Assembly: GCA_018714485.1 (NCBI GenBank)
Contig: DVNJ01000032.1
Coordinates: 4,135-68,134, forward strand
Direction: 5' to 3'
Source of the DNA: Candidatus Caccalectryoclostridium excrementigallinarum
Lineage (GTDB): Bacteria; Bacillota; Clostridia; Christensenellales; UBA3700
DNA: 64,000 nucleotides
In this document: piece by piece, positions 1-64,000 of the stretch
Numbering within the stretch: position 1 is the first letter of the stretch
How the letters are laid out: the number at the start of each line of letters is the position of its first letter
The notes under the pieces: generated by a model
Databases searched by the model: none
Seen by the model: only the letters and a program-made list of their open reading frames with translations
Told to the model about the DNA's origin: nothing
Position numbers and translations under genes: made by a program

Positions 1-122
1 GTTGCGGTAACTTGCGGCATTTTGCCGCAAATCAAACATATATCGGGATAAGGCTTTCGTTGTGTGAAAATTTTCGGCGTTACCGAGCGTCTGCGGCGCT
101 ATTTGATATGAGGTCGGTAAAG

Positions 123-461
123 TTATTTGTTTTTGGTCGTATTGATCGACTTGATCAAAATACTTCTGATACTGCCGCACTCATTCAGCAAAGCGGAGAC
201 TTCCTGAGCGTCGAGATAGCCGGTGGAAGAAATTAGATCAAGCCAATATTCGCTTTCGTAGCACTCTTTAAGAGCTATCTGCAATTTGTTTACAAAGTCG
301 CTTTTGCTGGCGGCATAATTTGCCTCGTGGATATTGGCGCCGATCGATGTTGCACTTCTGACGAGTTGCTTTGCCAAAATGTTTTGTATGCCGTCATTTT
401 TCAGCTTATTGCAAGTTTGTAAAATATGCAACGAAAAAGTTTTAGATTTCTCTTGCAGCAT
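123..461 (-). CDS. four-helix bundle protein (23S rRNA intervening-sequence protein / Avd-like family)
   Basis: Internal Met of ORF 123..641 with AAGGAGG upstream of the ATG at 461. Sequence QLVRSATSIGANIHEA...ECYESEYWLDL is typical of this family. Confidence 0.8.
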   Translation of the reverse strand: MLQEKSKTFSLHILQTCNKLKNDGIQNILAKQLVRSATSIGANIHEANYAASKSDFVNKLQIALKECYESEYWLDLISSTGYLDAQEVSALLNECGSIRSILIKSINTTKNK

Positions 462-758
462 GGATGCCTCCTTATCATATATCCATTGTGTGCATCGTCT
501 TTTTAATGAGCGCGGCTTGACGCGCTCCGCCGCAACGCACGACGAGCGCGAAGCTGTATCGTCGTGCATTTCACGTGCCCTCTCGTCGCTTTGCGGTTTG
601 AGGGCACATTTCACGTTTTTGCTTCGGCAAAAACATTTCACTTTTGCGCGGAAGATATGCTCGCATATTGCTCGCTTTTATCCGCGCAAAAATTTCACGT
701 CCGTAGCAAGGGCACACAATTTCGCTTATCGCTCATTGCGCCCTTGCGCAGGACAATC

Positions 759-2033
759 TTAAAGCACCTTAGATAAAAATTCTTTGAGTCTCGCGTCCTT
801 GGGTGCGCCGAAGAGTTCGGCGGGCGGGGCGTCTTCTTTGATAATGCCTTCGTCGATAAAGAGCACGCGCGTCGCCACTTCGCGGGCAAAGCCTATCTCG
901 TGGGTGACGATAACCATGGTCATGCCGCCTTCGGCAAGTTCCTTGATGACTTCCAAGACCTCGCCGACCATTTCCGGGTCGAGCGCGGAAGTGGGTTCGT
1001 CAAAGAGCATGACGCGCGGATTCATCGCCAAGGCGCGCACGATGGCTATGCGCTGCTTTTGTCCGCCCGAGAGAGTTGAAGGGTAGACGTCGGCTTTGTC
1101 TTCCAAGCCCACGCGTTTGAGGAGCCTGCGCGCCGTCGCTTTGGCGTTTTCGGCAAGTTCGAGCTTGGTGGGCAGGGCGGCGAGCTGCTCGCTCACGTCC
1201 TCGCCCTTCAGCTTGCGCTTTAAGAGCTGCTTTTTCTTTGCCTTGACGTCTTTAAGCCCCAAAGAAAGGGGAGCCAAGACGATGTTTTCCGTGACGGTCA
1301 GGTTGTTGAAAAGATTGAAATGCTGAAAGACCATGCCCATGTTTCGCCTGTGTTCGTCGATCGAGGCGTTGGTCTTTTTCATGGACGCATTATGCGCCTT
1401 TTTGGCTTTGAGATATTGCTCTTGAGCCTCGGCTTTTGCCGCTTTGAGGCGCGCGAGTTCGTCTTTGTCGAGCAGGGCTTTTGCTTCCGACTTTTTTTGC
1501 TTTATCTTGGCGTTTACGCCCGCAAGACGCGTTTTCAGCTCGGCTTTTCTCTCGCCGAGAGAGGTTAAGTTCGCCTGCTCTCTGTCCAAGTCTTCCTGCG
1601 TTACGCTTCCCGTGCCGCGGGCAAGCTTGACTTTGAGCAGTTTGACCTTGGTCGAGCCTTCTTTGAGCAGGGAATTTGTCTTTTCAAGCTCTTTTTTGAG
1701 TTCGCCCGCTTCCGCGCGGTGAGCCTTGACTTCTTCCGAGTTTTCGCCCGAGATCAGCAGCTTTATCTGCTTTTTTATCGCTTCTAAATTATCTTTTTTC
1801 GCCGTGAGTTCGCTTTCGAAGAGCACTTCGCCGTCCACGCTCACAACGCCGCCCGAAGGTATCTCAAGCAGGTTGAGGCAGCGTAAAAAGGTGGATTTGC
1901 CGCTTCCCGACGGTCCGATGACGGCGACCTTTTCGCCCACTTTGATGTCGCAGTCAATGCCGCGCAAGACGTCTTTTTGCCCGAAACGCTTGGTGAGAGC
2001 GCGGGTGGAGATAAGCACTTTTTCTTCCTTCAT
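759..2033 (-). CDS. polar amino-acid ABC transporter ATP-binding protein with large K/E-rich insertions
   Basis: Walker [11 protein letters not shown]-loop MVFQHFNLF, signature LSGGQKQR, Walker [13 protein letters not shown]-loop VTHE. It is 424 aa, whereas the GlnQ/ArtP type is about 240 aa. Confidence 0.9.
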
Positions 2034-2719
2034 CTGTTATCGCTCCTTCTCAAACGTTTTTCCAGGGCATTGAGCAGCATGGTCATGATAAGTACGGTGA
2101 CAAAATAGACTATCGCCGCGAATATGTAAGGGGTGAGCACATTGTAAGAGGCGGCGACTATGCTGCGTATCGCCGTGAAAAATTCGCTCACGCCGATGAC
2201 GAGCGCCACGGACGTATCCTTGACCAAAGTGATCGCCTCGTTGCCGAGCGGCGGGATAATGCTCTTTGCCGCCTGCGGGATTATCACCGAACGCATGGTC
2301 TTGCCGTAGCTTAGACCCAGCGCGCGTCCCGCTTCCATCTGTCCTTTGTCTACGCTCAAAATGCCCGCCCTTATCGTTTCGGAGACATATGCCGCGGAGT
2401 TGAGACCGAAGCCGATGACGGCGATAAAGTAAGGGTGCAGGTTCGTGTTGAAGAAAGTGATCTTCGCAAAGATGATGAAATAAAAGATGAACAGCTGCAC
2501 CGTGAGCGGCGTTCCGCGGAAGATCGCCACATAAACCGTGACTATCTTGTCGAGTATTTTGGCGACGATGTTTGTCTTGGGAATGACTTTACATACGGCG
2601 ATGAGCGTGCCGAGAATTATGCCGATGACAAGCGCACCCACCGTGATGAAAATAGTCCAACCGTATGCCCTGCCAAGAGTGGCGGCGGCGTCGGATATAA
2701 GGGAGAAATCAAATTGCAT
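2030..2719 (-). CDS. amino-acid ABC transporter permease (HisM/GlnP type)
   Basis: Multi-TM protein with an EAA-like loop ([23 protein letters not shown]). Overlaps the ATPase gene by 4 nt. Confidence 0.9.
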
Positions 2720-2793
2720 AAGCCCCTCAAAAAATCAGGACAAGCCGAAGAACTTCGACTTGTCCTTCTCGTTGTTTGTTGAGATCTCGGTGC

Positions 2794-3642
2794 TTAGCCG
2801 AAATACTTGGTCATGTTCTGTTCCCAGAAGCCGCTTTCTTTCATCTCGGCGATAGCGGAGTTGATCCAATCGGCGAGAGCCTTGTTGCCTTCGGAAACGG
2901 CAAAGGCGTAAGCGTCTTCAAAGACGGGAGTTTCGAGGATCTTGACCTTTCCCGCATTTTCCGCCTTGGAAACGATCGCTTCGGCGGGATACTTATCCAA
3001 AATGACCGCGTCGAGCTTGCCGTTGATGAGATCGGTCACGGCAAGAGCGCCGCTCTGGAATCCCTTAGCTTGGGCGGGCTTGCCCAAAATGGGGCTGTCG
3101 AGCAGGACGTTGCCCTCGTCGTCAAAGTCATACGCCCAGTCTTCGCTCATTTGCGCAAGCTGCAGACCGACCGTTCCGTTCTGTCCGCCGACCACTTTGC
3201 CTTCAAGGTCGAACGCGTCCTGAATATCCGTGTTGTCGCTGCGCACGATTATCATCTGCGTGCTGTCGAAAACGTTTTCGGAAAAGTCAACGGTCTCGTC
3301 TCTGGTGGGGTTGATGGAAATGCCCGCCATGGCGATATGTGCGCGGCCGGTGGAGACGGCGGAGAGCACGCTGTCAAATTCCATGTGCTGGATGTCGACC
3401 TTGACTCCGAGCAGGCGTGCAAGTTCTCTGGCGATGTCCATGTCCCAACCGATTATGGTCTTGCCGTCCTTGTCAAAATATTCGAAAGGCTCGAATTCCG
3501 CATTGGTGGCGATGACCAAAGTGCCGTATTCCTTGATCTCGTCGGGACCCATGCCGGCGAGGTCGACGCAGGCGGTAAGACCCACCGCCGCCACAACGGC
3601 AACGAGCACGACCGCGATCACGATCAAAAGCTTCTTTTTCAT
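2794..3642 (-). CDS. amino-acid ABC transporter substrate-binding lipoprotein
   Basis: Signal peptide plus lipobox (GLTAC), type 3 periplasmic-binding fold sequence. First gene of the operon. Confidence 0.9.
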   Translation of the reverse strand: MKKKLLIVIAVVLVAVVAAVGLTACVDLAGMGPDEIKEYGTLVIATNAEFEPFEYFDKDGKTIIGWDMDIARELARLLGVKVDIQHMEFDSVLSAVSTGRAHIAMAGISINPTRDETVDFSENVFDSTQMIIVRSDNTDIQDAFDLEGKVVGGQNGTVGLQLAQMSEDWAYDFDDEGNVLLDSPILGKPAQAKGFQSGALAVTDLINGKLDAVILDKYPAEAIVSKAENAGKVKILETPVFEDAYAFAVSEGNKALADWINSAIAEMKESGFWEQNMTKYFG

Positions 3643-3689
3643 TTTTATCTCCTTATTTTCGGAAAGTCCTCTTTCCTTTACAGGCGTAT

Positions 3690-3718
3690 ATTATATCACG
3701 TCCCGCGCGCCTTGGCAA
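3690..3718 (-). promoter_or_regulatory. sigma-A type promoter of the ABC operon (TTGCCA-17-TATAAT, extended TG)
   Basis: Minus strand reads TTGCCAaggcgcgcgggacgTGaTATAAT about 45 nt upstream of the ATG at 3642. An 8-bp inverted repeat TTTGCATA-N10-TATGCAAA (3742-3767) lies just upstream. Confidence 0.5.
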
Positions 3719-3971
3719 TAAAATGTAAAACTTTTGCGAAATTTGCATAAATGAATAAATATGCAAAACAAAGCGTTGATTTTTGTGTTAAAAAATAACG
3801 ATATGTTAAGTATAGCGGAAAAGAGATAACAAAAAGCCTTGCCGCTTGCGTGCGGGACAAAACTTGTATGTAGCTAAGAGTGCGGTCGTCGGGCGCAGGC
3901 GTTTTGATCTATGCAAGGCTTTTGACCCGGCAAAGCGAGCTTTTTTTCTTGCGTTGGTGAGGCTTATAAAA

Positions 3972-4144
3972 TTCAGACGATGTTTTGAGTGCTCTCTTCG
4001 CGTTTTTTCGGGATCTTGCTGTCACTCAGGGAAAGGCGGTCGTGCCGATGACGGCGGAGCTTTTTGTCCTGCGCGCGTGGCTTGGGAAGTTCAGACGATG
4101 TTTTGAGTGCTCTCTTCGCGTTTTTTCAAGATCTTGCCTATCAC
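3972..4144. repeat. tandem duplication of the 3' end of the MATE gene (2 copies, period 118 bp)
   Basis: TTCAGACGATGTTTTGAGTGCTCTCTTCGCGTTTTTTC is identical at 3972-4009 and 4090-4127, followed by diverged continuations. The second copy is the real stop region of the CDS. Confidence 0.85.
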
Positions 4145-5461
4145 GCATAAGAAGGTGATCGTGCTGATGAGTGCGCTGCCTATGTCCGCCGCCGGCTCGG
4201 CATAGAAGACCGCGCTCACGCCGAAGAGGGCGGGCAGGGCGAAGGTGAGCGAGAGCAGCAAGACTATCTTGCGCGTGAGCGAGAGAGTTATGGCAAAGCG
4301 CGGCTGCCCCAGCCCCGTCAGCGCGTCCACAAAGGCATATTGCAGGGCGAGGGGGATAATGCCTATCATATATTTGCGAATGCCGCTTATGCTGTTTTGC
4401 GTGATGACGGCGTCGCTCGTGAAGAGGGAGACGAAGGGCTTTGCGATCCCCCATGAGAGGGCGAACATGAGCGTCGTGAAGCATAAACAGAGCAGGACGA
4501 TCGTCTTTTCCGCCCTTTTGATGAGCGCGGTGTTGCGCGCGCCGTAATTGAACGCCAAAACGGGCTGCGTGCCCGTGGTTATGCCGAGCATGGGCATGGT
4601 GATGAGGGAGAGGAACGCCTGAACGATGGTCGCCACCGTCACCCACATATCCCCGTCCGCGCCGCCGTATTTTTGCAAAACGGCGTTGAGGACGATGATT
4701 ATTATGCTGTCCGTGGCGGTGATGAAAAAGGGCGAAAGTCCCATTTTGACTATGTGCAGCATGGTCTTGGCGCTGCAACTGCGCAGCGAAAGGCGCACCT
4801 TTGTCTTGGGCAGCAGTAAAAAGATCACTACAAAGAGAGTAGAAAGTCCCTGCGAGAGCACGGTCGCCGCCGCCGCGCCCGTCACGCCCATGTCAAAGGT
4901 GAAGATGAAGAGGGGATCGAGGGCGATGTTCGCCACCGCGCCGATGCAGACGGTCGCCATGGCTATGCCCGAATAACCCTGAGCGGTGATATATTGATTC
5001 AAGCCCGCCGAGAGCACGGCGAAGACGCAGCCGCTCGCATAGACGAGCATATATTCCCTGGCGTAAGGATAGGTATTCTCGCTCGCGCCGAAGGTCATGA
5101 GCAGCGGCTTTAAGAGGGGGAGAATGAGGGCGGTGAGCAGGGCGGAGATGACAAGCAGCATGATGAGCGCGTTGGAGAGTATTTTGCGCGCGTTGTCGTT
5201 CCTGCCTTCACCCATGCACATGGCAAAGACGGGCGCGCCGCCCAAGCCCACCAGCGAGGCAAAAGAGGTTATCAAAGTGGTGACGGGCGCGCATACGCCC
5301 ACGCCGGCGAGCGCGAGATCGCCAACCAATTCCATGTTCCCCACGAAGATCCTGTCCACTATCGAATAGAGGACGTTGATCAGCTGCGCCACCATGGCGG
5401 GCACGGCGAGGCGCAGGCAGGTGCGGAGCACTTTGGGAGAAGAGAGGTCTATGCTTTTCAT
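4091..5461 (-). CDS. MATE family efflux transporter
   Basis: About 12 TM segments. N-terminal LRLAVPAMVAQLINVLYSIVDRIFVG is typical of MATE. Start chosen at MKSIDL (the alternative is 5500). Confidence 0.85.
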   Translation of the reverse strand: MKSIDLSSPKVLRTCLRLAVPAMVAQLINVLYSIVDRIFVGNMELVGDLALAGVGVCAPVTTLITSFASLVGLGGAPVFAMCMGEGRNDNARKILSNALIMLLVISALLTALILPLLKPLLMTFGASENTYPYAREYMLVYASGCVFAVLSAGLNQYITAQGYSGIAMATVCIGAVANIALDPLFIFTFDMGVTGAAAATVLSQGLSTLFVVIFLLLPKTKVRLSLRSCSAKTMLHIVKMGLSPFFITATDSIIIIVLNAVLQKYGGADGDMWVTVATIVQAFLSLITMPMLGITTGTQPVLAFNYGARNTALIKRAEKTIVLLCLCFTTLMFALSWGIAKPFVSLFTSDAVITQNSISGIRKYMIGIIPLALQYAFVDALTGLGQPRFAITLSLTRKIVLLLSLTFALPALFGVSAVFYAEPAADIGSALISTITFLCVIGKILKKREESTQNIV

Positions 5462-5634
5462 GGCGAATAAGATAATAAGCGCGCTTTGCGGAAAAGTCAA
5501 TCAAAGCAGGGAAGAAAAATAAAAATAAAGCCTTATTTTAAGTGTACATTGTAAAAACAACGCAAAGAAAGGGTCGGGGTCTTGCCAAGAGCGGCGTTAT
5601 ATGGTACGATGTCAAAGGAAAAACAAAAAAGGGA

Positions 5635-6738
5635 ATGAAAATGAAAAAAGCTCTCAAAGTTACGGGAATAACTCTGCTCGCGCTGCTCATCGCGCTCATC
5701 GTCGCGGCGCTTTGCTATGTCCTTTACGTCGTCATCGAATATGACAGGATAGAGGATAACTTGCAGCTTGAAGTGAGCGCGGGCAACGTGCAGGAATCGG
5801 CTCAAAAGGGCGAGGAATATTCCATAGTGACTTATAATATCGGTTTCGGCGCCTATTCGCCCGAATATTCCTTCTTTTTGGACAGCGGCGAGATGTTGGA
5901 CGGAACGCAGGTGACGGGGATATACGCCAAGGGTCTGAGCAAAGAGGACGTGCAGAAGAACACGGACGGGGCGGTGAACACCCTCAAAGGGCTTGATGCG
6001 GACTTTTATTTCGTGCAGGAAGTGGACGTGGACGGCGACAGGAGCTATCATATCGACCAGCTCGCGGCGCTGCGCGAGGCGCTTGGCGGGGACGGCACCT
6101 TCGCCGAGAACTTCCACAGCGCCTATCTGCTCTATCCCTTCAACGATCCGCACGGCAAGAACACCGCCGGCATCGCCACTTTTTCCAAGGTGAAGATAAA
6201 TTCCGCCGTGCGCCGCAGCTATCCCGTGGACACGGGCTTTGCCAAATTCTTCGATCTCGACAGGTGCTTTTCCGTGCATCGCCTGAGCGTGGAGGGCGGA
6301 AAGGAACTCGTGCTCATCAACAGCCATATGTCCGCCTATGACGAGGGCGGAACGATACGCGCGCAGCAGCTGGAAATGCTCAACGAGGTGATGGCGGAGG
6401 AATACGCCAAGGGCAATTACGTCATCGTGGGCGGCGACTTCAACCACGAACTCGCGGACAGCTTCGGGACCTTCCCGTCCGAGCAAAAGCAGCCCACCTG
6501 GGCATATAAGTTGACAAGCGAGGACTTGACGGACGGCTTTTCGATCGCCGCAAGCAAGGAGGGGACGGGCACCTGCCGCGCCGCCGAGATACCCTATGAA
6601 GAGGGCGTGAATTATCTGACCGTTCTCGACGGCTTCCTCGTGTCAAGCAACGTGGAAGTGAGTGCGGTGAAAAACGTGGACACGGGCTTTGCCTATTCCG
6701 ATCACAATCCCGTTCAGATGACTTTCGTGCTCAAATAA
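5635..6738 (+). CDS. endonuclease/exonuclease/phosphatase (EEP) family protein, membrane anchored
   Basis: N-terminal TM helix. EEP motifs VQEVD, NSHMSAYDEGG, GGDFNH, SDHNPV. Confidence 0.8.
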   Translation: MKMKKALKVTGITLLALLIALIVAALCYVLYVVIEYDRIEDNLQLEVSAGNVQESAQKGEEYSIVTYNIGFGAYSPEYSFFLDSGEMLDGTQVTGIYAKGLSKEDVQKNTDGAVNTLKGLDADFYFVQEVDVDGDRSYHIDQLAALREALGGDGTFAENFHSAYLLYPFNDPHGKNTAGIATFSKVKINSAVRRSYPVDTGFAKFFDLDRCFSVHRLSVEGGKELVLINSHMSAYDEGGTIRAQQLEMLNEVMAEEYAKGNYVIVGGDFNHELADSFGTFPSEQKQPTWAYKLTSEDLTDGFSIAASKEGTGTCRAAEIPYEEGVNYLTVLDGFLVSSNVEVSAVKNVDTGFAYSDHNPVQMTFVLK

Positions 6739-6778
6739 GGGGGCAGGGGCGGAAAAACGCGGATAACGGCAAGTAAAA

Positions 6779-6802
6779 AGCGGCGCGGGGCGTCGCTTTT
6801 TT
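6779..6802. terminator. intrinsic terminator between convergent genes
   Basis: AGCGGCG-cgggg-CGTCGCT followed by TTTTTT and preceded by an A-run. Confidence 0.55.
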
Positions 6803-6845
6803 GTCGCATTCGAGATGTTTTCTTCGCGCGTTTTTGCGGATATTT

Positions 6846-7808
6846 TCAGCGCGCTCCCGAGATCTTATGCGGGAGATAAAGCTCGTCGATATAGCTCACG
6901 TCTTGCTCCGTCAGCTTTATCTCGAAGGCGCCCGCCGCGTCGTCTAAATATTTTTCCTTGGTCGCGCCGATGACGGGACTTGCCACGCCTTTGGCAAAGT
7001 GCCACGCCAAGGTTATCCCCGTCATGGTCGTCGAGTATTTTTGCGCCAATTCGTGAATGCGCGCGCAGATGCTCTTGTCCTCGTCTTCCGTCGAGTCGTA
7101 TTTGCGCTTTGCGACCGCGTCCGTTTGGCTGCGCAGCGTCCCCGCCTCCCAATTCGGGCGCGAGCATCTTCCCGCTGCCAAGGGGCTGTAAGGGGTGAGC
7201 GCCACGTTCATCTTGCGGCAGATGGGGATAAGTTCGCGCTCGTCTTCGCGGTAGAGCGGGTTATAGTGGTTTTGCATGGAGACAAAGGGGGTGAAGCCGT
7301 TGTCGCGCGCGCAAAGCTGCATGTCGTAAAATTGATAGCCGTACATCGCCGAGGCGCCGAGGGCGCGCACCTTGCCCGCCTTGACAAGCTTGTCGAGCGC
7401 CTGCATGGTCTCTTGAACGGGAGTGTCGTAGTCGAAGCGGTGAATGATATAGAGGTCGAGATAGTCCGTGCCGAGGCGTTTGAGCGAGCCGTCGATCTCC
7501 CGCTCGATCGCCGCCGCCGAGAGGGCGCCCTCGTTGAAATAGACTTTCGAGGCGATGACGATCTTGTCGCGCGCGACGTTTTTCTTCAAGGCTCTGCCGA
7601 GGTATTCCTCGCTCGTGCCGGCGGAATAGCAATTCGCCGTGTCGAAAAAGTTGATGCCGAGTGAGAGCGCGTGCCTGACTATCTCTTCGCTGCGCTCGGG
7701 GTCGAGCGTCCAGGCGTGCATCTTGCTCGCGGGATCGCCGAAGCTCATGCAGCCGAGGCAGAGCTTGGACACTTTTATGCCGCTGTTTCCCAAAGTCGTA
7801 TATTCCAT
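6846..7808 (-). CDS. aldo/keto reductase
   Basis: MEYTTLGNSGIKVSKLCLGCMSFG, FDTANCYSAGTSEEYLG and other AKR motifs. Start at the internal Met. Confidence 0.9.
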   Translation of the reverse strand: MEYTTLGNSGIKVSKLCLGCMSFGDPASKMHAWTLDPERSEEIVRHALSLGINFFDTANCYSAGTSEEYLGRALKKNVARDKIVIASKVYFNEGALSAAAIEREIDGSLKRLGTDYLDLYIIHRFDYDTPVQETMQALDKLVKAGKVRALGASAMYGYQFYDMQLCARDNGFTPFVSMQNHYNPLYREDERELIPICRKMNVALTPYSPLAAGRCSRPNWEAGTLRSQTDAVAKRKYDSTEDEDKSICARIHELAQKYSTTMTGITLAWHFAKGVASPVIGATKEKYLDDAAGAFEIKLTEQDVSYIDELYLPHKISGAR

Positions 7809-7929
7809 TATTCCGTATCTCTCCTTCGCCGCGCCCGCGGCTTTTAACAAAAAAATTATAAAGCAAAATTTTGCGTCTGTCAACGGCGAAAAAGCGCGCA
7901 AGCCGCCGCGTTTGTGCTATAATCGGGAT

Positions 7930-8502
7930 ATGGACGTTTTCAACGCGAGAAAAAAGGGCAAAAGCCTCATGCTTTTTCCCGAAGATTACACGGTCGTGGA
8001 CATCGAGACCACGGGACTTTATTCGGGGGAGAGCGAGATAATCGAGATCTCCGCCCTCAGATACCGGGCGCGCCGCCTCACGGACAGCTTCTCCACGCTC
8101 GTAAGACCGCAAAACCCCGTGAGCGCGTTCATCACCGAGCTTACGGGCATAACGGACGAGATGGCGCGCGGCGGCGCCGAACCCGAACAGGCGCTGCGCG
8201 CCTTCCGAAAGTTCGCGGGCGGGGACATCATCGTGGGCTACAACGTCAATTTCGACGTCAACTTTCTCTATGACGCCCTATATTCGCGCTTGGGCGAGGT
8301 CTTCGACAACGACTTTGTGGACGTGCTGCGCTTTGCGCGCCGCCTGCTCCCCGCTCTCTCGAATCATAGGCAGACGACCGTCGCGGGGTTTTTCGGCATA
8401 GACGTCGCGGGAGCGCACCGCGCGGAAAAGGACTGCCTCATCTGCGCGGCTTGCTTAGAGCGTCTGCGCGCCATGGCGGACGAGAAGAAAATTCAATTTT
8501 AG
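7930..8502 (+). CDS. 3'-5' exonuclease (DnaQ / PolIII epsilon-like)
   Basis: Exo motifs VVDIETTGL, VGYNVNFDVNFL, HRAEKDC. Confidence 0.85.
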   Translation: MDVFNARKKGKSLMLFPEDYTVVDIETTGLYSGESEIIEISALRYRARRLTDSFSTLVRPQNPVSAFITELTGITDEMARGGAEPEQALRAFRKFAGGDIIVGYNVNFDVNFLYDALYSRLGEVFDNDFVDVLRFARRLLPALSNHRQTTVAGFFGIDVAGAHRAEKDCLICAACLERLRAMADEKKIQF

Positions 8503-8520
8503 CGCCTTCAGGGAGGGACC

Positions 8521-8997
8521 ATGCAATTCGACGACATCAAAAGCTATCTTACGGAAAAAGGTTACGGTGAGAGGGTGAAGGAATTTCCCGTCTCGAGCGC
8601 GACGGTGGAGCTTGCCGCCGCGGCGGTGGGCTGCGAGGCGGCGCGGATCGCCAAGACGCTCTCTTTCCTGCTCGACGGCGGCGCCGCGCTCATCGTGGCG
8701 GCGGGCGACGTTAAGGCGGACAACAAAAAGTTCAAGCAATGCTTCGGACAAAAAGCGCGCATGATCCCCTTCGAGCAGGTGGAGGAGATGACGGGTTTCA
8801 AGCCGGGCGGCGTCTGCCCATTTTGCGCGAAAGAGGGCGTGAAAGTGTTTTTGGACGTCTCTTTGCGCCGCTTTGACGTCGTCTATCCCGCCGCGGGCAG
8901 CTCAAACAGTGCGGTGGAGCTGACGGTCCAAGAACTTTTCGAGCTTTCCCGCGCGGACGGCTGGGTGGACGTCTGCCGCGAAAAGAGCGAGGGATAA
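8521..8997 (+). CDS. YbaK/EbsC family aminoacyl-tRNA deacylase domain protein
   Basis: Length and sequence (IAKTLSFL..., KPGGVCPF) fit the YbaK/ProX editing domain. Confidence 0.8.
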   Translation: MQFDDIKSYLTEKGYGERVKEFPVSSATVELAAAAVGCEAARIAKTLSFLLDGGAALIVAAGDVKADNKKFKQCFGQKARMIPFEQVEEMTGFKPGGVCPFCAKEGVKVFLDVSLRRFDVVYPAAGSSNSAVELTVQELFELSRADGWVDVCREKSEG

Positions 8998-9083
8998 AAG
9001 TCAAATATTGACAGATAAATAAATATATGTTATAATATGAAAAAGCCGCGCGGGCGTCGAGCGCGAGCGGCGGGAGGGGACTT

Positions 9084-9569
9084 ATGATAATCAACATCAA
9101 GAACAAGATAGTTTCGCTGCGCGGCTCGTCCGACATCACCGACACCGAGGGCAACAAGGTCTTCACGGTCAAGGGCAAGGTCTTCAGTTTCCGCCGCAAG
9201 AAGTTTCTCTACGACAAGGACGGAAGGCTGCTTTTCAGGATACAGAACAAGTTCATCAACTGGTTCGTGCACCGCGCCTTCATCTTCGACGGCGAGGGGA
9301 ACAAGGTCTGCTCGGTCAAGGACAAATGGTTCAACGTCAACAACGAATATTTTGTCTATGACTGCAAGGACGAGATCAAGATAGACGGAAAATTCATGTC
9401 GCGCGACTCGCGCATTTTGCGCAACGGCGAGGTCATCGGCTTTCTTCACCGCAATTTCGACATCTTGCGCGACAGTTTTCAGCTGGAAGCTCAACCGAGC
9501 GATCTGCCCTTTTTGGCGGCGCTCATCATCGCCCTCGACAACATCGTGGACAACAGGCAGAACGGCTGA
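9084..9569 (+). CDS. LURP-one-related / tubby C-terminal-like (DUF567) protein
   Basis: Repeated beta-hairpin pattern (KGKVFSFRRKKFLYDKDGRLLFRI...) characteristic of the family. Confidence 0.7.
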   Translation: MIINIKNKIVSLRGSSDITDTEGNKVFTVKGKVFSFRRKKFLYDKDGRLLFRIQNKFINWFVHRAFIFDGEGNKVCSVKDKWFNVNNEYFVYDCKDEIKIDGKFMSRDSRILRNGEVIGFLHRNFDILRDSFQLEAQPSDLPFLAALIIALDNIVDNRQNG

Positions 9570-9673
9570 TAAATTCGAAAAATTTTCCCGCGGCTATAGA
9601 CGGTCTTTCGCGGCGGGGGTATAATAAGAGTGGACACAAAGTGTCCCGATCATAAAAAAGGAGGTGTTACGTC

Positions 9674-9895
9674 ATGACGTGGTTCAATAAGCAAAGCCGC
9701 CTGGTGCAGGTCATACTGCTGCTCATTCCCGGCGTGAACTGGATAACCGAGATAATCGTGCGCTGGTCGACGTTCTTCAAAAAGGGCGGCGCGCTCAGGC
9801 TCATCATCAGCTTGATAGTGACGTTTGTGGGTTTCTTCGTGGGCTGGATAGACGTTATCTGTGTCCTCATAACCAAGCATCTCTTGTTCCAGTAA
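9674..9895 (+). CDS. small membrane protein (2 TM), function unknown
   Basis: AAAGGAGG RBS 8 nt upstream, two hydrophobic helices, followed by a terminator. Confidence 0.55.
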   Translation: MTWFNKQSRLVQVILLLIPGVNWITEIIVRWSTFFKKGGALRLIISLIVTFVGFFVGWIDVICVLITKHLLFQ

Positions 9896-9902
9896 AGAAA
9901 GC

Positions 9903-9927
9903 AGGCTCCTTCGGGAGCCTTGTTTTT
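9903..9927 (+). terminator. intrinsic terminator
   Basis: AGGCTCC-TTCG-GGAGCCT followed by TGTTTTT. Confidence 0.7.
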
Positions 9928-9982
9928 ACTTTTTTAGCGGCGGTTTGTTGCTTATTTTCCCGCCGCGCGTTATCATATACTT

Positions 9983-10594
9983 ATGAAATATTATATCGTT
10001 GGCGCGAGCGATTTCGCGCGGGAAAAATTCAAGCCCGAAGAGGATGCGTTCGTCATCGCCGCGGACGCGGGCGTGCTGTATACGGGCGAACGGGCGGATC
10101 TCGCGATCGGCGATTGGGATTCGCTCTTTCGCGTCCCCGAAGGGGTGAAGACGGTGACCCTGCCCGTGGCGAAAGACCATACGGACACGGGCGAGGCGAT
10201 AGACTACGCGCTCTCACACGGGGCGGAGGAGATAGTCCTCTTCGGCGCGAGCGGGGGCAGGACGGATCATTATCTCGCCAACTTGCAGTATCTCGTCACC
10301 ATCGCGGACGCGGGAGTCAAGGCGAGCATGGTCTGCCCCGACTGCGTCATTTATGCCATGGCGGAAGGGGAGAGAGAGTTTGAGGGCAGAGGTAAGACGC
10401 TCTCGCTCATTCCCATGCGCGAGCGGGTCGAGGTGAGCATAAGCGGCGTGAGATACCCGCTCAAAAAAAGGCTCATGCCGAGCGACAATCCCGGGTTGGG
10501 GGTGAGCAACGTCATCGAGGAAAAGTGCGCCCGCGTCACCGTCCACGAGGGGATAGTTTTGGTGATAGTGAATGATAAAGTGTGCGGTGTTTGA
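9983..10594 (+). CDS. thiN: thiamine diphosphokinase
   Basis: GDWDS motif, about 200 aa, TPK catalytic plus B1-binding domain pattern. Confidence 0.85.
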   Translation: MKYYIVGASDFAREKFKPEEDAFVIAADAGVLYTGERADLAIGDWDSLFRVPEGVKTVTLPVAKDHTDTGEAIDYALSHGAEEIVLFGASGGRTDHYLANLQYLVTIADAGVKASMVCPDCVIYAMAEGEREFEGRGKTLSLIPMRERVEVSISGVRYPLKKRLMPSDNPGLGVSNVIEEKCARVTVHEGIVLVIVNDKVCGV

Positions 10595-11234
10595 TCTTGA
10601 CGGGACCTTGCTCGACACGCTGGGCGATCTGAGCGCGGCGGTCAATTTTTCCCTGCGCTCTTTGGGCAGGAGGGAGCATTCCGAAGAAGAGGTGAGGGGC
10701 ATGATCGGCGACGGGGTGAGAAAGCTGATAGAGCGCGCGCTCCCGCCCGAGGACATCGCGCTCACAGACGAAGCCCTCGCCCTTTTCAAGCAATATTACG
10801 AAAGTCATATCTGCGTGCATACGCGCCCTTATCCGGGGATAAAAGAGCTGCTCGCTGCCCTGCGCTCCGAGGGGATCAAGACAGCCGTTTTGACCAACAA
10901 GCACGAGCGCGCGGCGCGGCTTTTGACGGACGAATTTTTCCCCTCTCTCTTTGACGCCGTGCGCGGCGGCAGGGAAGGAGTGAGGTTAAAGCCCTTTCCC
11001 GACGCCCTTTGCGCGCTTTTGAGCGAGCTTGACGTGCCCTGCAAGAGGGCGGTGATGATCGGCGACAGCGCGGGCGACATTCTCACGGCAAAGGCGGCGG
11101 GGGCGCACGGCGCGGGAGCGGCGTGGGGATACCGTTCCCCCGCCGAACTTAAAGAGGCGGGCGCGGAGTTTATCGCCGAAAACGCGGGCGAGCTGAAAGA
11201 ATATCTTCTCGGCAGCGGCAAAATTTTTTCTTGA
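10572..11234 (+). CDS. HAD family hydrolase (phosphoglycolate phosphatase-like)
   Basis: DLDGTLLDT motif I, LTNK motif II, GDSAGD motif IV. Confidence 0.85.
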   Translation: MIKCAVFDLDGTLLDTLGDLSAAVNFSLRSLGRREHSEEEVRGMIGDGVRKLIERALPPEDIALTDEALALFKQYYESHICVHTRPYPGIKELLAALRSEGIKTAVLTNKHERAARLLTDEFFPSLFDAVRGGREGVRLKPFPDALCALLSELDVPCKRAVMIGDSAGDILTAKAAGAHGAGAAWGYRSPAELKEAGAEFIAENAGELKEYLLGSGKIFS

Positions 11235-11283
11235 ATTTTTTCGCGCGGCGTGGTAAAATTAAAGACGGTAAGGAGAGAAAGTT

Positions 11284-11622
11284 ATGAAAATGGTTTGGGC
11301 GATCTTGAGAAAAGAAGACGAGGAGACGACCACGCACGCGCTCAACGACAACGGCTTCGTGGTCACCAAGCTCGCCACGACGGGCGCGTTTTTGCGCAAG
11401 AAGAACGTGACGCTGCTCATCGGCACCGAGGACGAAAAGGTGGAGAAAGTCATCGAGCTGCTGCGCTCGCACGCGGGCAAACGCAGTAAGGTCATCTATG
11501 CGCCGCCTTCGGTCGCTCCCGGGCTGGTCTATGCGGGCGCCAATTCCATGGTCCCCATCAACGAGACTATCGGCGGAGCCACGGTCTTTGTCATGGACGT
11601 GGACAGGTATTGCAAGATTTGA
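11284..11622 (+). CDS. cyclic-di-AMP receptor family protein (YaaQ/DUF970)
   Basis: 112 aa. FVVTKLATTGAFLRKKNVTLLIG and GGATVFVMDV fit the YaaQ family. Confidence 0.7.
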   Translation: MKMVWAILRKEDEETTTHALNDNGFVVTKLATTGAFLRKKNVTLLIGTEDEKVEKVIELLRSHAGKRSKVIYAPPSVAPGLVYAGANSMVPINETIGGATVFVMDVDRYCKI

Positions 11623-12230
11623 ACAAGCTCGATTTCAACAAGATAATGATCGAAAGACTGAGCGGCTTTGAAGAAAAGCCGCGTCTTTTATTGCATAGCT
11701 GCTGCGCGCCCTGCTCCTCGCATTGCCTGAGCGTGCTCGCGCCGATTGCCAAGGTGAGCGTGCTTTATTTCAACCCCAACATCTATCCGCGCGAGGAATA
11801 CGAAAAGCGCAAGAGCGAGCAAAAGCGGCTGATAGAGAGCGTTTTTCCCGAGGCGGAGCTTTTGGACGCCGACTATGACCACGACGCCTTTCTGCGTGCC
11901 GCGGCGGGGCTCGAAGGGGAGCGCGAAGGGGGAGGAAGATGCGAAAAGTGTTTTCGGCTGCGCCTTGAAAGGGCGGCGCGGGAGGCAAAGGCGGGCGGCT
12001 TCGACCTCTTTGCCACCACTCTCACGGTCAGCCCGCATAAGAACGCGCCCCTCATCAACGCGATCGGGCTCGAAGAGGGAGAGAAGGCGGGAGTTGAGTT
12101 TCTGCCTTCCGATTTCAAGAAGAGGGACGGCTATCTTCATTCAATCCGCCTGAGCGAAAAATATGCGCTCTACCGCCAAAATTACTGCGGATGCGAGTTT
12201 TCGCTCGATATTGACAACAAAAAGTTATAA
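11610..12230 (+). CDS. queH: epoxyqueuosine reductase QueH
   Basis: DUF208 signature cysteines (LLHSCCAPCSS ... NYCGCEFS). Confidence 0.85.
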   Translation: MQDLNKLDFNKIMIERLSGFEEKPRLLLHSCCAPCSSHCLSVLAPIAKVSVLYFNPNIYPREEYEKRKSEQKRLIESVFPEAELLDADYDHDAFLRAAAGLEGEREGGGRCEKCFRLRLERAAREAKAGGFDLFATTLTVSPHKNAPLINAIGLEEGEKAGVEFLPSDFKKRDGYLHSIRLSEKYALYRQNYCGCEFSLDIDNKKL

Positions 12231-12286
12231 CCCCCATATAAAATCCTTAACCTATGCGCTCAAAGCGGCTTTGTGCCGCCGTTTGA

Positions 12287-12316
12287 TTGACACGCTTTCG
12301 GGAAAAAATATATAAT
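12287..12316 (+). promoter_or_regulatory. sigma-A type promoter (TTGACA-18-TATAAT)
   Basis: TTGACAcgctttcgggaaaaaataTATAAT, about 55 nt upstream of the ATPase ATG. Confidence 0.5.
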
Positions 12317-12370
12317 TTGGACATAAAGCGAAAAATATCGACGCGCCGCAAGGCAGGTCGAGAGGTTGAT

Positions 12371-14965
12371 ATGGGACGTTGGTCTGAACTGAAATTATTG
12401 AAGGCACGCAACAAGAAAAAAGAGGGGAGCCGCAGTCATAAGAATGCGGAGAGATTTTCTCCCGATATCCGCGTAGGGCTTGTCCCCGAGCAGGTCGCGC
12501 AGAGGGCGGAGGAGAACCTCGTCAACATCAAGCCCATCAACAGGGCGAAATCTTATCCCCGCATAATTTTCGAAAACATCTTCAGCTTTTGCAATATCGT
12601 GACGCTCTTTTTGATGATCCTGCTCGTGTGTATCGGCGCGGCGGATTATGCGCTCTCTTCCTCGATAATCATCATCAGCATGGCGATCGGCATGATCCAG
12701 GAGATCAAGGCGAAGAGATCGGTCGAAAAGCTCTCGCTCACCGTCGAATCCACCTGTAAGGTGATCCGCGGCGGAGAGCAGAGCGAGATCTCCACGAAAG
12801 AGCTTGTGCTCGACGATGTCTATCTCGCCGAGGCGGGCGCGCAGGTGCCCGTGGACAGCGTCGTCGCCGAAGGCTATGTCGAGGTGGACGAATCCATCCT
12901 GACGGGCGAAGCCGTTCCCGTCAGGCGCAGGGAAGGAGAGAACATCTATGCCGGCAGCATTGTCATGGAAGGGCAGGCGGTCGTGAGAGCGGATAGAGTG
13001 GGCAAGGATTGCTATATCGAAAGTATCGCCCGCGCCGCGCGCAAGGTGGAACGCCCCAAGTCGAGGATATTCACTTCCATCAACAATTTCATCAAGGTGG
13101 CGACGGTGATCCTCGCCGTGCTCGCCGTGATCCTGACCGTCTCTCAGCGCCTCGCCGCCGAGTCTAACGATTGGGGGAGCTGGAAGCAGACGATCATCAC
13201 AGTCTCTTCGAGCATAATCGGCATGATCCCCGTGGGAATGTTCGTGATGATGTCCACGGCGCTCGCCGTCTCCGTGCTGCGCCTTTCCAAGCACAGCGCC
13301 CTGCCGCAAGACCTTTACGGCGTGGAGATGCTCGCGCGCGTCGACACGCTGCTTTTGGACAAGACGGGGACGATCACCAGCGGCGAACTCGAAGTCGTGG
13401 ACGTGAAGACGCTCGCCGAATGCCCCGTGGAGCTTAAAGACCTCATGTGCACTTTCAGCGAGGCGACCAAGGACAAAAAGTCCACGGCGCGCGCCTTGGA
13501 TAAAAAATTCGAGGGAGGGAAGATACTTTCCTTCACGGACGCGCTCTCTTTTTCTTCCGAACGTAAGTATAGCGCCGTGACGCTCGAGGGCGGAGATTCC
13601 TATCTTTTGGGCGCGCCCGAATATGTGACGGCTCTCTCCGCCGAGGCGAAGAGCTTTCTCTCCGAGCAGGCGCAAAAGGGGAGAAGGAGCGTGCTTTTGG
13701 CGAGGTTCGAGGGCGCGATAAGCGACGCCCTGCCCGAAAAGACTGCGCCCCTTTGCATCTTCATTCTCGAAGACAAGCTGCGCACGGACGTGAGGAGCAC
13801 GCTCGCGTGGTTTTATCAAAACGACGTGGACGTGAAGATAATTTCCGGCGACGATCCCGAAACGGTCGCCAACATCGCCGAAAAGACGGGCGTTTACAAC
13901 GCGGAAAAGTGGGTCAACTGCCGCGGTCTTTCCGCAAAGCAGCTCGAGGAAAAGGCGGAAGAGGCGGTGGTCTTCGGGCGCGTTTCGCCCGACCAGAAAC
14001 GCGACATCGTGCGCTCCTTGCAGAAAAAGGGCAGGACGGTGGGCATGATCGGCGACGGCGTCAACGACGTCAAGGCGCTCAGGGAAAGCGACTGCTCCAT
14101 CTCCTTCGCCTCGGCGAACGAGGTCGCGCGCAACATCTCGCGCATCATCCTCACGGACAACGATTTCGGAACGCTGCCCGTGATAGTCAACGAGGGCAGG
14201 TCGGTCATCGGCAACATCGAAAAGGTCTCCGCCCTCTATATCATGAAGAACATCGCCATTATGGTCCTCACGCTGGCGTTCGCCATCGCGGGCTTTATCG
14301 ACCCTACGATCAGTTACCCGCTCAGCACCAAGCAGCTTTTGCTCATCGAGTTCTTCGTCATCGGCGTGCCTTCGCTCGCCTTTGCCATGAAGAAGGGGAA
14401 CGCGCGGCGCGTTACGGGCAACTTTATGCGCAATGTGCTGAAAAACGCGCTGCCCGCGTCGCTGGCGCTCATCGCCGCCGTGGCGATAGCCTATCCTCTC
14501 GGAAAGGCGGGCGTGTTCGCCTCGACGGACGAGGCGTATGTGGTCTCGATCACGGGAATGGCGCTCTCCTTCACGGGCTTTGCCTGCCTGCTCGTCATCT
14601 CCATGCCGCCCGACAAGTTCAGGTTGGCGGTGACGGGAGTCATGTTCGGCGTGGCGATCGCCGCCATCTATGCGGATTATCATCTCATCGGCTCGTGGCT
14701 GGGCGCGGACGAGACCTTCCTCGGCATGGTCCCGCTCTCGGCGGCTGCGGACGCGGGCTGGATCGCGCTCGCCGCCGTTGCGGGTCTGGCGGTCGAGCTG
14801 GCGGCTATGGTTGCCGCGCGCGCCGTGGAACGCCGCTGGGGCGCGAAGTTGGACGAAAAGCTGCTTGAAGCGCAAAACAGGCTGCGCGCCTCACGCGAGC
14901 GCGTGCGCGAAAAGCTCAAGCAAAAGAGCGAGCAAAAGCAGCAGAAAAAGCAAGAGAAAAAGTGA
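12371..14965 (+). CDS. cation-translocating P-type ATPase (HAD-IC family)
   Basis: DKTGTIT phosphorylation motif, GDGVNDV hinge, about 10 TM. The TM4 motif is IPVGM (not PEGL or CPC). K/Q/E-rich C-terminal tail. Confidence 0.9.
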   Translation: MGRWSELKLLKARNKKKEGSRSHKNAERFSPDIRVGLVPEQVAQRAEENLVNIKPINRAKSYPRIIFENIFSFCNIVTLFLMILLVCIGAADYALSSSIIIISMAIGMIQEIKAKRSVEKLSLTVESTCKVIRGGEQSEISTKELVLDDVYLAEAGAQVPVDSVVAEGYVEVDESILTGEAVPVRRREGENIYAGSIVMEGQAVVRADRVGKDCYIESIARAARKVERPKSRIFTSINNFIKVATVILAVLAVILTVSQRLAAESNDWGSWKQTIITVSSSIIGMIPVGMFVMMSTALAVSVLRLSKHSALPQDLYGVEMLARVDTLLLDKTGTITSGELEVVDVKTLAECPVELKDLMCTFSEATKDKKSTARALDKKFEGGKILSFTDALSFSSERKYSAVTLEGGDSYLLGAPEYVTALSAEAKSFLSEQAQKGRRSVLLARFEGAISDALPEKTAPLCIFILEDKLRTDVRSTLAWFYQNDVDVKIISGDDPETVANIAEKTGVYNAEKWVNCRGLSAKQLEEKAEEAVVFGRVSPDQKRDIVRSLQKKGRTVGMIGDGVNDVKALRESDCSISFASANEVARNISRIILTDNDFGTLPVIVNEGRSVIGNIEKVSALYIMKNIAIMVLTLAFAIAGFIDPTISYPLSTKQLLLIEFFVIGVPSLAFAMKKGNARRVTGNFMRNVLKNALPASLALIAAVAIAYPLGKAGVFASTDEAYVVSITGMALSFTGFACLLVISMPPDKFRLAVTGVMFGVAIAAIYADYHLIGSWLGADETFLGMVPLSAAADAGWIALAAVAGLAVELAAMVAARAVERRWGAKLDEKLLEAQNRLRASRERVREKLKQKSEQKQQKKQEKK

Positions 14966-14971
14966 GAAAGG

Positions 14972-14996
14972 AGCCGCCCGTTCGGGGCGGCTTTTT
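14972..14996 (+). terminator. intrinsic terminator
   Basis: AGCCGCCC-GTTC-GGGGCGGCT followed by TTTTT. Confidence 0.7.
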
Positions 14997-15076
14997 CCCG
15001 CCCGCCGCGCCTTGACAAAAAGCGCTCTCTTTCGGCTCAAAAAGTCAAATATCAAAATTTTCGACGGGGCGGCGCG

Positions 15077-15085
15077 TGGTAAAAT
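15077..15085 (+). promoter_or_regulatory. extended -10 element (TGgTAAAAT) 6 nt upstream of the spoIIE ATG
   Basis: TGGTAAAATgcgcttATG. No Shine-Dalgarno visible. Confidence 0.35.
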
Positions 15086-15091
15086 GCGCTT

Positions 15092-17341
15092 ATGAAAAGC
15101 CTTTCTGCCGTGCAAAAGATCGGCGCGTTTTTGCTCGCCTTCGCGCTCTTTTATCTCTTGGGGCTGGCAAAGGCGGCGCCCGACATGGCTCCGCTCTCGA
15201 TCGGGCTTTACTGCGCGCTCATCTATTGCAGGAAAAATTATTTCGCCGTGTCGATAGCCTTTATCGGCGGCGTCTGCGCGGCGGGACACGACCTCATCTC
15301 GCTCATCGACGCTTGCAGCGCCGCGCTCGTTTTCGGCGTCGCGCTCGCCATACATTTCAAAGCCGCCCTGCCGCTGAGGATAGCCCACGCCGCCATTTAC
15401 GCCTTTCTCTCCATGCTCCCGCGCTTTTTCCTCGGGCTGTTTTTGCACGGGATAGTCCTTCAAGGGGTATGCTTTCTCGTGGTCAACACTGTCTTTTGCA
15501 TCTGCGCCTGCATAGGTCTTTACGCCTTTTTCGTGCGCGGGACGGGCACGGGGCTTGCCTATGACGAAACGCTCGGGTTGCTGCTGCTCGCGGCGGGCTT
15601 GGGGCTGGGGGCGTATCAAGCCGAGCTTTGGGGATACAGACCCTTTTTCACCGTGCTCTGCGCGCTCTGCTGCGCGGGGGCGTACGCCTTTCCGCCGCTC
15701 GCGGGAGCGGGGATATGCGCCTCCTTCGCCTTGGGCGGAGCCACGGCGACGGGGGAGGCGGGGATCTTGGGCGCGGCGGTCGCGATCTGGGCGGGCGGCG
15801 CGCTTTTCAGCGGGCAGGGAAAGTGGTTTTGCGCGCTCGCCTGCGAGGGCGTCTATCTGCTCTCGGGATACGTCCTTCATGCCTTTGAATATTTCGACAC
15901 GTTGAATATCTGCTTGGCGTCGGCGGGGATCGCGGCGGTGGCGCTCGTTCCCTCCTCGCTGCTCAAAGGCTTGGGGAAAAGGCTGTTCCCGCCCGCTTAT
16001 TCCGCCGCGCTTTACGCCGCGGAGCGGGAGAGGCGCGAACTTTTCGACAAGTTAGGCGGCAGCGCTCGCCTCTTTCTCTCCATGGCGCAGGAATTCGAAA
16101 AGCAGGCGCCAGAAAAGCCCAAAGTAAAGAGCGTTTGCGCGGACGTGGCGGCAAAGGTATGCGCGCGCTGTAAGGAGCGGGAAAAATGCCTCGATCTCGC
16201 GGGCGAGCAGGCTTTCGAACGGGCGGCGGAGAGGGCGCTTGAGGGAAAGGAGACGGACGCGGAGGACCTGCCCCTCTTCATCATCGGCAAGTGCGCGGGG
16301 CTCGACGAACTGCTTCAAGCGTTTTCCGCCTCCGCCCGCGCCGCCGAGAGGGCGGAGAAGAGGCGGGAGACGGCGCAGGAGAACGGCAGGGCGATCGCCG
16401 CGCAGATGAGGGGCATGGCGGCGGTCTTGGGCAGGCTCGCCACGAGCATAAGCCGCGTGGGCGGCGGGGACGAGCGGGCGGCGCGCGAACTGATAAGCGA
16501 GCTAGGATACGTCAACGTGGTCTGTCGGGCGGCGGCGGTGACGGGGAGCGGACAGGAGCTGAAAGTCACGCTCAGGCTGCGCGAGGGGGACGAGGAGAAG
16601 AAAGCCGTGGAAAAGGTGGTCTCGCGGCTGATGAAGAAAAAGATGGCGCTGCGCGAATGCGTGCGCGGAGAAGGGACGGCGACGCTCGTGTTCGCGCCCG
16701 CTCCCGCCTATATGCTCGCCTGCGGGAGCGCGGGCTGCGTCAAGGAAGGGAGCAACCGCGCGGGCGACGTGAGCGCGGTGACGGACGTGGGCGAGGGCAT
16801 GGTCTTGGCGTCCGTGTGCGACGGCATGGGCAGCGGCGGCGAGGCGGCGGAGGAGAGCAGGGCTTGCCTCGACATGCTGGAAAATTTCTGCCGCTGCGGC
16901 TTTGAGAAAGGTTCGGTCCCCGCGCTCATCAACAAGTTTCTCGCCCTGCGCGGCGGGGAGAGATTCTGCGCGCTCGACGCCTGCCTCATCGACCTTTGCG
17001 AGGGGACGGCGGAGTTTGTCAAGTTGGGCGCGGTGGAGAGCTTTTTGCTGCGCGAAGGGACGGTCAGGACTATCCGCGGCGGCGCGCTCCCCGTGGGCGT
17101 GCTCGATGAGATAACGCCCGTCTATGAAAAGCTGCCGCTCAAAGATGGGGATATGCTGGTCATGGTCAGCGACGGCGTGCTCGACGCGCTCACTCTCCAC
17201 GGCGCGGAATATGCGCTCGAACGCATAGAGGCGCTCAATCCGCAAAAGCTCGCAAACGCGCTGATCGCCGCGGCGAAAAAGTGCGGCGTGAGCGACGACG
17301 CGAGCGTGCTCGCCGTGAGGATACTGGGCCGGGAAGAGTGA
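15092..17341 (+). CDS. spoIIE: stage II sporulation protein E (PP2C phosphatase, polytopic)
   Basis: About 10 N-terminal TM helices plus a C-terminal PP2C domain (VCDGMGSGGEAA, MVSDGVLD). Confidence 0.9.
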   Translation: MKSLSAVQKIGAFLLAFALFYLLGLAKAAPDMAPLSIGLYCALIYCRKNYFAVSIAFIGGVCAAGHDLISLIDACSAALVFGVALAIHFKAALPLRIAHAAIYAFLSMLPRFFLGLFLHGIVLQGVCFLVVNTVFCICACIGLYAFFVRGTGTGLAYDETLGLLLLAAGLGLGAYQAELWGYRPFFTVLCALCCAGAYAFPPLAGAGICASFALGGATATGEAGILGAAVAIWAGGALFSGQGKWFCALACEGVYLLSGYVLHAFEYFDTLNICLASAGIAAVALVPSSLLKGLGKRLFPPAYSAALYAAERERRELFDKLGGSARLFLSMAQEFEKQAPEKPKVKSVCADVAAKVCARCKEREKCLDLAGEQAFERAAERALEGKETDAEDLPLFIIGKCAGLDELLQAFSASARAAERAEKRRETAQENGRAIAAQMRGMAAVLGRLATSISRVGGGDERAARELISELGYVNVVCRAAAVTGSGQELKVTLRLREGDEEKKAVEKVVSRLMKKKMALRECVRGEGTATLVFAPAPAYMLACGSAGCVKEGSNRAGDVSAVTDVGEGMVLASVCDGMGSGGEAAEESRACLDMLENFCRCGFEKGSVPALINKFLALRGGERFCALDACLIDLCEGTAEFVKLGAVESFLLREGTVRTIRGGALPVGVLDEITPVYEKLPLKDGDMLVMVSDGVLDALTLHGAEYALERIEALNPQKLANALIAAAKKCGVSDDASVLAVRILGREE

Positions 17342-17434
17342 AATTTTGCCGGTAAATAGGGTGAAAGAGAGGGGAATTTTCCGCATAATATTCATCATAT
17401 TGTATATCGATAAGTAAAATGCCGCGAGAAAAAG

Positions 17435-17478
17435 TTATCCACACAAATATATGTTTATGGGGATAACTTTGGGGATAA
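17435..17478. promoter_or_regulatory. cluster of three DnaA-box-like 9-mers
   Basis: TTATCCACA (17435-17443) on the + strand. TGGGGATAA (= TTATCCCCA on the - strand) at 17458-17466 and 17470-17478. Confidence 0.5.
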
Positions 17479-17519
17479 CTCCCCTTTTTCGGGGCGGGAA
17501 GGGGCAAAAAAACGGATAT

Positions 17520-18209
17520 ATGCGGAAAATAGCGGTGATCTCATCAAAGTGGATAAAGTGTGCGCTCTTTGCGCTTTTGCTCGCGCTCATCGCCGGCGCG
17601 GCGGCGGGCGGCGCGGCGCTTGCGGCGGGGGCGGTCCCTCCCGACGCCGTCGTGGTGCTGGACGCGGGTCACGGCGGCTTTGACGGCGGCGTGGTCGCCG
17701 CGGACGGCTCGACAGAGGCGGAGATCAACCTGCGCATCACCATGCGCGTGAAAAAGCGGCTGGAAGAGGAGAATATCGCGGTCGTGCTCACGCGAACGGA
17801 CGCGAGCGCCTTGGGCGCAAACAAGCGCGAAGACATGCTCGAGCGGGCGCGCATCATCGAGTCTTCGGGCGCGGACGCGGTCATAAGCATTCACGTTAAT
17901 AAATATACATCTCCCTCGCGCCGCGGCGTTCAGGTCTTTTACGGCGACACGGGTACGGGCGGGGCTTTCGCCGCCAAATTGCAGTCTGTCTTCAACACTT
18001 ATCTCAACGAAAAATATTGCGGGCGCTATTATTCCGCCTTGGCGGGGGACTATTTCATCGCCAAATGTTCTTCGATCCCCTCCGTGATCGCCGAATGCGG
18101 CTTTATCTCCAACTCGGAAGATCTCAAACTGCTCAAATCGAGCGCCTACGCCGACGAGATAGCCGAATGCATCGCCCGCTGCGTCAAGAGCGCGGCGGCG
18201 GGCGTTTGA
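17520..18209 (+). CDS. cwlD: N-acetylmuramoyl-L-alanine amidase, CwlD-like
   Basis: Amidase_3 motifs VVLDAGHGGFDGG and SIHVN, N-terminal TM/signal segment, about 230 aa. Confidence 0.8.
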   Translation: MRKIAVISSKWIKCALFALLLALIAGAAAGGAALAAGAVPPDAVVVLDAGHGGFDGGVVAADGSTEAEINLRITMRVKKRLEEENIAVVLTRTDASALGANKREDMLERARIIESSGADAVISIHVNKYTSPSRRGVQVFYGDTGTGGAFAAKLQSVFNTYLNEKYCGRYYSALAGDYFIAKCSSIPSVIAECGFISNSEDLKLLKSSAYADEIAECIARCVKSAAAGV

Positions 18210-18326
18210 GCAGCTTTTTGCCCGCTTGCGCCTTTGCCGAAGGGCGGCGAGGGGCGATCGAGTGCGTGCGCGGAAAAAAAGAGGTGAAAAACGCTTGATA
18301 AACGCTCGCGCGTATGCTATCATAGT

Positions 18327-18641
18327 ATGGCAATCAATATCGGAGGAAGCATAATGTCAAGTGATACGTTCGCACAACTGATGGCTTACTTGCAGCCCAT
18401 ATTCATGATCCTTATGGCGCTGACGGGCATTGCCACGATAGTGCTTATCCTTATGCAGAAGGGAAGCAGCGACAACATATCCGCAATCGGAGGCGGCTCT
18501 TCGGAGACCTATGTGGGTAAGAAGCCCCGCAGCAAGGACCGCAATCTCAAGATCGGTACGGTGATCTGCGGCGTACTGATGGTGCTGTTTTCCATAGGAT
18601 ATTTCGTACTGTTTTTGATATGGGACAGCATGGCGGCGTAA
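18327..18641 (+). CDS. secG: preprotein translocase subunit SecG
   Basis: Small 2-TM protein with LILMQKGSSDNISAIGGG. Located just before smpB. The start could be 18354. Confidence 0.7.
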   Translation: MAINIGGSIMSSDTFAQLMAYLQPIFMILMALTGIATIVLILMQKGSSDNISAIGGGSSETYVGKKPRSKDRNLKIGTVICGVLMVLFSIGYFVLFLIWDSMAA

Positions 18642-18660
18642 CGGCGTGAGAAGTCAGGGC

Positions 18661-18690
18661 GATCCTCCGTGTCAAAGCGGAGGATTTTTT
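18661..18690 (+). terminator. intrinsic terminator
   Basis: GATCCTCCG-tgtcaaag-CGGAGGAT followed by TTTTTT. Confidence 0.7.
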
Positions 18691-18695
18691 GATAT

Positions 18696-19154
18696 ATGGA
18701 CATAAAGGTGATCGACAACAACAAAAAGGCTTTCCACGATTATTTTATCGAGGAGACCTATGAGGCGGGGATAGTGCTCACCGGCGCGGAAGTCAAGTCC
18801 GTGCGCGGCGGGCATATGAGCCTGCGCGACAGCTTTGTCATCTTCAAGGGCGGACAGGCTCTGCTCGTGGGCGCGCATATCAAGCCTTACGAAAAGGGCA
18901 GCTTTTTCAACACGGACGCCAAGCGCACGCGCGTGCTTTTGCTCAACAAGGGCGAGATAAACAAGCTGCGCGGAAAGACGGAAGCGAAGGGTTATACCGT
19001 CGTGCCCACGAGGGCTTATTTCAAGAAAGGGCTGGTCAAAGTGGAAGTGGGGCTCGCCAGGGGCAAGGAAGGTCACGACAAGCGCCGCACGATCGCCGAG
19101 CGCGACGCCAAACGCAATATCGAGCGCACGCTCAAACAATATAACGTAAGATAG
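18696..19154 (+). CDS. smpB: SsrA-binding protein
   Basis: Full-length match to the SmpB pattern (GIVLTGAEVKSVR..., C-terminal basic tail). Confidence 0.95.
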   Translation: MDIKVIDNNKKAFHDYFIEETYEAGIVLTGAEVKSVRGGHMSLRDSFVIFKGGQALLVGAHIKPYEKGSFFNTDAKRTRVLLLNKGEINKLRGKTEAKGYTVVPTRAYFKKGLVKVEVGLARGKEGHDKRRTIAERDAKRNIERTLKQYNVR

Positions 19155-19178
19155 TCCGACCGCGGACGGGAGGTATTT

Positions 19179-20450
19179 ATGAAAGAAGGCACAAAATGCG
19201 TACAGGAAGGTTACACGCCGGCTAACGGCGCGCCCCGCGTGCTCCCGCTCTATCAGAGCACGACTTTCGCCTACGACACGCCCGAACAGCTGGCGCAGGT
19301 TTTCGACCTTAAAGACCCCGGATATATGTATTCGCGCTTGGGCAATCCCACCTGCGACGCGCTGGAAAAGAAAGTCGCGGCGCTCGAAGGCGGCGCGGCG
19401 GCGATCTCCGCTTCTTCGGGAATGTCGGCGATACTCATGGCGGTGACCAACGTCTGCAGCGCGGGCGACAACATCATCTCTTACGCCAAGATCTACGGCG
19501 GGACGTTCAACCTCTTCAACGTCACCTTGCGCAGGTTAGGGATAGAGTGCCGCTTCATCGACGCCGAGACTTCCGCCGAAGAGATAGAAAAGCTCATCGA
19601 CGACAAGACCCGCCTCGTCTACGGCGAGAGCCTCGCCAATCCCGGCATGGACATTTTCGATTACGAAAAGATAGTCCCGCTCTGCCGCAAGCACGGCGTT
19701 TTGCTCTTTATAGACAACACGTTGACCACGCCCGTCCTTCATCGTCCTTTCGAATGGGGCGCGGACGTCGTCGTGCATTCCACGACCAAATATATGGACG
19801 GACACGCAAGCTCTTTGGGCGGCATGGTCGTTTGCTCGAAGACGCTCGATTTCACGGGCAATCCCCGTTATCCCATGTTCACCACGCCCGACGAGAGCTA
19901 TCACGGCATGGTCTATCAGACCGCCTGCGGCAGCAGCGCGTTCGTGGTCAAGATCAGGGCGCAGATGCTGCGCGACTTGGGCTGCTGCATGAGCCCCTTC
20001 AACGCCTATCTCACCAATATGGGCATGGAGACCATGCATTTGAGAATGAAGGCGCACAGCGAAAACGCCGCCGCGCTGGCGCAGGAGCTGCAAAAATGCG
20101 AAAACGTGGAATGGGTGCGTTATCCCGCGCTCGTCTCCGATCCCGTGCACGCCATGGCGGAAAAATATTTTAACGGCGGCTGCTCGGGCATGATCACTTT
20201 CGGTATCAAGGGCGGCAGGAGCGCCGCCAACAAGTTCATGAAGGCGCTTAAACTGGCAAAGATAGTCACGCATATCGCCGACGTGCGCACCTGCGTGCTG
20301 CATCCCGCCACGACCACTCACCGCCAGCTGAGCGACGAGCAGCTCATCGAGGCGGGCGTGCCCGACAACCTCATTCGCGTTTCCGTGGGTATTGAGGACA
20401 GGGAAGACATCATCGCCGACATGCTGCAAGCGCTCGAAGCGGCGAAGTAA
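19179..20450 (+). CDS. metY: O-acetylhomoserine aminocarboxypropyltransferase (sulfhydrylase)
   Basis: Cys/Met-metabolism PLP enzyme with PLP-lysine motif HSTTKYMDGH, 423 aa. Confidence 0.9.
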   Translation: MKEGTKCVQEGYTPANGAPRVLPLYQSTTFAYDTPEQLAQVFDLKDPGYMYSRLGNPTCDALEKKVAALEGGAAAISASSGMSAILMAVTNVCSAGDNIISYAKIYGGTFNLFNVTLRRLGIECRFIDAETSAEEIEKLIDDKTRLVYGESLANPGMDIFDYEKIVPLCRKHGVLLFIDNTLTTPVLHRPFEWGADVVVHSTTKYMDGHASSLGGMVVCSKTLDFTGNPRYPMFTTPDESYHGMVYQTACGSSAFVVKIRAQMLRDLGCCMSPFNAYLTNMGMETMHLRMKAHSENAAALAQELQKCENVEWVRYPALVSDPVHAMAEKYFNGGCSGMITFGIKGGRSAANKFMKALKLAKIVTHIADVRTCVLHPATTTHRQLSDEQLIEAGVPDNLIRVSVGIEDREDIIADMLQALEAAK

Positions 20451-20461
20451 GAGGAGAGAAA

Positions 20462-21367
20462 ATGCCCATAGTTATCCCTAAATCGCTGCCCGCGCACGAC
20501 ATACTCGCGCGGGAGAACATATTCGTAATGTCGCATGCGCGCGCTACCCGCCAGGACATACGTCCGATCGAGATAGCGATAGTCAATCTCATGCCCACGA
20601 AGGTGGACACGGAGACTCAGCTCATGCGCCTTTTGGGCAATTCGCCGCTGCAAGTGAACGTCACGCTCGTCAAGACGGGCAGTTATACGGGCACGCACAC
20701 GCCGCTTGAACACTTGGACAGGTTTTACAAGACTTTCGCCGAGATCAGGCACCGCAAGTTCGACGGCATGATAGTGACCGGCGCGCCCGTGGAGACGCTG
20801 CCCTTCGAAGAGGTGGCTTATTGGGACGAACTTAAAGAGATAATGGACTATGCGGACAAATATATCACGTCCACCGTCTTTATCTGCTGGGGCGCGCAGG
20901 CGGCGCTCTATCACTATTACGGGATCAACAAGGTCGCGCTGCCCGAAAAGCTCTTCGGCGTTTACCGCGTGCGTTCGCTGGACGAAAACGAACCGCTTCT
21001 GCGCGGCATGAACGACATCATGCATATCCCTATGTCGCGGCATACCGCCGTGGACGAGGACGCCGTCGCCGCCTGTAAGGAGATCAAGGTGCTCGCCGCG
21101 GGCGATCAATGCGGACTTTCCATCGCCAAGAGCAAGGACAATAAGAAGTTTTTCTTCACGGGGCATTCGGAATACGACCGCTTCACCCTGCGTTCGGAAT
21201 ATCTGCGCGACAGGGAAAAGGGGCTGCCCATCAAGCCGCCCGTGCACTATTTCATCGACGGCGACATCGACCGCGTGAATATGAAGTGGCGCTCGACGGC
21301 GACGCTGCTTTTCAACAACTGGCTCAACTATGTCTATCAGGTGACCCCTTACGACATCAATGGCTGA
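20462..21367 (+). CDS. metA: homoserine O-acyltransferase (MetA/HTS family)
   Basis: MPIVIPKSLPA..., VTGAPVE, ICWGAQAAL active-site region. Confidence 0.9.
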   Translation: MPIVIPKSLPAHDILARENIFVMSHARATRQDIRPIEIAIVNLMPTKVDTETQLMRLLGNSPLQVNVTLVKTGSYTGTHTPLEHLDRFYKTFAEIRHRKFDGMIVTGAPVETLPFEEVAYWDELKEIMDYADKYITSTVFICWGAQAALYHYYGINKVALPEKLFGVYRVRSLDENEPLLRGMNDIMHIPMSRHTAVDEDAVAACKEIKVLAAGDQCGLSIAKSKDNKKFFFTGHSEYDRFTLRSEYLRDREKGLPIKPPVHYFIDGDIDRVNMKWRSTATLLFNNWLNYVYQVTPYDING

Positions 21368-21514
21368 GCGCAAAAAAAGACCGCGTCCGAGAGATCGGGC
21401 GCTTTTTTTGCGGAAAAATTAAATAACATTAACATTTTACTTGCCTTGCGCGTGCGGCGGGTATATAATGCATATGCCGAACGGGATGATAAGCCCGATC
21501 GGGAGGAGGTCGTT

Positions 21515-21727
21515 ATGCCGATAGTGCTCGCCCCCGTGGGGCAAAAAGTGAGAATAGTGGCGATGTCGCTGGACGATGAGGTGAAAAAGCACCTCACCGA
21601 TATGGGCGTGGCGATAGGGAGCGAAGTCGAGGTGGTCTCGAACGCGGGCGGAAGCGTGGTCCTGGACGTGCTCGGCGCGCGGGTCGCGCTCAACAGAGAG
21701 GTCGCCATGAAGATAAGAGTGGCGTGA
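21515..21727 (+). CDS. FeoA family protein
   Basis: 70 aa SH3-like FeoA pattern (GQKVRIVAM...MGVAIGSEVEVV). GGAGGAGG RBS. No feoB in the window. Confidence 0.65.
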   Translation: MPIVLAPVGQKVRIVAMSLDDEVKKHLTDMGVAIGSEVEVVSNAGGSVVLDVLGARVALNREVAMKIRVA

Positions 21728-21760
21728 GCGGCGCTCAAATGGCTCGGAGAGAATGAAAAA

Positions 21761-21787
21761 GGGCGGGAGGCATAAGACCTTCCGCCC
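21761..21787. terminator. bidirectional intrinsic terminator (feoA / tRNA-Arg)
   Basis: GGGCGGGAGG-cataaga-CCTTCCGCCC flanked by an A-run and a T-rich run. Confidence 0.55.
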
Positions 21788-21794
21788 TCTTTGC

Positions 21795-21871
21795 TGGCGC
21801 ACCCTAAGGAGCTCGAATCCCTAACCTTTGGTTCCGTAGACCAACGCTCTATCCAATTGAGCTAAGGGTGC
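21795..21871 (-). tRNA. tRNA-Arg (anticodon ACG)
   Basis: Manual cloverleaf: acceptor GCACCCT/AGGGTGC, anticodon loop CTACGGA, T-loop TTCGAGC, encoded CCA. Confidence 0.9.
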
Positions 21872-21945
21872 ATATCCCGCTTTCGGAATACTATTATAGA
21901 ATCATTCGGCGAAGATGTCAAATAAAATGCGGATATTTTTTGCGA

Positions 21946-22758
21946 TCAGCCTTTGTCTTTTGCGCAAAAGGTCGAGCAAAAGCCGTCACGGACGCCTTTG
22001 AGCCGCTCGTCGAGATAACTTTCGGCGGCGCGCGCCATCTCCTCGGGGACGCCGTAAAAGGCTTCGGCGACGCTGCAGGCGATGGCGGCGAGGGTGTCGC
22101 TGTCTCCGCCCACCGAGATCGCCGTGCGCAGCGTGTCTTCAAAGCTCTGCGCCTCGAAAAAGGTTTTAAGCGCCTGCGGCACCGTGCCTTGACAAGTCTC
22201 GTTGAAACGATAAAAGGGACGTATCTCGTCGATGGTGAAGTCGAGCGGATAATATTTTTCCGCCGTGGCGCGCAGCTCGCTCTTGCCTGCGCCGTGAAGG
22301 GCGTCGTAGATGAGCAGGGCGGTGACTTCCGCGCCCCTGATCCCTTCGGGGTGGTCGTGCGTGACGCAGGTGACCGCCCGCGCCAGCTCGATGACCTGCT
22401 CGCGGCTTTGCGCCGCATAGGCGACGGGGCTTACGCGCATCGCCGCGCCGTTGCCGAAGCTGTGGTAGGCGGGCATATCATCGGACATTATCCATTTTCC
22501 GAACCTACCGCCGTAGCCGCAGCGGGGATAATGCCTGCCTATCTCGCGCATGGTGCGCGCGCACACGTCGGGGAGCGCGGAATAGTCGCCCTTGCAGCGC
22601 ACGAGCGCCTCGGCGACGGCGAGAGTCATCACCGTGTCGTCGGTGAAAAAGCAGTTTTCGGCGAAGATCTCAAAGTCTTTTGAGCGATGGTTGTGAAACT
22701 CGAAGCGCGAGCCGGCGATGTCGCCGATAACGGCTCCGTATAACGTTTTTTTATCCAT
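21946..22758 (-). CDS. ADP-ribosylglycohydrolase family protein
   Basis: GAVIGDIAGSRFEF N-terminus and GGDSDTLAAIA metal-site motif. Start at the internal Met. Confidence 0.85.
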   Translation of the reverse strand: MDKKTLYGAVIGDIAGSRFEFHNHRSKDFEIFAENCFFTDDTVMTLAVAEALVRCKGDYSALPDVCARTMREIGRHYPRCGYGGRFGKWIMSDDMPAYHSFGNGAAMRVSPVAYAAQSREQVIELARAVTCVTHDHPEGIRGAEVTALLIYDALHGAGKSELRATAEKYYPLDFTIDEIRPFYRFNETCQGTVPQALKTFFEAQSFEDTLRTAISVGGDSDTLAAIACSVAEAFYGVPEEMARAAESYLDERLKGVRDGFCSTFCAKDKG

Positions 22759-22831
22759 ATAAATATGATAACACAAAGTCGGGCGCTTTGGCAATAGCGG
22801 GGAAATAAGACAAAAACTTTCTAAATGAAGG

Positions 22832-22858
22832 TAAAAAAATAACAATGCTTTCGCATTG
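22832..22858 (-). terminator. intrinsic terminator of the small-peptide gene
   Basis: Minus strand reads CAATGC-GAAA-GCATTG followed by TTATTTTTTT. Confidence 0.65.
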
Positions 22859-22872
22859 CCTCACATTTTCCC

Positions 22873-22941
22873 TTACCACAGTTTGAATACCAGCCCGTAT
22901 TGAGCCACATAATCTTTGAATGCCTTCCAGATCTTGCCCAT
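22873..22941 (-). CDS. 22-aa cationic amphipathic peptide (MGKIWKAFKDYVAQYGLVFKLW)
   Basis: AAGGAGG 8 nt upstream of the ATG. Own consensus promoter (23078-23106) and own terminator. Hydrophobic residues at 4,5,8,11,12,15,18,19,22. Confidence 0.5.
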   Translation of the reverse strand: MGKIWKAFKDYVAQYGLVFKLW

Positions 22942-23077
22942 AGTAAGCACCTCCTTTATATATTTCGGGTCATCGCCCCGCTTTTCGGACATTCTCCCGT
23001 CCGCGCGGCATTTCTTTTTCGCCGCGAAAGCTTTTCCCGAGTTGTCAATGTTCGTGAGCCTTTCGCTCTTTGCGCAT

Positions 23078-23106
23078 ATTATATGCCGCGGCGGGAGCGC
23101 TGTCAA
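23078..23106 (-). promoter_or_regulatory. consensus sigma-A promoter (TTGACA-17-TATAAT)
   Basis: Minus strand reads TTGACAgcgctcccgccgcggcaTATAAT, about 130 nt upstream of the 22-codon ORF. Confidence 0.6.
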
Positions 23107-23210
23107 GAAAAAATCAATGCCGCCATGTAAGAAAAAGGTAAAAAATCGCGCATATAAGGCGTTTTTAATCTTTTTACCGAACGCGGTCGGCAGGGCTTTC
23201 AAAACGCATA

Positions 23211-23239
23211 TTGACAAAGTATCGAGAGAAGGATATAAT
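23211..23239 (+). promoter_or_regulatory. consensus sigma-A promoter (TTGACA-17-TATAAT)
   Basis: TTGACAaagtatcgagagaaggaTATAAT, about 30 nt upstream of the ATG at 23268. Confidence 0.6.
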
Positions 23240-23267
23240 TAAAGTAAGAAAATATCGGGAGGTAAAC

Positions 23268-24794
23268 ATGGACAAGTACGATGCGGTGGTCATCGGCGCC
23301 GGCAACGGCGGCTTGGTGGCGGCAATCAGGCTCCTGCAAGGCGGGGCGAAAGTGCTGGTCGTGGAGGCGCATAACCTTCCCGGCGGCTTTGCCACGAGTT
23401 TTCGCAGGGGCAGGTTCGAGTTCGAAGCGTCGCTGCACGAGCTGAACGATTTCGGTCCGAAAGACAACGGCGGTGACGTGAGGAAGCTGTTCGACGAGCT
23501 GGGGGTGACGGACAAGATAGAGTGGACGCCCATTCCCGACGCTTATCGACTGATCTGTAAGAGCGAGGGGCTGGACGTGCTCATGCCCTTCGGAAAGCAG
23601 GCGTATATCGAGAAAATGGTGAGCGAGGTGCCTTCTTCGCGCAAGTCCATCGAGGCGTTTTTCGAGCTTGCCGAGCAGACGCGCGAGGCGCAGGCTTACA
23701 CGAATTCCAAAAACGGGATCGTGGATTCCTCTTACATGGTGAAAAATCACGGCAATTATGTGCGCACGGGCTCTTATTCGGTCAACGAAGTCCTCGAATC
23801 GATCAAGATGCCCGAAAAGGCGAAAAAGATACTCAACGCCTATTGGTGCTATTTGGGCGCGCACTGCGACGATCTGAGCTTTTCGCATTATGCCTCCATG
23901 GTCGTGCGCTATATCACGCGCGGCGCGATGATGCCCAAGGGGCGCTCGCACGAGATCTCGCTCGCGCTCTGCGAACGCATACGCGAGCTGGGCGGGGAGA
24001 TCTGGTTCAACACCAAAGCCGAAAAGATATTGACGGGCGCGGACGGCGGCGTGGAAGGCGTCGTGCTCAAAGGCGGAAGGAAGATAACGACGCGGCACGT
24101 CATCGCCAACTGTGCGCCACATCTCGTTTACGGCGGCATGCTCGACAAGGTCCCCGAAAAAGCCGTCAGGGCGACCAACGCGCGCAAGTTCGCGGGCAGA
24201 GGATTTTCCATGTTCCTCGGGCTGAACAAGAGCGCGGACGAGCTGGGGATAGAAAATCACAACTATTTTCTCTATGACACCATGGACACGGCGGCGCAGT
24301 ACGAGCTGATGAAAAAGATAGACAGCAACCGCGTTCAGGCAACCGTCTGCCTCAACAGGGCTTATCCCGAATGTTCGCCCGCGGGCACGACGATGATGTA
24401 TTTCACCACTCTCTATATGTCGGACGCATGGGGCGAGGTCTCGCCGCGCGATTACGCCGCAACAAAGGAAAAGGTCGCCAATATCATGATAGACCGCTTC
24501 GAGGCGGACACGGGCAGCAAAATAAGGGATAGCATCGAGGAGATATGCGTGGCGACGCCCATGACTTACGCCCGTTACTGCGGACACCCGCAGGGGGATA
24601 TTTACGGCTATGAGTCGCAATATTGGGACGGACTCAATCCGCGCCTGCAAATGATGGCGCAAGACCACATAACGCGCGGACTGCGCTTTGCGGGCGGCTT
24701 TTCCATGCGTCTCTCCGGCTATTCGAGCGCATATTTTTCGGGCGACATAACCGGCAGACAGACGGTCGGGGACATCAAAAAGGAGGGCTGCTGA
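23268..24794 (+). CDS. phytoene desaturase (CrtI)-family NAD(P)/FAD-dependent oxidoreductase
   Basis: N-terminal YDAVVIGAGNGGLVAA dinucleotide fold, about 510 aa amine-oxidase/CrtI-like architecture. Confidence 0.85.
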   Translation: MDKYDAVVIGAGNGGLVAAIRLLQGGAKVLVVEAHNLPGGFATSFRRGRFEFEASLHELNDFGPKDNGGDVRKLFDELGVTDKIEWTPIPDAYRLICKSEGLDVLMPFGKQAYIEKMVSEVPSSRKSIEAFFELAEQTREAQAYTNSKNGIVDSSYMVKNHGNYVRTGSYSVNEVLESIKMPEKAKKILNAYWCYLGAHCDDLSFSHYASMVVRYITRGAMMPKGRSHEISLALCERIRELGGEIWFNTKAEKILTGADGGVEGVVLKGGRKITTRHVIANCAPHLVYGGMLDKVPEKAVRATNARKFAGRGFSMFLGLNKSADELGIENHNYFLYDTMDTAAQYELMKKIDSNRVQATVCLNRAYPECSPAGTTMMYFTTLYMSDAWGEVSPRDYAATKEKVANIMIDRFEADTGSKIRDSIEEICVATPMTYARYCGHPQGDIYGYESQYWDGLNPRLQMMAQDHITRGLRFAGGFSMRLSGYSSAYFSGDITGRQTVGDIKKEGC

Positions 24795-24795
24795 G

Positions 24796-25950
24796 ATGAA
24801 ATTCAAAAGACAGATATTCGGTTTCATGGATCTGATCCGTTTCAAGAAGATGGTGCCAAAGAGGGCGGCTAAGCTCGCCGAGGCGCCCGCGACGCCGCTC
24901 CCGAAGACTTACCGCGTCAACGAGACCGCGAAGATCTTGCATCCGGGAATGCAGAAAGCCGAGCTTATCGCCGTGAAAGAGGAGACGCCCGACATGAAGA
25001 CGTTCACTTTCCGCCTGAGCAGAAAGATGATGTTCCGCGCGGGCGAATATGTCACCGTGGGGCAAAGGGTGGGCGAGTCCTTCCTCTCGCGTCCCTATGC
25101 GATCGCCTCTTCGCCGCTTACCGCGCTTGAAAAGGGCGAGATCTCGGTGGGCATAAAAAAGGCGGGCTTTTTCAGCGGCATCATGTTCGACAAAGCCAAA
25201 GTCGGCGATCTCTTTCAAATAGGCGATCCCTCGGGATTTTTCTTCCATGACGGCATACGCGACAGGAAAAACGTCGTCGGTATCGCGGGCGGCAGCGGCA
25301 TCACGCCCTTTTTGAGCATGGCGCGGGCGATCGCCGAGGGGAGCGAAGACTTTTCTCTCACCCTGCTTTACGGCGCGCGCACGGAAAAAGACCTCGCCTA
25401 TAAGGACGAGCTTGACAGGCTCGCGGGAGAGAAGTTCAAGGTCGTCTATGTGCTCAGCGAGCAAAAGAGCGACAAGTACGAGCAGGGATTCATCACCGCC
25501 GAGCTGATCGAAAAGTATGCGGGAAGAGAGGTCTCCGTGTTCATGTGCGGACCGCAGGCGATGTACGACTTTGCGGATAAGCAGCTGAAAAAGCTCGGTT
25601 TGTGCGGAAAGTTCGTGCGCAAAGAATCCAACTGTACGGGCGTGAGGGACGTCGAACCGAAGGAATATCCGCTCACCGTCCATATCCGCGACGAGGTCTT
25701 CAAGGTGAAGGCAAGCGCAAGCGAAACGCTGCTCACGGCGATGGAGCGCGCGGGCTTGAACGTGCCTGCGAAGTGCCGCGCGGGCGGCTGCGGCTATTGC
25801 CACAGCAGGCTGATAAGCGGAAAATTTACGATAGCGGGCGACGACAAGCGCCGCCTCGCGGACAAAAAGTTCTCTTTCATCCACCCTTGCTGCACTTATC
25901 CCGACTCGGCGATCGAGCTTGAAGTGCCCAAAGGCGAAGCGGAAGAATAA
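24796..25950 (+). CDS. ferredoxin-NAD(P) reductase-like flavoprotein with C-terminal 2Fe-2S ferredoxin domain
   Basis: RPYAIAS (FAD), GIAGGSGITP (NAD(P)H), CRAGGCGYCHS plus a distal Cys (plant-type 2Fe-2S). Starts 2 nt after the preceding stop. Confidence 0.85.
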   Translation: MKFKRQIFGFMDLIRFKKMVPKRAAKLAEAPATPLPKTYRVNETAKILHPGMQKAELIAVKEETPDMKTFTFRLSRKMMFRAGEYVTVGQRVGESFLSRPYAIASSPLTALEKGEISVGIKKAGFFSGIMFDKAKVGDLFQIGDPSGFFFHDGIRDRKNVVGIAGGSGITPFLSMARAIAEGSEDFSLTLLYGARTEKDLAYKDELDRLAGEKFKVVYVLSEQKSDKYEQGFITAELIEKYAGREVSVFMCGPQAMYDFADKQLKKLGLCGKFVRKESNCTGVRDVEPKEYPLTVHIRDEVFKVKASASETLLTAMERAGLNVPAKCRAGGCGYCHSRLISGKFTIAGDDKRRLADKKFSFIHPCCTYPDSAIELEVPKGEAEE

Positions 25951-25955
25951 AAAGC

Positions 25956-25982
25956 GGGCGAGCCTTGCGCTCGCCCTTTTTC
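25956..25982 (+). terminator. intrinsic terminator
   Basis: GGGCGAGC-cttgc-GCTCGCCC followed by TTTTT. Confidence 0.7.
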
Positions 25983-26025
25983 TGTCTTATTTCGCTATCT
26001 TGTTTCGCGCTCGTATTTAGCGGAC

Positions 26026-26937
26026 TTATCTCGACGTGACGTCCTTGATAAATTCGAGCATAAGGGCGTTGTTCTCCTCCGCCGCCTTTCCCTTCCAGGT
26101 GAGCGGGAAAGTATGGTTTTGCATGAACTTGACCGAGTGATATTCGCGGTAAGGGATATTGAAGCTCTTGAATTTTTCTATCATCGCCTCGCCCTGTCCG
26201 CCGCAGAAGAAATCCTTCTCGGCATAGGTGATGAAAGTTTCGGGGAAGTTTTCGCTTACATAATCGATGGGGGAGAGCATGTCGTATTTTTCGTAGGTTG
26301 CGATGTCTTTGAGTTCGATTCCCAAGTAATCTTTGACGATCCCGCCCGTGAGGTTGAAGGCTATCTTGCGCCCCAGCGCCTTTTCGAGGTCGTAAACGCC
26401 GCAGTCGAGAATGGCTCCCGCGATCTTGCCCTTCAAGCTCACGCCGAACTTTTCGCTCAGCTCCCCGCTGCATTGCAGCGCGCAAAGCTGAGCGCAGTAA
26501 TACGCGCCCGCGGAGTCGCCGCAGACGAGTATCTTTTGCTTGTCGAAGCCGTACTTGTCCGCCATGTCGACGAGGCTGTTGAAGGCGTTGGCGCAGTCTC
26601 TGACGGGGTCGGGGAACTTGCTTTGAGGTCCCAGCCCGTAATTTATCGAAAAGACGGCGACGCCCGTGTTCTTCACCATCCAGAGCGAAAGTCCGCGCCT
26701 ATGCTTTTTGTCGCCCGCGACAAAGCCGCCGCCGTGTATCTCCAAAACGGCGCCCACGGGCTTTTTGTCCTTGGGAAGATAGAGGTCTCCCTTGCAGATC
26801 TCGGGGCGGGAAGGATCGTAGACGAGGTCGTTTTCGACGACGACGGCGCCTTCCTTGTCCTTGCAGACCTTGCGCTTGTTCTGCGCTCCGTCAAAGAGCA
26901 CGTCGATGGCTTTGAAAACAGTTACCGCAAAAGACAT
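26026..26937 (-). CDS. alpha/beta hydrolase (esterase/lipase type)
   Basis: HGGGF oxyanion motif and GDSAG nucleophile elbow. Confidence 0.85.
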   Translation of the reverse strand: MSFAVTVFKAIDVLFDGAQNKRKVCKDKEGAVVVENDLVYDPSRPEICKGDLYLPKDKKPVGAVLEIHGGGFVAGDKKHRRGLSLWMVKNTGVAVFSINYGLGPQSKFPDPVRDCANAFNSLVDMADKYGFDKQKILVCGDSAGAYYCAQLCALQCSGELSEKFGVSLKGKIAGAILDCGVYDLEKALGRKIAFNLTGGIVKDYLGIELKDIATYEKYDMLSPIDYVSENFPETFITYAEKDFFCGGQGEAMIEKFKSFNIPYREYHSVKFMQNHTFPLTWKGKAAEENNALMLEFIKDVTSR

Positions 26938-27028
26938 AAAAAACTCCTTTTGCCGAGCTTTTCGGCAGGTTATGAGGATATTATACGACACAATGCCGCA
27001 TAATGCAAGCCGCGACGATAAAATATCC

Positions 27029-27871
27029 TTATTTTTTCCCGAATTTTTCGTCCAAGAAGGCGTTCAGCTGCACGGGCCAATCCGTCTGGATGACGCGGTA
27101 GCCGCGGTCGAGAAGAAAGCCCCAATGCTTGTTCCTGTCGCCGAAGAGGGCGAAGTTGTCGCCGTGGTTGGCGCACATGTCCGGCTTGCCGTTGAGGGTG
27201 ATCGAGTTGACCCAAATGAACCTGCCCGCCTTTCTCTCCTTTTCCACAAAGTCCGCCCGCGAAAAGAGGTCCTGTTCGTCGTAAAAGAGCACCTCCACGC
27301 CGCGCATCTTCACGCCGTGCTTTTCGCATTCGCCGAGGGCGACGGGATAATTCGAGGACTTTTTGCAGATGGGCATGAACCAGGCGTCGGGATAGTTTCT
27401 GAAAATGTCCAAAAGGCGGTTGCGCCCGGGACGGACGTAGCCCTTGAAGAGTATCTGATCGAACATATCCAGCTTTTTCACGATCTCGAGGCACTTGACC
27501 ACGTCCGCATACCAGATACGGTCGAAATTCAAAAGCCCCTTGCCCTTGAGGGCGGAAAGATATTCTTCAAGGTCGTTGATGCCGTAATCCAAAAGTCCGC
27601 CATAAGCCGAGCGCAAGCGGCGCTTTTTCAGCTCGCTCATGAGCGAGAGCCTGATCGGCCAGGCGGGAAAGACGATGCGGAAATCCATATTTTCGTGGAA
27701 GACGGCTATCTTGTTGTCCAGCGTCCTCAAAACGTCGAATTCGACGATGTCCGCCCCTTCTTCAAAGGCGGTGAGGGCGGAATAGACGGTGTTTTCCGCG
27801 ACGGAAGCGCCGTTCTTGCCCCTATGGACCGCCACGAGCGGTCTGCCTTCTTCCAAAAATCTCTCTAACAT
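27029..27871 (-). CDS. glycerophosphodiester phosphodiesterase family protein
   Basis: VAVHRG...ENT...EFDV GDPD N-terminal motifs. Confidence 0.75.
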   Translation of the reverse strand: MLERFLEEGRPLVAVHRGKNGASVAENTVYSALTAFEEGADIVEFDVLRTLDNKIAVFHENMDFRIVFPAWPIRLSLMSELKKRRLRSAYGGLLDYGINDLEEYLSALKGKGLLNFDRIWYADVVKCLEIVKKLDMFDQILFKGYVRPGRNRLLDIFRNYPDAWFMPICKKSSNYPVALGECEKHGVKMRGVEVLFYDEQDLFSRADFVEKERKAGRFIWVNSITLNGKPDMCANHGDNFALFGDRNKHWGFLLDRGYRVIQTDWPVQLNAFLDEKFGKK

Positions 27872-27988
27872 ATTTTGCTCCTCTTGGGCGCAGTCCAATA
27901 TATCTCAATGATAACATATCCGCGCGCAAAAATAAAACCCGTTCGGCAAAAAAACGCCGCGCGGTCGGCGCGGCGCGGGGAAAAGCGG

Positions 27989-28549
27989 TCAGTCGCTCTT
28001 TTTGACCTCTTCCGCCTTTTGCCTCAGGGCAAAGACGTTGGTGGGATAAAGGGGAGAACGCCTCGCGCGCGAGAGGCGCTCGAGCGCCAGATAAAGGGGC
28101 ATGCCGAGCGCGTAGACCCAGAGCAGCTGCGTGCAGCTCATGGAGAGCAGGTTTGTCCAAAACGCGCCCGCGCCGCCCATTATCAGCCACATGACGGGCA
28201 ATATTATCGCGTTGAGAAAGACGGGGAATATCCCGCCCACGAGCGCGCGCAGGATAGGCTTTTTGAAAAAGCGGGGAATGACATAGGTCAGGCAGGCGGC
28301 GATAAGGGTGACGAGGCTGCCCACGACTATGTCCGCCACGCCGTAAGGCGAGAGCAGATTGGCGATGAGACAGCCCACGAAAAGCGCGGGAATGCTCTCC
28401 GCGTAAAGCAGGGGCAGGAGCGTGAGCGCCTCGGCGGGACGTATCTGCAAGGGTCCGTAAGCGATGCTGCCCAAGTAAATGGTCAGAACGGCATAGAGTG
28501 CGGCGATGATGCCTGCGCGGCAAATAACTTTGACGGGGGATCTCTTCAT
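27989..28549 (-). CDS. queT: queuosine precursor transporter QueT
   Basis: About 185 aa polytopic protein with QueT-type sequence (GSIAYGPLQIRPAEALTLLP). Preceded by a preQ1 riboswitch. Confidence 0.85.
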   Translation of the reverse strand: MKRSPVKVICRAGIIAALYAVLTIYLGSIAYGPLQIRPAEALTLLPLLYAESIPALFVGCLIANLLSPYGVADIVVGSLVTLIAACLTYVIPRFFKKPILRALVGGIFPVFLNAIILPVMWLIMGGAGAFWTNLLSMSCTQLLWVYALGMPLYLALERLSRARRSPLYPTNVFALRQKAEEVKKSD

Positions 28550-28556
28550 GAAAATA

Positions 28557-28599
28557 CCTCGGTTTTTTTATTCGGAAGTGTTGACCGAAAACCTTCCGT
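28557..28599 (-). promoter_or_regulatory. preQ1-I riboswitch
   Basis: Minus strand reads CGGAAG-GUUUUCGGUCAACA-CUUCCG-AAUAAAAAAACCGAGG. It has a 6-bp P1, an A-rich tail, and a tail CCGA that can pair with loop UCGG (H-type pseudoknot) and overlaps the SD 8 nt before the queT ATG. Confidence 0.7.
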
Positions 28600-28716
28600 G
28601 AGCAATAGCGTATCATATCGCGGGCGTAAAGGCAAGCATATGAGGAAAAAAGTTGAAAAATTTTCCGCAAAACGCTTTATTTTATCAAATCGATGTGCTA
28701 CAATATTGTAGCTTGA

Positions 28717-28793
28717 CGAGGTGTGGCGCAGTTTGGTAGCGCGCACGGTTAGGGACCGTGAGGCCGCAAGTTCAAGTCTTGTCACCTCGACCA
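28717..28793 (+). tRNA. tRNA-Pro with anticodon AGG (A34)
   Basis: Manual cloverleaf: acceptor CGAGGTG/CACCTCG, A73, CCA encoded, anticodon stem CACGG/CCGTG, loop TTAGGGA (anticodon 28751-28753), T-loop TTCAAGT. Extended -10 TGCTACAAT upstream, terminator downstream. Confidence 0.85.
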
Positions 28794-28795
28794 TT

Positions 28796-28826
28796 CCCCG
28801 CGGGAGACCGCGGGGATATTGTTTTT
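28796..28826 (+). terminator. intrinsic terminator after tRNA-Pro
   Basis: CCCCGCGG-GAGA-CCGCGGGG followed by ATATTGTTTTT. Confidence 0.7.
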
Positions 28827-28902
28827 CCGCCATAGGGCGGTTTTTTCACGTCTTGACAAAAGTTTTTCCGCGTTATAAAATGATTAAAAACAGGAGCGAA
28901 AA

Positions 28903-29712
28903 ATGGGGACTAAGGTAAACGTTATCGGAAAAAACACCTTCATGCTCACGGACAGGCTCATTCGCGTCAACCAGTTTTTGCTCGTCGGGGAAGAGAGCGC
29001 CCTGCTCATCGACACGGGTTACGGCGGCAAGGGCTTTGCCTCGGCGCTGAAAAAACTCGCGCCGCAGCGGCTTTTCGTCGCCAACTCTCATCTTCATCCC
29101 GACCACAGCAACGGCAACTCTCTCTTTGAGCGCATATATGTGGGCGAGGCGGACATGCCCGAAAAGGGAATGCCGAGCAACGCGCTCGCGCTCGCCGTCG
29201 CGGAGCATTACGAGAAGCATGTCCCCAAGGCGCTCATCAAAAAGATACTCTCTTACGGGCTCATCACGCCCGGGAAAGAGGAATATGCGCCCATGAGCGC
29301 GAGTTTTTCCCTCGGCGGGCGCACGATAGAAACGCTCGCCTGCCCGGGGCATACGCCCGGGAGCACGCTCTTTGCGGACAGGGAGAGCGGCGATCTCTTC
29401 GTCGGCGACGCGGTGAACGGCGCGTTTTGGGCATTCACGGACCCTTCGCTCACGCTGAGCGGCTATGCCGAGGTCCTGAAAGGGCTGCTGCCGAGGCTCG
29501 ACGGCTGCAAGAGGCTTTGGATCTCGCATAGCGTCAAGCCGCTCGAAATAGGGTATATCGAGGCGTTCATCGAGACGCTTCTCGACGTCAAGCCGGAAGA
29601 GGGCAAGCCCGTGGGCATCGAGGGCACGGGCGAAAAAGTCTGCATTTTCAAGCGCTATACGCGCACTTTCGGCGATATAGGCATTTGGGCATTTAGGTCG
29701 CAGGTGAGGTGA
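28903..29712 (+). CDS. MBL-fold metallo-hydrolase
   Basis: HLHPDH zinc motif and further His/Asp ligands (CPGHTPGS). Confidence 0.85.
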   Translation: MGTKVNVIGKNTFMLTDRLIRVNQFLLVGEESALLIDTGYGGKGFASALKKLAPQRLFVANSHLHPDHSNGNSLFERIYVGEADMPEKGMPSNALALAVAEHYEKHVPKALIKKILSYGLITPGKEEYAPMSASFSLGGRTIETLACPGHTPGSTLFADRESGDLFVGDAVNGAFWAFTDPSLTLSGYAEVLKGLLPRLDGCKRLWISHSVKPLEIGYIEAFIETLLDVKPEEGKPVGIEGTGEKVCIFKRYTRTFGDIGIWAFRSQVR

Positions 29713-30662
29713 ATATGAATTTCGGAGAATTTGTCGCGCGCAAGATGGAAAGATCCATGGCAAAGCATGACCAAAAGTTCAAAAGTACGCAGCCCCTTCC
29801 CGAGGGCGTCACGGTGAAGAGCTTTGACTATCTCGACGACGGACACGAGATGCACAAGCTGAATTTTTACCGCCCCGCGGGCGTTGAGGGAACGCTGCCG
29901 CTCATCGTGGACGTTCACGGCGGCGCCTGGATCTACGGCGACAAGGAGCTGAACAAGAATTACTGCATGCATCTTGCCGCAAAGGGATATTGCGTGGCGG
30001 GAATGAGTTACCGCCTCGTGCCCGAAGTCACGCTGGGAGAGCAGGTGAAGGACGTCTTTGCCGCCTTGAATTTCATCGCCGGAAAGGCTCGGGAGTGGGG
30101 CGCGGAGAAAAAGGACGTCATGCTCACGGGCGATTCCGCGGGCGGGCATTTGTCCTCGCTCGCGCTCTGTATCTGCCTTGACAAGGAGCTGAGCGAGCTT
30201 TACGGCGTGACGCCGCCGCCGCTCGAATTTTGCTGCCTTGTCATGAGCCACCCCGTCTGCGAGGTGCATTCGATATTGCGCGGGAAAGATCTTCAGCCGC
30301 TCAAAGGCATGCGCGCTTTTCAGAGTATGTTCGACAAGCTCATGTTCGGGAGCGACCCAAAGAATGCAAAATTATTCAAAAAGGCGGCTTTTTCACAATA
30401 CAGCGAAAACGTCGTCCTGCCGCCCGTGATGATAATAGGCTGCGAAAGAGACGTCTATTTAAGGCACAGCCTTTTTCTTTCGCGGCTTCTCAAACAAAAG
30501 TCGGAAGAGGGAAAGTGCGCGCGCTTTGTCTTTGACTTTACGGGCAAGAAAGAGGAAAAGGACAAGCTCTGCCACGTCTATGACATCGCCTATCCCGACC
30601 TGCCCGATTCGCAGAGAGCGGCGGACGCCGCGCTCGCCTTTTTCCGCGATTCGCGCGCCTGA
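29709..30662 (+). CDS. alpha/beta hydrolase
   Basis: HGGAW and GDSAGG motifs. 4-nt overlap with the MBL gene. Confidence 0.8.
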   Translation: MNMNFGEFVARKMERSMAKHDQKFKSTQPLPEGVTVKSFDYLDDGHEMHKLNFYRPAGVEGTLPLIVDVHGGAWIYGDKELNKNYCMHLAAKGYCVAGMSYRLVPEVTLGEQVKDVFAALNFIAGKAREWGAEKKDVMLTGDSAGGHLSSLALCICLDKELSELYGVTPPPLEFCCLVMSHPVCEVHSILRGKDLQPLKGMRAFQSMFDKLMFGSDPKNAKLFKKAAFSQYSENVVLPPVMIIGCERDVYLRHSLFLSRLLKQKSEEGKCARFVFDFTGKKEEKDKLCHVYDIAYPDLPDSQRAADAALAFFRDSRA

Positions 30663-30767
30663 CGCCCCGCTCGGACTTAAAAGCCTCGCTTTGCTTTTTG
30701 CTATTGACAACGCGGGCGGGTAATGATATTATTTTAAGTGAGAGATATATCTCAAAAAAGGGAAAAT

Positions 30768-31436
30768 ATGTTCGAAAAAAGCGATAAGTACTTTTTTGCC
30801 GCGCGCATAACGCTCAACGTCCTGCACATTTTGGGCATGCTGCTGTTTTTGGTCGTGCCCATTCTCGTTGCCATCTTCGAGAGCGACACTTCCTGCCTCA
30901 TCTATCTCGTCGGCGTTCCCGCCACGGCGCTTTCGTGGCTGCTCACGACCGTGCTTTTCGGGGTAATTTGCGACATCAAGCTGATCAGGAACAAGCTTTA
31001 TTGCGAGGACACGCGCGCTCTCGCCAAGATATGCGCCGGAGCGGAAGCGTTCAAGAATATGGCGCGCGAGCGCATCGTCAGGGCGGAAAAGGGCGCGGAG
31101 CTGAAAGAGCTGATCGCGATGCTCGACTCGGGCGAGATCTCGCGCGAAGAATATGCCGAGCGGGTGAGCGAACTTTGGAAGCCGATCGATGAGGTCAGGC
31201 TCGCCAAAGAGCAGGAGATCGCCCGCAAGCAGGCGGAAGAAAAAGCCCGCGCCGCCAAGCAGGCGAAGCAGGAAGAAGTCGCGGCGATCGTGAGCGAGGC
31301 GCAGCAGACTTTGAAGGCGCAAGAAGGCGAAGAAAAAGCCGAAAGCGAGGAAAGCGAAGAAAAAGCCGAAGGCGCAAAAAAGCGCGAAGAAGGCGCTAAA
31401 AAGCCCGAGGAAGATCCTCAAGAGGGCGAAGAATAA
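30768..31436 (+). CDS. membrane protein with SHOCT-like motif and K/E/A-rich tail
   Basis: Two or three N-terminal TM helices, LIAMLDSGEISREEYAERVSEL, and a low-complexity tail with a repeated GAAGAAAAAGCC unit. Confidence 0.6.
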   Translation: MFEKSDKYFFAARITLNVLHILGMLLFLVVPILVAIFESDTSCLIYLVGVPATALSWLLTTVLFGVICDIKLIRNKLYCEDTRALAKICAGAEAFKNMARERIVRAEKGAELKELIAMLDSGEISREEYAERVSELWKPIDEVRLAKEQEIARKQAEEKARAAKQAKQEEVAAIVSEAQQTLKAQEGEEKAESEESEEKAEGAKKREEGAKKPEEDPQEGEE

Positions 31437-31457
31437 AGAGCGACAAGCGAAAACAGA

Positions 31458-31482
31458 GCGGACGCCGAGGCGTCCGCTTTTT
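31458..31482. terminator. intrinsic terminator between convergent genes
   Basis: GCGGACGCC-GA-GGCGTCCGC followed by TTTTT. Confidence 0.7.
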
Positions 31483-31486
31483 GCAT

Positions 31487-32593
31487 TCAAAGCCTTGACT
31501 TGAAGTCTTGGTAAGAAAAGCTGTTGAGAAGGGCGATCTCGCCGCTCGATTTTCGGTAGAGGATGTCGGGCAGCGGGGTGCCGTTGAAGGTGTTGGTCTT
31601 GACCATGGTGTAAAGCGCCATGTCGAGAAAGACTATCTCGTCCCCCGCTTTGAGCGGCTTATCGAAGGAATAATCGCCGATGACGTCGCCCGCAAGGCAG
31701 GTGTTGCCCGCGAGGCGGTAGGTATGCTTTTTCTCGCCGGGAAGTCCCGAGCCGAGCACGGGCGGGCGGTAAGGCATCTCCAAGACGTCGGGCATATGGC
31801 ATGCCGCCGAGGCGTCGAGAATGGCGATGTCGATGCCGTTTTGCACGACGTCGAGCACGGTGGCGCGCAGCTCGCCCGCGTTGAGCACGACCGCTTCGCC
31901 CGGCTCTAAATATACCGTGACGCCGTATTTGTCGATAAGGCGCGTTATCGTGCGCTCCAAGAGGGGGATGTCGTAGTCGGGGCGGGTGATATGGTGCCCG
32001 CCGCCGAGATTGAGCGAGTTGAGTGAGCTTAAATACTTGCCGAACTTTTCTTCGAGGGCTTGAACGGTCTTTGCCAAGGCGTCGCTGTTTTGCTCGCAGA
32101 GGGTATGCATATGCAGTCCGTCGAGCAGGGGAAGCAGGCTCTCGTCAAAGTCCTCCGCCTTTACGCCCATGCGCGAGCCGGGCGAGCAGGGATCGTAGAT
32201 GGCGTGCTCCTGCGTGGAGCATTCGGGATTCACCCTCAGCTGAACTTTAAGCCCCGCTCTCACGGCGCGCTCGCCGTATTTTCTCAGCTGCGCGTTTGAG
32301 TTGAAGACGATCTCGTCCGCGATCGAGAGGAGTGCTTCAAAGTCCTCCTCCTTGAAGGCGGGGGAAAAGACGTGCACTTCGCCGGGGAAATGCTCGCGCC
32401 CGAGCCGCGCTTCGTAAAGTCCGCTCGCGGTCGTGCCGTCGAGATAGCGCGAGATGAGCGGATAAGTCTTGAAGCAGGAAAACGCCTTTTGCGCCAAGAG
32501 TATTTTGCAACCCGTGCGGCGTTTGACGCCCGCGAGCGTTTGCAGATTTTTCAAAAGCGCCTTTTCGTCGATGACAAAGCAGGGCGTCTTCAT
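31487..32593 (-). CDS. nspC: carboxynorspermidine/carboxyspermidine decarboxylase
   Basis: MKTPCFVIDEKALLKNL start. Alanine-racemase-fold decarboxylase of about 368 aa. The ATG overlaps the upstream stop (TGATG). Confidence 0.9.
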   Translation of the reverse strand: MKTPCFVIDEKALLKNLQTLAGVKRRTGCKILLAQKAFSCFKTYPLISRYLDGTTASGLYEARLGREHFPGEVHVFSPAFKEEDFEALLSIADEIVFNSNAQLRKYGERAVRAGLKVQLRVNPECSTQEHAIYDPCSPGSRMGVKAEDFDESLLPLLDGLHMHTLCEQNSDALAKTVQALEEKFGKYLSSLNSLNLGGGHHITRPDYDIPLLERTITRLIDKYGVTVYLEPGEAVVLNAGELRATVLDVVQNGIDIAILDASAACHMPDVLEMPYRPPVLGSGLPGEKKHTYRLAGNTCLAGDVIGDYSFDKPLKAGDEIVFLDMALYTMVKTNTFNGTPLPDILYRKSSGEIALLNSFSYQDFKSRL

Positions 32594-33852
32594 CAGTCCA
32601 CCAAGACGGGGTTTTCGCATATCTGCCAGGGCAGGCCGTACTTGTTCAGCGCGTCCATATAGGGATCGGGATCGAACTCTTCCACGGTGTAGACGCCCGC
32701 CTTATCCCATTTGCCCGTGAGCAGCATGAGCGCGCCTATCATGGCGGGCACGCCCGTGGTGTAAGCCACTGCCTGCGAGCCGACTTCTTTGAAGCACTCT
32801 TCGTGGTCGCAGATGTTATAGATATAGGCGGTCTTTTTCTTGCCGTCCTTTTCGCCCGTGAAGATGCAACCGATGTTGGTCTTGCCCTTGGTGCGCGGTC
32901 CCAGCGAGGCGGGATCGGGCAAAAGCGCCTTCAAAAACTGTATGGGAACTATCTCGCGCCCTTCGAACATTATCGGCTCGGTGGAGAGCATGCCCACGTT
33001 TTCCAGGCACTTCATGTGCGTCAGATAGCTCTGCCCGAAGGTCATGAAAAAGCGGATGCGCTTGACGCCCTTAATGTTTTTGGCGAGGGATTCTATCTCT
33101 TCGTGGTGCAAAAGGTACATGTCCTTTTTGCCCACGCCGTCAAAGTCGTATTCGCGCTTTATGCTCATGGCGGGGACTTCCACCCACTTGCCGTTTTCCC
33201 AATAAGAGCCGGGCGCAGAGACCTCGCGCAGGTTTATCTCGGGATTGAAGTTGGTGGCGAAGGGATAGCCGTGGTCGCCGCCGTTGCAGTCCAAGATGTC
33301 TATCGTCTCTATCTTGTCGAAAAGATGCTTTTGCGCATAGGCGCAGTATGCCTGCGTCACGCCCGGATCGAAGCCCGAGCCCAAGAGGGCGGTCAGCCCC
33401 GCCTTTTTGAATTTTTCCGCATATTCCCATTGATAGGAATAATCGAAATAGGCGGAAAAGCCCTCTTTTTCGCAGCGCTTTTCGTATCTTTCGCGCCACT
33501 TCGGATCGCTCGTGTCCTCGGGTTCGTAGTTGGCGGTGTCCATATAGTTCACGCCGCATTCAAGGCATGCGTCCATGATGGTCAGATCCTGATAGGGCAG
33601 GGCGATATTCATCACCAGCTCGGGCTTATAGCTTTTGATCAGCGCGCAAAGCTCGCCCTTGTCGTCCGCGTTCACTTTCGCCGTGGTCAGCTTGGTCTTT
33701 GTCTTGCCTTCAAGCTGCCTTTTGAGTTCGTCGCACTTGGAAACCGTGCGGCTTGCGATGCACATCTCGGTGAAGACCTCATCGAGCATGCAGCATTTTT
33801 TGATCGCCACCTGAGCCACGCCGCCGCAGCCTATGACCAAAACCTTTGCCAT
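32593..33852 (-). CDS. carboxynorspermidine/carboxyspermidine synthase (saccharopine dehydrogenase family)
   Basis: VLVIGCGGVAQV Rossmann N-terminus, 419 aa. Paired with nspC. Confidence 0.9.
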   Translation of the reverse strand: MAKVLVIGCGGVAQVAIKKCCMLDEVFTEMCIASRTVSKCDELKRQLEGKTKTKLTTAKVNADDKGELCALIKSYKPELVMNIALPYQDLTIMDACLECGVNYMDTANYEPEDTSDPKWRERYEKRCEKEGFSAYFDYSYQWEYAEKFKKAGLTALLGSGFDPGVTQAYCAYAQKHLFDKIETIDILDCNGGDHGYPFATNFNPEINLREVSAPGSYWENGKWVEVPAMSIKREYDFDGVGKKDMYLLHHEEIESLAKNIKGVKRIRFFMTFGQSYLTHMKCLENVGMLSTEPIMFEGREIVPIQFLKALLPDPASLGPRTKGKTNIGCIFTGEKDGKKKTAYIYNICDHEECFKEVGSQAVAYTTGVPAMIGALMLLTGKWDKAGVYTVEEFDPDPYMDALNKYGLPWQICENPVLVD

Positions 33853-33853
33853 A

Positions 33854-34717
33854 TCAGACCTCCTTATTTTCGAGCGCTATGAGCATCTCGCGTATTATCT
33901 TTGCCGCCGCGGCGACGGAAATGCCGCTTTGGTCGTAATGAGGGGAGAGTTCGTTCACGTCGCAGCCGACTATCTCCGCCCTCTTGCAGACGAGAGTCGC
34001 CGCTCTTCTCAAAGCGTCGAAACTCACGCCGCCCGGCTCGGGAGTCCCCGTTCCGGGGAAGACGGAGGGATCGAGAACGTCGAGATCGAGCGTGAAATAA
34101 ACAGGTTCGCCCTTGAGCTTTTCAAGAGTTTCTTCCAAGCCCTCGAAGTCGAAAAGACGGGTATTTATCCTGCCCCTGCCCCATGAAAATTCGCTTTTGT
34201 CTCCCGAACGTATGCCGAATTGGAATATGCTGCCGCCCTGCAAAAGCTCGTGGCAGCGGCGCAGCACGCAGGCATGAGAGAGCTTTACGCCGAGGTAATC
34301 TTCCCTCAGGTCGGCATGCGCGTCAAAGTGGATGATATTCACGCGCGGAAATTTTTTCACGACCGCGCGGAAAGCGCCTAACGTGACGAGGTGCTCGCCG
34401 CCTATCATGAAGGGGAGCTTTTCGTCTTTGAGAATGAGCGCGGCGCGCTTTTCGATCGCTTTAAGGACTGCGGAAGCGTCGCCTATGGGCAGCTCGAGCT
34501 CTCCGCTGTCAAAGACGCGGCAGTCGGCGAGATCGGCGTTTTGATAGGGACTGAAAGTTTCCAGCCCGTAAGAGTCGCGCCTGATCGCGCCGCCGGCGAA
34601 GCGGGTCCCGGGGCGGAAAGAGGTCGTGCCGTCGAAGGGCGCGGAAAAGAGCGCTATCGAGGCGTCTTTGTATTTTGTGTCGCACGCCATAAAGACGTCA
34701 GTCTGCATGTTCAACAT
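33854..34717 (-). CDS. speB: agmatinase
   Basis: Ureohydrolase Mn-site motifs GGEH, HFDAHADL, LDLDVLDP. The start could be slightly downstream. Confidence 0.9.
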   Translation of the reverse strand: MLNMQTDVFMACDTKYKDASIALFSAPFDGTTSFRPGTRFAGGAIRRDSYGLETFSPYQNADLADCRVFDSGELELPIGDASAVLKAIEKRAALILKDEKLPFMIGGEHLVTLGAFRAVVKKFPRVNIIHFDAHADLREDYLGVKLSHACVLRRCHELLQGGSIFQFGIRSGDKSEFSWGRGRINTRLFDFEGLEETLEKLKGEPVYFTLDLDVLDPSVFPGTGTPEPGGVSFDALRRAATLVCKRAEIVGCDVNELSPHYDQSGISVAAAAKIIREMLIALENKEV

Positions 34718-35558
34718 TGCTCAGAAGTTCCTCCACATAGGCAGGGATATAAAACGCGCCCTTATGCAGGGTGGTGGTGTAATACCTGCATTTTATGCCG
34801 CGCGCGTTCCATTTTTTCTCGTTAAGATCGCGCAGCGGATGATATTTTTTCGAGGCAAAGCCGAAGAGCCAATGCCCGGAAGGATAGCTTGGGATATGCG
34901 CCTGATAGACCTTTGCCTTGGGGAAGGATTCCACGATGCGTTTATGCGCGCGCTGGCAGGCGACGGCGTCCTCGGCGTAAAAGGGGCTTTCGTGCTGATT
35001 GACCATGATCCCGTCCTCTTTGAGCGCCTTGAAGCAGTTTCCGTAAAACTCGCGCGTGAACAGCCCTTCGCCCGGTCCGAAAGGATCGGTGGAGTCCACG
35101 ATTATCAGGTCGTAAGCGTCCTTTTTCGAGCGCACGAATTTGAGTCCGTCCTCGAAATGCAGGCTCACGCGCGGATCGTCGAAGGCGCAGGCGGTGAAGG
35201 GCAGATACTCGCGGCATACCCTCGTCACCTCTTCGTCTATCTCGGCAAGGTCGATATGTTCGATGTCGTCATATTTGACCAGCTCGCGTATGACTCCGCC
35301 GTCGCCGCCGCCGATGACGAGCACGCTGCGGGCATGGGGGTGCACGGCGAGAGGGACGTGAGTTATCATCTCGTGATAGATGAACTCGTCCTTTTGAGTG
35401 AGCATCATGTAGCCGTCGAGGACGAGAAAGCGTCCGAATTCGGGAGAGTCGAAGACGTCGATGCGCTGGAACTCGCTTTTGCCCGAATAGACCTGCTTGT
35501 CCACTCTGATAGAGAGTTTAACGTTGGGGGTGTGCATTTCGGAAAACCAATATTCCAT
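34698..35558 (-). CDS. speE: spermidine synthase (polyamine aminopropyltransferase)
   Basis: VLVIGGGDGG and DSTDPFGPGEGLF motifs. Confidence 0.9.
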   Translation of the reverse strand: MEYWFSEMHTPNVKLSIRVDKQVYSGKSEFQRIDVFDSPEFGRFLVLDGYMMLTQKDEFIYHEMITHVPLAVHPHARSVLVIGGGDGGVIRELVKYDDIEHIDLAEIDEEVTRVCREYLPFTACAFDDPRVSLHFEDGLKFVRSKKDAYDLIIVDSTDPFGPGEGLFTREFYGNCFKALKEDGIMVNQHESPFYAEDAVACQRAHKRIVESFPKAKVYQAHIPSYPSGHWLFGFASKKYHPLRDLNEKKWNARGIKCRYYTTTLHKGAFYIPAYVEELLSNVEHAD

Positions 35559-35559
35559 A

Positions 35560-37014
35560 TCAAACTCCTTTGAGGACGTTGAGTCGCTCTATCCCCGCAT
35601 CCTCGGGACCCGTCATCGAGCAGCCCTTGCGCTTGGCGTAACGGATATAATCGAGAATTTGCGGGGTTATTTTTTCTCCCGGAGCCAGAACGGGTATGCC
35701 GGGGGGATAGCACATGACGAATTCGCTGCATATCCTGCCCGCCGTCTCTTCGATGGGCAGGGAGATCTTGTCTGCGTAAAAGGCGTCCTGCGGCGAGACT
35801 TCCACGACGGGTTCGATGTATTCCTGTTTCATCAGTCCCGCCCTGTCCCGCTTGAAGCGCCGCCTGATCTCGGCGAGCGCGCCGATGAGGCGCTCGATCT
35901 CGCGCGGACGGTCGCCGATGGAGATGTAGGCGAGGAGGTTGCCGAGGTCGCCGAACTCCGCCTGAATGTCGTATTCGTCGCGCAGAAGCGAATAGACCTC
36001 TATTCCCGCAAGCCCCACGTTGAGCGTGTTTATCGAGAGCTTTGTCTCGTCGAAGTCAAAGACGGTGTCGCCGTTGATAAGCTCTTTTCCGTAAGCGTAA
36101 TAATCGCCTATCTCGTTCACCTCTTTGCGCGCGTAACGCGCCAGCTCGCTCACCCGCGCGAAAGCCTGCTTTCCCCTGAGCGCGAGATTGCGGCGGGAGA
36201 TGTCAAGCGAGGAGAGCAAAAGATAAGACGCGCTCGTGGTCTGCGTGAGGTTGATTATCTGTCTGACATAGCCCTCGTGCATGGAAGGTCCCGTCAAAAG
36301 TATCGAGCTTTGAGTGAGGCTCCCGCCCGACTTATGCATGGAGACCGCCGCCATGTCCGCGCCCGCCGCCATGGCGGAGAGAGGCATGTCTTCGCCGAAA
36401 TAAAAATGCGTGCCGTGCGCTTCGTCGGCGATGCAGAGCATGCCGTGGCTGTGCGCCAGCTCGGCGATGGCTTTAAGGTCGGAACAGATGCCGTAATAGG
36501 TGGGGTTGTTGACGAGGACGGCTTTGGCGTCGGGATTTTGCTCGATGGCTTTTTTCACTCCCTCCACGCTCATGCCAAGGGAGATGCCCAGCTCGTCGTC
36601 GCAGCCGGGGTCGACGTAAACGGGCAGGGCGCCGTTGAGGACCATCGCGCCCATGACGCTGCGGTGAACGTTGCGCGGCAAAATTATCTTTTCGCCCTTT
36701 TTGGAGACGGAGAGGACCATGCTCTGAACGGCGGAGGTCGTCCCGCCCACCATCAAAAAGGCGTGCGCCGCGCCGAAGGCTTCCGCCGCCAGCTCTTCCG
36801 CGTCGCGTATGACCGAGACGGGGTGACAGAGGAAGTCGAGGCATTTCATGGAATTGACGTCCAAATTCATGCACCGCTCTCCCAAAAGGGCGGTGAGTTC
36901 GGGATTGCCGCGTCCGCGCTTGTGCCCGGGGACGTCGAAGGGCACGAGGCGCATGGATTGAAGTTGTTCGAGCGCTTCGTAGATGGGCGCTCTCTCTTGC
37001 GTGAGTTTTTTCAT
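35560..37014 (-). CDS. speA: Orn/Lys/Arg decarboxylase family enzyme, probable arginine decarboxylase
   Basis: Fold-I PLP decarboxylase with SMHKSGGSLTQSS PLP-lysine, about 484 aa as in the B. subtilis SpeA type. Operon context with speB. Confidence 0.8.
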   Translation of the reverse strand: MKKLTQERAPIYEALEQLQSMRLVPFDVPGHKRGRGNPELTALLGERCMNLDVNSMKCLDFLCHPVSVIRDAEELAAEAFGAAHAFLMVGGTTSAVQSMVLSVSKKGEKIILPRNVHRSVMGAMVLNGALPVYVDPGCDDELGISLGMSVEGVKKAIEQNPDAKAVLVNNPTYYGICSDLKAIAELAHSHGMLCIADEAHGTHFYFGEDMPLSAMAAGADMAAVSMHKSGGSLTQSSILLTGPSMHEGYVRQIINLTQTTSASYLLLSSLDISRRNLALRGKQAFARVSELARYARKEVNEIGDYYAYGKELINGDTVFDFDETKLSINTLNVGLAGIEVYSLLRDEYDIQAEFGDLGNLLAYISIGDRPREIERLIGALAEIRRRFKRDRAGLMKQEYIEPVVEVSPQDAFYADKISLPIEETAGRICSEFVMCYPPGIPVLAPGEKITPQILDYIRYAKRKGCSMTGPEDAGIERLNVLKGV

Positions 37015-37015
37015 C

Positions 37016-37774
37016 TCAATATACGTTCCTGCCGCTGAAGATCTCGATCATCTCGCGGCGCAGGTTATTCATTATCTCCAATCTCAGGCGGGGCGGCAGC
37101 TCATAGACGTCCGTCTTGAAGAGATAGTTTTGCAGGTTGATGTCCTTGACCATCATCTTGGTGTGGAAGATGTTCGCCCCGTAGACGTTGATGTCCACCG
37201 CGTCGTAACGCGAGAGGATATTGTCCGAGATATAATCCTGGATGCTGGTCACCTTGTGGTCCATGAACAGCTTTTTCCCGTCCACGTCGCGCGTGAAGCC
37301 CCTGACGCGGTAGTCCATGGTTATTATGTCCGAATCAAAAGAGCTGATGAGATAATCCAGCGTGGAAAGGGGAGTTATCTCGCCGCAGGTGGCGACGTCG
37401 ATGTCCACGCGGAAGGTGGCGAGCGAGGTCTCGGGATGATATTCCGGATAAGTGTGAACGGTGACGTGGCTCTTGTCTAAATGCGCCAGCTGCGTCTCGC
37501 CCGCGGGCTTCATCGAGCCTTCGGCGATGAGAATGGTCACGGACGCGCCCTGGGGATCGTAATCCTGCTTGGCGATGTTGAGCACTTTGGCGCCGATCAT
37601 GTCGGTGAGGTTGGTGAGGATATTGGTCAGGCGCTCGGAGTTATACTGTTCGTCGATATAATCGATATAATCGCGCTGCTCGCGCGCCGTCTTGGCGTAG
37701 CAAACGTCGTAGATGTTGAAACTCAACGCCTTGGTGAGATTGTTGAACCCGTATAACTTCATCTTGTCGTCCAT
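37016..37774 (-). CDS. speD: S-adenosylmethionine decarboxylase proenzyme (E. coli SpeD type)
   Basis: [16 protein letters not shown] self-processing site region, closely resembling E. coli SpeD. Confidence 0.9.
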
Positions 37775-38090
37775 GTCTTTCTCCGCTGCGCCTTAGCGCA
37801 TATAATGAAAAAGCGATATGCTCTGCATACCGCCTGTTGTATCGTGATCGCGCACGGGCGCATTTTCCCACGGATACGAAGTCAGAGTCTATATAGCAAA
37901 TACTTACTTTTACTACTCTTATTGTTACAAGCGGCGGCACCGAAGTACCGACTCATAATATAAGGATCGGGAAGTCCCGATACAATAAGGCAGCTTGCGC
38001 TGCTCATCGGCAGTGGACCCGGCTGTCCGTATGGCCTTGACCCGAAGGTGGTCCGTAGTTATTTGCGTGGATACTCTTTTCATATCCGGG
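37775..38090 (-). promoter_or_regulatory. long structured 5' leader of the polyamine operon (unclassified candidate riboswitch/attenuator)
   Basis: About 315 nt between the promoter and the speD ATG. Two c(UUCG)g hairpins, a c(GCAA)g hairpin, ATCGGG-ACTT-CCCGAT, an 8-bp closing helix CUUAUUGU/ACAAUAAG (37916-37987), and an internal terminator. Confidence 0.5.
37804..37832 (-). terminator. intrinsic terminator inside the speD leader (attenuator)
   Basis: Minus strand reads GCGGUAUGC-AGA-GCAUAUCGC (9 bp) followed by UUUUU, about 30 nt upstream of the SD/ATG of speD. Confidence 0.6.
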
Positions 38091-38095
38091 CGCCT

Positions 38096-38124
38096 TTATT
38101 TTAGAACATAAAAAGACAAATGTC
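38096..38124 (-). promoter_or_regulatory. sigma-A promoter of the polyamine operon (TTGACA-17-TAAAAT)
   Basis: Minus strand reads TTGACAtttgtctttttatgttcTAAAAT. Confidence 0.6.
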
Positions 38125-38236
38125 AATAAGTTGCGCCATATTCCCCCGCGGAAATTAAACTTTTATTTTACGCGCCCCCGCTTGCCTTTTGCCGCCGCCG
38201 CGTATTAAAATATAAAAAACGTTTTGCGAGGAAAGC

Positions 38237-39262
38237 ATGTCCGCATTAAAAGAGCAGTTCAAACAGATAAAACCGAGCAATTTTTTCTTTCTCACCTTAG
38301 CGGGTATAATAAACGCCGTGGGTGTGACGCTGTTTTTGGCGCCCGAGGCGGTCAACCTCTATGACAGCGGCTTTTCGGGCACGTCCATCCTGCTCGGCTC
38401 GCTGACGGATAACGTCGGGCTGAATATGAGCGTCTGGCTGGTCATCCTCAACGTCCCCTTCTTCCTCTTCGGACTCAAAAAGATGGGGCTGCCCTTTATC
38501 ACTTATTCGCTCTATACGATAGGCGTTTATTCCCTCTTTTCCTATCTTTTTCAGACGGGATTCGGCATAGTTTTCCCCGACGGCGGCTCGCCGATCGCGG
38601 GGAAGGACAAGCTGCTTTGCGCCATCTTCGGCGGACTCATCTCGGGCATCGGCAGCGGCACGACCATTCGCTTCGGCGGCGCCATCGACGGCGTCGAGGT
38701 CATGGCGGTCATGTTCTCCAAGCGCATGGGCATGACCGTGGGCACCTTTGTGATGAGCTATAACGTACTGTTTTATATCGTCGCCGGCGTGGTTTCCAAG
38801 AGCTGGGAAGCGCCCCTTTATTCGGTGATAGCCTATGCCGTGGGACTTAAAGCGGTGGACTTCATGGTCGACGGTTTCGACAAGGCGAAGACGGCGTTCA
38901 TCATCACGGATAAATACGACGAGATGGCGTCGCTTTTGAGCGAGGAGTTCGGCAGAGGCGTGACCAAGATGGACGCGGAGGGATATTATTCCAAGACGCC
39001 CAAGACCGTGCTTTACTGCGTGGTCAACAGGTTCGAGGTGAACAAGCTCAAGCAGATAGTCACCTCCGTAGATCCCGCCGCCTTTATGGTGATAAACGAC
39101 GTGACCGACAGCTTAGGCAGTTCGCTCAAATTCGGCAGGCGCAAAGCCGTGAGCGAGCGCAGGGCGCGCAGGAGCGAGAAGATGGAAGAATTGAAGGGCG
39201 AGCTGAAAGAGCGCGTCTTGGAGAAAAAGGACGAAGAGGGCGGCGGCAACGAGGACGAATGA
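38237..39262 (+). CDS. YitT family membrane protein (DUF2179 C-terminal domain)
   Basis: Five TM helices plus a DUF2179-like C-terminal domain. K/E-rich tail. Confidence 0.85.
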   Translation: MSALKEQFKQIKPSNFFFLTLAGIINAVGVTLFLAPEAVNLYDSGFSGTSILLGSLTDNVGLNMSVWLVILNVPFFLFGLKKMGLPFITYSLYTIGVYSLFSYLFQTGFGIVFPDGGSPIAGKDKLLCAIFGGLISGIGSGTTIRFGGAIDGVEVMAVMFSKRMGMTVGTFVMSYNVLFYIVAGVVSKSWEAPLYSVIAYAVGLKAVDFMVDGFDKAKTAFIITDKYDEMASLLSEEFGRGVTKMDAEGYYSKTPKTVLYCVVNRFEVNKLKQIVTSVDPAAFMVINDVTDSLGSSLKFGRRKAVSERRARRSEKMEELKGELKERVLEKKDEEGGGNEDE

Positions 39263-39348
39263 GAAAAGCGGAAAAATCGCGGGCAAGGCGATAATTTTGG
39301 CGCAAAACGCCGTCAAATGTGCTAAAATGTAAAAAAGGGAGAAAAAGC

Positions 39349-40227
39349 ATGAGGATAAGCGATCTTTTCAAGCAGAAAAAAGCGGTCTATTCTTTCGAGA
39401 TATTCCCGCCCAAGGTCGGGGACGACATCGGCAAGATATATTCCACCCTGGACGAGATAGGCGACATCGCGCCCGACTATGTCTCGGTGACTTACAGCGC
39501 GGGCGGGAGCAAGAACTCGCGCACGGCGGAGATAGCCGACCTTTTGAAGAACAAATACGGCATGGAGCCGCTCGCGCATTTGACTTGCATCAATTCGAGC
39601 AAAGAGGAAGTCGCCGCGGCGATAGAGAGGCTGAACAAGATAGGCGTGGAGAATATCCTCGCCCTGCGCGGCGACAGGATAGAGGGAGAGGAAAAGGGCG
39701 ACTTTTGCTATGCCTCCGATCTCATCCCCTTCATAAAAGAGCGTTCGGGCGCGGACATCGGCGCGGCTTGCTATCCCGAGGGGCACCCCGAGAGCGCCAA
39801 CCTCGTCGAGGACATCCGCCATCTCAAAAACAAGGTGGACTTGGGCGCCACACATCTCAACACGCAGCTGTTTTTCGACAACGACATCTTTTTGAATTAT
39901 ATGGAAAAAGTGCGCCTTGCGGGCATCGAAGTGCCCGTGCAGGCGGGGATAATGCCGCTGGTGAAAAAGTCGCAGTTCGGCGGGATCGTGCGCATGACGG
40001 GCGCGGGCATACCGACCAAGATCTCGCGCATGTACGCGCGCTTTGCCGACGACCCCCGCTCGCTCGAAGACGCGGGCGTGGCGTATGCGACCGATCAGAT
40101 AATCGACCTGCTCTCGGCGGGCGTTCAGGGCATTCATCTTTACATCATGAACAACGCCCGCGTCGCGCGCCGCATAACCGAGAACATCAGACCCATTTTG
40201 GACAGGATCAACGGTGAAAACAAATAG
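39349..40227 (+). CDS. metF: methylenetetrahydrofolate reductase
   Basis: MTHFR fold sequence (YSFEIFPPK..., HLTC, ALRGD). GGGAGA RBS. Confidence 0.9.
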   Translation: MRISDLFKQKKAVYSFEIFPPKVGDDIGKIYSTLDEIGDIAPDYVSVTYSAGGSKNSRTAEIADLLKNKYGMEPLAHLTCINSSKEEVAAAIERLNKIGVENILALRGDRIEGEEKGDFCYASDLIPFIKERSGADIGAACYPEGHPESANLVEDIRHLKNKVDLGATHLNTQLFFDNDIFLNYMEKVRLAGIEVPVQAGIMPLVKKSQFGGIVRMTGAGIPTKISRMYARFADDPRSLEDAGVAYATDQIIDLLSAGVQGIHLYIMNNARVARRITENIRPILDRINGENK

Positions 40228-40840
40228 GAGGGAGACGCTGCGTTATTTGGGCGTGAAGGGCGCGCCCGACGAGAGAACACTCGCTCTTGTGGAGAGGGCG
40301 GAAAAAGAGGCGGAAAAATGCGTTTTTCCCCGCTTCACCTTCCGCCTCTTTCCCCTCGAACGCGAGCCGCTCTCCGTGGGCGGGACGCCGCTTGAAGGCG
40401 CGGACATCGCCGCCTATCTCAAAGGCTGCGACGAGGTCTATCTCATCGCCGCGACGCTCGGCTTCGAGGCGGAAAAGAGGATAAATTTTCTCATGCAGTC
40501 CTCGCCCGCGCTGGGCGTGGCGCTCGACGCGGTCTGTACGTCCGTCCTCGAAAGCTTTTTGGACGAGCAATGCCGAAAGCTGCAAGAGGGGAGCAAAAAG
40601 CGGCTGAAACCGCGCTTTTCCTGCGGCTACGGCGACTTTCCCCTCTCTCAGCAACGGGATATGGTGCGCCTGCTCGACACGGGCAGGAAGATAGGCGTCT
40701 TTTTGAGCGAAAGCCTGATGCTCGCGCCGCAAAAGTCGGTCACCGCGCTCGTGGGCGCGGGAGAGAGGGCTCGCGGAAAAAGCGAAGGGTGCTCAGCTTG
40801 CGGAAAAAAGGACTGCGCCTTCAAAAAGGAGCTAAAATGA
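40214..40840 (+). CDS. stand-alone methionine synthase activation (AdoMet-binding) domain protein
   Basis: Sequence resembles the MetH C-terminal reactivation domain (RFSCGYGDFPL). Overlaps metF and metH. Confidence 0.75.
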   Translation: MKTNRRETLRYLGVKGAPDERTLALVERAEKEAEKCVFPRFTFRLFPLEREPLSVGGTPLEGADIAAYLKGCDEVYLIAATLGFEAEKRINFLMQSSPALGVALDAVCTSVLESFLDEQCRKLQEGSKKRLKPRFSCGYGDFPLSQQRDMVRLLDTGRKIGVFLSESLMLAPQKSVTALVGAGERARGKSEGCSACGKKDCAFKKELK

Positions 40841-43173
40841 AAGATTTTCTCGCCTTTATCAAGGATAACATCACTCTCTTGGACGGAGCGACGGGGACGC
40901 AGTTCCAGCTGCGTGGACTTCCCGCGGGGAAAAGCCCCGAACTTCTCAACCTCGAAGACCCCGCCCTCGTGGAAGAGATACACCGCGCTTATGTCGAGGC
41001 GGGCAGCGACGTCGTCTACGCCAACACTTTCGGCGCCAACCGCCTGAAAATGCCGCACGGTAAGGCGGAGAGCATTGTCAGGGCGGGCGTGGAAGCAGCT
41101 CGCCGCGCCGCGGGCGACAAGTTCGTCGCCCTCGACATCGGTCCCACGGGCGCGCTCTGCGAGCCGCTGGGGAGCATGACGTTTGACGAGGCTTACGCCG
41201 TCTTTGCCGAGGTGGTCAAGGCGGGCGCGGGCGCGGATCTCATCGTCATCGAGACCATGTCCGACCTCACCGAACTGAGGGCGGCTCTGCTCGCCGCGCG
41301 GGAAAATTCCTCTCTTCCTATCATGTGCTCCATGACTTTCGAAGAGAGCGGCAGGACTTTCACGGGCGTACTGCCCGAGGCTTTCGCGCTCTGCGCCTCC
41401 CCCTTTGCCGACGTCGTGGGGATAAACTGTTCGCTGGGACCGGACAAGCTGCTGCCCGTGATGAGGCGCGTCGCCGCTTACACGCAAAAACCGCTCTTCA
41501 TCAAAGCCAACGCCGGGCTCCCCGACGCCAACATGAATTACGAGCTTTCCCCCGAGGCGTTTTCCGCCCTGCACGGGGAATATCTCAATATGGGCGTGAA
41601 CATCTTGGGCGGCTGCTGCGGGACGACGCCGGGGCATATCGCCGCGCTCAAAAAGCTCATCGAGGGGAAAGCGCCGCTCAAAAGGCGGGTCGCTGTCCCC
41701 GCCGCGGTTTGCAGCGCCTCCCGCCTCGTGCCGCTCGATCGGGTGCGCATCATCGGCGAACGCATAAATCCCACGGGCAAAAAGGCGATGAAAGAAGCGC
41801 TTCTCAAAGGCGACATGGGCTATGTCGCGGCGCGCGCCGTGGAGCAGGCGGAAGCGGGCGCGGACATGCTTGACGTGAACGCGGGCGTGCCCGGGATAGA
41901 CGAAAAGGGCAGCCTTTGCGAGATGGTGAGGCGCATCCAGTCGGTGACCGATCTGCCTCTGCAGATCGACTGCACCAAGCCCGACGCCGTCGAGGCGGCG
42001 CTCAGGCTCACTCAGGGAAAGGCGGTGATAAATTCGGTCAACGCCGAGGAAAAGTCGCTCGCTTCCCTCCTGCCGCTCGCCGCCAAATACGGCGCGGCGG
42101 TGGTCGGGCTGACCGTGGACGAGGAGGGCATACCCAAGACGGCGCAAAAGCGCGTGCAGCTGGCGGAAAAGATAATTGCGCGCGCGAAGGAGTACGGCAT
42201 ACCCGAGAGCGACGTCTATATCGACTGCCTCACGCTCACCGTGAGCGCGGAGCAGGAGCAGGCGCAAAACACTCTTTGCGCCCTCAAAGAGATAAGGAGC
42301 CGCCACGACGTGCACGCCGTGCTCGGCGTTTCCAACATCTCTTTCGGGCTGCCCGCGAGGGGCGCGGTCAACGCGGCGTTTTTGGTGATGGCGATGCAGG
42401 CGGGGCTTGACCTGCCCATAATCAACCCCAACCTCCCCGAGATGACCGCGGCGGTGGCGGCATTCAACGTGCTCTCGGGCGCGGACAAGGACTGCCGCGA
42501 ATATGTGGAAAAATATGCCGCTTTGCCTGCGGCGGAGAAGGCGCCCGTCAAGGCGGAAGATAAGGATATATATTATTATATCTCCAAGGGTCTGCCCGAC
42601 GCGGCGCGGCTCACCGAACAGTTCTTGCAAGAGCTTGAGCCGCTTGAGGTCATCGACAAAAAGCTCATTCCCGCGCTAAACAAGGTGGGCGAAGATTACG
42701 AGAAGGGAAGGATATTCCTGCCCCAGCTCATCTCGGCGGCGGAGGCGGCGAAGCTTTGCTTTGAAAAGGTCAAGAGCGTCATCAAGGGCGGCGGCGTGGA
42801 CAAGGGCGACATCGTGCTCGCCACCGTGTTCGGCGACGTGCACGACATAGGCAAGAATATCGTCAAGACCGTCTTGCAAAATTACGGCTATAACGTCATC
42901 GACCTGGGTAAGAACGTGCCCCCCGAGAGGGTGGTCGAGGCGGTGGAGAGGGGAAAGGTGCGCCTTTGCGGGCTTTCCGCGCTCATGACCACGACGGTGG
43001 AGAATATGCGCCTTACCATAGAGATGCTGAAAAAGAGCTGCCCTTATTGCAAAATAATGGTCGGCGGCGCCGTGCTCACCGAGGAGTACGCCAAAGAGAT
43101 AGGCGCGGACAGATATTGTAAGGACGCCGCCGCGAGCGCGCGCTACGCTAATGCTGTTTTCCTCCCGCAATAA
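40837..43173 (+). CDS. metH: cobalamin-dependent methionine synthase lacking the activation domain
   Basis: Hcy-methyltransferase, pterin-binding and B12-binding (DVHDIGKN) domains. The start overlaps the upstream stop (ATGA). Confidence 0.9.
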   Translation: MKDFLAFIKDNITLLDGATGTQFQLRGLPAGKSPELLNLEDPALVEEIHRAYVEAGSDVVYANTFGANRLKMPHGKAESIVRAGVEAARRAAGDKFVALDIGPTGALCEPLGSMTFDEAYAVFAEVVKAGAGADLIVIETMSDLTELRAALLAARENSSLPIMCSMTFEESGRTFTGVLPEAFALCASPFADVVGINCSLGPDKLLPVMRRVAAYTQKPLFIKANAGLPDANMNYELSPEAFSALHGEYLNMGVNILGGCCGTTPGHIAALKKLIEGKAPLKRRVAVPAAVCSASRLVPLDRVRIIGERINPTGKKAMKEALLKGDMGYVAARAVEQAEAGADMLDVNAGVPGIDEKGSLCEMVRRIQSVTDLPLQIDCTKPDAVEAALRLTQGKAVINSVNAEEKSLASLLPLAAKYGAAVVGLTVDEEGIPKTAQKRVQLAEKIIARAKEYGIPESDVYIDCLTLTVSAEQEQAQNTLCALKEIRSRHDVHAVLGVSNISFGLPARGAVNAAFLVMAMQAGLDLPIINPNLPEMTAAVAAFNVLSGADKDCREYVEKYAALPAAEKAPVKAEDKDIYYYISKGLPDAARLTEQFLQELEPLEVIDKKLIPALNKVGEDYEKGRIFLPQLISAAEAAKLCFEKVKSVIKGGGVDKGDIVLATVFGDVHDIGKNIVKTVLQNYGYNVIDLGKNVPPERVVEAVERGKVRLCGLSALMTTTVENMRLTIEMLKKSCPYCKIMVGGAVLTEEYAKEIGADRYCKDAAASARYANAVFLPQ

Positions 43174-43344
43174 CCGGCTTTGGGCGCGGTCTTTTCGGCA
43201 TCTTTTTGCAACACCTCGCTCGACGCAGCGCTGCTGCGACTTCGTTCGGTGTTGCGAAAGCTGCTCAAAAATTCCTGCGCTGAAATCGGGTTATCGCCGT
43301 TGTCAGACAGCAAAAAAATTTATAATTAAAAGTTTGCAAAAACG

Positions 43345-43956
43345 CTACTTTATTATGTGGCAATTAAGCGTGTTTTTACGCATTTTTTCCGCCCCTGCCA
43401 GCGGTTTTTTCCTCTTAAAGCGCGTGAGTTTCGCGGGCGCGATGCGCCTTAAAAGAGCGCAGAGCGGGGGGAAGAGAAAGGTGAAGGCGACGGCGTTGCA
43501 AATTATCTGCGTGAGGTAAAACGCCCCGCCGCGGACATAGAGGACGGCGAACCTGTGCCAAAAGTTTTCGTGAAAGCCGGTGAAAAGCCCCGTGTCGATG
43601 AGCGAGGAGAGCACGCCGAAAAAGGCGGTCATCGTCAGGGCGCAGAGCAGGGGGATAAGGCGGCTTTTTATCTTTGCCTTTCCCAAAAGCGCAAACAGCA
43701 GCGTGAAGAGCGGCCAATAGATAAAATAGAGCACGACCCAGCTCCCCGCGCCCCAGATGAGGACCTCGACGGCGCAGAATATCAGCGAGGAGAGCACGCC
43801 CGCAAGCCCGAACACATAGCCGTAAACGCCGAGCAAAAGCGAGACCACCTCCACGTTGGGGATCGCCGCGAGCGCGGCTTTGCCCGCCGTGAGAGTGGCG
43901 GCGCAGACGGCGATATATGCCGCTTGCAGGGCGGTGAACTTCGCGCGCGCCCTCAT
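43345..43956 (-). CDS. polytopic membrane protein, ECF S-component-like (putative corrinoid uptake)
   Basis: Six hydrophobic helices, translationally coupled (1-nt gap) to the DUF4430 gene under a cobalamin riboswitch. Confidence 0.55.
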   Translation of the reverse strand: MRARAKFTALQAAYIAVCAATLTAGKAALAAIPNVEVVSLLLGVYGYVFGLAGVLSSLIFCAVEVLIWGAGSWVVLYFIYWPLFTLLFALLGKAKIKSRLIPLLCALTMTAFFGVLSSLIDTGLFTGFHENFWHRFAVLYVRGGAFYLTQIICNAVAFTFLFPPLCALLRRIAPAKLTRFKRKKPLAGAEKMRKNTLNCHIIK

Positions 43957-43957
43957 C

Positions 43958-44443
43958 TCAATAGGTGACGTACGTTATCACGATGATGCAGCCGTCCTCG
44001 ATGCTCATCGCGCTCGCGCCCACGCCCGAGGGATAGCAGATTACGCTGCCTTCGTTTGAGATAAATTGGTAATTTTCCGCGCCCTCGAAGGTGGCTTTGT
44101 CCTTTTCCACGCTCGTATAAACGCTGATATATCTGCCCGCGGCGGCGTCTTCCGAAAGCCCGCCGACGGCGGTCAGATAGGCGCCGTAGCCGCTGTCTGT
44201 GGCTTGATAGTCGAGTTTTTCCTGCAAGCGCAGGCTTTGCAGAACGTTCATCAAGCCCGTCTCCTCGTTATAGGACATGGCGTTGAGGTCGACTTGAATG
44301 ACGACGGGATCGGAGTTTTGATCGTCGAGGACGAGGGTCATGGAGTCGCCCGAGACTTCGCCTTTTTGAACGCAGGCGAAAAGCGCCGCGAGCGCGAGAA
44401 GAAGGACGAGAACGATAGCCGCCGCCTTGAAAGTTTTTTTCAT
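43958..44443 (-). CDS. DUF4430-like lipoprotein (putative corrinoid-binding)
   Basis: Signal peptide plus lipobox (LFAC). C-terminal beta-rich domain resembling DUF4430. AAGGAG RBS. First gene after the B12 riboswitch. Confidence 0.65.
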   Translation of the reverse strand: MKKTFKAAAIVLVLLLALAALFACVQKGEVSGDSMTLVLDDQNSDPVVIQVDLNAMSYNEETGLMNVLQSLRLQEKLDYQATDSGYGAYLTAVGGLSEDAAAGRYISVYTSVEKDKATFEGAENYQFISNEGSVICYPSGVGASAMSIEDGCIIVITYVTY

Positions 44444-44496
44444 GAAATGCTCCTTTTGCGGGAGTGTCCCGCGTTTATTTTTTTTCGGAGCGGGGC

Positions 44497-44523
44497 AAGA
44501 AAAACCCCGAACGCAGTTCGGGG
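44497..44523 (-). terminator. expression-platform terminator of the cobalamin riboswitch
   Basis: Minus strand reads CCCCGAAC-UGC-GUUCGGGG followed by UUUUUCUU. Confidence 0.65.
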
Positions 44524-44572
44524 CGTGAGCGCGAAAAAACGCGCCTCCGCCTCCCTCCGAAGCTTGGCTTTC

Positions 44573-44745
44573 GAGCACAGGCAGGTCTCCTGACTTACGG
44601 TCTCATGCCTTGCGTCCGCCTTCCCCCGCAGGGTGGCTGAGGGCGCTCGTAACCGTTACAGTAGCGGGGGCTGTCCGCGATTCTCACGCGGTTCCCGTTT
44701 TGATGCTTTTTCCCGCGCGCGGCGGAAAACACGCAACCTTGTGCC
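44573..44745 (-). promoter_or_regulatory. cobalamin riboswitch
   Basis: Minus strand contains GGGAACCGCGUGAGAAUCGCGGACAGCCCCCGCUACUGUAA and the B12 box AGUCAGGAGACCUGCC. P1 is GCACAAGG/CCUGUGC. Confidence 0.85.
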
Positions 44746-44751
44746 GAGGAA

Positions 44752-44781
44752 ATTATATTATAGGGAAAAATGCCCTGTCAA
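44752..44781 (-). promoter_or_regulatory. sigma-A promoter (TTGACA-18-TATAAT) of the riboswitch transcript
   Basis: Minus strand reads TTGACAgggcatttttccctataaTATAAT. Confidence 0.5.
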
Positions 44782-44880
44782 GCGGAAATTTTATCCGTAA
44801 GAAAATTGTAAGAAAGTTGTCATAAGCTCGCAAGAAACGCCTGTCATAATGAAAGAGGAAAAGGGAAAAGCCCTTTCAAA

Positions 44881-46473
44881 ATGAAAAAAGCGAGGTGTGT
44901 TATGGGCGTTATCATCGCGATCACGGGCGGCAGCGGTCACATGGGTACGGCGGTCGTGGAGCAGCTCAAAACGCTCGAGGGCGTGGACGAGCTGAGGCTG
45001 CTGCTCTTGAACGGAAGAAAGGAGAAGAGATTTTTCACGCGGGCAAAGCGGGGCGCAAAGTGCCGCATGAGTGCCGTTTTCGGCAATATCGCGCATATCG
45101 AGGACTGCAGAGAGCTCGTGAGCGGCGCGGACTACGTCATCAATTTAGCGGCGGTCATTCCCCCGCATTCGGACAAAAACCCCGAGGCGAGCTATGAGTG
45201 TAATTGGTTGGGCGCGAAGAACATCGCCGACAGCGTCTATGCCTGCAAAGATCAGCCCAAGCTCATCCATTGCTCGACCGTGGCGCTTTACGGTCACCGC
45301 AACTATCTGCACCCCTGGGGCAGAGTGGGCGATCCGCTGCTCGTTTCCCCCTTCGACAACTATGCCGCGCATAAGAAAAGGGGCGAGCGCTATGTCATGG
45401 AGCGCGGGATAAAGACGTGGGCGGTGCTCAGGCAGACGGGCATGCTCTATAAAAACCTGCTCTTTTGCAACATCAACGACGGGCTTATGTTCCATACCTG
45501 CCTCAACGTCCCCCTCGAATGGGTGAGCGACACGGACAGCGGCAGGCTGATCAAAAATATCATCGAGAAGGACTTAAAGGGCGAATGCGGGGATTTCTGG
45601 CGCAAGTGCTACAATATCGGCGGCGGCGAGGGCAACCGCAACACGGGCTTCGAGACCTTTGACGACTGCTTCAAGGAGCTGGGCTTGAACACGAAAAAAG
45701 AGCTTTCGCCCGCCTGGCATTCCATTCGCAATTTTCACGGCATCTGGTTTGAAGACAGCGACGTCTTGCAGAACATGTTCGACTTCCGCCGCGACCGCGC
45801 GGACAGCTATTGGAAGGAAGTCTTTGACAAGAGGCGCATCTTCCGTCTGGCGAAGATCTTGCCCGACGGGCTGGTCTCCCGCCTCGTTCTGCGCCGCCTT
45901 TTGAAGGATTACAACGCGCCGAGAAAATGGATAAAGGACAACGAACGGGGGCTGATAAAGGCTTATTTCGGCTCGAGCCTCAACGTGGACTGCCTGATAA
46001 GCGATTGGAAGGAATATCCCCTCTTATGCGAGGGAAAAGTCGCGGGCGGAGACGTGGATTACAATGCGCTCAGGAACGTGGAAAACGTTAAGGAGATGGG
46101 CATGCATCTCGATCACGGCTATGACGAGAGCAAAAGGGACGAGGAGCTCGACCTCGAAGACATGAAGAGCGCCGCCCGCTTCCGCGGCGGAGAGTGCCTT
46201 TCGGAAAGCATGAAAATGGGTGACCTCTATACGCCGCTCAAATGGCGCTGCCATGACGGACACGAGTTTTACGCCGCGCCCTATACGGTGATCAAGGCGG
46301 GGCATTGGTGCGAAGAATGCGAGCCGCTGGGAGTCTGGGACTTTGACAGGCAGGCGAGGTTTTCGCCCTTTTATGCGCAGGTATGGTATGACACTCACGC
46401 CAAGGGCGAGAGATACGTCTATTATTACGACGAGAACGGCAAGGCTGCGTTCAGGACGGAGGAAGAAAGATGA
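44881..46473 (+). CDS. NAD(P)-dependent epimerase/dehydratase-family protein with extended C-terminal domain
   Basis: N-terminal ITGGSGHMG Rossmann motif. 530 aa, with a C-terminal Cys pair (HWCEEC). The start could be 44902. Confidence 0.75.
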   Translation: MKKARCVMGVIIAITGGSGHMGTAVVEQLKTLEGVDELRLLLLNGRKEKRFFTRAKRGAKCRMSAVFGNIAHIEDCRELVSGADYVINLAAVIPPHSDKNPEASYECNWLGAKNIADSVYACKDQPKLIHCSTVALYGHRNYLHPWGRVGDPLLVSPFDNYAAHKKRGERYVMERGIKTWAVLRQTGMLYKNLLFCNINDGLMFHTCLNVPLEWVSDTDSGRLIKNIIEKDLKGECGDFWRKCYNIGGGEGNRNTGFETFDDCFKELGLNTKKELSPAWHSIRNFHGIWFEDSDVLQNMFDFRRDRADSYWKEVFDKRRIFRLAKILPDGLVSRLVLRRLLKDYNAPRKWIKDNERGLIKAYFGSSLNVDCLISDWKEYPLLCEGKVAGGDVDYNALRNVENVKEMGMHLDHGYDESKRDEELDLEDMKSAARFRGGECLSESMKMGDLYTPLKWRCHDGHEFYAAPYTVIKAGHWCEECEPLGVWDFDRQARFSPFYAQVWYDTHAKGERYVYYYDENGKAAFRTEEER

Positions 46474-47339
46474 AAAAACTCGCCATTTATTATTTTTCGG
46501 GGACGGGGAACACCCTAAGAGTATGCAAGCTCATCAAGGAGAACTTTGAAGAGCTGGGCGGAGAGGCGGATCTGATAAATATCGACAAGCCTTATGCGAG
46601 CGAAGTCTCGCCCGAGAATTACGACGTTTTCGCTATCGCTTATCCCGTTCACGGCTTTAACGCGCCGCAGATAGTTTCGGACTATGTGAAAAATTTTCCC
46701 GAGGGGAAAGGGGAGTATTACGTCATCAAAAGCTCGGGCGAACCCGCCGCCGCCAACCGCGATTCTTCCCATCTCGTCAACAAGATACTCGCCAAAAAGG
46801 GCTATGAGATGATGGATGAATTTCACTATGTCATGCCCTACAACATGATCTTCCGCCACAGCGAGGACATGGTGAAGATGATGTGGAAGCGCGCGCTCGA
46901 CGCCGCCCCCTTCGACGCGAAAGAGATCATGGAAGGCGGCAGGGGAGAGATCGGGCAAAAGCTGAGACATAAGTTCATCTCCCGCCTCTTTTTGCTCGAA
47001 CACGGCGGCATGCGCCTGATCGGCAGAGGCTTTAAGGCGGACATGCAAAAGTGCGTCAAGTGCGGAAAGTGCGTGAAAAACTGCCCCGTGGGCAACATAA
47101 CGTGGAAGGACGGGAAGCTCGTCTTCGGGAAAAAGTGCTTAGGCTGCGTGCGCTGTTCCTTCAACTGCCCGACAAACGCCATAAAGATCGGTATTCTCGA
47201 AGGCTGGAAGGTCAACGGCGCCTATAAGATAGGCGAAACGGCGGAATACGACGAGAGCAAGGTCTGCCGCTACTGCAACAAGTCTTACAAGAAATATTTT
47301 ACGACAAAGGGCGGCAGCAGCATTGAAAAACAAAAGTGA
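46470..47339 (+). CDS. EFR1-family ferredoxin (flavodoxin-like domain plus two 4Fe-4S motifs)
   Basis: YYFSGTGNT N-terminus, CVKCGKCVKNCP and CLGCVRCSFNCP clusters. ATGA overlap with the upstream gene. Confidence 0.85.
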   Translation: MKKLAIYYFSGTGNTLRVCKLIKENFEELGGEADLINIDKPYASEVSPENYDVFAIAYPVHGFNAPQIVSDYVKNFPEGKGEYYVIKSSGEPAAANRDSSHLVNKILAKKGYEMMDEFHYVMPYNMIFRHSEDMVKMMWKRALDAAPFDAKEIMEGGRGEIGQKLRHKFISRLFLLEHGGMRLIGRGFKADMQKCVKCGKCVKNCPVGNITWKDGKLVFGKKCLGCVRCSFNCPTNAIKIGILEGWKVNGAYKIGETAEYDESKVCRYCNKSYKKYFTTKGGSSIEKQK

Positions 47340-47369
47340 GTGTGTTAAAATCAAAGCAGAGGTGAGAAA

Positions 47370-48053
47370 ATGGAGAACAAGAAGATCTTAGTTGCCGAAG
47401 ACAACACGGAAATGTCGGACATGGTGCGCAATTATCTGCTCAAAGCGGGGCATTCGGTCTATCAGGCGTTCGACGGCTTGCAGGCGATCGACCTGGCGAA
47501 GGCGGTCAAGCCCGACCTTATCTTGCTCGACATCATGATGCCCATCTGCGACGGCTTCGAGGTCTGCGAGACGGTGCGTAAATATATGAACGTGCCGATA
47601 ATCATCATCTCCGCGCTCGTGGACGAGGACACGAAAATGCGCATGTTCGATCTCGGCGCGGACGACTATATGACCAAGCCCTTTTCCTTCAAGGAGATGG
47701 TCATGCGCGTGAACGCCCAGCTCAGGCGCTATTATGAGTTTTCGCCCGTCAAGCAGACGCGGCGCACTTACGGCAGGCTGAGCATAAGTTCGGACAGGTT
47801 CGAAGTCAAGGTGGACGGCGAGGAGATCAATCTCTCTTCCACCGAGTTCAGGCTGCTCGACTTTCTCACTTCCAACGAAAACAGGATCATGACCAAGCAG
47901 CAGATAATCGACGCGGTCTGGGGCGAAGAGGATTATATCGACGAAAATACCGTCGCCGTGACCATCTCCCGCCTGAGAGACAAGCTCAACAAGTTGGGCG
48001 TCAACGGGATCGCCACCGTCTGGGGCTTCGGCTATAAGTGGCAGGCGTTATGA
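47370..48053 (+). CDS. OmpR-family response regulator
   Basis: Receiver domain (LILLDIMMP) plus a winged-helix C-terminal domain (TVWGFGYKW). Confidence 0.9.
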   Translation: MENKKILVAEDNTEMSDMVRNYLLKAGHSVYQAFDGLQAIDLAKAVKPDLILLDIMMPICDGFEVCETVRKYMNVPIIIISALVDEDTKMRMFDLGADDYMTKPFSFKEMVMRVNAQLRRYYEFSPVKQTRRTYGRLSISSDRFEVKVDGEEINLSSTEFRLLDFLTSNENRIMTKQQIIDAVWGEEDYIDENTVAVTISRLRDKLNKLGVNGIATVWGFGYKWQAL

Positions 48054-48913
48054 GAGTCAACGACTATATCGTCAAGGAGATCGACCGCATCTATAACGCG
48101 CGCGAATTTGACGCGCCCGTCAAGGTGCGCGGAAACAGGCATCAGCGTAAAATTCTCTATCATCTCGAGGACGCCCGCCTTTCGCTCATGCGCGAGCGGG
48201 AGAAGATAACAAAGCAGTTCGAATATACGACCGTCTCCGTCTCGGGGATAATCCACGACATAAAAACGCCCATGGCGCTCATCGCCGGCTATGCCGAATG
48301 CCTGCAAGACGGCGTGGGCGACAAGGACTATCTCAAGCTCATTTTGGAGACGATCGAGAAACTTCAGGGGATAGTTGAATCGGTCTCGCTGCCTAAGTCG
48401 TTCAACGCCCGCGACGACATCGACGTCAAGGAGTTCATCAACGGCAGACCTTATTTTTACGCCGTGTTCGACCGCTACCGCGAAATGGTCGAGGAGCGCG
48501 GCATCAAATATCTCATCGGCAGGCTCCCTAAGATCGCCGAATGGTTTTGCCGCAACAGCGCCGCCGTCGGTATGTATATCAACAAAAAGCTCATCGACAG
48601 AGTGGTCCAGAACATCATCACCAACGACCTGCGTTACACCCCCAAGGGCGGCACGATCCGCGTGATCTTCAGTAAGAGACGGCAATTTTTCTATATCCGC
48701 GTCAAGGACGACGGCTCGGGCATCAAAAAAGCCGATCTGCCCTTTATCTTCGAACGCGGCTTTAAGTCGGGCGCAGGCGGCAGTAAGGGCTTGGGACTTT
48801 ATATGGCGCAGGATATAATCAAGCGCCACGGCGGCGCCATAAGCGTGAAGAGCAAAGAAGGGAAGGGGACGGTCTTTACGATAAAGCTGCCGATAGTACC
48901 CGTTAAACGGTAA
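48050..48913 (+). CDS. histidine kinase without recognizable TM or sensor domain
   Basis: H-box SGIIHDIKTPM about 65 aa from the N-terminus, G1 DDGSGI, G2 GLGLYM. No hydrophobic helix. ATGA overlap with the response regulator gene. Confidence 0.85.
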   Translation: MRVNDYIVKEIDRIYNAREFDAPVKVRGNRHQRKILYHLEDARLSLMREREKITKQFEYTTVSVSGIIHDIKTPMALIAGYAECLQDGVGDKDYLKLILETIEKLQGIVESVSLPKSFNARDDIDVKEFINGRPYFYAVFDRYREMVEERGIKYLIGRLPKIAEWFCRNSAAVGMYINKKLIDRVVQNIITNDLRYTPKGGTIRVIFSKRRQFFYIRVKDDGSGIKKADLPFIFERGFKSGAGGSKGLGLYMAQDIIKRHGGAISVKSKEGKGTVFTIKLPIVPVKR

Positions 48914-49345
48914 TTGCCGGACAGGCGCTATGCGAGCACGCGATAGAGCGCGCCTTTACGCACATCTTTGGACGGCGAAGACTTGATAATACGGCAAGTA
49001 TTACCTGCGTCTTCGCCGTTCAAACCTGTACGAAAATGCATCGCTCTCTCACGCACTCTTATAGACGCCTGTCCGGCATAAGTGAAAGCAGTAAGTTAAC
49101 AAGATAAAGCTTGATAATACGATAAGTACTGTCTGCGGCACCTTTGTCCAAATGCGTACGCAAATCCCTCGTCCTTCTATGCACCCTTATAGACATATGT
49201 CCGGCATAAGTGAGAGATATATATGTGAGCGAGAGGTGAACAAGAGAAAGCTCTCGATAATACGGCAAGTATTACCTGCGTCTTCGCTGTCCAAACCTGT
49301 ACGCAAATGCATCTCTCTCCCACGCACCCTTAATAGCGCCTGCCC
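48912..49345. repeat. repeat family A: one inverted fragment plus three diverged tandem units (period about 128-143 bp)
   Basis: Units start with TTGATAATACGGCAAGTATTACCTGCG at 48983, 49111 and 49254. A fourth related copy is at 50243. GCCGGACAGGCG (48916) is inverted relative to CGCCTGTCCGGC (49066). Confidence 0.8.
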
Positions 49346-49589
49346 GGGCAGCGTGACGCTGCACCCCGATACGCTTCGTATTCACAAAAAGCAATGGCAA
49401 AGCATAGCTCTTTGCACAAATATTGTAAATGGATAAGAGAACATATCTTGCGTATAAAAGTGAAATGTTTGCTCATACAGCCGCAAAGCGGCGCTTCGCA
49501 AACGTTATGGCTGCCTGCGGCGCATTTACACAACGCTTTGCTTGCAACTTTGTTTAACTGCTTTTCGCACGACGCCACAAATCTCTGCA

Positions 49590-49995
49590 ACTCTTGATCT
49601 TCCTTCCTCCTCCCTCTCTCTATTTCTCTCATATTTTAATTACTTTCACTTCTCTCATCTTCTTGAATAACTCTCTCTTATATAATTACGTTTAGCCATA
49701 TTTTGGCTACAACACATTGAGAGACTTTTGCGGTTTTATTTCAACAGATATAACCGTGTGACAAATTAAGTGCAATAAAGCGAAGCAAAAGCGTTTTTGC
49801 GAGCGGTACCTCTAAAATGCGCCGTGCACATTTTCCGAACGAGTGCGACTTCTTCACCTTCCTTCCTCCTCCCTCTTCTCTTTTTCTCTCATTTCTTACT
49901 TTCTTTCACTTCTCTCATCTTCTTCAATAACTCTCACTTATATAATTACGTTTTAGCCACTTTTCGGCTATAAGATAAAGAGAGGTTTGCGCTTT
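49590..49995. repeat. repeat family B, array 1 (2 units): G-free polypyrimidine tract + TATATAATTACG + palindrome GTTT(T)AGCC-N7-GGCTAYAA
   Basis: Palindrome cores at 49693 and 49954 (261 bp apart). Only one G in 49597-49689. Same orientation as array 2. Confidence 0.85.
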
Positions 49996-50099
49996 AACTT
50001 TTTCGGAAGACGAGAGTAGAGCAGTGTCCGAGATCGCCGAGCGGAAAGGCTTGTTTTGCAGGGCAGAAAGCAGGGCGAAATGTAAAATTTTCACGGCGA

Positions 50100-50580
50100 G
50101 ATCGAGCGCGTGAAACAATATGTTCCACCCTCTTCCTCTTCCCCACACCCATTCTTCTTCTCCAAGCCAAGATGGCGCCGAAAGTGAATACTATAAGTCC
50201 GCCTCGGAGCGGCTCTTTTCGCTTCTTTTGCACAGCCGTCGTTTGACAATACCGCAAGAGTATTGCCTGCGCTCCGCCCGCACAAAATCATGCGAAAATT
50301 TCTCGCTCGAGGTGCGCGCAGTTCGGCTGAGCCGAACCGAACTTATATTATTCCCGTTCGGCTCGGAAGAAGAAGTAAAAGAAGAAGTAGACGTAGAAGT
50401 TGAAGTAGATAAGGTGGAATATTTGCGGCGTGAAACATTGTGTTCCACCCTCTTCCTCTTCCCCACACCCCTTCTTCTTCTCCAAGTAGATGTAGAAGAA
50501 GAAGTAAAAGAAGAAGAAAATGTAAAAGTAGAAGTTGAAGATGAAGTAGATATGGTAAAACGCCTGCGGCGAAAAAGCAA
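50100..50580. repeat. alternating polypyrimidine and polypurine tracts with duplicated units
   Basis: GTGAAACA(A/T)T(A/G)TGTTCCACCCTCTTCCTCTTCCCCACACCC..CTTCTTCTTCTCCAAG at 50110 and 50430. GAAGAAGAAGTAAAAGAAGAAG... purine tracts at about 50362 and 50490. 7-bp stem GGTGGAA/TTCCACC. Confidence 0.8.
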
Positions 50581-50594
50581 AAGTTCGGATAAAC

Positions 50595-50624
50595 TTGAAA
50601 GTGAGCTTTTGCGTTTGATATAAT
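50595..50624 (+). promoter_or_regulatory. orphan sigma-A promoter (TTGAAA-18-TATAAT with extended TG)
   Basis: TTGAAAgtgagcttttgcgttTGaTATAAT. No plausible CDS downstream before the convergent rluA-type gene. Confidence 0.45.
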
Positions 50625-50984
50625 GTTGTTGAACGGTTCGGAAGATGCGCTGCGCGCCGCAAAGAAGGCGTGTTAGACGAGGAAAGACGGCTTTTTATCG
50701 CAGGGAGCATAACACTACACTCAAAGTGTAATAAAGCGCGGCAAAACCACGCTTTTGCCAAGCGTTACCTTGAGCGGAACGACTGTTCCGCACGAAGCGA
50801 AGCGCAGGCGGGAAGAATGAATTTTTGCGGGTAAGGCGAGCGCGAGACATTGACACTCTACCGCAAAAAGAGAGAAAACCACGCCTCAAGCAATCGATCT
50901 CGCGGCGCAGGAGAGCGAAGCCGCGACGAGATAAAATCCGTTCATAGACGGAAAGTCGATTGCGAATGGCGGGGTTGTCGCTCA

Positions 50985-51032
50985 AAAAGCGAAAAATCGA
51001 GAGGCAGAAAAAGTTTGCAACTTTTTTGCCTC
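50985..51032 (-). terminator. intrinsic terminator downstream of the pseudouridine synthase gene
   Basis: 14-bp hairpin GAGGCAAAAAAGTT-GCA-AACTTTTTCTGCCTC on the minus strand, followed by TCGATTTTTC. Confidence 0.6.
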
Positions 51033-51080
51033 TATCCTCGAGATTTTTCGCTTATCTAATCAGCGTATTTCGCCCCCCCC

Positions 51081-51782
51081 TTAAATCTTTGCGAGGTGGT
51101 AGTTGATGTCAAAAGCACTCCACGGCACCTCATCGGCGGGGGGATAGACGAGGAAGGTCATGCGTTTTTCCTCGGTGGGGTGGGGGAAGGAGATGCGGGT
51201 CGCCCAGAGCGCCAAGCCGTGCTTAAAGGTCTTAGGGTCGCCGCCGTAGCGTCTGTCGCCGAAGAGGGGGCATTTGAGCGTCGCCATTTGCACGCGGATC
51301 TGATGGCTCCTGCCCGTCCCGAGTTTCACCTTGACGAGCGCGAAGCCCTGGCATTCTTCGAGCACTTCGTAAAAAAGCTCGGCTTTCTTGGCGCCCTCGG
51401 TGAGCATGGGGACGACGGAGACGGTGTTGGTGCGCTCGTTCTTTTTGAGATAATGCACGAGTTCGCCCTTTTTCTCCTTGGGCACGCCGCAGGTCACGCA
51501 GAGATAAGTCTTTTCGAACAGCCCTTCCCTCATGCTCTCGCTCAGGCGCGCGGCGGCTTTCGACGTCTTGGCAAAGACCATGACGCCGCCCGTGGGTCTG
51601 TCGAGGCGGTGCACAAGTCCCAAGTAAGCCTCGCCCGGCTTTTCGTACTTGACCTTCAGATATTCTTTGAGCAGCGTGAGCATATCCTTGTCGCCGCTCT
51701 CGTCGCCCTGCGCGGGCACGCCGGCGGGCTTGACCGCCGCCAGCAGATGATTGTCCTCATAGACGATGTTCAATTCTTCCAA
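51081..51782 (-). CDS. RluA-family pseudouridine synthase
   Basis: HRLDRPTGG catalytic motif, about 233 aa. Confidence 0.9.
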   Translation of the reverse strand: MEELNIVYEDNHLLAAVKPAGVPAQGDESGDKDMLTLLKEYLKVKYEKPGEAYLGLVHRLDRPTGGVMVFAKTSKAAARLSESMREGLFEKTYLCVTCGVPKEKKGELVHYLKKNERTNTVSVVPMLTEGAKKAELFYEVLEECQGFALVKVKLGTGRSHQIRVQMATLKCPLFGDRRYGGDPKTFKHGLALWATRISFPHPTEEKRMTFLVYPPADEVPWSAFDINYHLAKI

Positions 51783-51833
51783 CTTTTTTACCTCGATAAC
51801 TTGGCTTTTAACGCAGTCTTAGGGCGCCTATCG

Positions 51834-52715
51834 TCAATTATGCCAGCTCGCCAACGCGCTGCAACCGCAGGGGAGCAAAACGCGCTCGTCCCTCGTGGGC
51901 AGCGCCAACTCGTATGCGCTCACCTCGGCGCCGCCCGGCATGGTGAGCGAAAGGATATTCGCCATGACGGTGGGCTGCAAGCCGGTCGTATAGGAATTGA
52001 TGAGCACAAAGAGCGGCTTTTCGCTCAAAAGGCGCGCCGCGTTTTTCACAAAGGAGAAAAGGTCGTCCTCGGTGCGCCAGATCTCCCCTTTCGGACCTCT
52101 GCCGTAAGAGGGCGGATCCATGATGATGGCGTCATAGCTGTTCCCGCGCCTGAGTTCGCGCGCCACGAAAGCGGCGCAGTCGTCGATGATGAAGCGGGTG
52201 TTGGCGCGGTCCACGCCCGAGAGCGCGGCGTTTTTCATCGCCCTCTCGACCATGCCCTTCGCCGCGTCAACATGCGTGACATGGGCGCCCTCTTTGGCGC
52301 AGGCGACGCTCGCGCCGCCCGTATAGGCAAAGAGATTGAGCACGCGCACCTTGCGTTTTGCGCCCGCGATGAGCGCGCGCGCGGCGTCCCAATTCACCGC
52401 CTGTTCGGGGAAAAGCCCCGTATGCTTGAAGCCCATGAGCTTGCAGGAGAATTTGAGGTCTCCCCTGCAAATGAAAAACTCATCTTCGGGCTTTTTTTCA
52501 TATTCCCAAGCGCCGCCGCCCGAGCTTGAACGCACATAGCGCGCGTTGATGCCGCGATAAGATTTGAGTTCATAGGGCGGCTCCCAGATAGCCTGCGGGT
52601 CGGGACGGAGCAAGATCAGCCCGCCCCAGCGCTCGAGCTTTTCGCCGCCGCCGCAAGCGATCACTTCATAATCGCTCCAGCCGTCCGCAACGCGCACGCT
52701 ACTATGCCTTATCAT
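51834..52715 (-). CDS. class I SAM-dependent methyltransferase (RlmI/K-like catalytic domain)
   Basis: LNLFAYTGGASV SAM-binding motif and DPPSYG motif IV. Confidence 0.8.
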   Translation of the reverse strand: MIRHSSVRVADGWSDYEVIACGGGEKLERWGGLILLRPDPQAIWEPPYELKSYRGINARYVRSSSGGGAWEYEKKPEDEFFICRGDLKFSCKLMGFKHTGLFPEQAVNWDAARALIAGAKRKVRVLNLFAYTGGASVACAKEGAHVTHVDAAKGMVERAMKNAALSGVDRANTRFIIDDCAAFVARELRRGNSYDAIIMDPPSYGRGPKGEIWRTEDDLFSFVKNAARLLSEKPLFVLINSYTTGLQPTVMANILSLTMPGGAEVSAYELALPTRDERVLLPCGCSALASWHN

Positions 52716-55700
52716 GCCTTTTTCACGCCGAGGGTGACCTTTTCACCGTTGACGTCCCATTCCTTGACAAGGTCGCAGCCCTCGACGCCGCGCTCGATAC
52801 TGTCGCAGAGCACGTCCGCTTTGACCGCGCCCGAGCTAAGCACCTTTTCCGCCCTGCCCGAGGCGAGATAGCGGATGTCGATGCGGTCGGTGACGTTATA
52901 TCCCGCCTCTTTGCGCATGGTCTGAAGCTTGGAGACCAGCTCGCGCGCCGTGCCCTCGTCGAGCAGTTCTTCGGAAAGCGTCGTGTCGAGCACTACGGTC
53001 ATGCCGCCGTCCGTCTCCATGGCGAACCCGCCCTTGTTGACAGGGGTGATCAAGAGGTCGTCCGCGGAAAATTCCACCTTTTCGCCGCCTATTTCGGCGA
53101 CATAGACGCCATTTTCCACGGCTTTTACTATCTCTTCGGGCTTTTGCACGCCCGCAAGATATTGCCTGATCGCGCCGATGAGCTTGCCGTACTTGGGACC
53201 GAGCGTTTTCAGCTGCGGCTTGATCTCATAGGAGATAAAGGCGGAGTCGTCGCTCACCCTCTCCACGCTCTTGACGTTGAGTTCGTCCGCGGCGAGCGCC
53301 AAAACGGCGGGGTCGGCGGGAGCCGTATCCGTCATGATATACATTTTCCCGAGCGGCTGACGGTTTTTGATGTTCACCTTATTGCGCGCCGCCCTGCCCA
53401 AAGCCACCGCCTTGAGCACGAGCTGCATATCCGCTTCGAGCGCCTTGTCGATATATTTTTCCTCGGCGGCGGGGAAGGAGCAAAGATGCACGCTTTCGGG
53501 CGCGTCGGGGAAGAAGTTGACCACGAGATTGCGGTACATCGCCTCGCTCATAAAGGGGACGAAGGGGGCGCAGACCTTGGAGAGGGTGACGAGCGTATGC
53601 CAGAGGGTGACATAAGCCGCCTTCTTGTCCTGACTCATCTCGCTGCCCCAATAGCGTTCCCTGCCGCGGCGCACATACCAGTTGGAAAGCTCGTCCACGA
53701 ACTCCTGAATGGCGCGCGCGCTCTCGGTGATCATATATTTGTCCAAGCACTCGTCCACATATTTGATAAGCGTGTTCAATCCCGAGAGCAGCCACTTATC
53801 CATGCCGCTCAAAGCGCAGTCCTCGAGCTTATACTTGCTCGGGTCGAACTTGTCTATCTCGGCATAGAGCACGAAAAAGGCATAGGTGTTCCAGAGCGTG
53901 CCCATGAACTTGCGCTGGGATTCGGAGACGTTGTCCGCGCTGAAACGGGTGGGGAGCCAGGGGGCGGAAGAGGAATAGAAATACCATCTCACCGCGTCCG
54001 CGCCCTGCTTGTCCAAAACGCTCCAAGGGTCGACGACGTTGCCCTTATGCTTGCTCATCTTGATCCCGTCCTTGTCGTTGACGTGACCCAAGACCACGCA
54101 GTTCTTGAAGGGCGCCCTGTCGAAAAGCAGGGTGGAGACGGCGAGCAAGGTATAAAACCAACCGCGCGTCTGATCCACCGCCTCGCTGATGAAGTCGGCG
54201 GGGAATTGGCTCTTGAAGAGCTGCTCGTTCTCGAAAGGATAATGGAACTGCGCGAAAGGCATGCTTCCCGAATCTCCCCAGCAGTCGAGGACTTCGGGGG
54301 TGCGGTGCATGGTCTTGCCGCAGACGGGGCACTTTATCGTCACCGAGTCGATATAGGGCTTGTGAAGTTCGATGTCGCCCGTCAAGCCGCCTAACTTTTT
54401 CAGCTCTTCCTTACTGCCCACGGCGTGAACGTGCCCGCATTCGCAGACCCAGAAAGGCAGCGGCGTGCCCCAATAACGCTCGCGGGAGATGCCCCAATCG
54501 ATGACGTTCTCCAAAAAGTTGCCCATTCTGCCCGTCCCTATCGAGGGCGGGATCCAATTCACGGAAGCGTTGTTTTTGAGCAGCTGCTCTTTCACGGCGG
54601 TCATCTTGATGAACCAGCTCGAGCGCGCGTAATAAAGCAGCGGCGTGTCGCAGCGCCAGCAGAAGGGATAGGAGTGCTCATAGAGCATGTCTTTGAACAG
54701 CAGCCCCTTCTCTTGCAGCAACATCATCACCGTCCTGTCGCCATCCTTGCAGAAGACGCCGTCCAGCTTTTCGTGCGTTCCCTTGACGAACCTGCCGCGC
54801 TCGTCCACCATTTGCAGGAAGGGAAGGTCGTATTTCCTGCCCACGTTCGCGTCGTCCTCGCCGAAAGCGGGCGCGATATGGACTATGCCCGTGCCGTCGG
54901 TGAGGGTGACATAGCCGTCGCAGGTGACGTAAAACGCCTTTTTCTTGCCCTCGTAGCAGTCAAAGAGCGGCTCGTATCCCGCAAATTCGTATTCCCTGCC
55001 CTTTTTCACGGACAGCGTTTCGTATTCTTCGAAGAATGAGGGCACGAGCGCCTCGGCGAGCACATAGACCTCGCCGCCACTCTTTATCTCGGCGTAATTT
55101 TCCTCGGGATTGACGCAGAGCGCGACGTTGGAAGGGAGCGTCCAGGGCGTGGTCGTCCAGGCGAGGAAGAAGCCCTCTCCCTCTTTGCGCCTGAACTTGG
55201 CGATGCAAGAGCGCTCCTTGACGTCCTTATAGCCCTGCGCGACTTCGTGCGAGCTGAGCGCCGTGCCGCAGCGGGGGCAATAGGGGACTATCTTGAAGCC
55301 CTTATAGATGAGCCCCTTGTCGAAAATGCTCTTGAGCGCCCACCAGACGGACTCGATATACTTGTCGTCATAGGTGATATAGGGATCGTCCATGTCCACC
55401 CAATAGCCCACGCGCTCGGACATGCGTTCCCATTCGTGCTTGTATTTCCAGACGCTTTCCTTGCATTTTTTGATGAAGGGCTCGACGCCGTATTTCTCTA
55501 TCTCCTGCTTGCCGTCTATGCCCAAAGACTTTTCCACTTCGAGCTCGACGGGCAGCCCGTGCGTGTCCCAACCGGCTTTGCGCAGGACGTGAAAGCCCTT
55601 CATGGTCTTGTAACGAGGAATGATGTCTTTCATCACGCGCGTCAGGATATGACCTATGTGCGGCTTGCCGTTGGCGGTCGGGGGACCGTCGTAAAAGGAG

Positions 55701-55822
55701 AACGAAGGCGCGCCCTCGTTCTTTTTCACGCTCTTTGCGAAAATATCGTTTTGCTTCCAAAACGCTATTATCTCTTCTTCTCTTTGACAAAAGTGCATGT
55801 CGGCGTTTACTTTGTCGTACAC
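52712..55822 (-). CDS. ileS: isoleucine--tRNA ligase, type 2 (eukaryote-like)
   Basis: HIGH (PTANGKPHIGH) and KMSKS (KMSKHKGN) motifs. 1036 aa, with the N-terminus typical of IleRS2. Confidence 0.95.
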   Translation of the reverse strand: MYDKVNADMHFCQREEEIIAFWKQNDIFAKSVKKNEGAPSFSFYDGPPTANGKPHIGHILTRVMKDIIPRYKTMKGFHVLRKAGWDTHGLPVELEVEKSLGIDGKQEIEKYGVEPFIKKCKESVWKYKHEWERMSERVGYWVDMDDPYITYDDKYIESVWWALKSIFDKGLIYKGFKIVPYCPRCGTALSSHEVAQGYKDVKERSCIAKFRRKEGEGFFLAWTTTPWTLPSNVALCVNPEENYAEIKSGGEVYVLAEALVPSFFEEYETLSVKKGREYEFAGYEPLFDCYEGKKKAFYVTCDGYVTLTDGTGIVHIAPAFGEDDANVGRKYDLPFLQMVDERGRFVKGTHEKLDGVFCKDGDRTVMMLLQEKGLLFKDMLYEHSYPFCWRCDTPLLYYARSSWFIKMTAVKEQLLKNNASVNWIPPSIGTGRMGNFLENVIDWGISRERYWGTPLPFWVCECGHVHAVGSKEELKKLGGLTGDIELHKPYIDSVTIKCPVCGKTMHRTPEVLDCWGDSGSMPFAQFHYPFENEQLFKSQFPADFISEAVDQTRGWFYTLLAVSTLLFDRAPFKNCVVLGHVNDKDGIKMSKHKGNVVDPWSVLDKQGADAVRWYFYSSSAPWLPTRFSADNVSESQRKFMGTLWNTYAFFVLYAEIDKFDPSKYKLEDCALSGMDKWLLSGLNTLIKYVDECLDKYMITESARAIQEFVDELSNWYVRRGRERYWGSEMSQDKKAAYVTLWHTLVTLSKVCAPFVPFMSEAMYRNLVVNFFPDAPESVHLCSFPAAEEKYIDKALEADMQLVLKAVALGRAARNKVNIKNRQPLGKMYIMTDTAPADPAVLALAADELNVKSVERVSDDSAFISYEIKPQLKTLGPKYGKLIGAIRQYLAGVQKPEEIVKAVENGVYVAEIGGEKVEFSADDLLITPVNKGGFAMETDGGMTVVLDTTLSEELLDEGTARELVSKLQTMRKEAGYNVTDRIDIRYLASGRAEKVLSSGAVKADVLCDSIERGVEGCDLVKEWDVNGEKVTLGVKKA

Positions 55823-55823
55823 T

Positions 55824-57110
55824 TTATTCCTCCTCGGAGCGGCTCTTGGCTCCCTCTTGTGTTGAGCTCACGGTGACTTCCGCCTGCGTGACCTTGTAAT
55901 ATTCCACGGAAAGCACTTTGAGCGTTAAGTTTTCGAATTTTACCTCTTCCCCCACGGCGGGGACCTTTCCCGCCAGCTGCGCGATCAGCCCGCCCAGCGT
56001 CACCGTCTCGAACTCGGACGGGTCTTTCTTGATGCCGAAATACTCGAAAAAGTCGGCGAGCGTGACCTCGCCCTGGACGAAATACCTGCCCTCGTCCACC
56101 TTGGCGAAGTTCTCCACCACCTCGTCGTGTTCGTCCCAGATCTCGCCCACCAGCTCTTCGATGATGTCCTCCATGGTCACCACGCCCATCGTGCCGCCGA
56201 ATTCGTCCACGACCACGGCAAGATGCGACTTTTCCTTTTGCAGGCGGCGCAGGAGCACGGAGATCTTCATGCGCGGCGTGGCGCAGACCACGGGCGTTAT
56301 TATCGGATCGAAAGAACCCGCTCCGTCGAGATAGAGATTGAGAAAGTCCTTTTCGTTGATCACGCCCACCACGTTGTCTATGCTGTCGACATAGACGGGC
56401 AGGCGGGTATATCCCGTTTCGCGGTAGACGGAGAGCACTTTTTCCATGGGCGTGCCCTTCTCGATCGCCTCCACCTCCACGCGAGGCGTGAGGATATCCA
56501 CGACCGTGCGGTCGTCAAACTCGATGGCGGAGCGGATGAGCCTGCCCTCGTATTCGTCCAAGCCGCCCTCCGTCTGCGCCTCGTCCACGATGGTCATCAG
56601 CTCGTCGTCCGTGATCGCCGTCTCCTTTTTCTCCTTGAAGAGCTTGTCGAGCAGCGCTTTGAGCAGCTTCATCAAAAAGTTGAGCGGATAAAACGCATAA
56701 TAGAAAAAGCGCAAAAGGGGCGCGAAGATGCTCACGAACTTCTCGGGCGCCTTCCCCGCCAATATCTTGGGCGAGACCTCGCCGAAAATGAGCAGGATCA
56801 CGAGCATGACCGCCGCGCTTACCGCGCCCGTCGCGCCCCAATTCAGCTTCGCCGCTTCCAGCCAGAAAAAGACGGAGACCGTCGCCGCGATCACGTTCGC
56901 CAGCGTGTTGCCGATGAGAATGGTCGTGAACATGCTCGAGAGATGATCCTCGAACCACATCGCCGCCTTCGCCCTCTTGTTCCCCTCGCCCGCCATGCTC
57001 TTCAAGCGGATATGATTGAGCGAGGAAAGCGCGGACTCCGCGGCGGAAAAGAACGCCGAGAAGATCACGCAGATAACTATCAGCACTATGCTAAGCGCCA
57101 TTTTTGTCAA
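55824..57110 (-). CDS. hemolysin-family / CNNM (DUF21-CBS-CorC_HlyC) membrane protein
   Basis: Four N-terminal TM helices, a CBS pair, and a CorC/HlyC C-terminal domain. Confidence 0.9.
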   Translation of the reverse strand: MTKMALSIVLIVICVIFSAFFSAAESALSSLNHIRLKSMAGEGNKRAKAAMWFEDHLSSMFTTILIGNTLANVIAATVSVFFWLEAAKLNWGATGAVSAAVMLVILLIFGEVSPKILAGKAPEKFVSIFAPLLRFFYYAFYPLNFLMKLLKALLDKLFKEKKETAITDDELMTIVDEAQTEGGLDEYEGRLIRSAIEFDDRTVVDILTPRVEVEAIEKGTPMEKVLSVYRETGYTRLPVYVDSIDNVVGVINEKDFLNLYLDGAGSFDPIITPVVCATPRMKISVLLRRLQKEKSHLAVVVDEFGGTMGVVTMEDIIEELVGEIWDEHDEVVENFAKVDEGRYFVQGEVTLADFFEYFGIKKDPSEFETVTLGGLIAQLAGKVPAVGEEVKFENLTLKVLSVEYYKVTQAEVTVSSTQEGAKSRSEEE

Positions 57111-57140
57111 AAACCCCTTTATTTTTAATATATTGCGAAC

Positions 57141-57170
57141 ATTATAACACGCGCGGGATAAAAGTGTAAA
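57141..57170 (-). promoter_or_regulatory. sigma-A promoter (TTTACA-18-TATAAT, extended TG)
   Basis: Minus strand reads TTTACActtttatcccgcgcgTGtTATAAT upstream of the CNNM-ileS operon. Confidence 0.5.
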
Positions 57171-57210
57171 GTGTTTTCACGCCCGCGCCCGAAAACGCGG
57201 CATTATCGCG

Positions 57211-58236
57211 CTATTTTACCTGCTCTTCGAATTTATCGAAAACGGGCTTAACGCCGTCCGCGACGTCAAAATAGCCCTCGTGCGTGAGGCAGCTCAAAAG
57301 AGCTTCGCCGTCCTTCAAAAAAGCTATGTCCGCAAAGCTCACATAAGGTGCATAAGTTTCGTAAGCGTCATAGTGATACCTGTCGAATCGCTTGAAAGAC
57401 ATAAGGTATTCTTTGAGCTTTTGCGTGGGCTTGAGATAGACCCTAAGAACGTTCATGCCGTAATTTTCCGTCTCTTCCGTCCGATATGCCCCGCCCAAAA
57501 TTTCCGCGAAGCGCGCGTCGCTCTCCCCGCCGATATGAACATTTTCTTCGGCATGAAAACAGACGGTATCGCTCTCGGAAAAGAGATATTCAAGCTGAGA
57601 AGCGGAAAGTTTTTTCGCCCGTTCGTCCTCGGCGACGGCTTTATCGTAATCGTCCAAATACCCGCTCTTCACATACTCTTCCCAAATATCTATTTGATCG
57701 TAGATGCGATCCGAAGGCATCTCGTATTCGACGACGTCCGCCTCTTCTCCCGCCATCGCCTGCGCCAAATCGAAAAAGGGCATGACCTCGGGCGAAGTCC
57801 GTTCAAGATGATACAGCGTAGATTCCTGCATCAGTGCATGGTCGTTTATGAACGCGCCGTATTCACCCATGGCTTTTTGGCACGCCTCGCCGCTCTCTGC
57901 CTGCTTGAACATTTCCTGCACCTTGGCATACACTTCGCTTTGCATTTTTTTGCTCTTCTCTTGCTCGGAAAGCGCGGGATCGCTCATGATCTTTTCCGTC
58001 ATTTCCTCTTCACATTCCCCGATATGTGCGGTATAGCTCCGCCACTTTTGCATCAGGCGTTCCTGCTCTTTTTCAAAGGCGGCGCGCCTTTGTTCATACC
58101 CTTCAGACTCCAAAAGAGCCTTGATCTCCTGCAATCTCGCCAGCCTTTCCGCACCCGCCCGGCGAAATGTCTCGGCGGTATAGGGCTTTTCTCTGTCTAT
58201 TTCGTTTACCGTTGTTATAGTTATCAACTTTTCCAT
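57211..58236 (-). CDS. hypothetical acidic protein (341 aa)
   Basis: Long ORF with a GGTGAG RBS and its own promoter. No family recognised by eye. Confidence 0.7.
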   Translation of the reverse strand: MEKLITITTVNEIDREKPYTAETFRRAGAERLARLQEIKALLESEGYEQRRAAFEKEQERLMQKWRSYTAHIGECEEEMTEKIMSDPALSEQEKSKKMQSEVYAKVQEMFKQAESGEACQKAMGEYGAFINDHALMQESTLYHLERTSPEVMPFFDLAQAMAGEEADVVEYEMPSDRIYDQIDIWEEYVKSGYLDDYDKAVAEDERAKKLSASQLEYLFSESDTVCFHAEENVHIGGESDARFAEILGGAYRTEETENYGMNVLRVYLKPTQKLKEYLMSFKRFDRYHYDAYETYAPYVSFADIAFLKDGEALLSCLTHEGYFDVADGVKPVFDKFEEQVK

Positions 58237-58331
58237 GATCTCACCAACTCACATATACGCATGATTTATGCTTTCAATAAAATGCATTTCATTGCGGTCG
58301 CCTTCGGGCACCTGTTCTTTTTTATGTCTTG

Positions 58332-58360
58332 ATTTTACCATATCCTCCGTGATCTTGCAA
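58332..58360 (-). promoter_or_regulatory. sigma-A promoter (TTGCAA-17-TAAAAT, extended TG)
   Basis: Minus strand reads TTGCAAgatcacggaggataTGgTAAAAT. The palindrome TGCAAC-N7-GTTGCA (58393-58411) lies upstream. Confidence 0.5.
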
Positions 58361-58469
58361 GGCGTATCTCCATCTTTTCTCATTCCGAGAAATGCAACTT
58401 GAAATGTTGCACATTGAGAAAAGATGCCCGCTTTGCCGCCCCTCCTCCGTGGCAGCAACGCCTTACCTT

Positions 58470-60110
58470 GCGATATTTTCCCCTCTTCTTCCCTTCACAC
58501 TCTCTTCTCTTACCTTCTCTCCTCTCTCCTATCTCACTTCCACCCTCACACAACATATAGCTTATCCTTTAATTGCGCTTTAGCCACTTTTCGGCTATAA
58601 CACAAAAAGACATTTACATTCTTACTTAACTAAAATTCTTACACTTATCCCTTACCTTTTAACTGCCTCTTCATTCGATCCCCTCTTGCCCGCTCTCTCT
58701 TCCACTCTTCTTCCATTCTCTTTCTCTCTTCAACCCCTCTTCTCTTACCTTCTCTCCCCACCCTTACCCCCTCTTTTCTTTCTTTTTCTCAATAACGTCC
58801 GCTATAAATTCTGTTTTAGCCATTTTTCGGCTACAACATGTTAAGAAGCCTTGCGCTTTAATACGATAAATATAACGATATGCCAAGGATCATAAAACGG
58901 TTACGAGCAACATGCTTAACCCCTCAGCACAGCAACCTACTTGCAATTTTTTCTCTTTCGTCTTTCTCAATAACGTCCGCTATATAATTCCGTTTTAGCC
59001 ACTTTTCGGCTATAACATGTTAAGAAGCCTTGCGTTTTAATACGATAACTATAACAATACGGCAAAGATCTCAACCGACTGCAAACCATATCCGTTATCT
59101 CACACCCTGCAAACACACTATCCTTTTCCATTTACTTACCTAAATCTCTCTTCCACTCACTCTCTCTTTTCTGCTCCATTTCTTCCTTCTCTTATTGCTC
59201 ATTATATAATTGCGTTTTAGCCATTTTTCGGCTAACACATATTAAGAGCACTTGCGCTTTTTCATTTATCTGATACAGCCGTGCGACTATAAAAACCACC
59301 GCACTTCAATGCCGACACAGCCCGCCCTGCCGTAATAAAGCCGCACATCTCTCCCTCCTCTCTACTATCTCACTCTCAATCTTACACTACATACCGCTTA
59401 TCTTTTAATTACGTTTTAGCCATTTTTCGGCTATAACACAATGAGAAGCCTTTAGCTTTAATGCGACACATATAACGACATGATAAAGATCTCAACCGGC
59501 TGCAAACTAAGTTGACAACCTCGCGGCTTCGCGGCTAACCAACGCCAACCTCTCCCCTTACCTACTTCAACTCCCCCTTACCTTCCCCTTCTCTTCCTCT
59601 CCTCTTACCTTCCCCTTCACTTTACCCCCATGCCCCCTCTTCCACCCTACTCTCTCATTCCTTCACTTATTGCTCATTATATAATTACGTTTTAGCCATT
59701 TTTCGGCTATAACAAAAAGAAGACTTGCGTTTCAACACGATAACTATTAAAATGAGAGCAAAAGCGTTGTGGATAATATTCCGCCGCTCATATATCGCTC
59801 ACACGTTGTAATACTCATTAACATACACCGCCCCGCACTACACGCCGCCTTTCTATCTCGCTCTCCCCTTCACACTCTCTCCTCTCCTTCCATCTCTTAA
59901 TGCTCATAATATAATACTGTTTTAGCCACTTTTCGGCTATTGACCAAAATAGACTCACATGTTTCATCCTATCTCTCCGTTTCATTATCTTCTCTACCCC
60001 CTCAACCCTTTCCCTCTTTTGCCTTCCCTTCACTTTTCCCCGCCCCTCTCCCTCCCTCTCTACTGCTCATAATATAATACTGTTTTAGCCATATTTCGGC
60101 TATCAATTAT
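58470..60110. repeat. repeat family B, array 2 (8 units)
   Basis: Palindrome cores (TAGCC) at 58581, 58817, 58996, 59218, 59417, 59693, 59923 and 60086. Each is preceded by a G-depleted C/T tract (2 G in 59545-59688) and an AT box. No ORF of 60 aa or more is credible. Confidence 0.9.
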
Positions 60111-60159
60111 AATAAACATTGATATTAAGACTTGTTACCGTGACTGCGTAACAGTTGAG

Positions 60160-60197
60160 CGAAATAAAAATAACGGACACGAAAGCTACCCGTTATT
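60160..60197 (-). terminator. intrinsic terminator downstream of the small-protein genes
   Basis: Minus strand reads AATAACGG-N13-CCGTTATT followed by TTTTATTT. Confidence 0.45.
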
Positions 60198-60333
60198 GCG
60201 CATGGACTTATTATCCGGTCGGGATCCCCGACGCCGCCTTATCATTATTATGCGAGAGATCGCACCAAGTCAGCCGCCGTTACTGCGCGAGTTTTTCGCA
60301 AGCAAAGCGGCGGCAGACAATTTGACGCGGGCG

Positions 60334-60534
60334 CTATTCGGGGAAAAAGCGTTCGGGAAAGGTCAGATCTTCCGCCTCGGCGGGCGGCTTTACCTTTGCA
60401 CTTTCGCGTTTTTCGCCCCGATCGCCGCGCATAGCCTGCAAGAGCGCGGGCAGCGCGGACATATCTCCGCCTGCGGCGCGCATGATCTTCTCCGCGTCGC
60501 CGCCCATCATTTTCAACAAATCTTCCGTCCTCAT
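60334..60534 (-). CDS. hypothetical small protein (66 aa)
   Basis: ORF only, with a weak RBS. Co-oriented with the neighbouring small gene. Confidence 0.35.
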   Translation of the reverse strand: MRTEDLLKMMGGDAEKIMRAAGGDMSALPALLQAMRGDRGEKRESAKVKPPAEAEDLTFPERFFPE

Positions 60535-60597
60535 TTTCTTTTCAAGTCAAAGCCCGCATTGCGCCGCAAACCGCGTTCGGCGTGCGGCAACGCTCTT

Positions 60598-60999
60598 TCA
60601 CTCCCCTCTCTTCAAGCCCGAGATCAGCTCTTTAAGCCGCGCGCGCTGGACATCGTTCAAAAGCGGCGCCGCAGAAGAGTAAAAATCGTCGAGCGCCTTG
60701 TCGTCCAACTCTCCCGCCGCACGAGAACGCGCCGCCTGCACCATCATCTCCTGCATCAACTTCTCCTGCGGCATGCCCGCATAGCGCGCCATCGCGCTCT
60801 CAAAACTCTCGCCGCCCGAACTACCCGACATATTTGAGCCGTTTGAGCCCTTCCCGTTCGCGCCGACACCGCCCGCGCCGCCTTTATCGAAGTTTGCGTT
60901 CGCGCCGCTTTCATGGGTGCCGCTCCCGCCCGCATTGCCGCGCCAAATATCCGTGCTCTCAAAGCTTCCCGAGCGCTCGGAAAATTTCGGTTTTTTCAT
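60598..60999 (-). CDS. hypothetical protein with G/S/N-rich N-terminal half
   Basis: GGGAGGGAAG RBS directly upstream of the ATG. Helical C-terminal half. Confidence 0.6.
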   Translation of the reverse strand: MKKPKFSERSGSFESTDIWRGNAGGSGTHESGANANFDKGGAGGVGANGKGSNGSNMSGSSGGESFESAMARYAGMPQEKLMQEMMVQAARSRAAGELDDKALDDFYSSAAPLLNDVQRARLKELISGLKRGE

Positions 61000-61077
61000 C
61001 TTCCCTCCCGCCGCTTATATGCGGCTTTTTCTTGCACTTTCGGCATATAAATAAGTTTTTACGCCTTTTTTGAACTT

Positions 61078-62205
61078 TTACACGGCATGCTCCGCTATCC
61101 TCATGATAGCTCTTGCCGTGCGCTCCGCCTGTTCGAGCGTATTGTCCGCGCCGGGCGAGATACGCACGAGCCCCTCGTCGAGAGTGCCGAGCGCCGCATG
61201 CATGAGCGGAGCGCAATGCAATCCGCCGCGCACGGCGATCCCGCTCTCGCTCAGCGCGTCGGCGACGTCGCTCGAAGATATTCCCTCGAGGGCGAAGGCG
61301 AAGAGGTGGCTCCCCTCGGGGGAATAAATTTTCAGCCGCGCGCACTTTTCAAGCCTGCCGCGCAGCAGGGCGCAAAAGCCGCCTATCGCCGCATTTATCT
61401 CCAAAAAGCGCTCGTGCGTCCATTGCGCTCCCGCGTTTAGCCCGTCGATGGCGGGAGTGTTGAGCGTCCCCGCCTCCAAAGCCTCGGGCAAAAGAGCGGG
61501 CATTTCGAGCGAGAGCGAATTGGTGCCCGTGCCGCCGAATTTGAGCGGTTTCAATTCAAGACCCGCCCTAACTATCAAAAAACCGCTCCCTTGCGGCGCA
61601 TGCAAGCCCTTATGCCCCGCACAGCAGATAAAGGCGGCTTTGCTCTTTTGCATATTTATCTCGTAATGTCCCGCCGATTGAGCGCAGTCGACGAGCAGCG
61701 GCACTCCCCGCCTTTCGCACTCCCTGCCCACAGCCTCGACATTCACCACTCTTCCCGTGACGTTCGAGGCATGAGTGACGACGACAAGGCGCGTATCTTC
61801 GCTTATCGCCGCGGCAATGTCCGCCGCCGCGAGTTCGCCGCTCTTGCGCGGAAAGACCACCTTGACTTCAAGCCCTCTCTTTTTGAGCGCGTTCAAGGGG
61901 CGCAGGACGGAATTATGATCGAAAGCGGTACAGACGACGCTGCCGCTCTTGTCTTGCAGCCACCCTAATATTGCATAATTGAGCGCTTCGGTGCAGTTGC
62001 AAGTGAAGATGAGCTGCGCGTCCTCGGGCGCGGAAAACAGCTTTTTCAGGTTTTCTCTCGCCTCTTCCACCTTTTTGGCGGCATAGAGCGAGGCGAAATG
62101 ACCGCTCCGACCGGGATTGGCGGCAAAGCGCAGCTGCCGCGCCATCGCCGCAAAGACGCATTCGGGCTTGAATCTGCCCGTCGCCGCATTGTCCAAATAG
62201 ATCAT
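61078..62205 (-). CDS. cysteine desulfurase family protein (aminotransferase class V)
   Basis: PLP-lysine region CAGHKGLHAPQG and active-site GGLHCAPL. Confidence 0.9.
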   Translation of the reverse strand: MIYLDNAATGRFKPECVFAAMARQLRFAANPGRSGHFASLYAAKKVEEARENLKKLFSAPEDAQLIFTCNCTEALNYAILGWLQDKSGSVVCTAFDHNSVLRPLNALKKRGLEVKVVFPRKSGELAAADIAAAISEDTRLVVVTHASNVTGRVVNVEAVGRECERRGVPLLVDCAQSAGHYEINMQKSKAAFICCAGHKGLHAPQGSGFLIVRAGLELKPLKFGGTGTNSLSLEMPALLPEALEAGTLNTPAIDGLNAGAQWTHERFLEINAAIGGFCALLRGRLEKCARLKIYSPEGSHLFAFALEGISSSDVADALSESGIAVRGGLHCAPLMHAALGTLDEGLVRISPGADNTLEQAERTARAIMRIAEHAV

Positions 62206-62357
62206 ATCCGTCCCCTTTTGTAACGGCTTTGCGCCGCCGACGCTATAATGATATGAGAGGAAGAGGCTTTATATGCCGCGGCAAGGCAAGGAGAAATTCG
62301 CCCGTCGCGGCAAAACAATACAGGCGCCGCACATACATAAGCCAAAGGAGCATAGAC

Positions 62358-62627
62358 ATGCAATATTTAGTGATAGCTTTTTCCTCGCGCTCGCTCGCCA
62401 TGCAGGCGCAAAACATATTCGCCCGGCGCGGCATTCCCGCGACGCTCATCAACACGCCGCGCGAAGTCGACGGCTCGTGCGGTCTTTCCTTGCGCACGGA
62501 CTCCCGCTACCGCGACGCCGCCCTGCGCGCCGTCGAGACCACCTTACTCAAAACGAGCGTCAAGGCGATCGCGCTGATCGACTATCCGCGTTCGGGCGAA
62601 AAAAGCGTGCGCTTTCTCGCAAGATAG
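62358..62627 (+). CDS. DUF3343 domain protein (putative S/Se carrier-like)
   Basis: 89 aa, MQYLVIAFSSRSLAMQAQ..., AAAGGAG RBS. Divergent from the desulfurase gene. Confidence 0.7.
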   Translation: MQYLVIAFSSRSLAMQAQNIFARRGIPATLINTPREVDGSCGLSLRTDSRYRDAALRAVETTLLKTSVKAIALIDYPRSGEKSVRFLAR

Positions 62628-62823
62628 CGCCTTTTTGTGCACAAAAAAGACAATTATTAATACACGCCCCGCCGCGCGCCGTCGAAACCACCTTACTCAA
62701 AACGAGCGTCAAGGCGATCGCGCTGATCGACTATCCGCGATCGGGCGAAAAGAGCGTGCGCTTTCTCGCAAGATAGCGCCGCTTAGTGCAAGAAAAAGAC
62801 AATAAGTAGGCACGCTCCGCCGC
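62526..62823. repeat. tandem duplication (2 x about 149 bp) of the DUF3343 gene 3' end plus downstream spacer
   Basis: GCGCGCCGTCGA(G/A)ACCACCTTACTCAAAACGAGCGTCAAGGCGATCGCGCTGATCGACTATCCGCG... recurs at 62526 and 62675 with a few substitutions. The flanking spacer is also homologous. Confidence 0.85.
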
Positions 62824-62829
62824 GACGGC

Positions 62830-62866
62830 AAAAAAAGCACGACCGCGTTGAGCTTTCGTGCTTTTT
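62830..62866. terminator. bidirectional intrinsic terminator
   Basis: AAAAAA-AGCACGA-N13-TCGTGCT-TTTT between convergent genes. Confidence 0.55.
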
Positions 62867-62904
62867 AATGCCGAACCGGCATGCCTCATCAAATGGCGAA
62901 GATC

Positions 62905-64000
62905 TTACTTCTTGCCGATATTGCCGATTATTTTGCCCAGCCCCTTGAAGAAGCTGCCGTTGAGCATGAGCAAGAGCCCGTCCGCCATCTTCTCGTTGAA
63001 CATGCCCTGAGAGGAGAAGGAGAGGCTGCGCAGAGGGGAAGTTATTATCACCTCGTGCATCATCTTGCAGTTGGGATCGTCCGCGGGCGCATGCATGGAG
63101 AGGGCGATCGCGCGGCGGGCGAAGCGAATGATAAAGCGCGCCAGACCCGATTGCGGCGCCATGTCGTTAAAGCTGTCGTTTACAGTGAAAGCGCCCTTTT
63201 GCGGGAGCGGCTTTTCGGGAGTGAGCGGACGCCTAAGAAGATCGGAGAACTCCTCGTTCGTGACGGGCGCAGGCGAGGGAGAGAGATACCAGCCCGAGCA
63301 GGGCGCGAACTTATGCGCGGGCGCGCTCATCTCGATCTCATCGCTCAGGCGCACGTCCTCGCACGACGCCGCAACGCAAATGCGATAAGCACCCGAACAA
63401 GCCGCCCAATCTCCCTCAACGCTGCTCCAATGCATGAAGGCGCGCGGGGGCAGGGTCACGGTGACGCGCTTTTCCTCGCCCGCTTCCAAAAAGACTTTCT
63501 TGCTCCCTTTAAGCTCGAGCGCGGGGCAGGCAGTCTCGCCCGTGAGGTCGCCGACATACACTTGCGCCACTTCGGCGCCCGCCCTATGTCCCGTATTTTT
63601 CAAGGTAAAGCTCACCTCGACGCCCTCGCCCTCTTTGAGCTTTTTCTTTGAAAGTAAGAGGTCGGAATATTGAAAAGTCGTGTAAGAAAGCCCGTGACCG
63701 AAAGGATAGCGCACCTTGACGCCCGCGCTCAGATAGTAACGGTAGCCCACGAAAAGGCTCTCGCGGTATTCGCTCAGATAGCGCTTTCCGGGGAAATAGT
63801 GCGCCGAGGGACAATCTTCGTATTTGAAGGGGAAGCTTTCGGCGAGCTTGCCCGAGGGGTTCACCTTGCCCGTGAGCACGTCCACGCTCGCGCCGCCGCT
63901 GTTTTGCCCGGCAAGCCCGATAAAGAGCACGGCGTTCACCGCGTCCGCCCAGGGCAGTTCCATCGCGCCGCCGCCCGCGAGCACGACGACGACGTTCTTG
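62905..64000 (-). CDS. glycoside hydrolase family 3 (beta-glucosidase-like), C-terminal part; runs off the window
   Basis: FGHGLSYTTF motif and a fibronectin-III-like C-terminal domain. The reading frame is open to position 64000. Confidence 0.85.
   Translation of the reverse strand, partial: KNVVVVLAGGGAMELPWADAVNAVLFIGLAGQNSGGASVDVLTGKVNPSGKLAESFPFKYEDCPSAHYFPGKRYLSEYRESLFVGYRYYLSAGVKVRYPFGHGLSYTTFQYSDLLLSKKKLKEGEGVEVSFTLKNTGHRAGAEVAQVYVGDLTGETACPALELKGSKKVFLEAGEEKRVTVTLPPRAFMHWSSVEGDWAACSGAYRICVAASCEDVRLSDEIEMSAPAHKFAPCSGWYLSPSPAPVTNEEFSDLLRRPLTPEKPLPQKGAFTVNDSFNDMAPQSGLARFIIRFARRAIALSMHAPADDPNCKMMHEVIITSPLRSLSFSSQGMFNEKMADGLLLMLNGSFFKGLGKIIGNIGKK

Follow-up and report, generated by a model that had tools for sequence, protein, structure and literature searches.

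The polyamine operon and its leader

The window, by which we mean the whole 64,000-nucleotide stretch of DNA analysed, carries a polyamine operon on its minus strand (31487..37774), its genes being identified through Pfam and NCBIfam assignments. The first gene is speD (37016-37774), followed by a PLP Orn/Lys/Arg decarboxylase gene (35560-37014), speE (34698-35558), an agmatinase gene (33854-34717), a carboxy(nor)spermidine dehydrogenase-like gene (32593-33852; its NF043000 match falls below cut-off) and nspC (31487-32620). Matches of the operon proteins to TIGR03331, NF002010/TIGR00417, TIGR01230 and TIGR01047 all lie above the NCBIfam cut-offs. The nearest speD proteins come from Oscillospiraceae-type Clostridia (Flavonifractor sp. 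An100, 90%; Gemmiger sp. An50, 88%).

Upstream of speD, a sigma-70-type promoter (TTGACA-17-TAAAAT, 38098-38126 on the minus strand, with the -35 element at 38121-38126 and the -10 element at 38098-38103) agrees with the consensus at 11 of 12 positions. Its placement suggests a transcription start near 38091 on that strand, and hence a leader of ~317 nt to the speD ATG at 37774, close to the ~315 nt of the preliminary description. The structured features proposed there were all found on the minus strand, at coordinates that had been given ~2-3 nt too low: the promoter, for instance, had been placed at 38096-38124, the junction at 37916-37987 and the terminator at 37804-37832. The two c(UUCG)g hairpins are the loop of the ldcC hairpin discussed below (within 38015-38054) and CGGUAC-UUCG-GUGCCG (37935-37950), and they are accompanied by GCAGC-GCAA-GCUGC (37990-38003) and AUCGGG-ACUU-CCCGAU (37966-37981). 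The 72-nt three-way junction (37918-37989) is closed by the 8-bp helix CUUAUUGU/ACAAUAAG (37982-37989 and 37918-37925). The terminator has an 11-pair stem (37835..37811) and a U tract reaching 37807, after which come the small hairpin GCGCUAAGGCGC (37788-37799) and the SD sequence GGAG (37781-37784).

The divergent YitT gene, with its ATG at 38237, does have a promoter-like site of its own on the plus strand (38182-38211). The 326-nt leader folds at -114.8 kcal/mol, compared with -95.2 +/- 4.5 in 100 dinucleotide shuffles, none of which was as good (z = -4.4). The earlier view of a structured, cis-acting leader that belongs to the polyamine operon and contains an internal intrinsic terminator is supported.

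The leader belongs to the ldcC family

The leader had been put forward as unclassified, with a comparison against all Rfam models as the check and a significant match to a known class as the outcome that would count against it. The comparison was run, and it returned such a match. The segment 38007-38054 on the minus strand matches RF02440 (SpF59 sRNA / ldcC RNA motif) over model positions 1-54 of 54 with 63.0 bits and E = 5e-11, the gathering threshold of the model being 37.2 bits. Every upper-case consensus position is identical in the alignment. This Rfam-covered part of the ldcC hairpin, here called P3, consists of an outer stem GGACC/GGUCC and an inner stem ACC-UUCG-GGU, both of which pair, the invariant bulge AAGGCCAUACGGACAGCC (38021-38038) and the 3' tail ACUGCCGA (38007-38014); the conserved bulge and the tail motif UGCCGA are both present in the window copy. 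The leader is an ldcC-family element and should be annotated so rather than as unclassified. Because the family is itself an orphan, 'candidate riboswitch/attenuator' is still the right functional category.

With permissive filters and E <= 10, the Rfam scan of 37700-38300 gave a single match besides RF02440, to BjrC68, at the level expected by chance (13.8 bits, E = 0.88). The SAM, M-box, T-box, lysine, ykkC, c-di-AMP and purine classes, to which the preliminary description had likewise found no resemblance, are rejected on this evidence.

The 2017 description of the ldcC RNA presents it as a 54-nt bulged hairpin with a possible pseudoknot that probably regulates polyamine genes in cis and is found in the 5' UTR of Arg/Orn/Lys or SAM decarboxylase genes and of potA in Firmicutes and a spirochaete (Weinberg et al. 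2017, PMC5737381). SpF59 corresponds to F59 of Mann et al. 2012 (PMC3395615). The window copy resembles the published motif in its full model match, invariant bulge, UGCCGA tail and position in the 5' UTR of polyamine genes, speD beginning 233 nt downstream of the Rfam match. The searchable literature yielded no ligand-binding or termination results for any member of the family.

Relatives were collected by the exact ldcC core, giving at least 120 loci, at one genome per species, all with an identical 21-nt core. Among the matches listed, they come from Bacilli, Clostridia, Negativicutes and one spirochaete, and the first downstream gene is polyamine-related in all 109 loci with enough sequence: a decarboxylase gene in 36, speD in 32, a carboxyspermidine dehydrogenase gene in 22 and potA in 19. 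All four kinds of lead gene raise cellular spermidine. Among the matches listed, the element is tied exclusively to genes of polyamine synthesis and uptake.

An extended domain around the ldcC hairpin

Conservation in 42 aligned leaders reaches far past the 54-nt Rfam model. Comparison with the wider set of relatives shows that the catalogued hairpin is part of a domain of ~220-250 nt, in which outer helices P0, P1 and P2 are combined with the ldcC hairpin, a hairpin P4 and a multi-helix junction P5. In contrast to the published motif, the hairpin is here only one arm of this domain, which has long-range closing helices and is followed by a terminator bearing a matching motif. The hairpin takes this place in all 100 relatives searched, among the matches listed. 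A covariance model of the domain, R1, has exactly one full-length match in each of 100 sources, scoring 59-261 bits; in the window its sole match within the 64 kb is the complete extended domain at 37872..38089 on the minus strand (R1 positions 1-243, 130.6 bits, E = 1.5e-32). No description of such a domain was found in the searchable literature, alternative motif names included.

In the R1 alignment, which was fitted to our own structure and has the seed as 28 of its 100 rows, 92.1% of cells are paired, compared with 84.6 +/- 0.2% after shuffling (none of 500 shuffles is as high) and 33-44% with the partners slid. Changes on both sides are seen in 45 of the 62 pairs. The covariation that had been suggested as a check in homologous leaders is thus present, the same architecture with compensatory changes recurring in 100 other loci among the matches listed. 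When the window leader is folded without constraints, the MFE structure contains P0, P1, P2, P5 and the terminator.

The outermost helix, P0, joins CCCGGAUAUGAA at the transcript 5' end (38079..38090) to UUCGUAUCCGUGG (37868-37880), as seen in the MFE fold; the window duplex amounts to -21.4 kcal/mol, and across the family cognate flank duplexes average -9.23, against -6.81 +/- 0.26 for permuted pairings (0/2000 reach the cognate value). This register-free test supports P0 instead of a three-pair extension of P1 in the covariance model, which was dropped with 37-54% of its cells unpaired. P1 itself pairs AGAGU (38073..38077) with ACUCU (37884-37888); its core pairs are nearly invariant and 82-93% paired. 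P2, also present in the MFE fold, pairs GCAAAUA (38060..38066) with UAUUUGC (37896-37902) and is 88.7% paired, its terminal pair being AU in 30 cases, UA in 19, GU in 12, UG in 7 and GC in 4. RNAalifold on a plain MAFFT alignment missed P2 and gave instead a local hairpin, GUAGUAA/UUGCUAU, overlapping the P2 3' strand. This predicted hairpin remains an alternative to P2, and it lies beyond a covariation test because both its strands are nearly invariant.

Within the closing helices, the outer base pair of the P3 stems (helices 3-4) is GC in 40 cases, UA in 39 and CG in 10. P4 (helix 5; 37990..38003, the GCAA-loop hairpin noted above) keeps its pairing with variable sequence, 94% paired and with 29-39 double changes per inner pair. 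The P5 module (37918..37989) corresponds to the three-way junction and closing helix already described and is conserved family-wide, its helices 6-9 being 91-99% paired. In helix P5 itself, UUAUUGU (37982-37988) pairs with ACAAUAA (37919-37925) where other loci have UUAUUGA/UCAAUAA, a compensatory A-U to U-A change in the window and its nearest relatives. Inside the module are P5a (37966-37981, with the ACUU loop), P5b, pairing UUAUGAGU (37951-37958) with GCUUGUA (37926-37932), and the inner UUCG hairpin (37935-37950).

The window copy differs further from the family in this reduced inner junction: relative to the consensus, P5c and P5d are merged into one hairpin and the joiner GAAACGG is deleted. 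The leader of one metagenome contig, L123, is identical to that of the window. On the 3' side, a nearly invariant segment GAGUAGUAAAAGUAAG (37903-37918) precedes the P2 3' strand, after which comes the joiner UAUAUAG (37889-37895); the columns here are invariant or at least 90% conserved. An all-against-all column scan for tertiary or pseudoknot covariation returned the known helices and noise. Kissing of the P5a and P5c loops (AAAG/CUUU), noticed by eye, was dropped since in some variant loci, L023 and L090 among them, one of the loops is altered and its partner is not.

The terminator and a putative antiterminator

The intrinsic terminator (37807..37837, minus strand) lies ~30 nt downstream of the extended domain. 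Its 11 pairs, worth -13.4 and -14.0 kcal/mol in two calculations, join the 5' arm AGGCGGUAUGC (37825-37835) and the 3' arm GCAUAUCGCUU (37811-37821) around an AGA loop. Of 109 loci among the matches listed, 103 have a terminator at -12 kcal/mol or below. The 5' arm of the window starts with ACAGG (within 37830-37837), an instance of a family element RCARG that is found in the terminator 5' arm of 79 of 105 loci among the matches listed, compared with 7.6 +/- 2.6 in shuffled arms. As a control, other terminators from the same loci contain RCARG in 34 of 311 cases (11%).

RCARG is complementary to the invariant ACUUGU strand of the inner helix P5b. In the window, the proposed antiterminator target CCGCUUGU (37927..37934, minus strand) overlaps the P5b 3' strand and is complementary to ACAGGCGG in the terminator 5' arm; the energies are -4.2 kcal/mol for P5b, -15.4 for the antiterminator duplex and -14.0 for the terminator. 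The P5b/P5d 3' strand is the best upstream partner of the arm in 70 of the 104 loci listed, where ~12% would be expected by chance, and cognate arm-target duplexes average -13.4 as against -11.68 +/- 0.23 when permuted (0/2000). In L121 and L122, the closest relatives of the window among the matches listed, the pairing is kept with other letters (ACGGGCGG vs CCGCUUGU). To judge from these sequence relationships, the complementarity of RCARG to P5b may act as an antiterminator.

Such a pairing would cross the closed P0, P1, P2 and P5 helices, so that it needs either a pseudoknot or an opening of the domain. In nested MFE folds, with the transcripts ending after the 5' arm, it is seen in just 6 of 104 loci, which is expected of a pseudoknot but gives the pairing no thermodynamic support. 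Beyond a core of 6-7 nt the antiterminator has no fixed register, and ungapped covariation is weak (0.419 vs 0.383 +/- 0.02); since the core ACUUGU never varies, covariation at single positions cannot serve as proof of the pairing. Equally, because the two terminator arms are mutually complementary, the conserved motif could reflect pairing of the 3' arm with the P5b 5' strand.

A candidate polyamine-responsive attenuator

The reading we prefer, at a probability of about one half, is that this ldcC-family leader works in cis by transcription attenuation: its domain, when locked by a polyamine, would permit termination, and the operon would be off. The ~220 nt from the transcript 5' end to 37868 would fold as one closed domain, with stacked P0, P1 and P2 enclosing the ldcC hairpin, the variable hairpin P4 and the P5 multi-helix junction. 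The base of the terminator 5' arm, ACAGGCGG, would mimic the 5' strand of P5b, a weak inner helix, and so could pair in its place with the 3' strand of that helix, CCGCUUGU. With the domain locked in its native fold, the P5b strand would be hidden, the terminator would form and an RNA of ~285 nt would be released. With the domain unlocked, the emerging 5' arm would capture the P5b strand as a long-range antiterminator, allowing read-through into speD and the operon to be on. The likeliest locking agent would be spermidine, with which the pathway ends, or a polyamine close to it. We infer that the effector is a small molecule and, more narrowly, a polyamine; the direction of the switch, off with effector, is suggested purely by gene logic and analogy. 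A broader proposal is held more tentatively: that the extended RNA of ~220-250 nt may be a widespread polyamine (spermidine) riboswitch of Bacillota, working through a helix-mimicry terminator that copies P5b and governing both routes of spermidine synthesis as well as potABCD uptake.

The very high sequence conservation is also compatible with a partner that is a protein or another macromolecule. A polyamine-responsive RNA-binding protein, for example, might recognise the invariant loops and so lock or unlock the domain, as in ribosomal-protein leaders or attenuation of the PyrR/TRAP type. Around 100 nt of junctions and loops are indeed unusually conserved across Bacilli, Clostridia, Negativicutes and one spirochaete, and the searchable literature reports no ldcC ligand since the 2017 description. 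However, no conserved co-located regulator gene is present in the regulated operons examined, and very distant lineages and four different lead genes suit a universal metabolite better than a lineage-specific protein. Furthermore, neither the conserved P5a and P5c loops nor the GAAACGG joiner remains in the window variant, which keeps the rest, so that those conserved surfaces are dispensable. We consider a protein effector unlikely.

An effector of another kind is improbable to the same degree, whether putrescine, agmatine, dcSAM, MTA, SAM or an M-box-like polycation/Mg2+ load, and we judge likewise the opposite logic, whereby the effector promotes long-range pairing and read-through. The large, many-helix domain does resemble cation-compaction sensors, and the nested MFE fold favours domain and terminator in the absence of effector, so that one could be needed for the on state. 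Against this, dcSAM, MTA and SAM are not involved in the carboxyspermidine route (22 loci) or with potA (19 loci) among the matches listed, and putrescine, being the product of some regulated genes and the substrate of others, fits a single logic poorly, whereas spermidine is the shared end product. Apart from the chance-level match given above, M-box, SAM or any other Rfam class also gave no match at E <= 10.

Less probable again is that the RNA is mainly a trans-acting sRNA (SpF59/srn235) ending at its own terminator, its place upstream of polyamine genes being secondary. It was first catalogued as an sRNA in Streptococcus pneumoniae, where Tn-seq gave a lung-fitness phenotype, and a 2025 survey still lists SpF59/srn235 as a putative sRNA; yet terminated riboswitch leaders are often first recorded in that way. 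The gene directly downstream of the element is a polyamine gene in the same orientation in 109 of 109 loci among the matches listed, and no separate promoter was found between terminator and speD in the window. In addition, a terminator-arm motif complementary to the domain is expected of a read-through switch, not of a simple sRNA terminator. A secondary trans role may exist beside the cis role. Ribosome-mediated attenuation, in which translation of a small ORF senses polyamines as in the eukaryotic AdoMetDC uORF or speFL of Enterobacteria, is highly improbable and was rejected: a 52-codon ORF does start at 38083 on the leader strand, but it has no convincing SD sequence before it and is not conserved, L050, L122 and L007 having no start codon there, and substitutions preserve base pairs rather than codons.

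Polyamines are obvious candidates for sensing by RNA, and the sole class validated so far is a rare variant of SAM-I. The ldcC family is far more widespread, with at least 120 loci, and precedes every major route to cellular spermidine. The analysis offers a likely true extent for the RNA (~220-250 nt rather than 54), a secondary structure supported by covariation and, for the terminator switch, a specific hypothesis that mutations can address. With these three, the ligand question becomes directly testable. If the broader proposal of a widespread polyamine riboswitch is true, and if earlier ligand screens used hairpin-sized constructs, the continued orphan status of the family could be explained. 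The naturally minimised copy in the window, which at 223 nt lacks the P5c/P5d split and the GAAACGG joiner, would then lend itself well to biochemical and structural work.

Comparison with known regulatory RNAs

The earlier statement that no polyamine-responsive riboswitch class is established proves outdated. A spermidine riboswitch, validated in 2023 and counting 13 representatives, is a rare SAM-I variant that acts as a terminator-based off switch before ldcC, speE and speB (Salvail et al. 2023, PMC10853860); its fold is unrelated and it does not match the leader. The two share the ldcC/speE/speB gene context, the host phylum and the proposed end-product off logic acting through an intrinsic terminator. 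They differ in that the spermidine riboswitch has the four-helix SAM-I architecture, whereas the leader shows no SAM-I or SAM-clan match at E <= 10, and in numbers, its 13 representatives standing against the 120 or more ldcC loci counted at one genome per species.

T-box leaders are similar to the window leader in length, host phylum and terminator/antiterminator control, but the latter has no Rfam T-box match (E <= 10), no T-box sequence and no aminoacyl-tRNA-related genes downstream. In the Mg2+-sensing M-box, a large multi-helix aptamer, cation-dependent compaction hides a strand that otherwise antiterminates with the terminator 5' arm. The likeness of the leader to this system is by analogy only, there being no sequence or structure match and the genes belonging to polyamine metabolism, not Mg2+ transport. 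Within the ldcC family itself, the S. pneumoniae member, F59/srn235, accumulates as a discrete RNA of up to 327 nt, encoded upstream of SP0916 in the same orientation, which fits premature termination.

Family membership

The leader, the minus-strand RNA between the promoter and the speD start codon, had been described on a preliminary reading as an unclassified riboswitch or attenuator. The Rfam search that the same description proposed disposes of the first part of that claim: with the Rfam 15 models at their gathering thresholds, the window gave a significant full-model match to RF02440, 'Streptococcus sRNA SpF59 (ldcC RNA)', at 38007-38054(-), with 63 bits against a gathering score of 37.2. 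A permissive rescan of the leader (E <= 10) added only one chance-level match and ruled out the SAM, M-box, T-box, lysine, ykkC, c-di-AMP and purine models, bearing out the earlier failure to recognise any of these. The ldcC motif was reported as a bulged hairpin, rich in invariant nucleotides, that may include a pseudoknot (Weinberg et al. 2017, PMC5737381), and no work after 2017 assigning it a ligand was found in the searchable literature. Its score against the model, its invariant nucleotides and the genes that it precedes all make the leader a member of this known orphan family. The idea of a cis-acting attenuator stands as a candidate, and we put the probability of an ldcC-family cis-acting attenuator at roughly 0.9.

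The minus-strand operon downstream (31487-37774) has the gene content originally ascribed to it: speD, a PLP Orn/Lys/Arg decarboxylase, speE, agmatinase, a carboxy(nor)spermidine dehydrogenase-like gene and nspC. Both known spermidine routes are therefore present, one through speD and speE, the other through the dehydrogenase-like gene and nspC. The exact substrate of the dehydrogenase-like protein is uncertain, since it scores 406 bits in NCBIfam, below the cut-off of 800. Elsewhere the window carries a cobalamin riboswitch aptamer unrelated to the ldcC leader (RF00174, 44563-44757 (-), 94.4 bits, full model) and, in the Rfam gathering scan, two tRNA genes at 28717-28790 (+) and 21798-21871 (-).

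The Streptococcus pneumoniae family member is recorded as the sRNA F59/srn235, between SP0915 and SP0916 on the strand of SP0916, with merged coordinates spanning 327 nt. In TIGR4 (869478-869804, F59/srn235/Spd_sr49) it is immediately upstream of SP0916, a gene of the polyamine operon. It has a Tn-seq lung-fitness phenotype, and a survey from 2025 continues to analyse it as a putative trans-acting sRNA (PMC4387999, PMC12323649).

Organisation of the leader

Re-reading of 37500-38500 recovered on the minus strand every leader element listed in the preliminary description, whose positions all read about 2-3 nt too low. The promoter, TTGACA-17-TAAAAT (38126..38098), matches 11/12 consensus positions, and an inferred start near 38091 gives a leader of ~317 nt up to the ATG at 37774 of a 252-aa ORF. 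The divergent YitT gene has, as described, its own promoter-like site in a promoter scan. The leader contains two c(UUCG)g hairpins, found by sequence inspection, a GCAGC-GCAA-GCUGC hairpin (37990-38003) and a 72-nt junction, the P5 module (37918-37989), closed by the helix CUUAUUGU/ACAAUAAG. These are followed by an intrinsic terminator with an 11-pair stem (37835..37811) and U tract, then by a small hairpin and the SD GGAG.

The leader folds more stably than dinucleotide-shuffled versions of itself (MFE -114.8 vs -95.2 +/- 4.5 kcal/mol, z = -4.4), and its unconstrained fold recovers the helices P1, P2 and P5 together with an outer helix, P0, joining the transcript 5' end to sequence directly 3' of P1. 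Simple scans flagged the P5a hairpin of the junction and its U-rich run (37966-37981, minus; UUGAGUUAAAAGCUCAAAUUUU in relatives) as terminator-like; this stretch belongs to the conserved domain and probably does not act as a terminator. A 52-codon ORF on the leader strand (37925-38083 (-), AUG at 38083) is probably no gene, as its start codon is not kept in relatives.

An extended conserved domain

A family search with a 21-nt invariant core, one genome per species, gave at least 120 loci, from which diverged members are missing because every locus was collected through the identical core. The listed loci belong to Clostridia, Bacilli including Lactococcus, one Negativicute and one spirochaete MAG, and wherever enough flanking sequence is available among them, the first polyamine gene starts 221-655 nt 3' of the core. 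Their leaders are strongly conserved on both flanks of the Rfam hairpin, the blocks running 5'->3' as AGAGUC...GCAAUUA; the ldcC hairpin and tail; a variable hairpin (P4); UUAUUGAUUGAGUUAAAAGCUCAAAUUUUAUAAGUUGGUUACUUUAUAACC; a second variable hairpin; and ACUUGUGAAACGGUCAAUAAGAGUAGUAAAAGUA...UAAUUGCUAUAUAGACUCU. Long-range complements link AGAGUC with GACUCU (P1), GCAAUUA with UGAUUGC (P2) and UUAUUGA with UCAAUAA (P5). The last is the closing helix of the junction, and its form in the window and closest relatives, UUAUUGU/ACAAUAA, is a compensatory change.

A covariance model of 28 leaders and a hand-drawn structure (243 positions, 62 pairs) gave one full-length match, and no second, for every one of the 100 listed sources (59-261 bits); its sole match in the window is 37872-38089(-), with 130.6 bits. 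In a 100-sequence alignment of listed loci, fitted to that structure with the 28 rows as seed, standard pairs occupy 92.1% of cells vs 84.6 +/- 0.2% after shuffling (0/500 reach the observed value), and sliding the partners drops pairing to 33-44%. A covariation comparison, as suggested at the outset, supports the helices, with two-sided changes at 45 of the 62 pairs. The ldcC stems, P4 and P5d covary strongly, P2 and P5a moderately; P1, P5 and P5b are 98-99% paired and nearly invariant. A three-pair extension of P1, as drawn, is poorly supported by alignment pairing. P0, whose sequence is variable, is real in that the leaders' 5' flanks pair better with their own 3' flanks than with those of other leaders: in a register-free test of listed loci, cognate duplexes average -9.23 vs -6.81 +/- 0.26 when permuted (0/2000), with -21.4 in the window. 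On the plain alignment, RNAalifold preferred a local hairpin of the nearly invariant GUAGUAA (37910-37916) and UUGCUAU (37893-37899), which can form in the window at 37893-37916 (-) and shares positions with the P2 3' strand. This hairpin may be an alternative conformer, and the invariance of both strands places it beyond covariation testing.

The window copy is a natural minimal form, with its own P5a sequence (AUCGGG-ACUU-CCCGAU), a single UUCG hairpin in place of the usual P5c and P5d, and no GAAACGG joiner. The metagenome relatives L121 and L122 are intermediates, and a third, L123, has an identical leader. Three loci (L046, L071, L062) whose domains are typical in other respects carry large insertions, 40-100 nt, in the region of P5a or P5c, so these hairpins tolerate expansion as they do reduction in the window. 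There are also reduced variants: in Acidaminococcus (L012) and Lactococcus cremoris (L119) only model positions 38 to ~205-211 match, so P0-P2 are absent.

Regulon and terminator

In all 109 listed loci whose sequence extends far enough, the gene that comes first after the leader is of four types only: PLP decarboxylase (36), speD (32), carboxyspermidine dehydrogenase (22) or potA (19). An intrinsic terminator of <= -12 kcal/mol lies between domain and gene in 103/109. No terminator was detected in three further reduced variants, L087, L114 and L095 (the spirochaete MAG); their gene begins ~220-240 nt past the core, an arrangement suggestive of translational control.

At its base, the terminator stem repeats the weak AU/GU-rich helix P5b in a stronger form. 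The global best upstream partner of the terminator 5' arm is the P5b 3' strand with the adjacent P5d strand (...CAGACUUGUGAAA) in 70/104 listed loci, against a chance expectation of ~12%, and cognate arm-target duplexes reach -13.4 vs -11.68 +/- 0.23 when permuted (0/2000). The pentamer RCARG, complementary to invariant CUUGU, occurs in 79/105 terminator 5' arms of listed loci, as against 7.6 +/- 2.6 in shuffled arms and 34/311 other terminators from the same loci. The partners in the window are ACAGGCGG (37830-37837) and CCGCUUGU (37927-37934); their duplex reaches -15.4 kcal/mol, compared with P5b at -4.2 and the terminator at -14.0. L121 and L122 retain the pairing as ACGGGCGG against CCGCUUGU. 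The RNA extent (~220-250 nt vs 54), the long-range helices and the P5b-mimicking terminator motif appear undescribed in the searchable literature.

A possible polyamine switch

We infer a strand-exchange switch that links P5b and the terminator and is OFF with effector. While the domain is held in the native fold, the P5b 3' strand would be unavailable and the terminator would form, ending transcription near 37807 to give a ~285-nt RNA; with the domain unlocked, the newly made 5' arm would capture the P5b 3' strand and polymerase would read through. Among listed loci a 7-nt core of the arm-target pairing is paired in fixed register in 71-98%, and outside it register varies and covariation is weak. 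The core, being invariant, is unable to covary. Since the pairing crosses closed outer helices, it would have to form as a pseudoknot or after the domain has partly unfolded, and nested MFE folds fail to recover it. The conserved terminator motif could equally reflect pairing of the 3' arm with the P5b 5' strand.

For the strand-exchange switch, spermidine or a close polyamine, stabilising the native fold, would by analogy be the most economical effector, since all regulated functions raise cellular spermidine, through either synthesis route or uptake, and a validated riboswitch provides precedent. The effector may instead be a different ligand, or a protein. The full mechanism, an OFF switch by strand exchange driven by polyamine, has in our estimation an even chance of being correct. 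If the polyamine-sensor reading is true, ldcC RNA would be the long-expected widespread polyamine riboswitch, and the domain boundaries found here would give the correct constructs, making sensing directly testable.

The validated spermidine riboswitch (2023, PMC10853860), a SAM-I variant with 13 representatives, has a different, unrelated fold and no match in the leader, which is outside that class and every other Rfam riboswitch class; the OFF logic and gene context of the validated riboswitch are shared with the proposed ldcC switch.

Follow-up and report, generated by a model that had tools for sequence, protein, structure and literature searches.

What kind of element fills the DNA behind a response regulator/kinase operon in a small gut-bacterial genome, and does it act on the genes beside it? 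The question is raised by two closely similar units, here called array 1, in a 64,000-nucleotide stretch of Candidatus Caccalectryoclostridium excrementigallinarum (contig C28:4135-68134, hereafter the window) from an assembly of 1.43 Mb in 33 contigs with 55% G+C. The preliminary description had reported two units lying 261 bp apart, with C/T tracts of about 90 nt almost devoid of G, and had assigned them to the same family as eight units at 58.5-60.1 kb. These observations hold. The distance from hairpin to hairpin is 261 bp and both units have the same orientation (49300-50300 inspected), the same two units stand behind the same kinase in the independent assembly L218, and the tracts contain one G in 83 nt (unit 1) and none in 90 nt (unit 2). 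The eight units, here array 2, agree with array 1 in architecture and, on contig C28, in orientation.

Table 1. Features of array 1 and its surroundings (positions within the window)
Feature	Position	Strand	Remarks
Mosaic modules from kinase stop to unit 1	48912-49596		Three 'family A' repeats, then a ~250-bp module
Unit 1 polypyrimidine tract	49597-49679	+	83 nt: 28 C, 41 T, 13 A, 1 G
Unit 1 AT box	49679-49689	strand-neutral	TTATATAATTA, an ATTATATAAT-type box; TATAAT at 49681-49686; core self-complementary, giving the same reading on either strand
Unit 1 hairpin core	49690-49713	+	GTTTAGCC-ATATTTT-GGCTACAAC; GTTTAGCC at 49690-49697, loop ATATTTT, GGCTA at 49705-49709; covariance-model match of 70.3 bits
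Unit 1 'type B' tail	49714-49849	+	Common to dispersed single units on C14, C26 and C33
Unit 2 polypyrimidine tract	49850-49939	+	90 nt: 34 C, 46 T, 10 A, 0 G
Unit 2 AT box	49940-49949	strand-neutral	TATAAT at 49941-49946
Unit 2 hairpin core	49950-49974	+	GTTTTAGCC-ACTTTTC-GGCTATAAG; GTTTTAGCC at 49950-49958, loop ACTTTTC, GGCTA at 49966-49970; covariance-model match of 73.7 bits
Unit 2 tail	49975-50105	+	Begins taagataaagagaggtttgcgctttaac; kept at the kinase spacer in most strains
Join of kinase side and rluA side	50654-50731		Probable misassembly or inversion; GC skew flips
Array 2	58470-60110	+	Eight units of the same family

Similarity between the two units is about 90% from the polypyrimidine tract to the hairpin, past which they diverge, and the hairpin core of unit 1 is one T shorter than the consensus (Table 1). 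The pattern TTTAGCC-N7-GGCTA occurs 10 times in the window, always on the plus strand (two in array 1, eight at 58.6-60.1 kb), against a chance expectation of 0.00 in 100 shuffles; 90-nt stretches with no more than two G are likewise found only at arrays 1 and 2, in a window in which G makes up 28%. The type B tail of unit 1 holds two weak hairpins, of which GCAAAAACGCTTTTGC with TTCGCTTTATT is terminator-like on the minus strand only and AAAATG..CATTTT on both strands. The ~250-bp module upstream of unit 1 has a terminator-like hairpin of its own on the minus strand (49397-49415), and copies of the mosaic modules beside unit 1 are found on contigs C4, C14, C22, C26, C30 and C33.

Twenty units were counted in the host genome. 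The 2 + 8 of arrays 1 and 2 lie on C28; C14 carries three, C26 and C33 a single unit apiece, and C9 has two at its end and C18 three at its start. Because several of them sit at contig ends, the true number should be above 20. An exact-protein look-up provided 20 long loci from other assemblies, 10 around rluA and 10 around the response regulator, and these 20 same-species assemblies and the host genome together yield 159 distinct units. Array 1 is not an assembly artefact, given the identical pair in L218 and the one to three units that 9 of the 10 other assemblies carry at the same place.

Outside the species the family disappears from view. A pattern search of 40 relatives detected no unit, nor did BLAST of 73 other genomes of the family or a covariance model run on the same 73, a model that recovered all 20 of the host's own copies at 57-90 bits. 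Phage and plasmid collections contain no copy, JGI metagenome contigs gave no match to the strict pattern, and the loose pattern on genome contigs produced single chance matches only among the matches listed. Rfam, at gathering and E-value thresholds, has no match to the units either, so that none of the collections searched claims them for a known family. The Rfam matches near array 1 are chance, microRNA-like ones on a hairpin at 50.4-50.5 kb. Two sets of candidate relatives were rejected: pattern matches in viruses proved to be a conserved coding motif of one phage gene, which we take from its peptide to be a ribonucleotide reductase, together with chance matches, and the polypyrimidine tracts of genome G018 are coding or belong to an unrelated intergenic repeat. 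Long polypyrimidine tracts are nearly unique to the host genome among 30 relatives. On these comparisons the unit family is a species-specific, non-coding composite repeat of a gut Clostridia species (Christensenellales-like).

The neighbourhood originally given for array 1, a convergent gap between the kinase gene on the plus strand and an rluA-type gene on the minus strand, did not stand up to comparison with other strains. In all 10 other same-species assemblies that cover it, the response regulator/kinase pair leads into a gene-poor spacer of 0.9-3.6 kb and then into fba-dnaI-dnaD-feoAB (the dnaD gene being dnaD-like), with fba on the same strand as the kinase. In the 10 assemblies around rluA, that gene never leads to the kinase spacer; its neighbours are defence genes, an integrase island, a large array of 4-12 units and a prophage packaging module. 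Two assemblies from one shared sample, each 99.9% identical to the host genome, bracket the point of departure: L218 tracks C28 as far as 54788 (window 50654) and continues through 1.4 kb absent from the host genome into contig C25, and L192 tracks C28 from the opposite direction until 54865 (window 50731), followed by C9 and C18. The join falls inside a ~340-bp repeat module dispersed over many contigs. Exactly there the GC skew of C28 changes from positive to negative, whereas in the 10 other assemblies it is positive on either side of the kinase spacer. Because C28 departs from all other assemblies at this point and the skew changes sign with it, C28 is probably misjoined there, or its strain carries an inversion.

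The skew flip beside array 1 and a core loosely resembling a recombinase site had suggested a replication terminus with a dif site. That idea was rejected, since the flip is the departure point of C28 and the skew stays positive across the spacer in the 10 other assemblies; a dif-like site was looked for and none was found. Across strains the kinase spacer holds zero to three units, always in plus orientation, the one assembly without any being L214. In eight of the nine assemblies that have units there, the last one ends in the tail of unit 2 or a close variant, a tail type that is also found on the rluA side of other strains. When measured against gene direction and skew, array 1 is oriented opposite to array 2.

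Where, then, did the spacer come from? In three sister species the gap between kinase and fba is only about 0-250 bp, as against the much longer spacer of the 10 host strains, which marks the whole spacer mosaic as new DNA in the host species. Array 1 is accordingly lineage-specific inserted repeat DNA and one module of a wider mosaic, in which the units are accompanied by the three family A repeats, the ~250-bp module and alternating C/T and A/G tracts, and whose modules recur on about 15 contigs. Length variation of the same kind is seen between tpi and gpmI, a gap of 1316 bp in the host genome and one other strain and of 639 bp in a third. The difference is made up of four separate blocks, and the gap's single unit lies in a block of about 206 bp. 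This indel (L204 vs L208) has no obvious inverted ends or duplication of the sort expected of a MITE, and its borders lie, imprecisely, inside other repeat modules and not at the hairpin.

Neither a transposase nor terminal inverted repeats nor target duplications were seen for the units. The host assembly, which is 96% complete, contains no Y1 transposase (Y1_Tnp/RAYT), and a REP/RAYT or IS200 link was rejected on that ground. It also contains no tyrosine recombinase (PF00589); since all seven other genomes of the genus have 2-8 of them, this absence is probably an assembly gap. The arrays keep constant positions across strains and occupy several kb of a small genome, with unit content differing between strains and numbers ranging from 4 to 14 in array 2 and from 4 to 12 in the large array. 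Within arrays the units are spaced 154-1378 bp apart (median 223 bp). Ungapped identity of neighbouring versus distant units was uninformative owing to indels. In L195 a TIR gene lies within array 2. It is bracketed by the copies of a direct duplication (~75 bp) that belongs to one unit subtype and starts at the hairpin, an arrangement that would fit a crossover in the conserved core, either homologous or site-specific.

That core was delimited by a conservation profile of the 159 units, anchored on the hairpin. Information content amounts to 1.6-2 bits between about -9 and +19; it is high only within about -11 to +19, moderate to about +45 and close to zero beyond, with the high-information pattern T.TAAT..nG, TTTAGCC, A..TT.., GGCTA. 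The conserved core spans about 38 bp and reads TAAT-N-GTTTTAGCC-N7-GGCTA. From -70 to -20 the sequence is variable while its composition is constant (79-86% pyrimidine, 2-3% G). The palindrome GTTT(T)AGCC-N7-GGCTAYAA of the preliminary description is retained only in part: its inner 5 bp, TAGCC/GGCTA, are a conserved stem, but the outer portions of the presumed '9-7-9' arms are not maintained as pairs (GGCTATTGC, GGCTACAAC and similar variants). Only these inner five pairs are kept; further out, the right-hand side of the 9-bp stem is free to vary. What remains is a pair of invariant arms that enclose an asymmetric, variable spacer of 7 bp, and only one of the two flanks is conserved.

Attempts to extend this stem into a larger RNA structure gave nothing further. 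The 159 units contain no compensatory stem changes, RNAalifold returned the 5-bp stem only, or nothing, on 20 and on 156 units, and a candidate second helix in the tail paired no better than column shuffles. On both strands, folding of the unit tails did not surpass that of shuffled sequence, the tail of unit 1 by itself included (z = +1.2 and +0.1). Because the palindrome is short and invariant, the flank one-sided and covariation absent, the pattern of conservation most likely points to a protein that recognises the core sequence, rather than to a structured RNA.

The second conserved property, composition, is strongly asymmetric between strands. Plus-strand RNA of the units would comprise 80-110 nt with about 40% C and 1-2% G, predicted to be unpaired, in a tract followed by an A/U-rich stretch and the small hairpin; minus-strand RNA has almost no C. 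Rho prefers C-rich, G-poor, unpaired RNA of about 70-80 nt, and a rho gene is present in the host genome. Both tracts of array 1 have this composition on the sense strand of kinase and fba. As the plus strand showed no intrinsic terminator from the end of the kinase gene (48913) to the strong promoter that comes next (TTGAAA-18-TATAAT with TG, 50595-50624), the two tracts are, as far as composition and predicted folding can tell, the best candidates for ending transcripts of the kinase operon. The units must nevertheless be dispensable for this purpose, because L214 has none behind its kinase. Nor can Rho-dependent termination of sense transcripts be the general role of the family, since the purine strand is the sense strand at five of the six loci (array 2, the large array, C14, C26 and C33). 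Array 1, whose pyrimidine strand runs with kinase and fba, is the exception, although five loci against one is not a significant difference.

The AT box invites a comparison with promoters. The box ATTATATAAT is self-complementary and TATAAT can be read on both strands; the minus strand carries it in 55 of the 159 units, and about 35% have it on both strands. The promoter pattern of the host was derived from 56 genes with a -10 box six bases before the start codon, and shows a clear TTGaca at -35 and a frequent TGn, whereas the units have neither a -35 element nor a TG extension on either strand. Median promoter-matrix scores were 10.7 for the plus and 8.6 for the minus strand of the units, compared with 15.5 for real promoters and 6.9 for shuffled units. 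A(-11) and T(-7), the positions that count most in a -10 element, show the lowest conservation within the box, whichever strand is read, and the CCTTTAATT box subfamily has no TANNNT, and so no usable hexamer, on the minus strand. Genes behind units (a 341-aa gene, the TIR gene and gpmI) have canonical promoters of their own. No terminators were found on either strand inside array 2 or other multi-unit arrays, weak minus-strand hairpins being confined to type B tails. Promoter activity is possible for some units, yet it would not be the reason for the conservation of the core.

The account that we favour, tentatively and at somewhat less than an even chance, is that of a fast-turnover composite repeat with a protein-recognised core, for which a one-way Rho-dependent stop behind the kinase operon is a local side effect. 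The units would be one module of a mosaic-repeat system that fills the intergenic gaps of the host species, and would be gained, lost, tandemly duplicated and shuffled by recombination, mostly within the shared core of about 38 bp, which in turn would be kept because a protein recognises its sequence. Array 1 was inserted into the gap between kinase and fba and would have no role in regulating the two-component system. At this locus the sense strand is the pyrimidine one, and read-through from the kinase operon would acquire about 90 nt of unpaired, C-rich, G-free RNA, a near-ideal Rho loading site; transcripts would probably end at the units, before the next promoter. Transcription from the opposite direction would produce a C-free tract without Rho loading, so that each unit could act as a one-way block. 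The family itself, its confinement to one species, the variation of copy number among strains, the insertion, the pattern of conservation, the composition and the rho gene are direct observations; recognition of the core by a protein, recombination as the route of spread and Rho-dependent termination are the parts of this account that we infer.

Conservation of core and composition across divergent copies could equally fit a function in the cell, for instance that of an RNA gene or of a site for a regulator. One such possibility, which we regard as rather unlikely, is that the units are tandem genes for polypurine non-coding RNAs on the minus strand, with the AT box as -10 element, hairpin and tail as upstream control, and a C-free, G/A-rich transcript. 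Where TATAAT is present on the minus strand a purine follows about 7 nt downstream, the tail on the upstream side is AT-rich, and type B units have, on that strand, a layout much like that of a full transcription unit, with upstream terminator-like hairpins, the purine tract and then a module ending in a hairpin-plus-T-run (49415-49397); the purine strand is also parallel to the next gene at five of six loci. Against this, the box is unlike host promoters in its want of a -35 element and TG extension, its minus-strand matrix median is near that of shuffled units, T(-7) is poorly conserved, the CCTTTAATT subfamily lacks the hexamer, terminators are missing from between the units of array 2 and of the large arrays, and the genes behind units have canonical promoters of their own. 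The RNA is, moreover, predicted to be unstructured. Hfq and CsrA are the usual partners of purine-rich sponge RNAs, and a Hfq/CsrA sponge, considered for the many GGA and AG repeats of the minus strand, was rejected, as both genes are absent from the host genome. If transcription went the other way, TATAAT would drive a small RNA made of hairpin and tail from the plus strand, and Rho would end it within the C/T tract of the unit that follows. The promoter score is indeed better on that strand (90th percentile 17), the conserved tail from +20 to +45 would be transcribed, stem variants that preserve pairing through G-U number eight on the plus against three on the minus strand, and Rho is present. 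We nonetheless consider such plus-strand genes very unlikely, as nothing but C/T occupies the -35 region, transcription would have to start on a pyrimidine, A(-11) is not constant (several units read TTTAAT), isolated units have the polypyrimidine tract upstream of the box and thus on the wrong side, and structure or covariation in the tail does not exceed what composition gives.

An array of DNA sites for a sequence-specific protein (a recombinase, a nucleoid or partition protein, or a repressor), serving as recombination or landing sites or as a titration sink, is a further reading. Invariant TAGCC/GGCTA arms around an asymmetric 7-bp spacer are as in tyrosine-recombinase core sites, the lack of compensatory changes suits recognition of sequence more than of fold, the arrays border hypervariable islands (restriction-modification, TIR, WYL, integrases, prophage), the TIR gene is bracketed by unit duplications starting at the hairpin, and tyrosine recombinases are present in all seven other genomes of the genus. 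We judge it unlikely: no recombinase or binding-protein gene consistently adjoins the arrays, the tpi-gpmI indel boundaries miss the hairpin, breakpoints in the core are also expected from ordinary homologous recombination between divergent units, and the pyrimidine tract is left unexplained. A long shot in the same direction would have the arrays act as landing platforms of an integron-like gene capture, with the core as crossover site of a putative recombinase, the defence genes between units (TIR, restriction-modification, WYL-linked) as captured cargo, and the tract as a one-way Rho barrier that shields them from antisense and read-in transcription. Near refuted is a CRISPR-related element, whether a degenerate array or solitary units acting as RNA anti-CRISPR decoys. 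The minus-strand hairpin reads ..AGCC-GAAAAAT-GGCTAAAAC, a shape that may resemble some class 2 CRISPR repeats; the irregular spacing, the mutual relatedness of the sequences between repeats, a host genome with neither a CRISPR array, CRISPR-like periodic repeats nor Cas1, and the absence of the motif from any relative, phage or plasmid copy all speak against it.

Among described elements, the closest in kind are modular intergenic mosaic repeats such as the BOX elements of Streptococcus pneumoniae and the BIMEs of enterobacteria (PMC2817692, PMC3184786). Like these, the units are species-restricted, non-coding and intergenic, consist of modules in fixed order with a hairpin-forming core, vary in copy number with some modules in tandem, and may be able to affect transcription of neighbours. 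BOX elements have the layout boxA-boxB(n)-boxC. Unlike BOX elements and BIMEs, the units are arrayed directly, up to 14 at a time and with a period of about 220 bp, every copy of an array pointing the same way; unlike REP/BIME sequences, they have no GTAG head, no alternating orientation, no RAYT transposase and a stem of 5 bp only. Modular intergenic repeats are thus a known kind of element, but the architecture is not known: to our knowledge, no described family joins a G-free pyrimidine tract of about 50-110 nt to an AT box and a short invariant hairpin.

Other systems resemble single parts of the unit. Plus-strand RNA of the units is like rut sites (lambda tR1) in being C-rich, G-poor and predicted unpaired in a host with rho, but natural rut sites do not come as a repeated family marked by an invariant hairpin, and the tract of the units is antisense at five of six loci. 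The sibling small-RNA arrays NsiR1 of Nostoc and LhrC1-5 of Listeria resemble the present arrays in that their units, each a few hundred bp long, are arranged head to tail and have a -10-like box in a constant place. Their units have recognisable promoters, one intrinsic terminator each and conservation across species, whereas the promoter test on the present units was weak on both strands and the large arrays are free of terminators. Integron attC arrays are also direct arrays of imperfect palindromes with accessory or defence genes between or beside them (as with the TIR gene in L195), but here no integrase gene adjoins the arrays, most 'cassettes' are 150-400 bp without a gene, and the hairpin is far shorter than an attC site. 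The core is like that of a tyrosine-recombinase site in its inverted arms around a 7-bp spacer, but no recombinase gene is consistently found beside the arrays and the borders of the tpi-gpmI indel miss the hairpin.

If the units are indeed a fast-turnover composite repeat, the locus offers a clean case in which repeat DNA has invaded the small genome of a gut bacterium inside a single species, and gaps between genes grew from near nothing to several kb. The repeats now break metagenome assemblies and cause misjoins, apparently including the one in C28, which matters for any synteny or origin/terminus call made from the metagenome-assembled genome GCA_018714485.1. The strand asymmetry beside an invariant hairpin, G-free in one direction and C-free in the other, would make a unit a strong Rho loading site one way and invisible to Rho the other way, and this would govern where and in which orientation units can settle.

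The arrays also mark hot spots at which defence genes and prophages are swapped between strains, and a factor recognising the core may bear on the turnover of these islands. They adjoin the most variable parts of their loci, with neighbours that include a T5orf172/ResIII-Eco57I-MmeI-type restriction system, an MspI system, TIR and WYL/UDG genes, integrases and a prophage. The first gene of the prophage encodes a protein of 157 aa with weak similarity to phage late activators or sigma factors.

The contig that carries the window (C28) joins, at C28:54788-54865 (window 50654-50731), two regions that are separate in 20 other assemblies: there, the kinase side of array 1 runs on to fba (found here on contig C25), and the rluA side runs on to sequence found here on C9 and C18. 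The join sits within a dispersed repeat of ~340 bp, in which an 85-bp stretch is identical between C28 and C9, and it coincides exactly with the + to - GC-skew flip on C28. It is a probable misassembly or strain-specific inversion, and any synteny or terminus call on this metagenome-assembled genome is affected by it. Directly before the join lies a near-consensus promoter, which in another assembly (L218) points at a 172-aa ORF and fba, and on C28 at the 3' end of rluA.

Coordinates of the features (window positions unless a contig of this genome, C, or a locus from another assembly of the species, L, is named)
Feature	Position	Remark
Promoter TTGAAA-18-TATAAT with TG	50595-50624	near-consensus
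Hypervariable island	L192-L201, 700-9000 bp past rluA (window side below 51081)	content varies by strain
341-aa acidic ORF	57211-58236	adjoins array 2
213-aa ORF	60196-60837	+ strand
Stretch with the TIR-domain gene	L195:1445-2841	inside array 2 of another strain
Small-protein gene	C18:1255-1728 (= L198:15641-16114)	followed by an 81-aa gene; both between large array and terminase gene
dnaA	C13:31357-31848	
tpi-gpmI spacer	C33:33411-34727	1316 bp, against 639 bp in another strain

The sole - to + GC-skew switch of the assembly is found on C9, at about 70-80 kb, but dnaA is on C13; either the replication origin is not beside dnaA, or C9 contains a further rearrangement or misjoin. The whole genome yielded no gene of the Phage_integrase family (PF00589), Xer-type included, and no convincing dif-like site. 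All seven other genomes of the genus encode 2-8 PF00589 genes each, and their absence here is probably an assembly gap, the genes being missing perhaps because they are adjacent to repeats.

Beyond rluA, the island is occupied in one variant by a T5orf172/ResIII, Eco57I-like and MmeI-type methylase system along with an HTH controller, in another by an MspI restriction system with GmrSD, and in a third by two integrases and a PemK toxin; in some strains it is empty. It is followed by the large unit array and then by the packaging module of a prophage, with a terminase and a P22-type portal. Both small proteins encoded between the array and the terminase gene weakly match phage transcription activator / sigma-factor region-4 families (E about 1e-3 to 4e-6) and probably regulate the late genes of this prophage.

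Around array 2, the 341-aa ORF matches nothing in Pfam or PHROG, and none of the seven other genomes of the genus contains a homologue. A second copy of its ~150-nt upstream leader precedes the TIR gene of L195, which has its own promoter (TTGACA-17-TGnTAGAAT) and lies between the two copies of a ~75-bp segment of one unit subtype, directly duplicated and starting at the hairpin. The 213-aa ORF is probably not a gene, because other assemblies call genes of 58-68 aa and 133-143 aa on the opposite strand there.

Elsewhere in the genome, the tpi-gpmI spacer is made up of four presence/absence modules and contains several terminator-like hairpins, all oriented in gene direction; tpi has its own strong terminator and gpmI its own promoter (TTGACT-17-TGaTAAAAT).

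Follow-up and report, generated by a model that had tools for sequence, protein, structure and literature searches.

An intergenic array of direct repeats with nearly C-free purine tracts in Christensenellales, a possible source of modular non-coding RNAs

Related systems and the repeat array

Sibling sRNAs such as LhrC1-5 of Listeria and Qrr1-5 of Vibrio are about 100 nt long, each with a clear promoter and terminator, while sponge RNAs such as CsrB, RsmY and RsmZ (for CsrA) and CrcZ (for Hfq/Crc) titrate an RNA-binding protein, the CsrB-type RNAs showing GGA in hairpin loops. The repeat elements STAR (Staphylococcus aureus), BOX (pneumococcus) and REP/BIME are scattered over tens to hundreds of loci. 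Type III antitoxin arrays (ToxI, AntiQ, CptI) consist of near-identical repeats of 34–45 nt that are cut by the cognate endoribonuclease toxin (PMC8860590).

The locus described here is a gene-free array of 2–3 kb with eight units, and with 8–13 in relatives. Within the 64-kb window, by which we mean the whole stretch of DNA analysed (64,000 nucleotides), the core TTTAGCCAYWTTTCGGCTA was found in 10 copies with at most 3 mismatches, compared to 0.04 expected from dinucleotide-preserving shuffles of the window. Eight of the copies belong to the array, and the 19-nt invariant sequence of each starts at the lower coordinate given for its core in the list below. These eight units and their irregular spacing (163–276 nt between cores) had been reported in a first-pass annotation and were recovered, but the count was incomplete, as another gene-free gap contains two more units, at 49691 and 49952. 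A covariance model of the core module detected copies at these two loci only within the window. All cores are direct repeats in one orientation, and the units are heterogeneous, diverged and 150–280 nt long. Tandem Repeats Finder did not detect the array and picked up only micro-periodicity within the tracts, because the units are too diverged outside the core. The features of both loci were the following:

58385..60138, minus strand: whole array as one putative transcription unit (promoter, eight units, end module, terminator)
60106..60138, minus strand: predicted array promoter, from an alignment of five lineages
60084..60102, minus strand: core 1 (numbered in minus-strand order), TAGCCGAAATATGGCTAAA
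59962..60064, minus strand: purine tract of unit 1 (C/T tract on the plus strand)
59921..59939, minus strand: core 2
59848..59898, minus strand: purine tract of unit 2
59691..59709, minus strand: core 3
59549..59671, minus strand: purine tract of unit 3
59415..59433, minus strand: core 4, which opens the unit of family 04 (the most conserved)
59348..59406, minus strand: purine-rich part of unit 4, a predicted loop closed by a helix with G·U pairs
59291..59322, minus strand: weak stem and T5 run, a possible internal terminator, kept in 10 family-04 paralogues
59216..59234, minus strand: core 5
59118..59196, minus strand: purine tract of unit 5
58994..59012, minus strand: core 6
58947..58968, minus strand: short purine tract of unit 6
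58815..58833, minus strand: core 7
58613..58790, minus strand: purine tract of unit 7
58579..58597, minus strand: core 8, which opens the end unit
58476..58547, minus strand: purine tract of the end unit
58433..58458, minus strand: predicted end-module hairpin, UUGCUGCC / GGCGGCAA with loop ACGGAGGAGGG
58387..58411, minus strand: predicted intrinsic terminator of the array, a 7-bp stem (GUGCAAC/GUUGCAU) followed by UUUCUC
49928..49976, minus strand: second locus, unit B (core 49952–49970; purine tract 49846–49925)
49669..49715, minus strand: second locus, unit A (core 49691–49709, one base shorter)

Read on the minus strand, each unit consists of an invariant module, an A/U-rich linker, a purine tract and a variable 3′ part, which is structured in some families and ends with a short CUUCUU element. 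The invariant module (19–24 nt; UAGCC-GAAAAKU-GGCUA-AAAC) is predicted to fold into a small hairpin (about −7 kcal/mol). As first described, an AT box and a semi-conserved tail were present. The conserved 9-7-9 palindrome claimed at the same time was not: the arms are 5-7-5, the invariant part being just TAGCC-N7-GGCTA with the AAAAC behind it on the minus strand, and the three outer pairs of the claimed palindrome were disrupted, with no compensating changes, in about 30% of 48 distinct units. No covariation was detected in the core hairpin among the 48 units, and beyond the 5-bp core arms the unit ends were not found to pair through inverted repeats of at least 14 nt.

The earlier statement that the array belonged to no known class agreed with searches of Rfam, plasmids, phages and viral contigs. 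Rfam searches with the whole window at gathering thresholds and with the array at E ≤ 10 assigned no family (best permissive E = 0.72), and BLASTn searches with the array found no match among plasmids or phages. When the exact 21-nt core was searched in 185,579 GTDB species representatives and JGI metagenomes, and the 19-nt core pattern in IMG/VR, the only matches were isolated ones within unrelated genes, attributable to chance. The covariance model detected no diverged copies at other Christensenellales loci.

Like LhrC1-5 and Qrr1-5, the array has paralogous non-coding units head to tail in one intergenic region, with a conserved module beside a predicted single-stranded, low-complexity “business” region, and its copy number varies among relatives. 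In contrast to these sRNAs, its promoter and terminator signals are convincing at the array ends only. Besides, the seeds of LhrC are CU-rich, and no such seed was found on the signal-bearing strand of the array, which is predicted to be transcribed and is purine-only over tracts of up to about 130 nt; there was no sequence or Rfam relationship to either family. The proposed array RNA resembles CsrB, RsmY, RsmZ and CrcZ in having modular repeats with many short single-stranded purine-rich motifs, although its units are 5–10 times larger. A CsrA sponge of the CsrB/RsmZ type was rejected, since GGA is depleted and not enriched in the tracts, which are long unstructured runs instead of hairpin loops bearing GGA.

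Similar to ToxI, AntiQ and CptI, the locus combines a promoter, tandem RNA repeats, an intrinsic terminator and a protein gene, with a defence context and possible processing. However, a ToxIN-like type III toxin-antitoxin system was rejected, as the units are long and diverged, the downstream genes are variable and have their own promoters, and no ToxN-like protein was found. With CRISPR arrays the locus shares a short, partly palindromic direct repeat (GTT...AAC) in one orientation, an end promoter and a variable copy number. A CRISPR array was ruled out nevertheless: the repeats are irregularly spaced (154–281 nt across lineages), the intervening segments (140–260 nt) are mutually paralogous, low-complexity families and not unique spacers of 26–72 nt, the repeat flanks are also conserved, and no cas domains were found on the syntenic contigs (about 8–10 kb on each side) or among the window ORFs scanned. 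An integron or CALIN attC array was excluded as well. Whereas attC sites are 57–141 nt long with R″-L″...L′-R′ boxes, the site here is about 24 nt, and GTTATAG...CTAAAAC is in the wrong order and does not fit RYYYAAC...GTTRRRY; only the TIR unit of relatives (see below) contains an ORF, and no IntI-type integrase was found in the neighbourhood checked.

STAR, BOX and REP elements are, like the array, lineage-restricted, intergenic and modular, with small hairpins and a variable copy number, and they often break short-read assemblies. They are dispersed and much shorter, however, whereas the array is one conserved locus plus a two-unit satellite locus, is framed by promoter and terminator signals and contains purine-only tracts. 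The array was also checked on the sequence against MITEs and IS ends and did not match that class (no terminal inverted repeats or target duplications, and only two loci in 64 kb).

Transcription signals and purine tracts

The predicted array promoter directly follows the terminator of the upstream operon, with a −10 TATAAT at 60111→60106, 3 nt upstream of the first TAGCC, and a −35-like GTAACA at 60138→60133. The extended −10 TGCTATAAT (TGnTATAAT) was present in three of four relatives, and TGCTATAAC was found in L032. The minus-strand terminator that the first-pass annotation had placed between the array and the upstream genes does precede the array, and the promoter of the downstream gene lies outside it, as also claimed. 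The U-run of the array terminator is weak in the window (UUUCUC) and was not flagged by the terminator scan; in L027 it is T7 and was flagged. In L032, the terminator stem shows one compensatory G-C to A-U change and one C-G to U·G change, the latter of which would be an A·C mismatch on the plus strand. Among the units, no consistent −35/−10 pair and no convincing internal sigma-70 promoter was found: TTGAGA-N15-TATAnT and TAAYRT occur just upstream of TAGCC in some units only, and minus-strand T-runs or a TTGTTA-17-TATAAT site are retained in several unit families, others having neither.

For family 04, RNAalifold gave −25.0 kcal/mol on the minus strand compared to −12.2 kcal/mol on the plus strand, a difference that is partly trivial because folding energies always favour a G-rich strand over its complement. 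G·U pairs make up 50 of the 252 paired cells in the structure, which was itself predicted on the minus strand, and one compensatory pair was found. The stem ahead of the family-04 T5 run folds no better than shuffles (z +0.7). All genes flanking the array, and the nested TIR gene of relatives, lie on the minus strand. From these sequence signals, we infer that the array is transcribed on the minus strand.

The purine tracts are 20–130 nt per unit and almost C-free on the minus strand (40–48% A, 45–55% G, 0–3% C, 4–12% T), which on the plus strand gives C/T tracts with 41–51% C and at most 2% G over 50–180 nt. The G-poor C/T tracts had been noticed before, and counts confirmed 0–4 G in each of the eight, including the 2 G reported for 59545–59688 (144 nt). 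Within the window, such tracts were found only beside these cores. Orthologous tracts differed at 13.7% of sites compared to 13.2% elsewhere in the units, and the tract changes comprised 157 A↔G, 63 purine↔T and 7 purine↔C, statistics that are inflated by non-independent paralogues. The tracts thus diverge at the rate of their flanks yet remain C-free, suggesting selection on composition rather than on sequence; if the RNAs exist, long, purine-only, single-stranded tracts kept in this way would be an unusual design. Because a tract almost without C allows no G-C self-pairing, it would be largely single-stranded.

The commonest 6-mer in the tracts was AGAGAG (z +2.8), whereas GGA (98 observed, 136 expected; z −5.9) and GGAGG (8 observed, 29 expected; z −4.2) were depleted, all three values being inflated by the non-independence of paralogues. 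Compared with dinucleotide-preserving shuffles, GGA, GGAGG and AGGAG were 1.4- to 3.7-fold less frequent (z −4 to −6), which speaks against mimicry of Shine-Dalgarno or CsrA sites. A G-quadruplex was also ruled out as a common feature, since the motif is present in only two to three of the eight units; the only canonical one of the 64-kb window lies at 60038–60056 in the tract of unit 1.

The lineage, an uncultured one, most likely makes purine-only non-coding RNAs of an uncatalogued kind. With somewhat less than even confidence, we favour the reading that the array forms a discrete transcription unit on the minus strand, which encodes a modular non-coding RNA, or tandem sibling small RNAs, serving as a multivalent decoy. 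A minus-strand purine RNA had been among the first proposals and is best matched by the promoter, terminator and folding evidence; the GGA-dense form then suggested, a sponge for CsrA or ribosomes, does not agree with the motif depletion. The units would act as separate or processed purine-rich RNAs, and the invariant module may mark their 5′ ends or bind a protein, as conservation begins exactly at UAGCC, which is also the predicted start of the first transcript. Given what is established about rut sites, which are C-rich, G-poor and unstructured over about 70–80 nt of RNA, the C-free composition would keep a long untranslated RNA from loading Rho, and any antisense RNA to the array would be an ideal Rho substrate. 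Jointly, the units would expose (AG)-rich single-stranded RNA as a target for pyrimidine-rich RNAs or for a factor that binds purine tracts, and they would not mimic Shine-Dalgarno or CsrA sites. A candidate factor is an Hfq-type protein; Hfq of Bacillus subtilis binds (AG)3A (PMC3287200).

The array bears on which factors of Firmicutes, Hfq being one example, bind polypurine RNA, on how long untranslated RNAs evade Rho, and on whether purine/pyrimidine tracts create hotspots of recombination in which defence genes are caught. Christensenellales, which are abundant and almost unstudied gut Clostridia, would gain a new family of modular regulatory RNAs should the minus-strand RNAs exist.

Variation among relatives and alternative explanations

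In independent assemblies from a Christensenellales lineage (“Ca. Caccalectryoclostridium”-like), the array occupied the same locus, flanked by the same genes and always in one orientation. The same unit order recurred in at least 10 independent metagenome assemblies, showing that the array is not an assembly artefact. The contigs derive from the ENA samples ERZ28616147, ERZ28615955, ERZ24773352 and ERZ15235276. Copy number was 8, 11 or 12 in near-identical strains and up to 13 in relatives, differences that could partly reflect assembly collapse, given that the array is interrupted by an N gap on one scaffold. The order of seven units is the same from strain to strain, and other strains contain three or four extra units beside unit 7. 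Unit A of the second locus lies in a segment of the window that is missing from other strains. Between lineages, the unit order was shuffled and blocks were duplicated, and the neighbouring 133-aa protein was 75–100% identical among the array-bearing lineages. In one sister lineage, a restriction-modification system was found at the locus in place of the array.

In L027 and L032, a TIR-domain gene is nested between two cores (1378–1383 nt apart) and flanked by the same ~50-nt segment plus core. The array is thereby split in two, each part closed by the same end module and terminator and followed by a protein gene, first the TIR gene and then a 341-aa gene, both with their own strong promoters. 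The TIR protein showed weak ThsB-like matches in PADLOC, and no Pfam or PADLOC match was found for the 341-aa protein or for the neighbouring 133-aa and 58/66-aa proteins. A link to the TIR gene as a general rule was ruled out, since a 52% homologue adjoins a tRNA gene without an array, and so was a link to the 341-aa gene, homologues of which (49–92% identity) are present elsewhere in other contexts without arrays. Very stable hybrids of purine RNA and pyrimidine DNA would make the locus prone to recombination, and TIR-type effectors would become embedded in it. That the locus is at once a promoter-to-terminator array of C-free polypurine decoy RNAs and a recombination-prone platform embedding defence genes, and as such an undescribed RNA class, is a wider reading that we consider unlikely.

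The copy numbers, shuffled order, duplicated blocks, nested TIR gene and replacement by a restriction-modification system would also fit a cassette or recombination array acting at DNA level. The core would then be a recombinase or DNA-binding site in a plastic hotspot capturing TIR-like genes, and H-DNA or R-loops favoured by the purine/pyrimidine tracts would stimulate recombination. The core is indeed kept as sequence and not as a covarying helix, and its inverted arms with a 7-nt spacer resemble tyrosine-recombinase core sites, which have this kind of geometry. Such sites had been proposed in the first-pass annotation with 9-bp arms; the arms are just 5 bp, however, and the surroundings of the array revealed no recombinase gene. 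The reported lack of cas, transposase and integrase genes was confirmed in the neighbourhood checked, which comprised precomputed Pfam calls on syntenic contigs (about window 50.7–64 kb and beyond, reaching 8–10 kb on either side of the anchor genes) and Pfam scans of selected larger ORFs at window 38–64 kb; recombinases were likewise absent from both sets. Besides, a site-specific system would rapidly delete direct repeats, yet seven units hold their order, and every rearrangement is also explicable by unequal homologous recombination between paralogous units. This explanation, which leaves the promoter and terminator framing and the conserved non-core parts of the units unaccounted for, appears rather unlikely.

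A selfish or neutral lineage-specific minisatellite with little or no function, likened to STAR, BOX and BIME, would descend from an ancestral small RNA gene or intergenic element, be amplified by unequal crossing-over and have its core homogenised by gene conversion. It would account for the very narrow distribution (no array in the GTDB representatives, JGI metagenomes and IMG/VR, and no copies at other Christensenellales loci), for the sister lineage without the array, for the variable copy number and for the two units in a strain-specific segment. We nevertheless regard it as quite improbable: the array persists at one locus down to 75% identity of the neighbouring protein, whole units are better conserved than their flanks (family 04 is 98% identical to its copy in a lineage whose flank is 90% identical), the tracts show strong avoidance of C although they drift freely in other respects, the array is bounded by a promoter and a terminator that are both conserved, and it is not dispersed in the manner of a MITE.

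Function on the plus strand, with the AT boxes as promoters and the palindrome as an operator or 5′ hairpin, underlay two of the first proposals, CU-rich anti-Shine-Dalgarno sRNAs and rut sites. TATAAT is present 4–5 nt upstream of the core on this strand in 9 of 14 units, one promoter-like site lies at 60086–60113, and the tract composition is as expected of rut sites. However, ATTATATAAT is its own reverse complement, so that the −10 match is not strand-specific, and the AT box is not a consistent −10, family 04 having none there despite being the best conserved. Neither a −35 element nor a TG extension accompanies it, and no array-level plus-strand promoter or terminator was found across the array, although both proposals need plus-strand transcripts. 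With the array promoter, the terminator, all G·U-containing helices, the flanking genes and the nested TIR gene on the minus strand, plus-strand function is very doubtful.

Least probable of all is an RNA part of a defence or toxin module, in which the array, its terminator and the next gene (TIR, or the 341-aa gene here) would work jointly: the split arrays of L027 and L032 do follow the type III order of repeats, terminator and toxin gene (PMC8860590), the TIR protein has its ThsB-like matches, and the locus behaves as a defence island with restriction-modification or TIR genes in sister lineages, but some arrays (this window, L006 and L024) lack the TIR gene, homologues of both proteins exist without arrays, both genes carry their own promoters, the heterogeneous units of 150–280 nt differ from identical repeats of 34–45 nt, and no ToxN-, AbiQ- or CptN-like endoribonuclease was found, the 341-aa protein matching nothing in Pfam or PADLOC.

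In agreement with the first-pass annotation, the array contained no credible ORF. The best candidate (28 codons, behind GGAGGGAGAG), the sole one with a Shine-Dalgarno-like leader, loses its ATG and frame in paralogues, and no ORF was conserved. Coding on the plus-strand tracts was ruled out, as these are without start codons or Shine-Dalgarno sequences, and the purine-rich minus strand contains just two ORFs of at least 50 codons. In practice, such arrays break short-read assemblies, and gene callers put false ORFs on them.

Core copies and proposed minus-strand organization of the array

When the 64-kb window was searched for TTTAGCCAYWTTTCGGCTA (19 nt) with a tolerance of three mismatches, 10 matches were found, all 10 on the plus strand, compared to 0.04 expected from dinucleotide-preserving shuffles. 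All eight cores of the composite repeats described in the first-pass annotation were among them, and the array region matched that description. The reported depletion of G in the C/T tracts was likewise reproduced (2 G in 144 nt at 59545–59688; 0–4 G per tract across the eight), and G-poor C/T tracts were confined to these units within the window. Tandem Repeats Finder did not detect the array, the units being too dissimilar beyond the core. Since all flanking genes lie on the minus strand, the array was read on that strand, with unit 1 at the highest coordinates.

Features of the array and the additional cores
58579, 58815, 58994, 59216, 59415, 59691, 59921, 60084: starts of the eight array cores, from the pattern search
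49691 and 49952: extra cores in a second gene-free gap (48913–51081), with unit anatomy as in the array
60197–60169, minus: terminator of the upstream operon, just before the −10 element of the array
60111→60106, minus: −10 element TATAAT of the array, ending 3 nt short of the first TAGCC
58458→58433, minus: conserved end-module hairpin with ACGGAGGAGGG loop, 3′ of the last purine tract
58411→58393, minus: conserved end-module 7-bp hairpin, followed by a U-run

The −10 element reads TGCTATAAT (extended −10) in three of four aligned related lineages and TGCTATAAC in L032, one of the same-locus contigs (L numbers) from related metagenome assemblies. The U-run is weak in the window (UUUCUC) and was not flagged by the terminator scan, whereas the end-module copy preceding a TIR gene in L027 has U7 and was flagged. 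The terminator stem of L032 showed one G-C to A-U double change and one C-G to U·G change, of which the latter would fit a minus-strand RNA only. The terminator previously placed between the array and the upstream genes was seen, and the promoter of the downstream 341-aa gene was found outside the array as proposed, after the end module. No convincing internal promoters were found in the array. On sequence grounds, the array is best read as a minus-strand locus, running from promoter to terminator, that would encode either a modular purine-rich ncRNA or a series of sibling small RNAs in tandem.

Unit conservation was shown to begin precisely at TAGCC and to extend 3′ via GGCTAAAAC into the AT box, with variable bases 5′ of TAGCC. 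The palindrome is therefore 5-7-5 and not 9-7-9 as first described; the inner core is conserved, while the three outer pairs were broken in approximately 30% of 48 distinct units. Compensatory changes in the palindrome were absent among these units, so covariation speaks neither for nor against a core hairpin, which has approximately −7 kcal/mol whichever strand is read. The AT box was rejected as a consistent −10 element: ATTATATAAT is self-reverse-complementary, and AATTAAARGATAAG takes its place in the most conserved unit family.

Distribution and unit families

Searches for the exact core revealed no array in 185,579 GTDB species representatives, JGI metagenomes or IMG/VR, which gave only isolated chance matches within genes; neither plasmid nor phage records contained the array, and no Rfam family was found for it, in agreement with the earlier statement that no known class was recognised. 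Exact-protein look-ups of flanking genes brought up the same locus, that of a Christensenellales organism, in numerous independent assemblies from ENA and Logan; the array's phylogenetic range is narrow. Near-identical strains carry 8 (L005, as in the window), 11 (L024–L026) or 12 units (L004, L006 and L007), the additional units adjoining window units 7 and 8. Array position and orientation were kept in more distant lineages, with 12–13 cores at 93% identity of the neighbouring 133-aa protein and 13 cores at 75%; a restriction-modification system replaces the array in a lineage with 79% identity. With a covariance model built on the core module, the 10 copies in the window were the only matches, and 13 other loci gave none.

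The core-to-core segments were found to be a handful of paralogous families and not spacers, and family order varies between lineages by loss, block duplication and insertion. A DNA-level recombination or cassette hotspot, a reading that this variation would suit, is considered unlikely; no recombinase, transposase or Cas protein was found among the genes of the syntenic contigs or the larger window ORFs scanned at 38–64 kb, consistent with the first-pass claim that no cas or transposase gene lies by the array.

The most conserved unit type, family 04 (approximately 59234–59439), showed 98% identity between lineages with a flank just 90% identical, and conservation among its 10 paralogues extends from end to end, a T5 run included. 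As claimed before, there is no credible ORF: the 28-codon ORF of this family is not conserved, its ATG being lost and a 1-nt indel shifting the frame. RNAalifold predicted a helix closing the purine tract into a loop, with variation that on one side allows wobble pairing (GU↔AU, GC↔GU), G·U in 50 of 252 paired cells, and a consensus energy of −25.0 kcal/mol on the minus strand versus −12.2 kcal/mol on the plus strand. Support for this predicted helix on the minus strand is modest: it shows a single compensatory pair, its structure came from minus-strand folding in the first place, and the stem preceding the T5 run folds no better than shuffles. A minus-strand hairpin with a T-run is present in some unit families and absent from others.

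Purine tracts and interpretation

On the minus strand the tracts consist of 40–48% A, 45–55% G, 0–3% C and 4–12% T. Orthologous units differed at 13.7% of tract sites compared to 13.2% in the rest of the unit, and the tract changes comprised 157 A↔G, 63 purine↔T and just 7 purine↔C. By these comparisons, constraint acts on tract composition, above all on the absence of C, and not on the sequence itself. A neutral minisatellite, against which the scarcity of purine↔C changes speaks, is regarded as quite unlikely. Plus-strand CU-rich RNAs or rut sites, which would use the same tracts as C/T runs, are very unlikely beside the minus-strand orientation of the flanking genes. GGAGG (8 observed, 29 expected), AGGAG (16 and 41) and GGA (98 and 136) were rarer than in dinucleotide-preserving shuffles, which argues against the proposed Shine-Dalgarno or GGA-dense CsrA mimic; AGAGAG, GGG runs and GGTAAG were commoner. 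The sole canonical G-quadruplex motif of the window is within the array, and most units lack one.

In a minus-strand purine-rich RNA, the invariant 5′ module of each unit would be a candidate stability element, processing site or protein-binding site, and the long tract, predicted to be unable to pair with itself, may act as a decoy for a purine-tract binder or a pyrimidine-rich RNA. One example of such a binder is Hfq of Bacillus subtilis, which binds (AG)3A (PMC3287200). Avoidance of C would leave the untranslated RNA without Rho loading sites, and an antisense transcript, if made, would be ideally suited to Rho. A module resembling type III toxin-antitoxin systems (architecture described in PMC8860590) is most improbable. 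None of the described families fits: the array departs in one or more tested defining features from each of CRISPR, attC arrays, CsrB-type sponges, ToxI, MITEs and Rfam families. Conceptually, it comes nearest to sibling small-RNA clusters and to sponge RNAs built of repeated motifs; that the array is something categorically new is doubtful.

Neighbouring genes and other features of the window

A gene for a TIR (TIR_2) domain protein of 280–298 aa, with weak ThsB-like PADLOC and PDC-S66 matches, was found inside the array in L027–L029 and L032 (L027 10271–11113; L029 9662–10558; L032 11210–12106). It has its own promoter (TTGACA-17-TAGAAT). An end-module copy with terminator precedes it and further units follow, so these arrays look like two tandem arrays, both of which stop short of a protein gene. 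Another genome has a TIR homologue of 52% identity but no array, and arrays without the TIR gene also exist. Most close TIR homologues were on very short contigs, as would fit with repeats on either side of the gene. A 241-aa ORF called in L027 (8318–9043, minus) on the strand opposite to the genes, from the 3′ end of the 133-aa gene through the first array unit, is probably a false gene from a stop-poor, low-complexity tract.

A link between the 341-aa gene (57211–58236, minus) and the array was ruled out, as homologues occur elsewhere without it. The protein is acidic, without Pfam or PADLOC match. In other Christensenellales its homologues (49–92% identity) adjoin DUF5104, SUKH/SMI1 immunity-type or resolvase genes, and it is therefore probably a mobile immunity-like gene.

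Three direct repeats of approximately 135 nt (CTTGATAATACGGCAAGTATTACCTGCG...) at 48955–49330 have relatives in L027 (approximately 590–700) and L030 (approximately 640–740), upstream of a TM1266-like gene; they form a second lineage-specific intergenic repeat family and have a short AATACGATAA/AATACGGCAA element in common with the array-unit tail. At 50120–50560, two copies of a pyrimidine segment of approximately 60 nt (GTTCCACCCTCTTCCTCTTCCCCACACCC...TTCTTCTTCTCC) share a strand with (GAAGTA)n-type purine runs, making long pyrimidine/purine hairpins possible, with sub-threshold miRNA-like Rfam matches; a 167-codon ORF called there is probably spurious. Within 50595–51040 (plus), a strong promoter-like site (TTGAAA-18-TATAAT with TG extension) is followed by approximately 400 nt free of ORFs and a terminator near 51000–51040; this region, without Rfam match, is a possible unannotated RNA. 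Homology to L004/L005, otherwise 99.4–99.9% identical, ends at 50731, beyond which these contigs carry genes for a T5orf172/ResIII protein and an Eco57I-type methylase and the window a two-component system and two array units; 50731 is thus a strain-specific island boundary.

Unit 2 contains a perfect DnaA-box TGTGGATAA (TTATCCACA on the opposite strand) at 59768–59776, retained in paralogous units of relatives. A segment of approximately 150 nt at approximately 62515–62824 is tandemly duplicated (89% identity) and varies between strains. Ordinary Rfam matches were a SpF59/ldcC small RNA (38007–38054, minus) and a cobalamin riboswitch (44563–44757, minus), the latter immediately upstream of two minus-strand ORFs (43345–44578) without Pfam matches.
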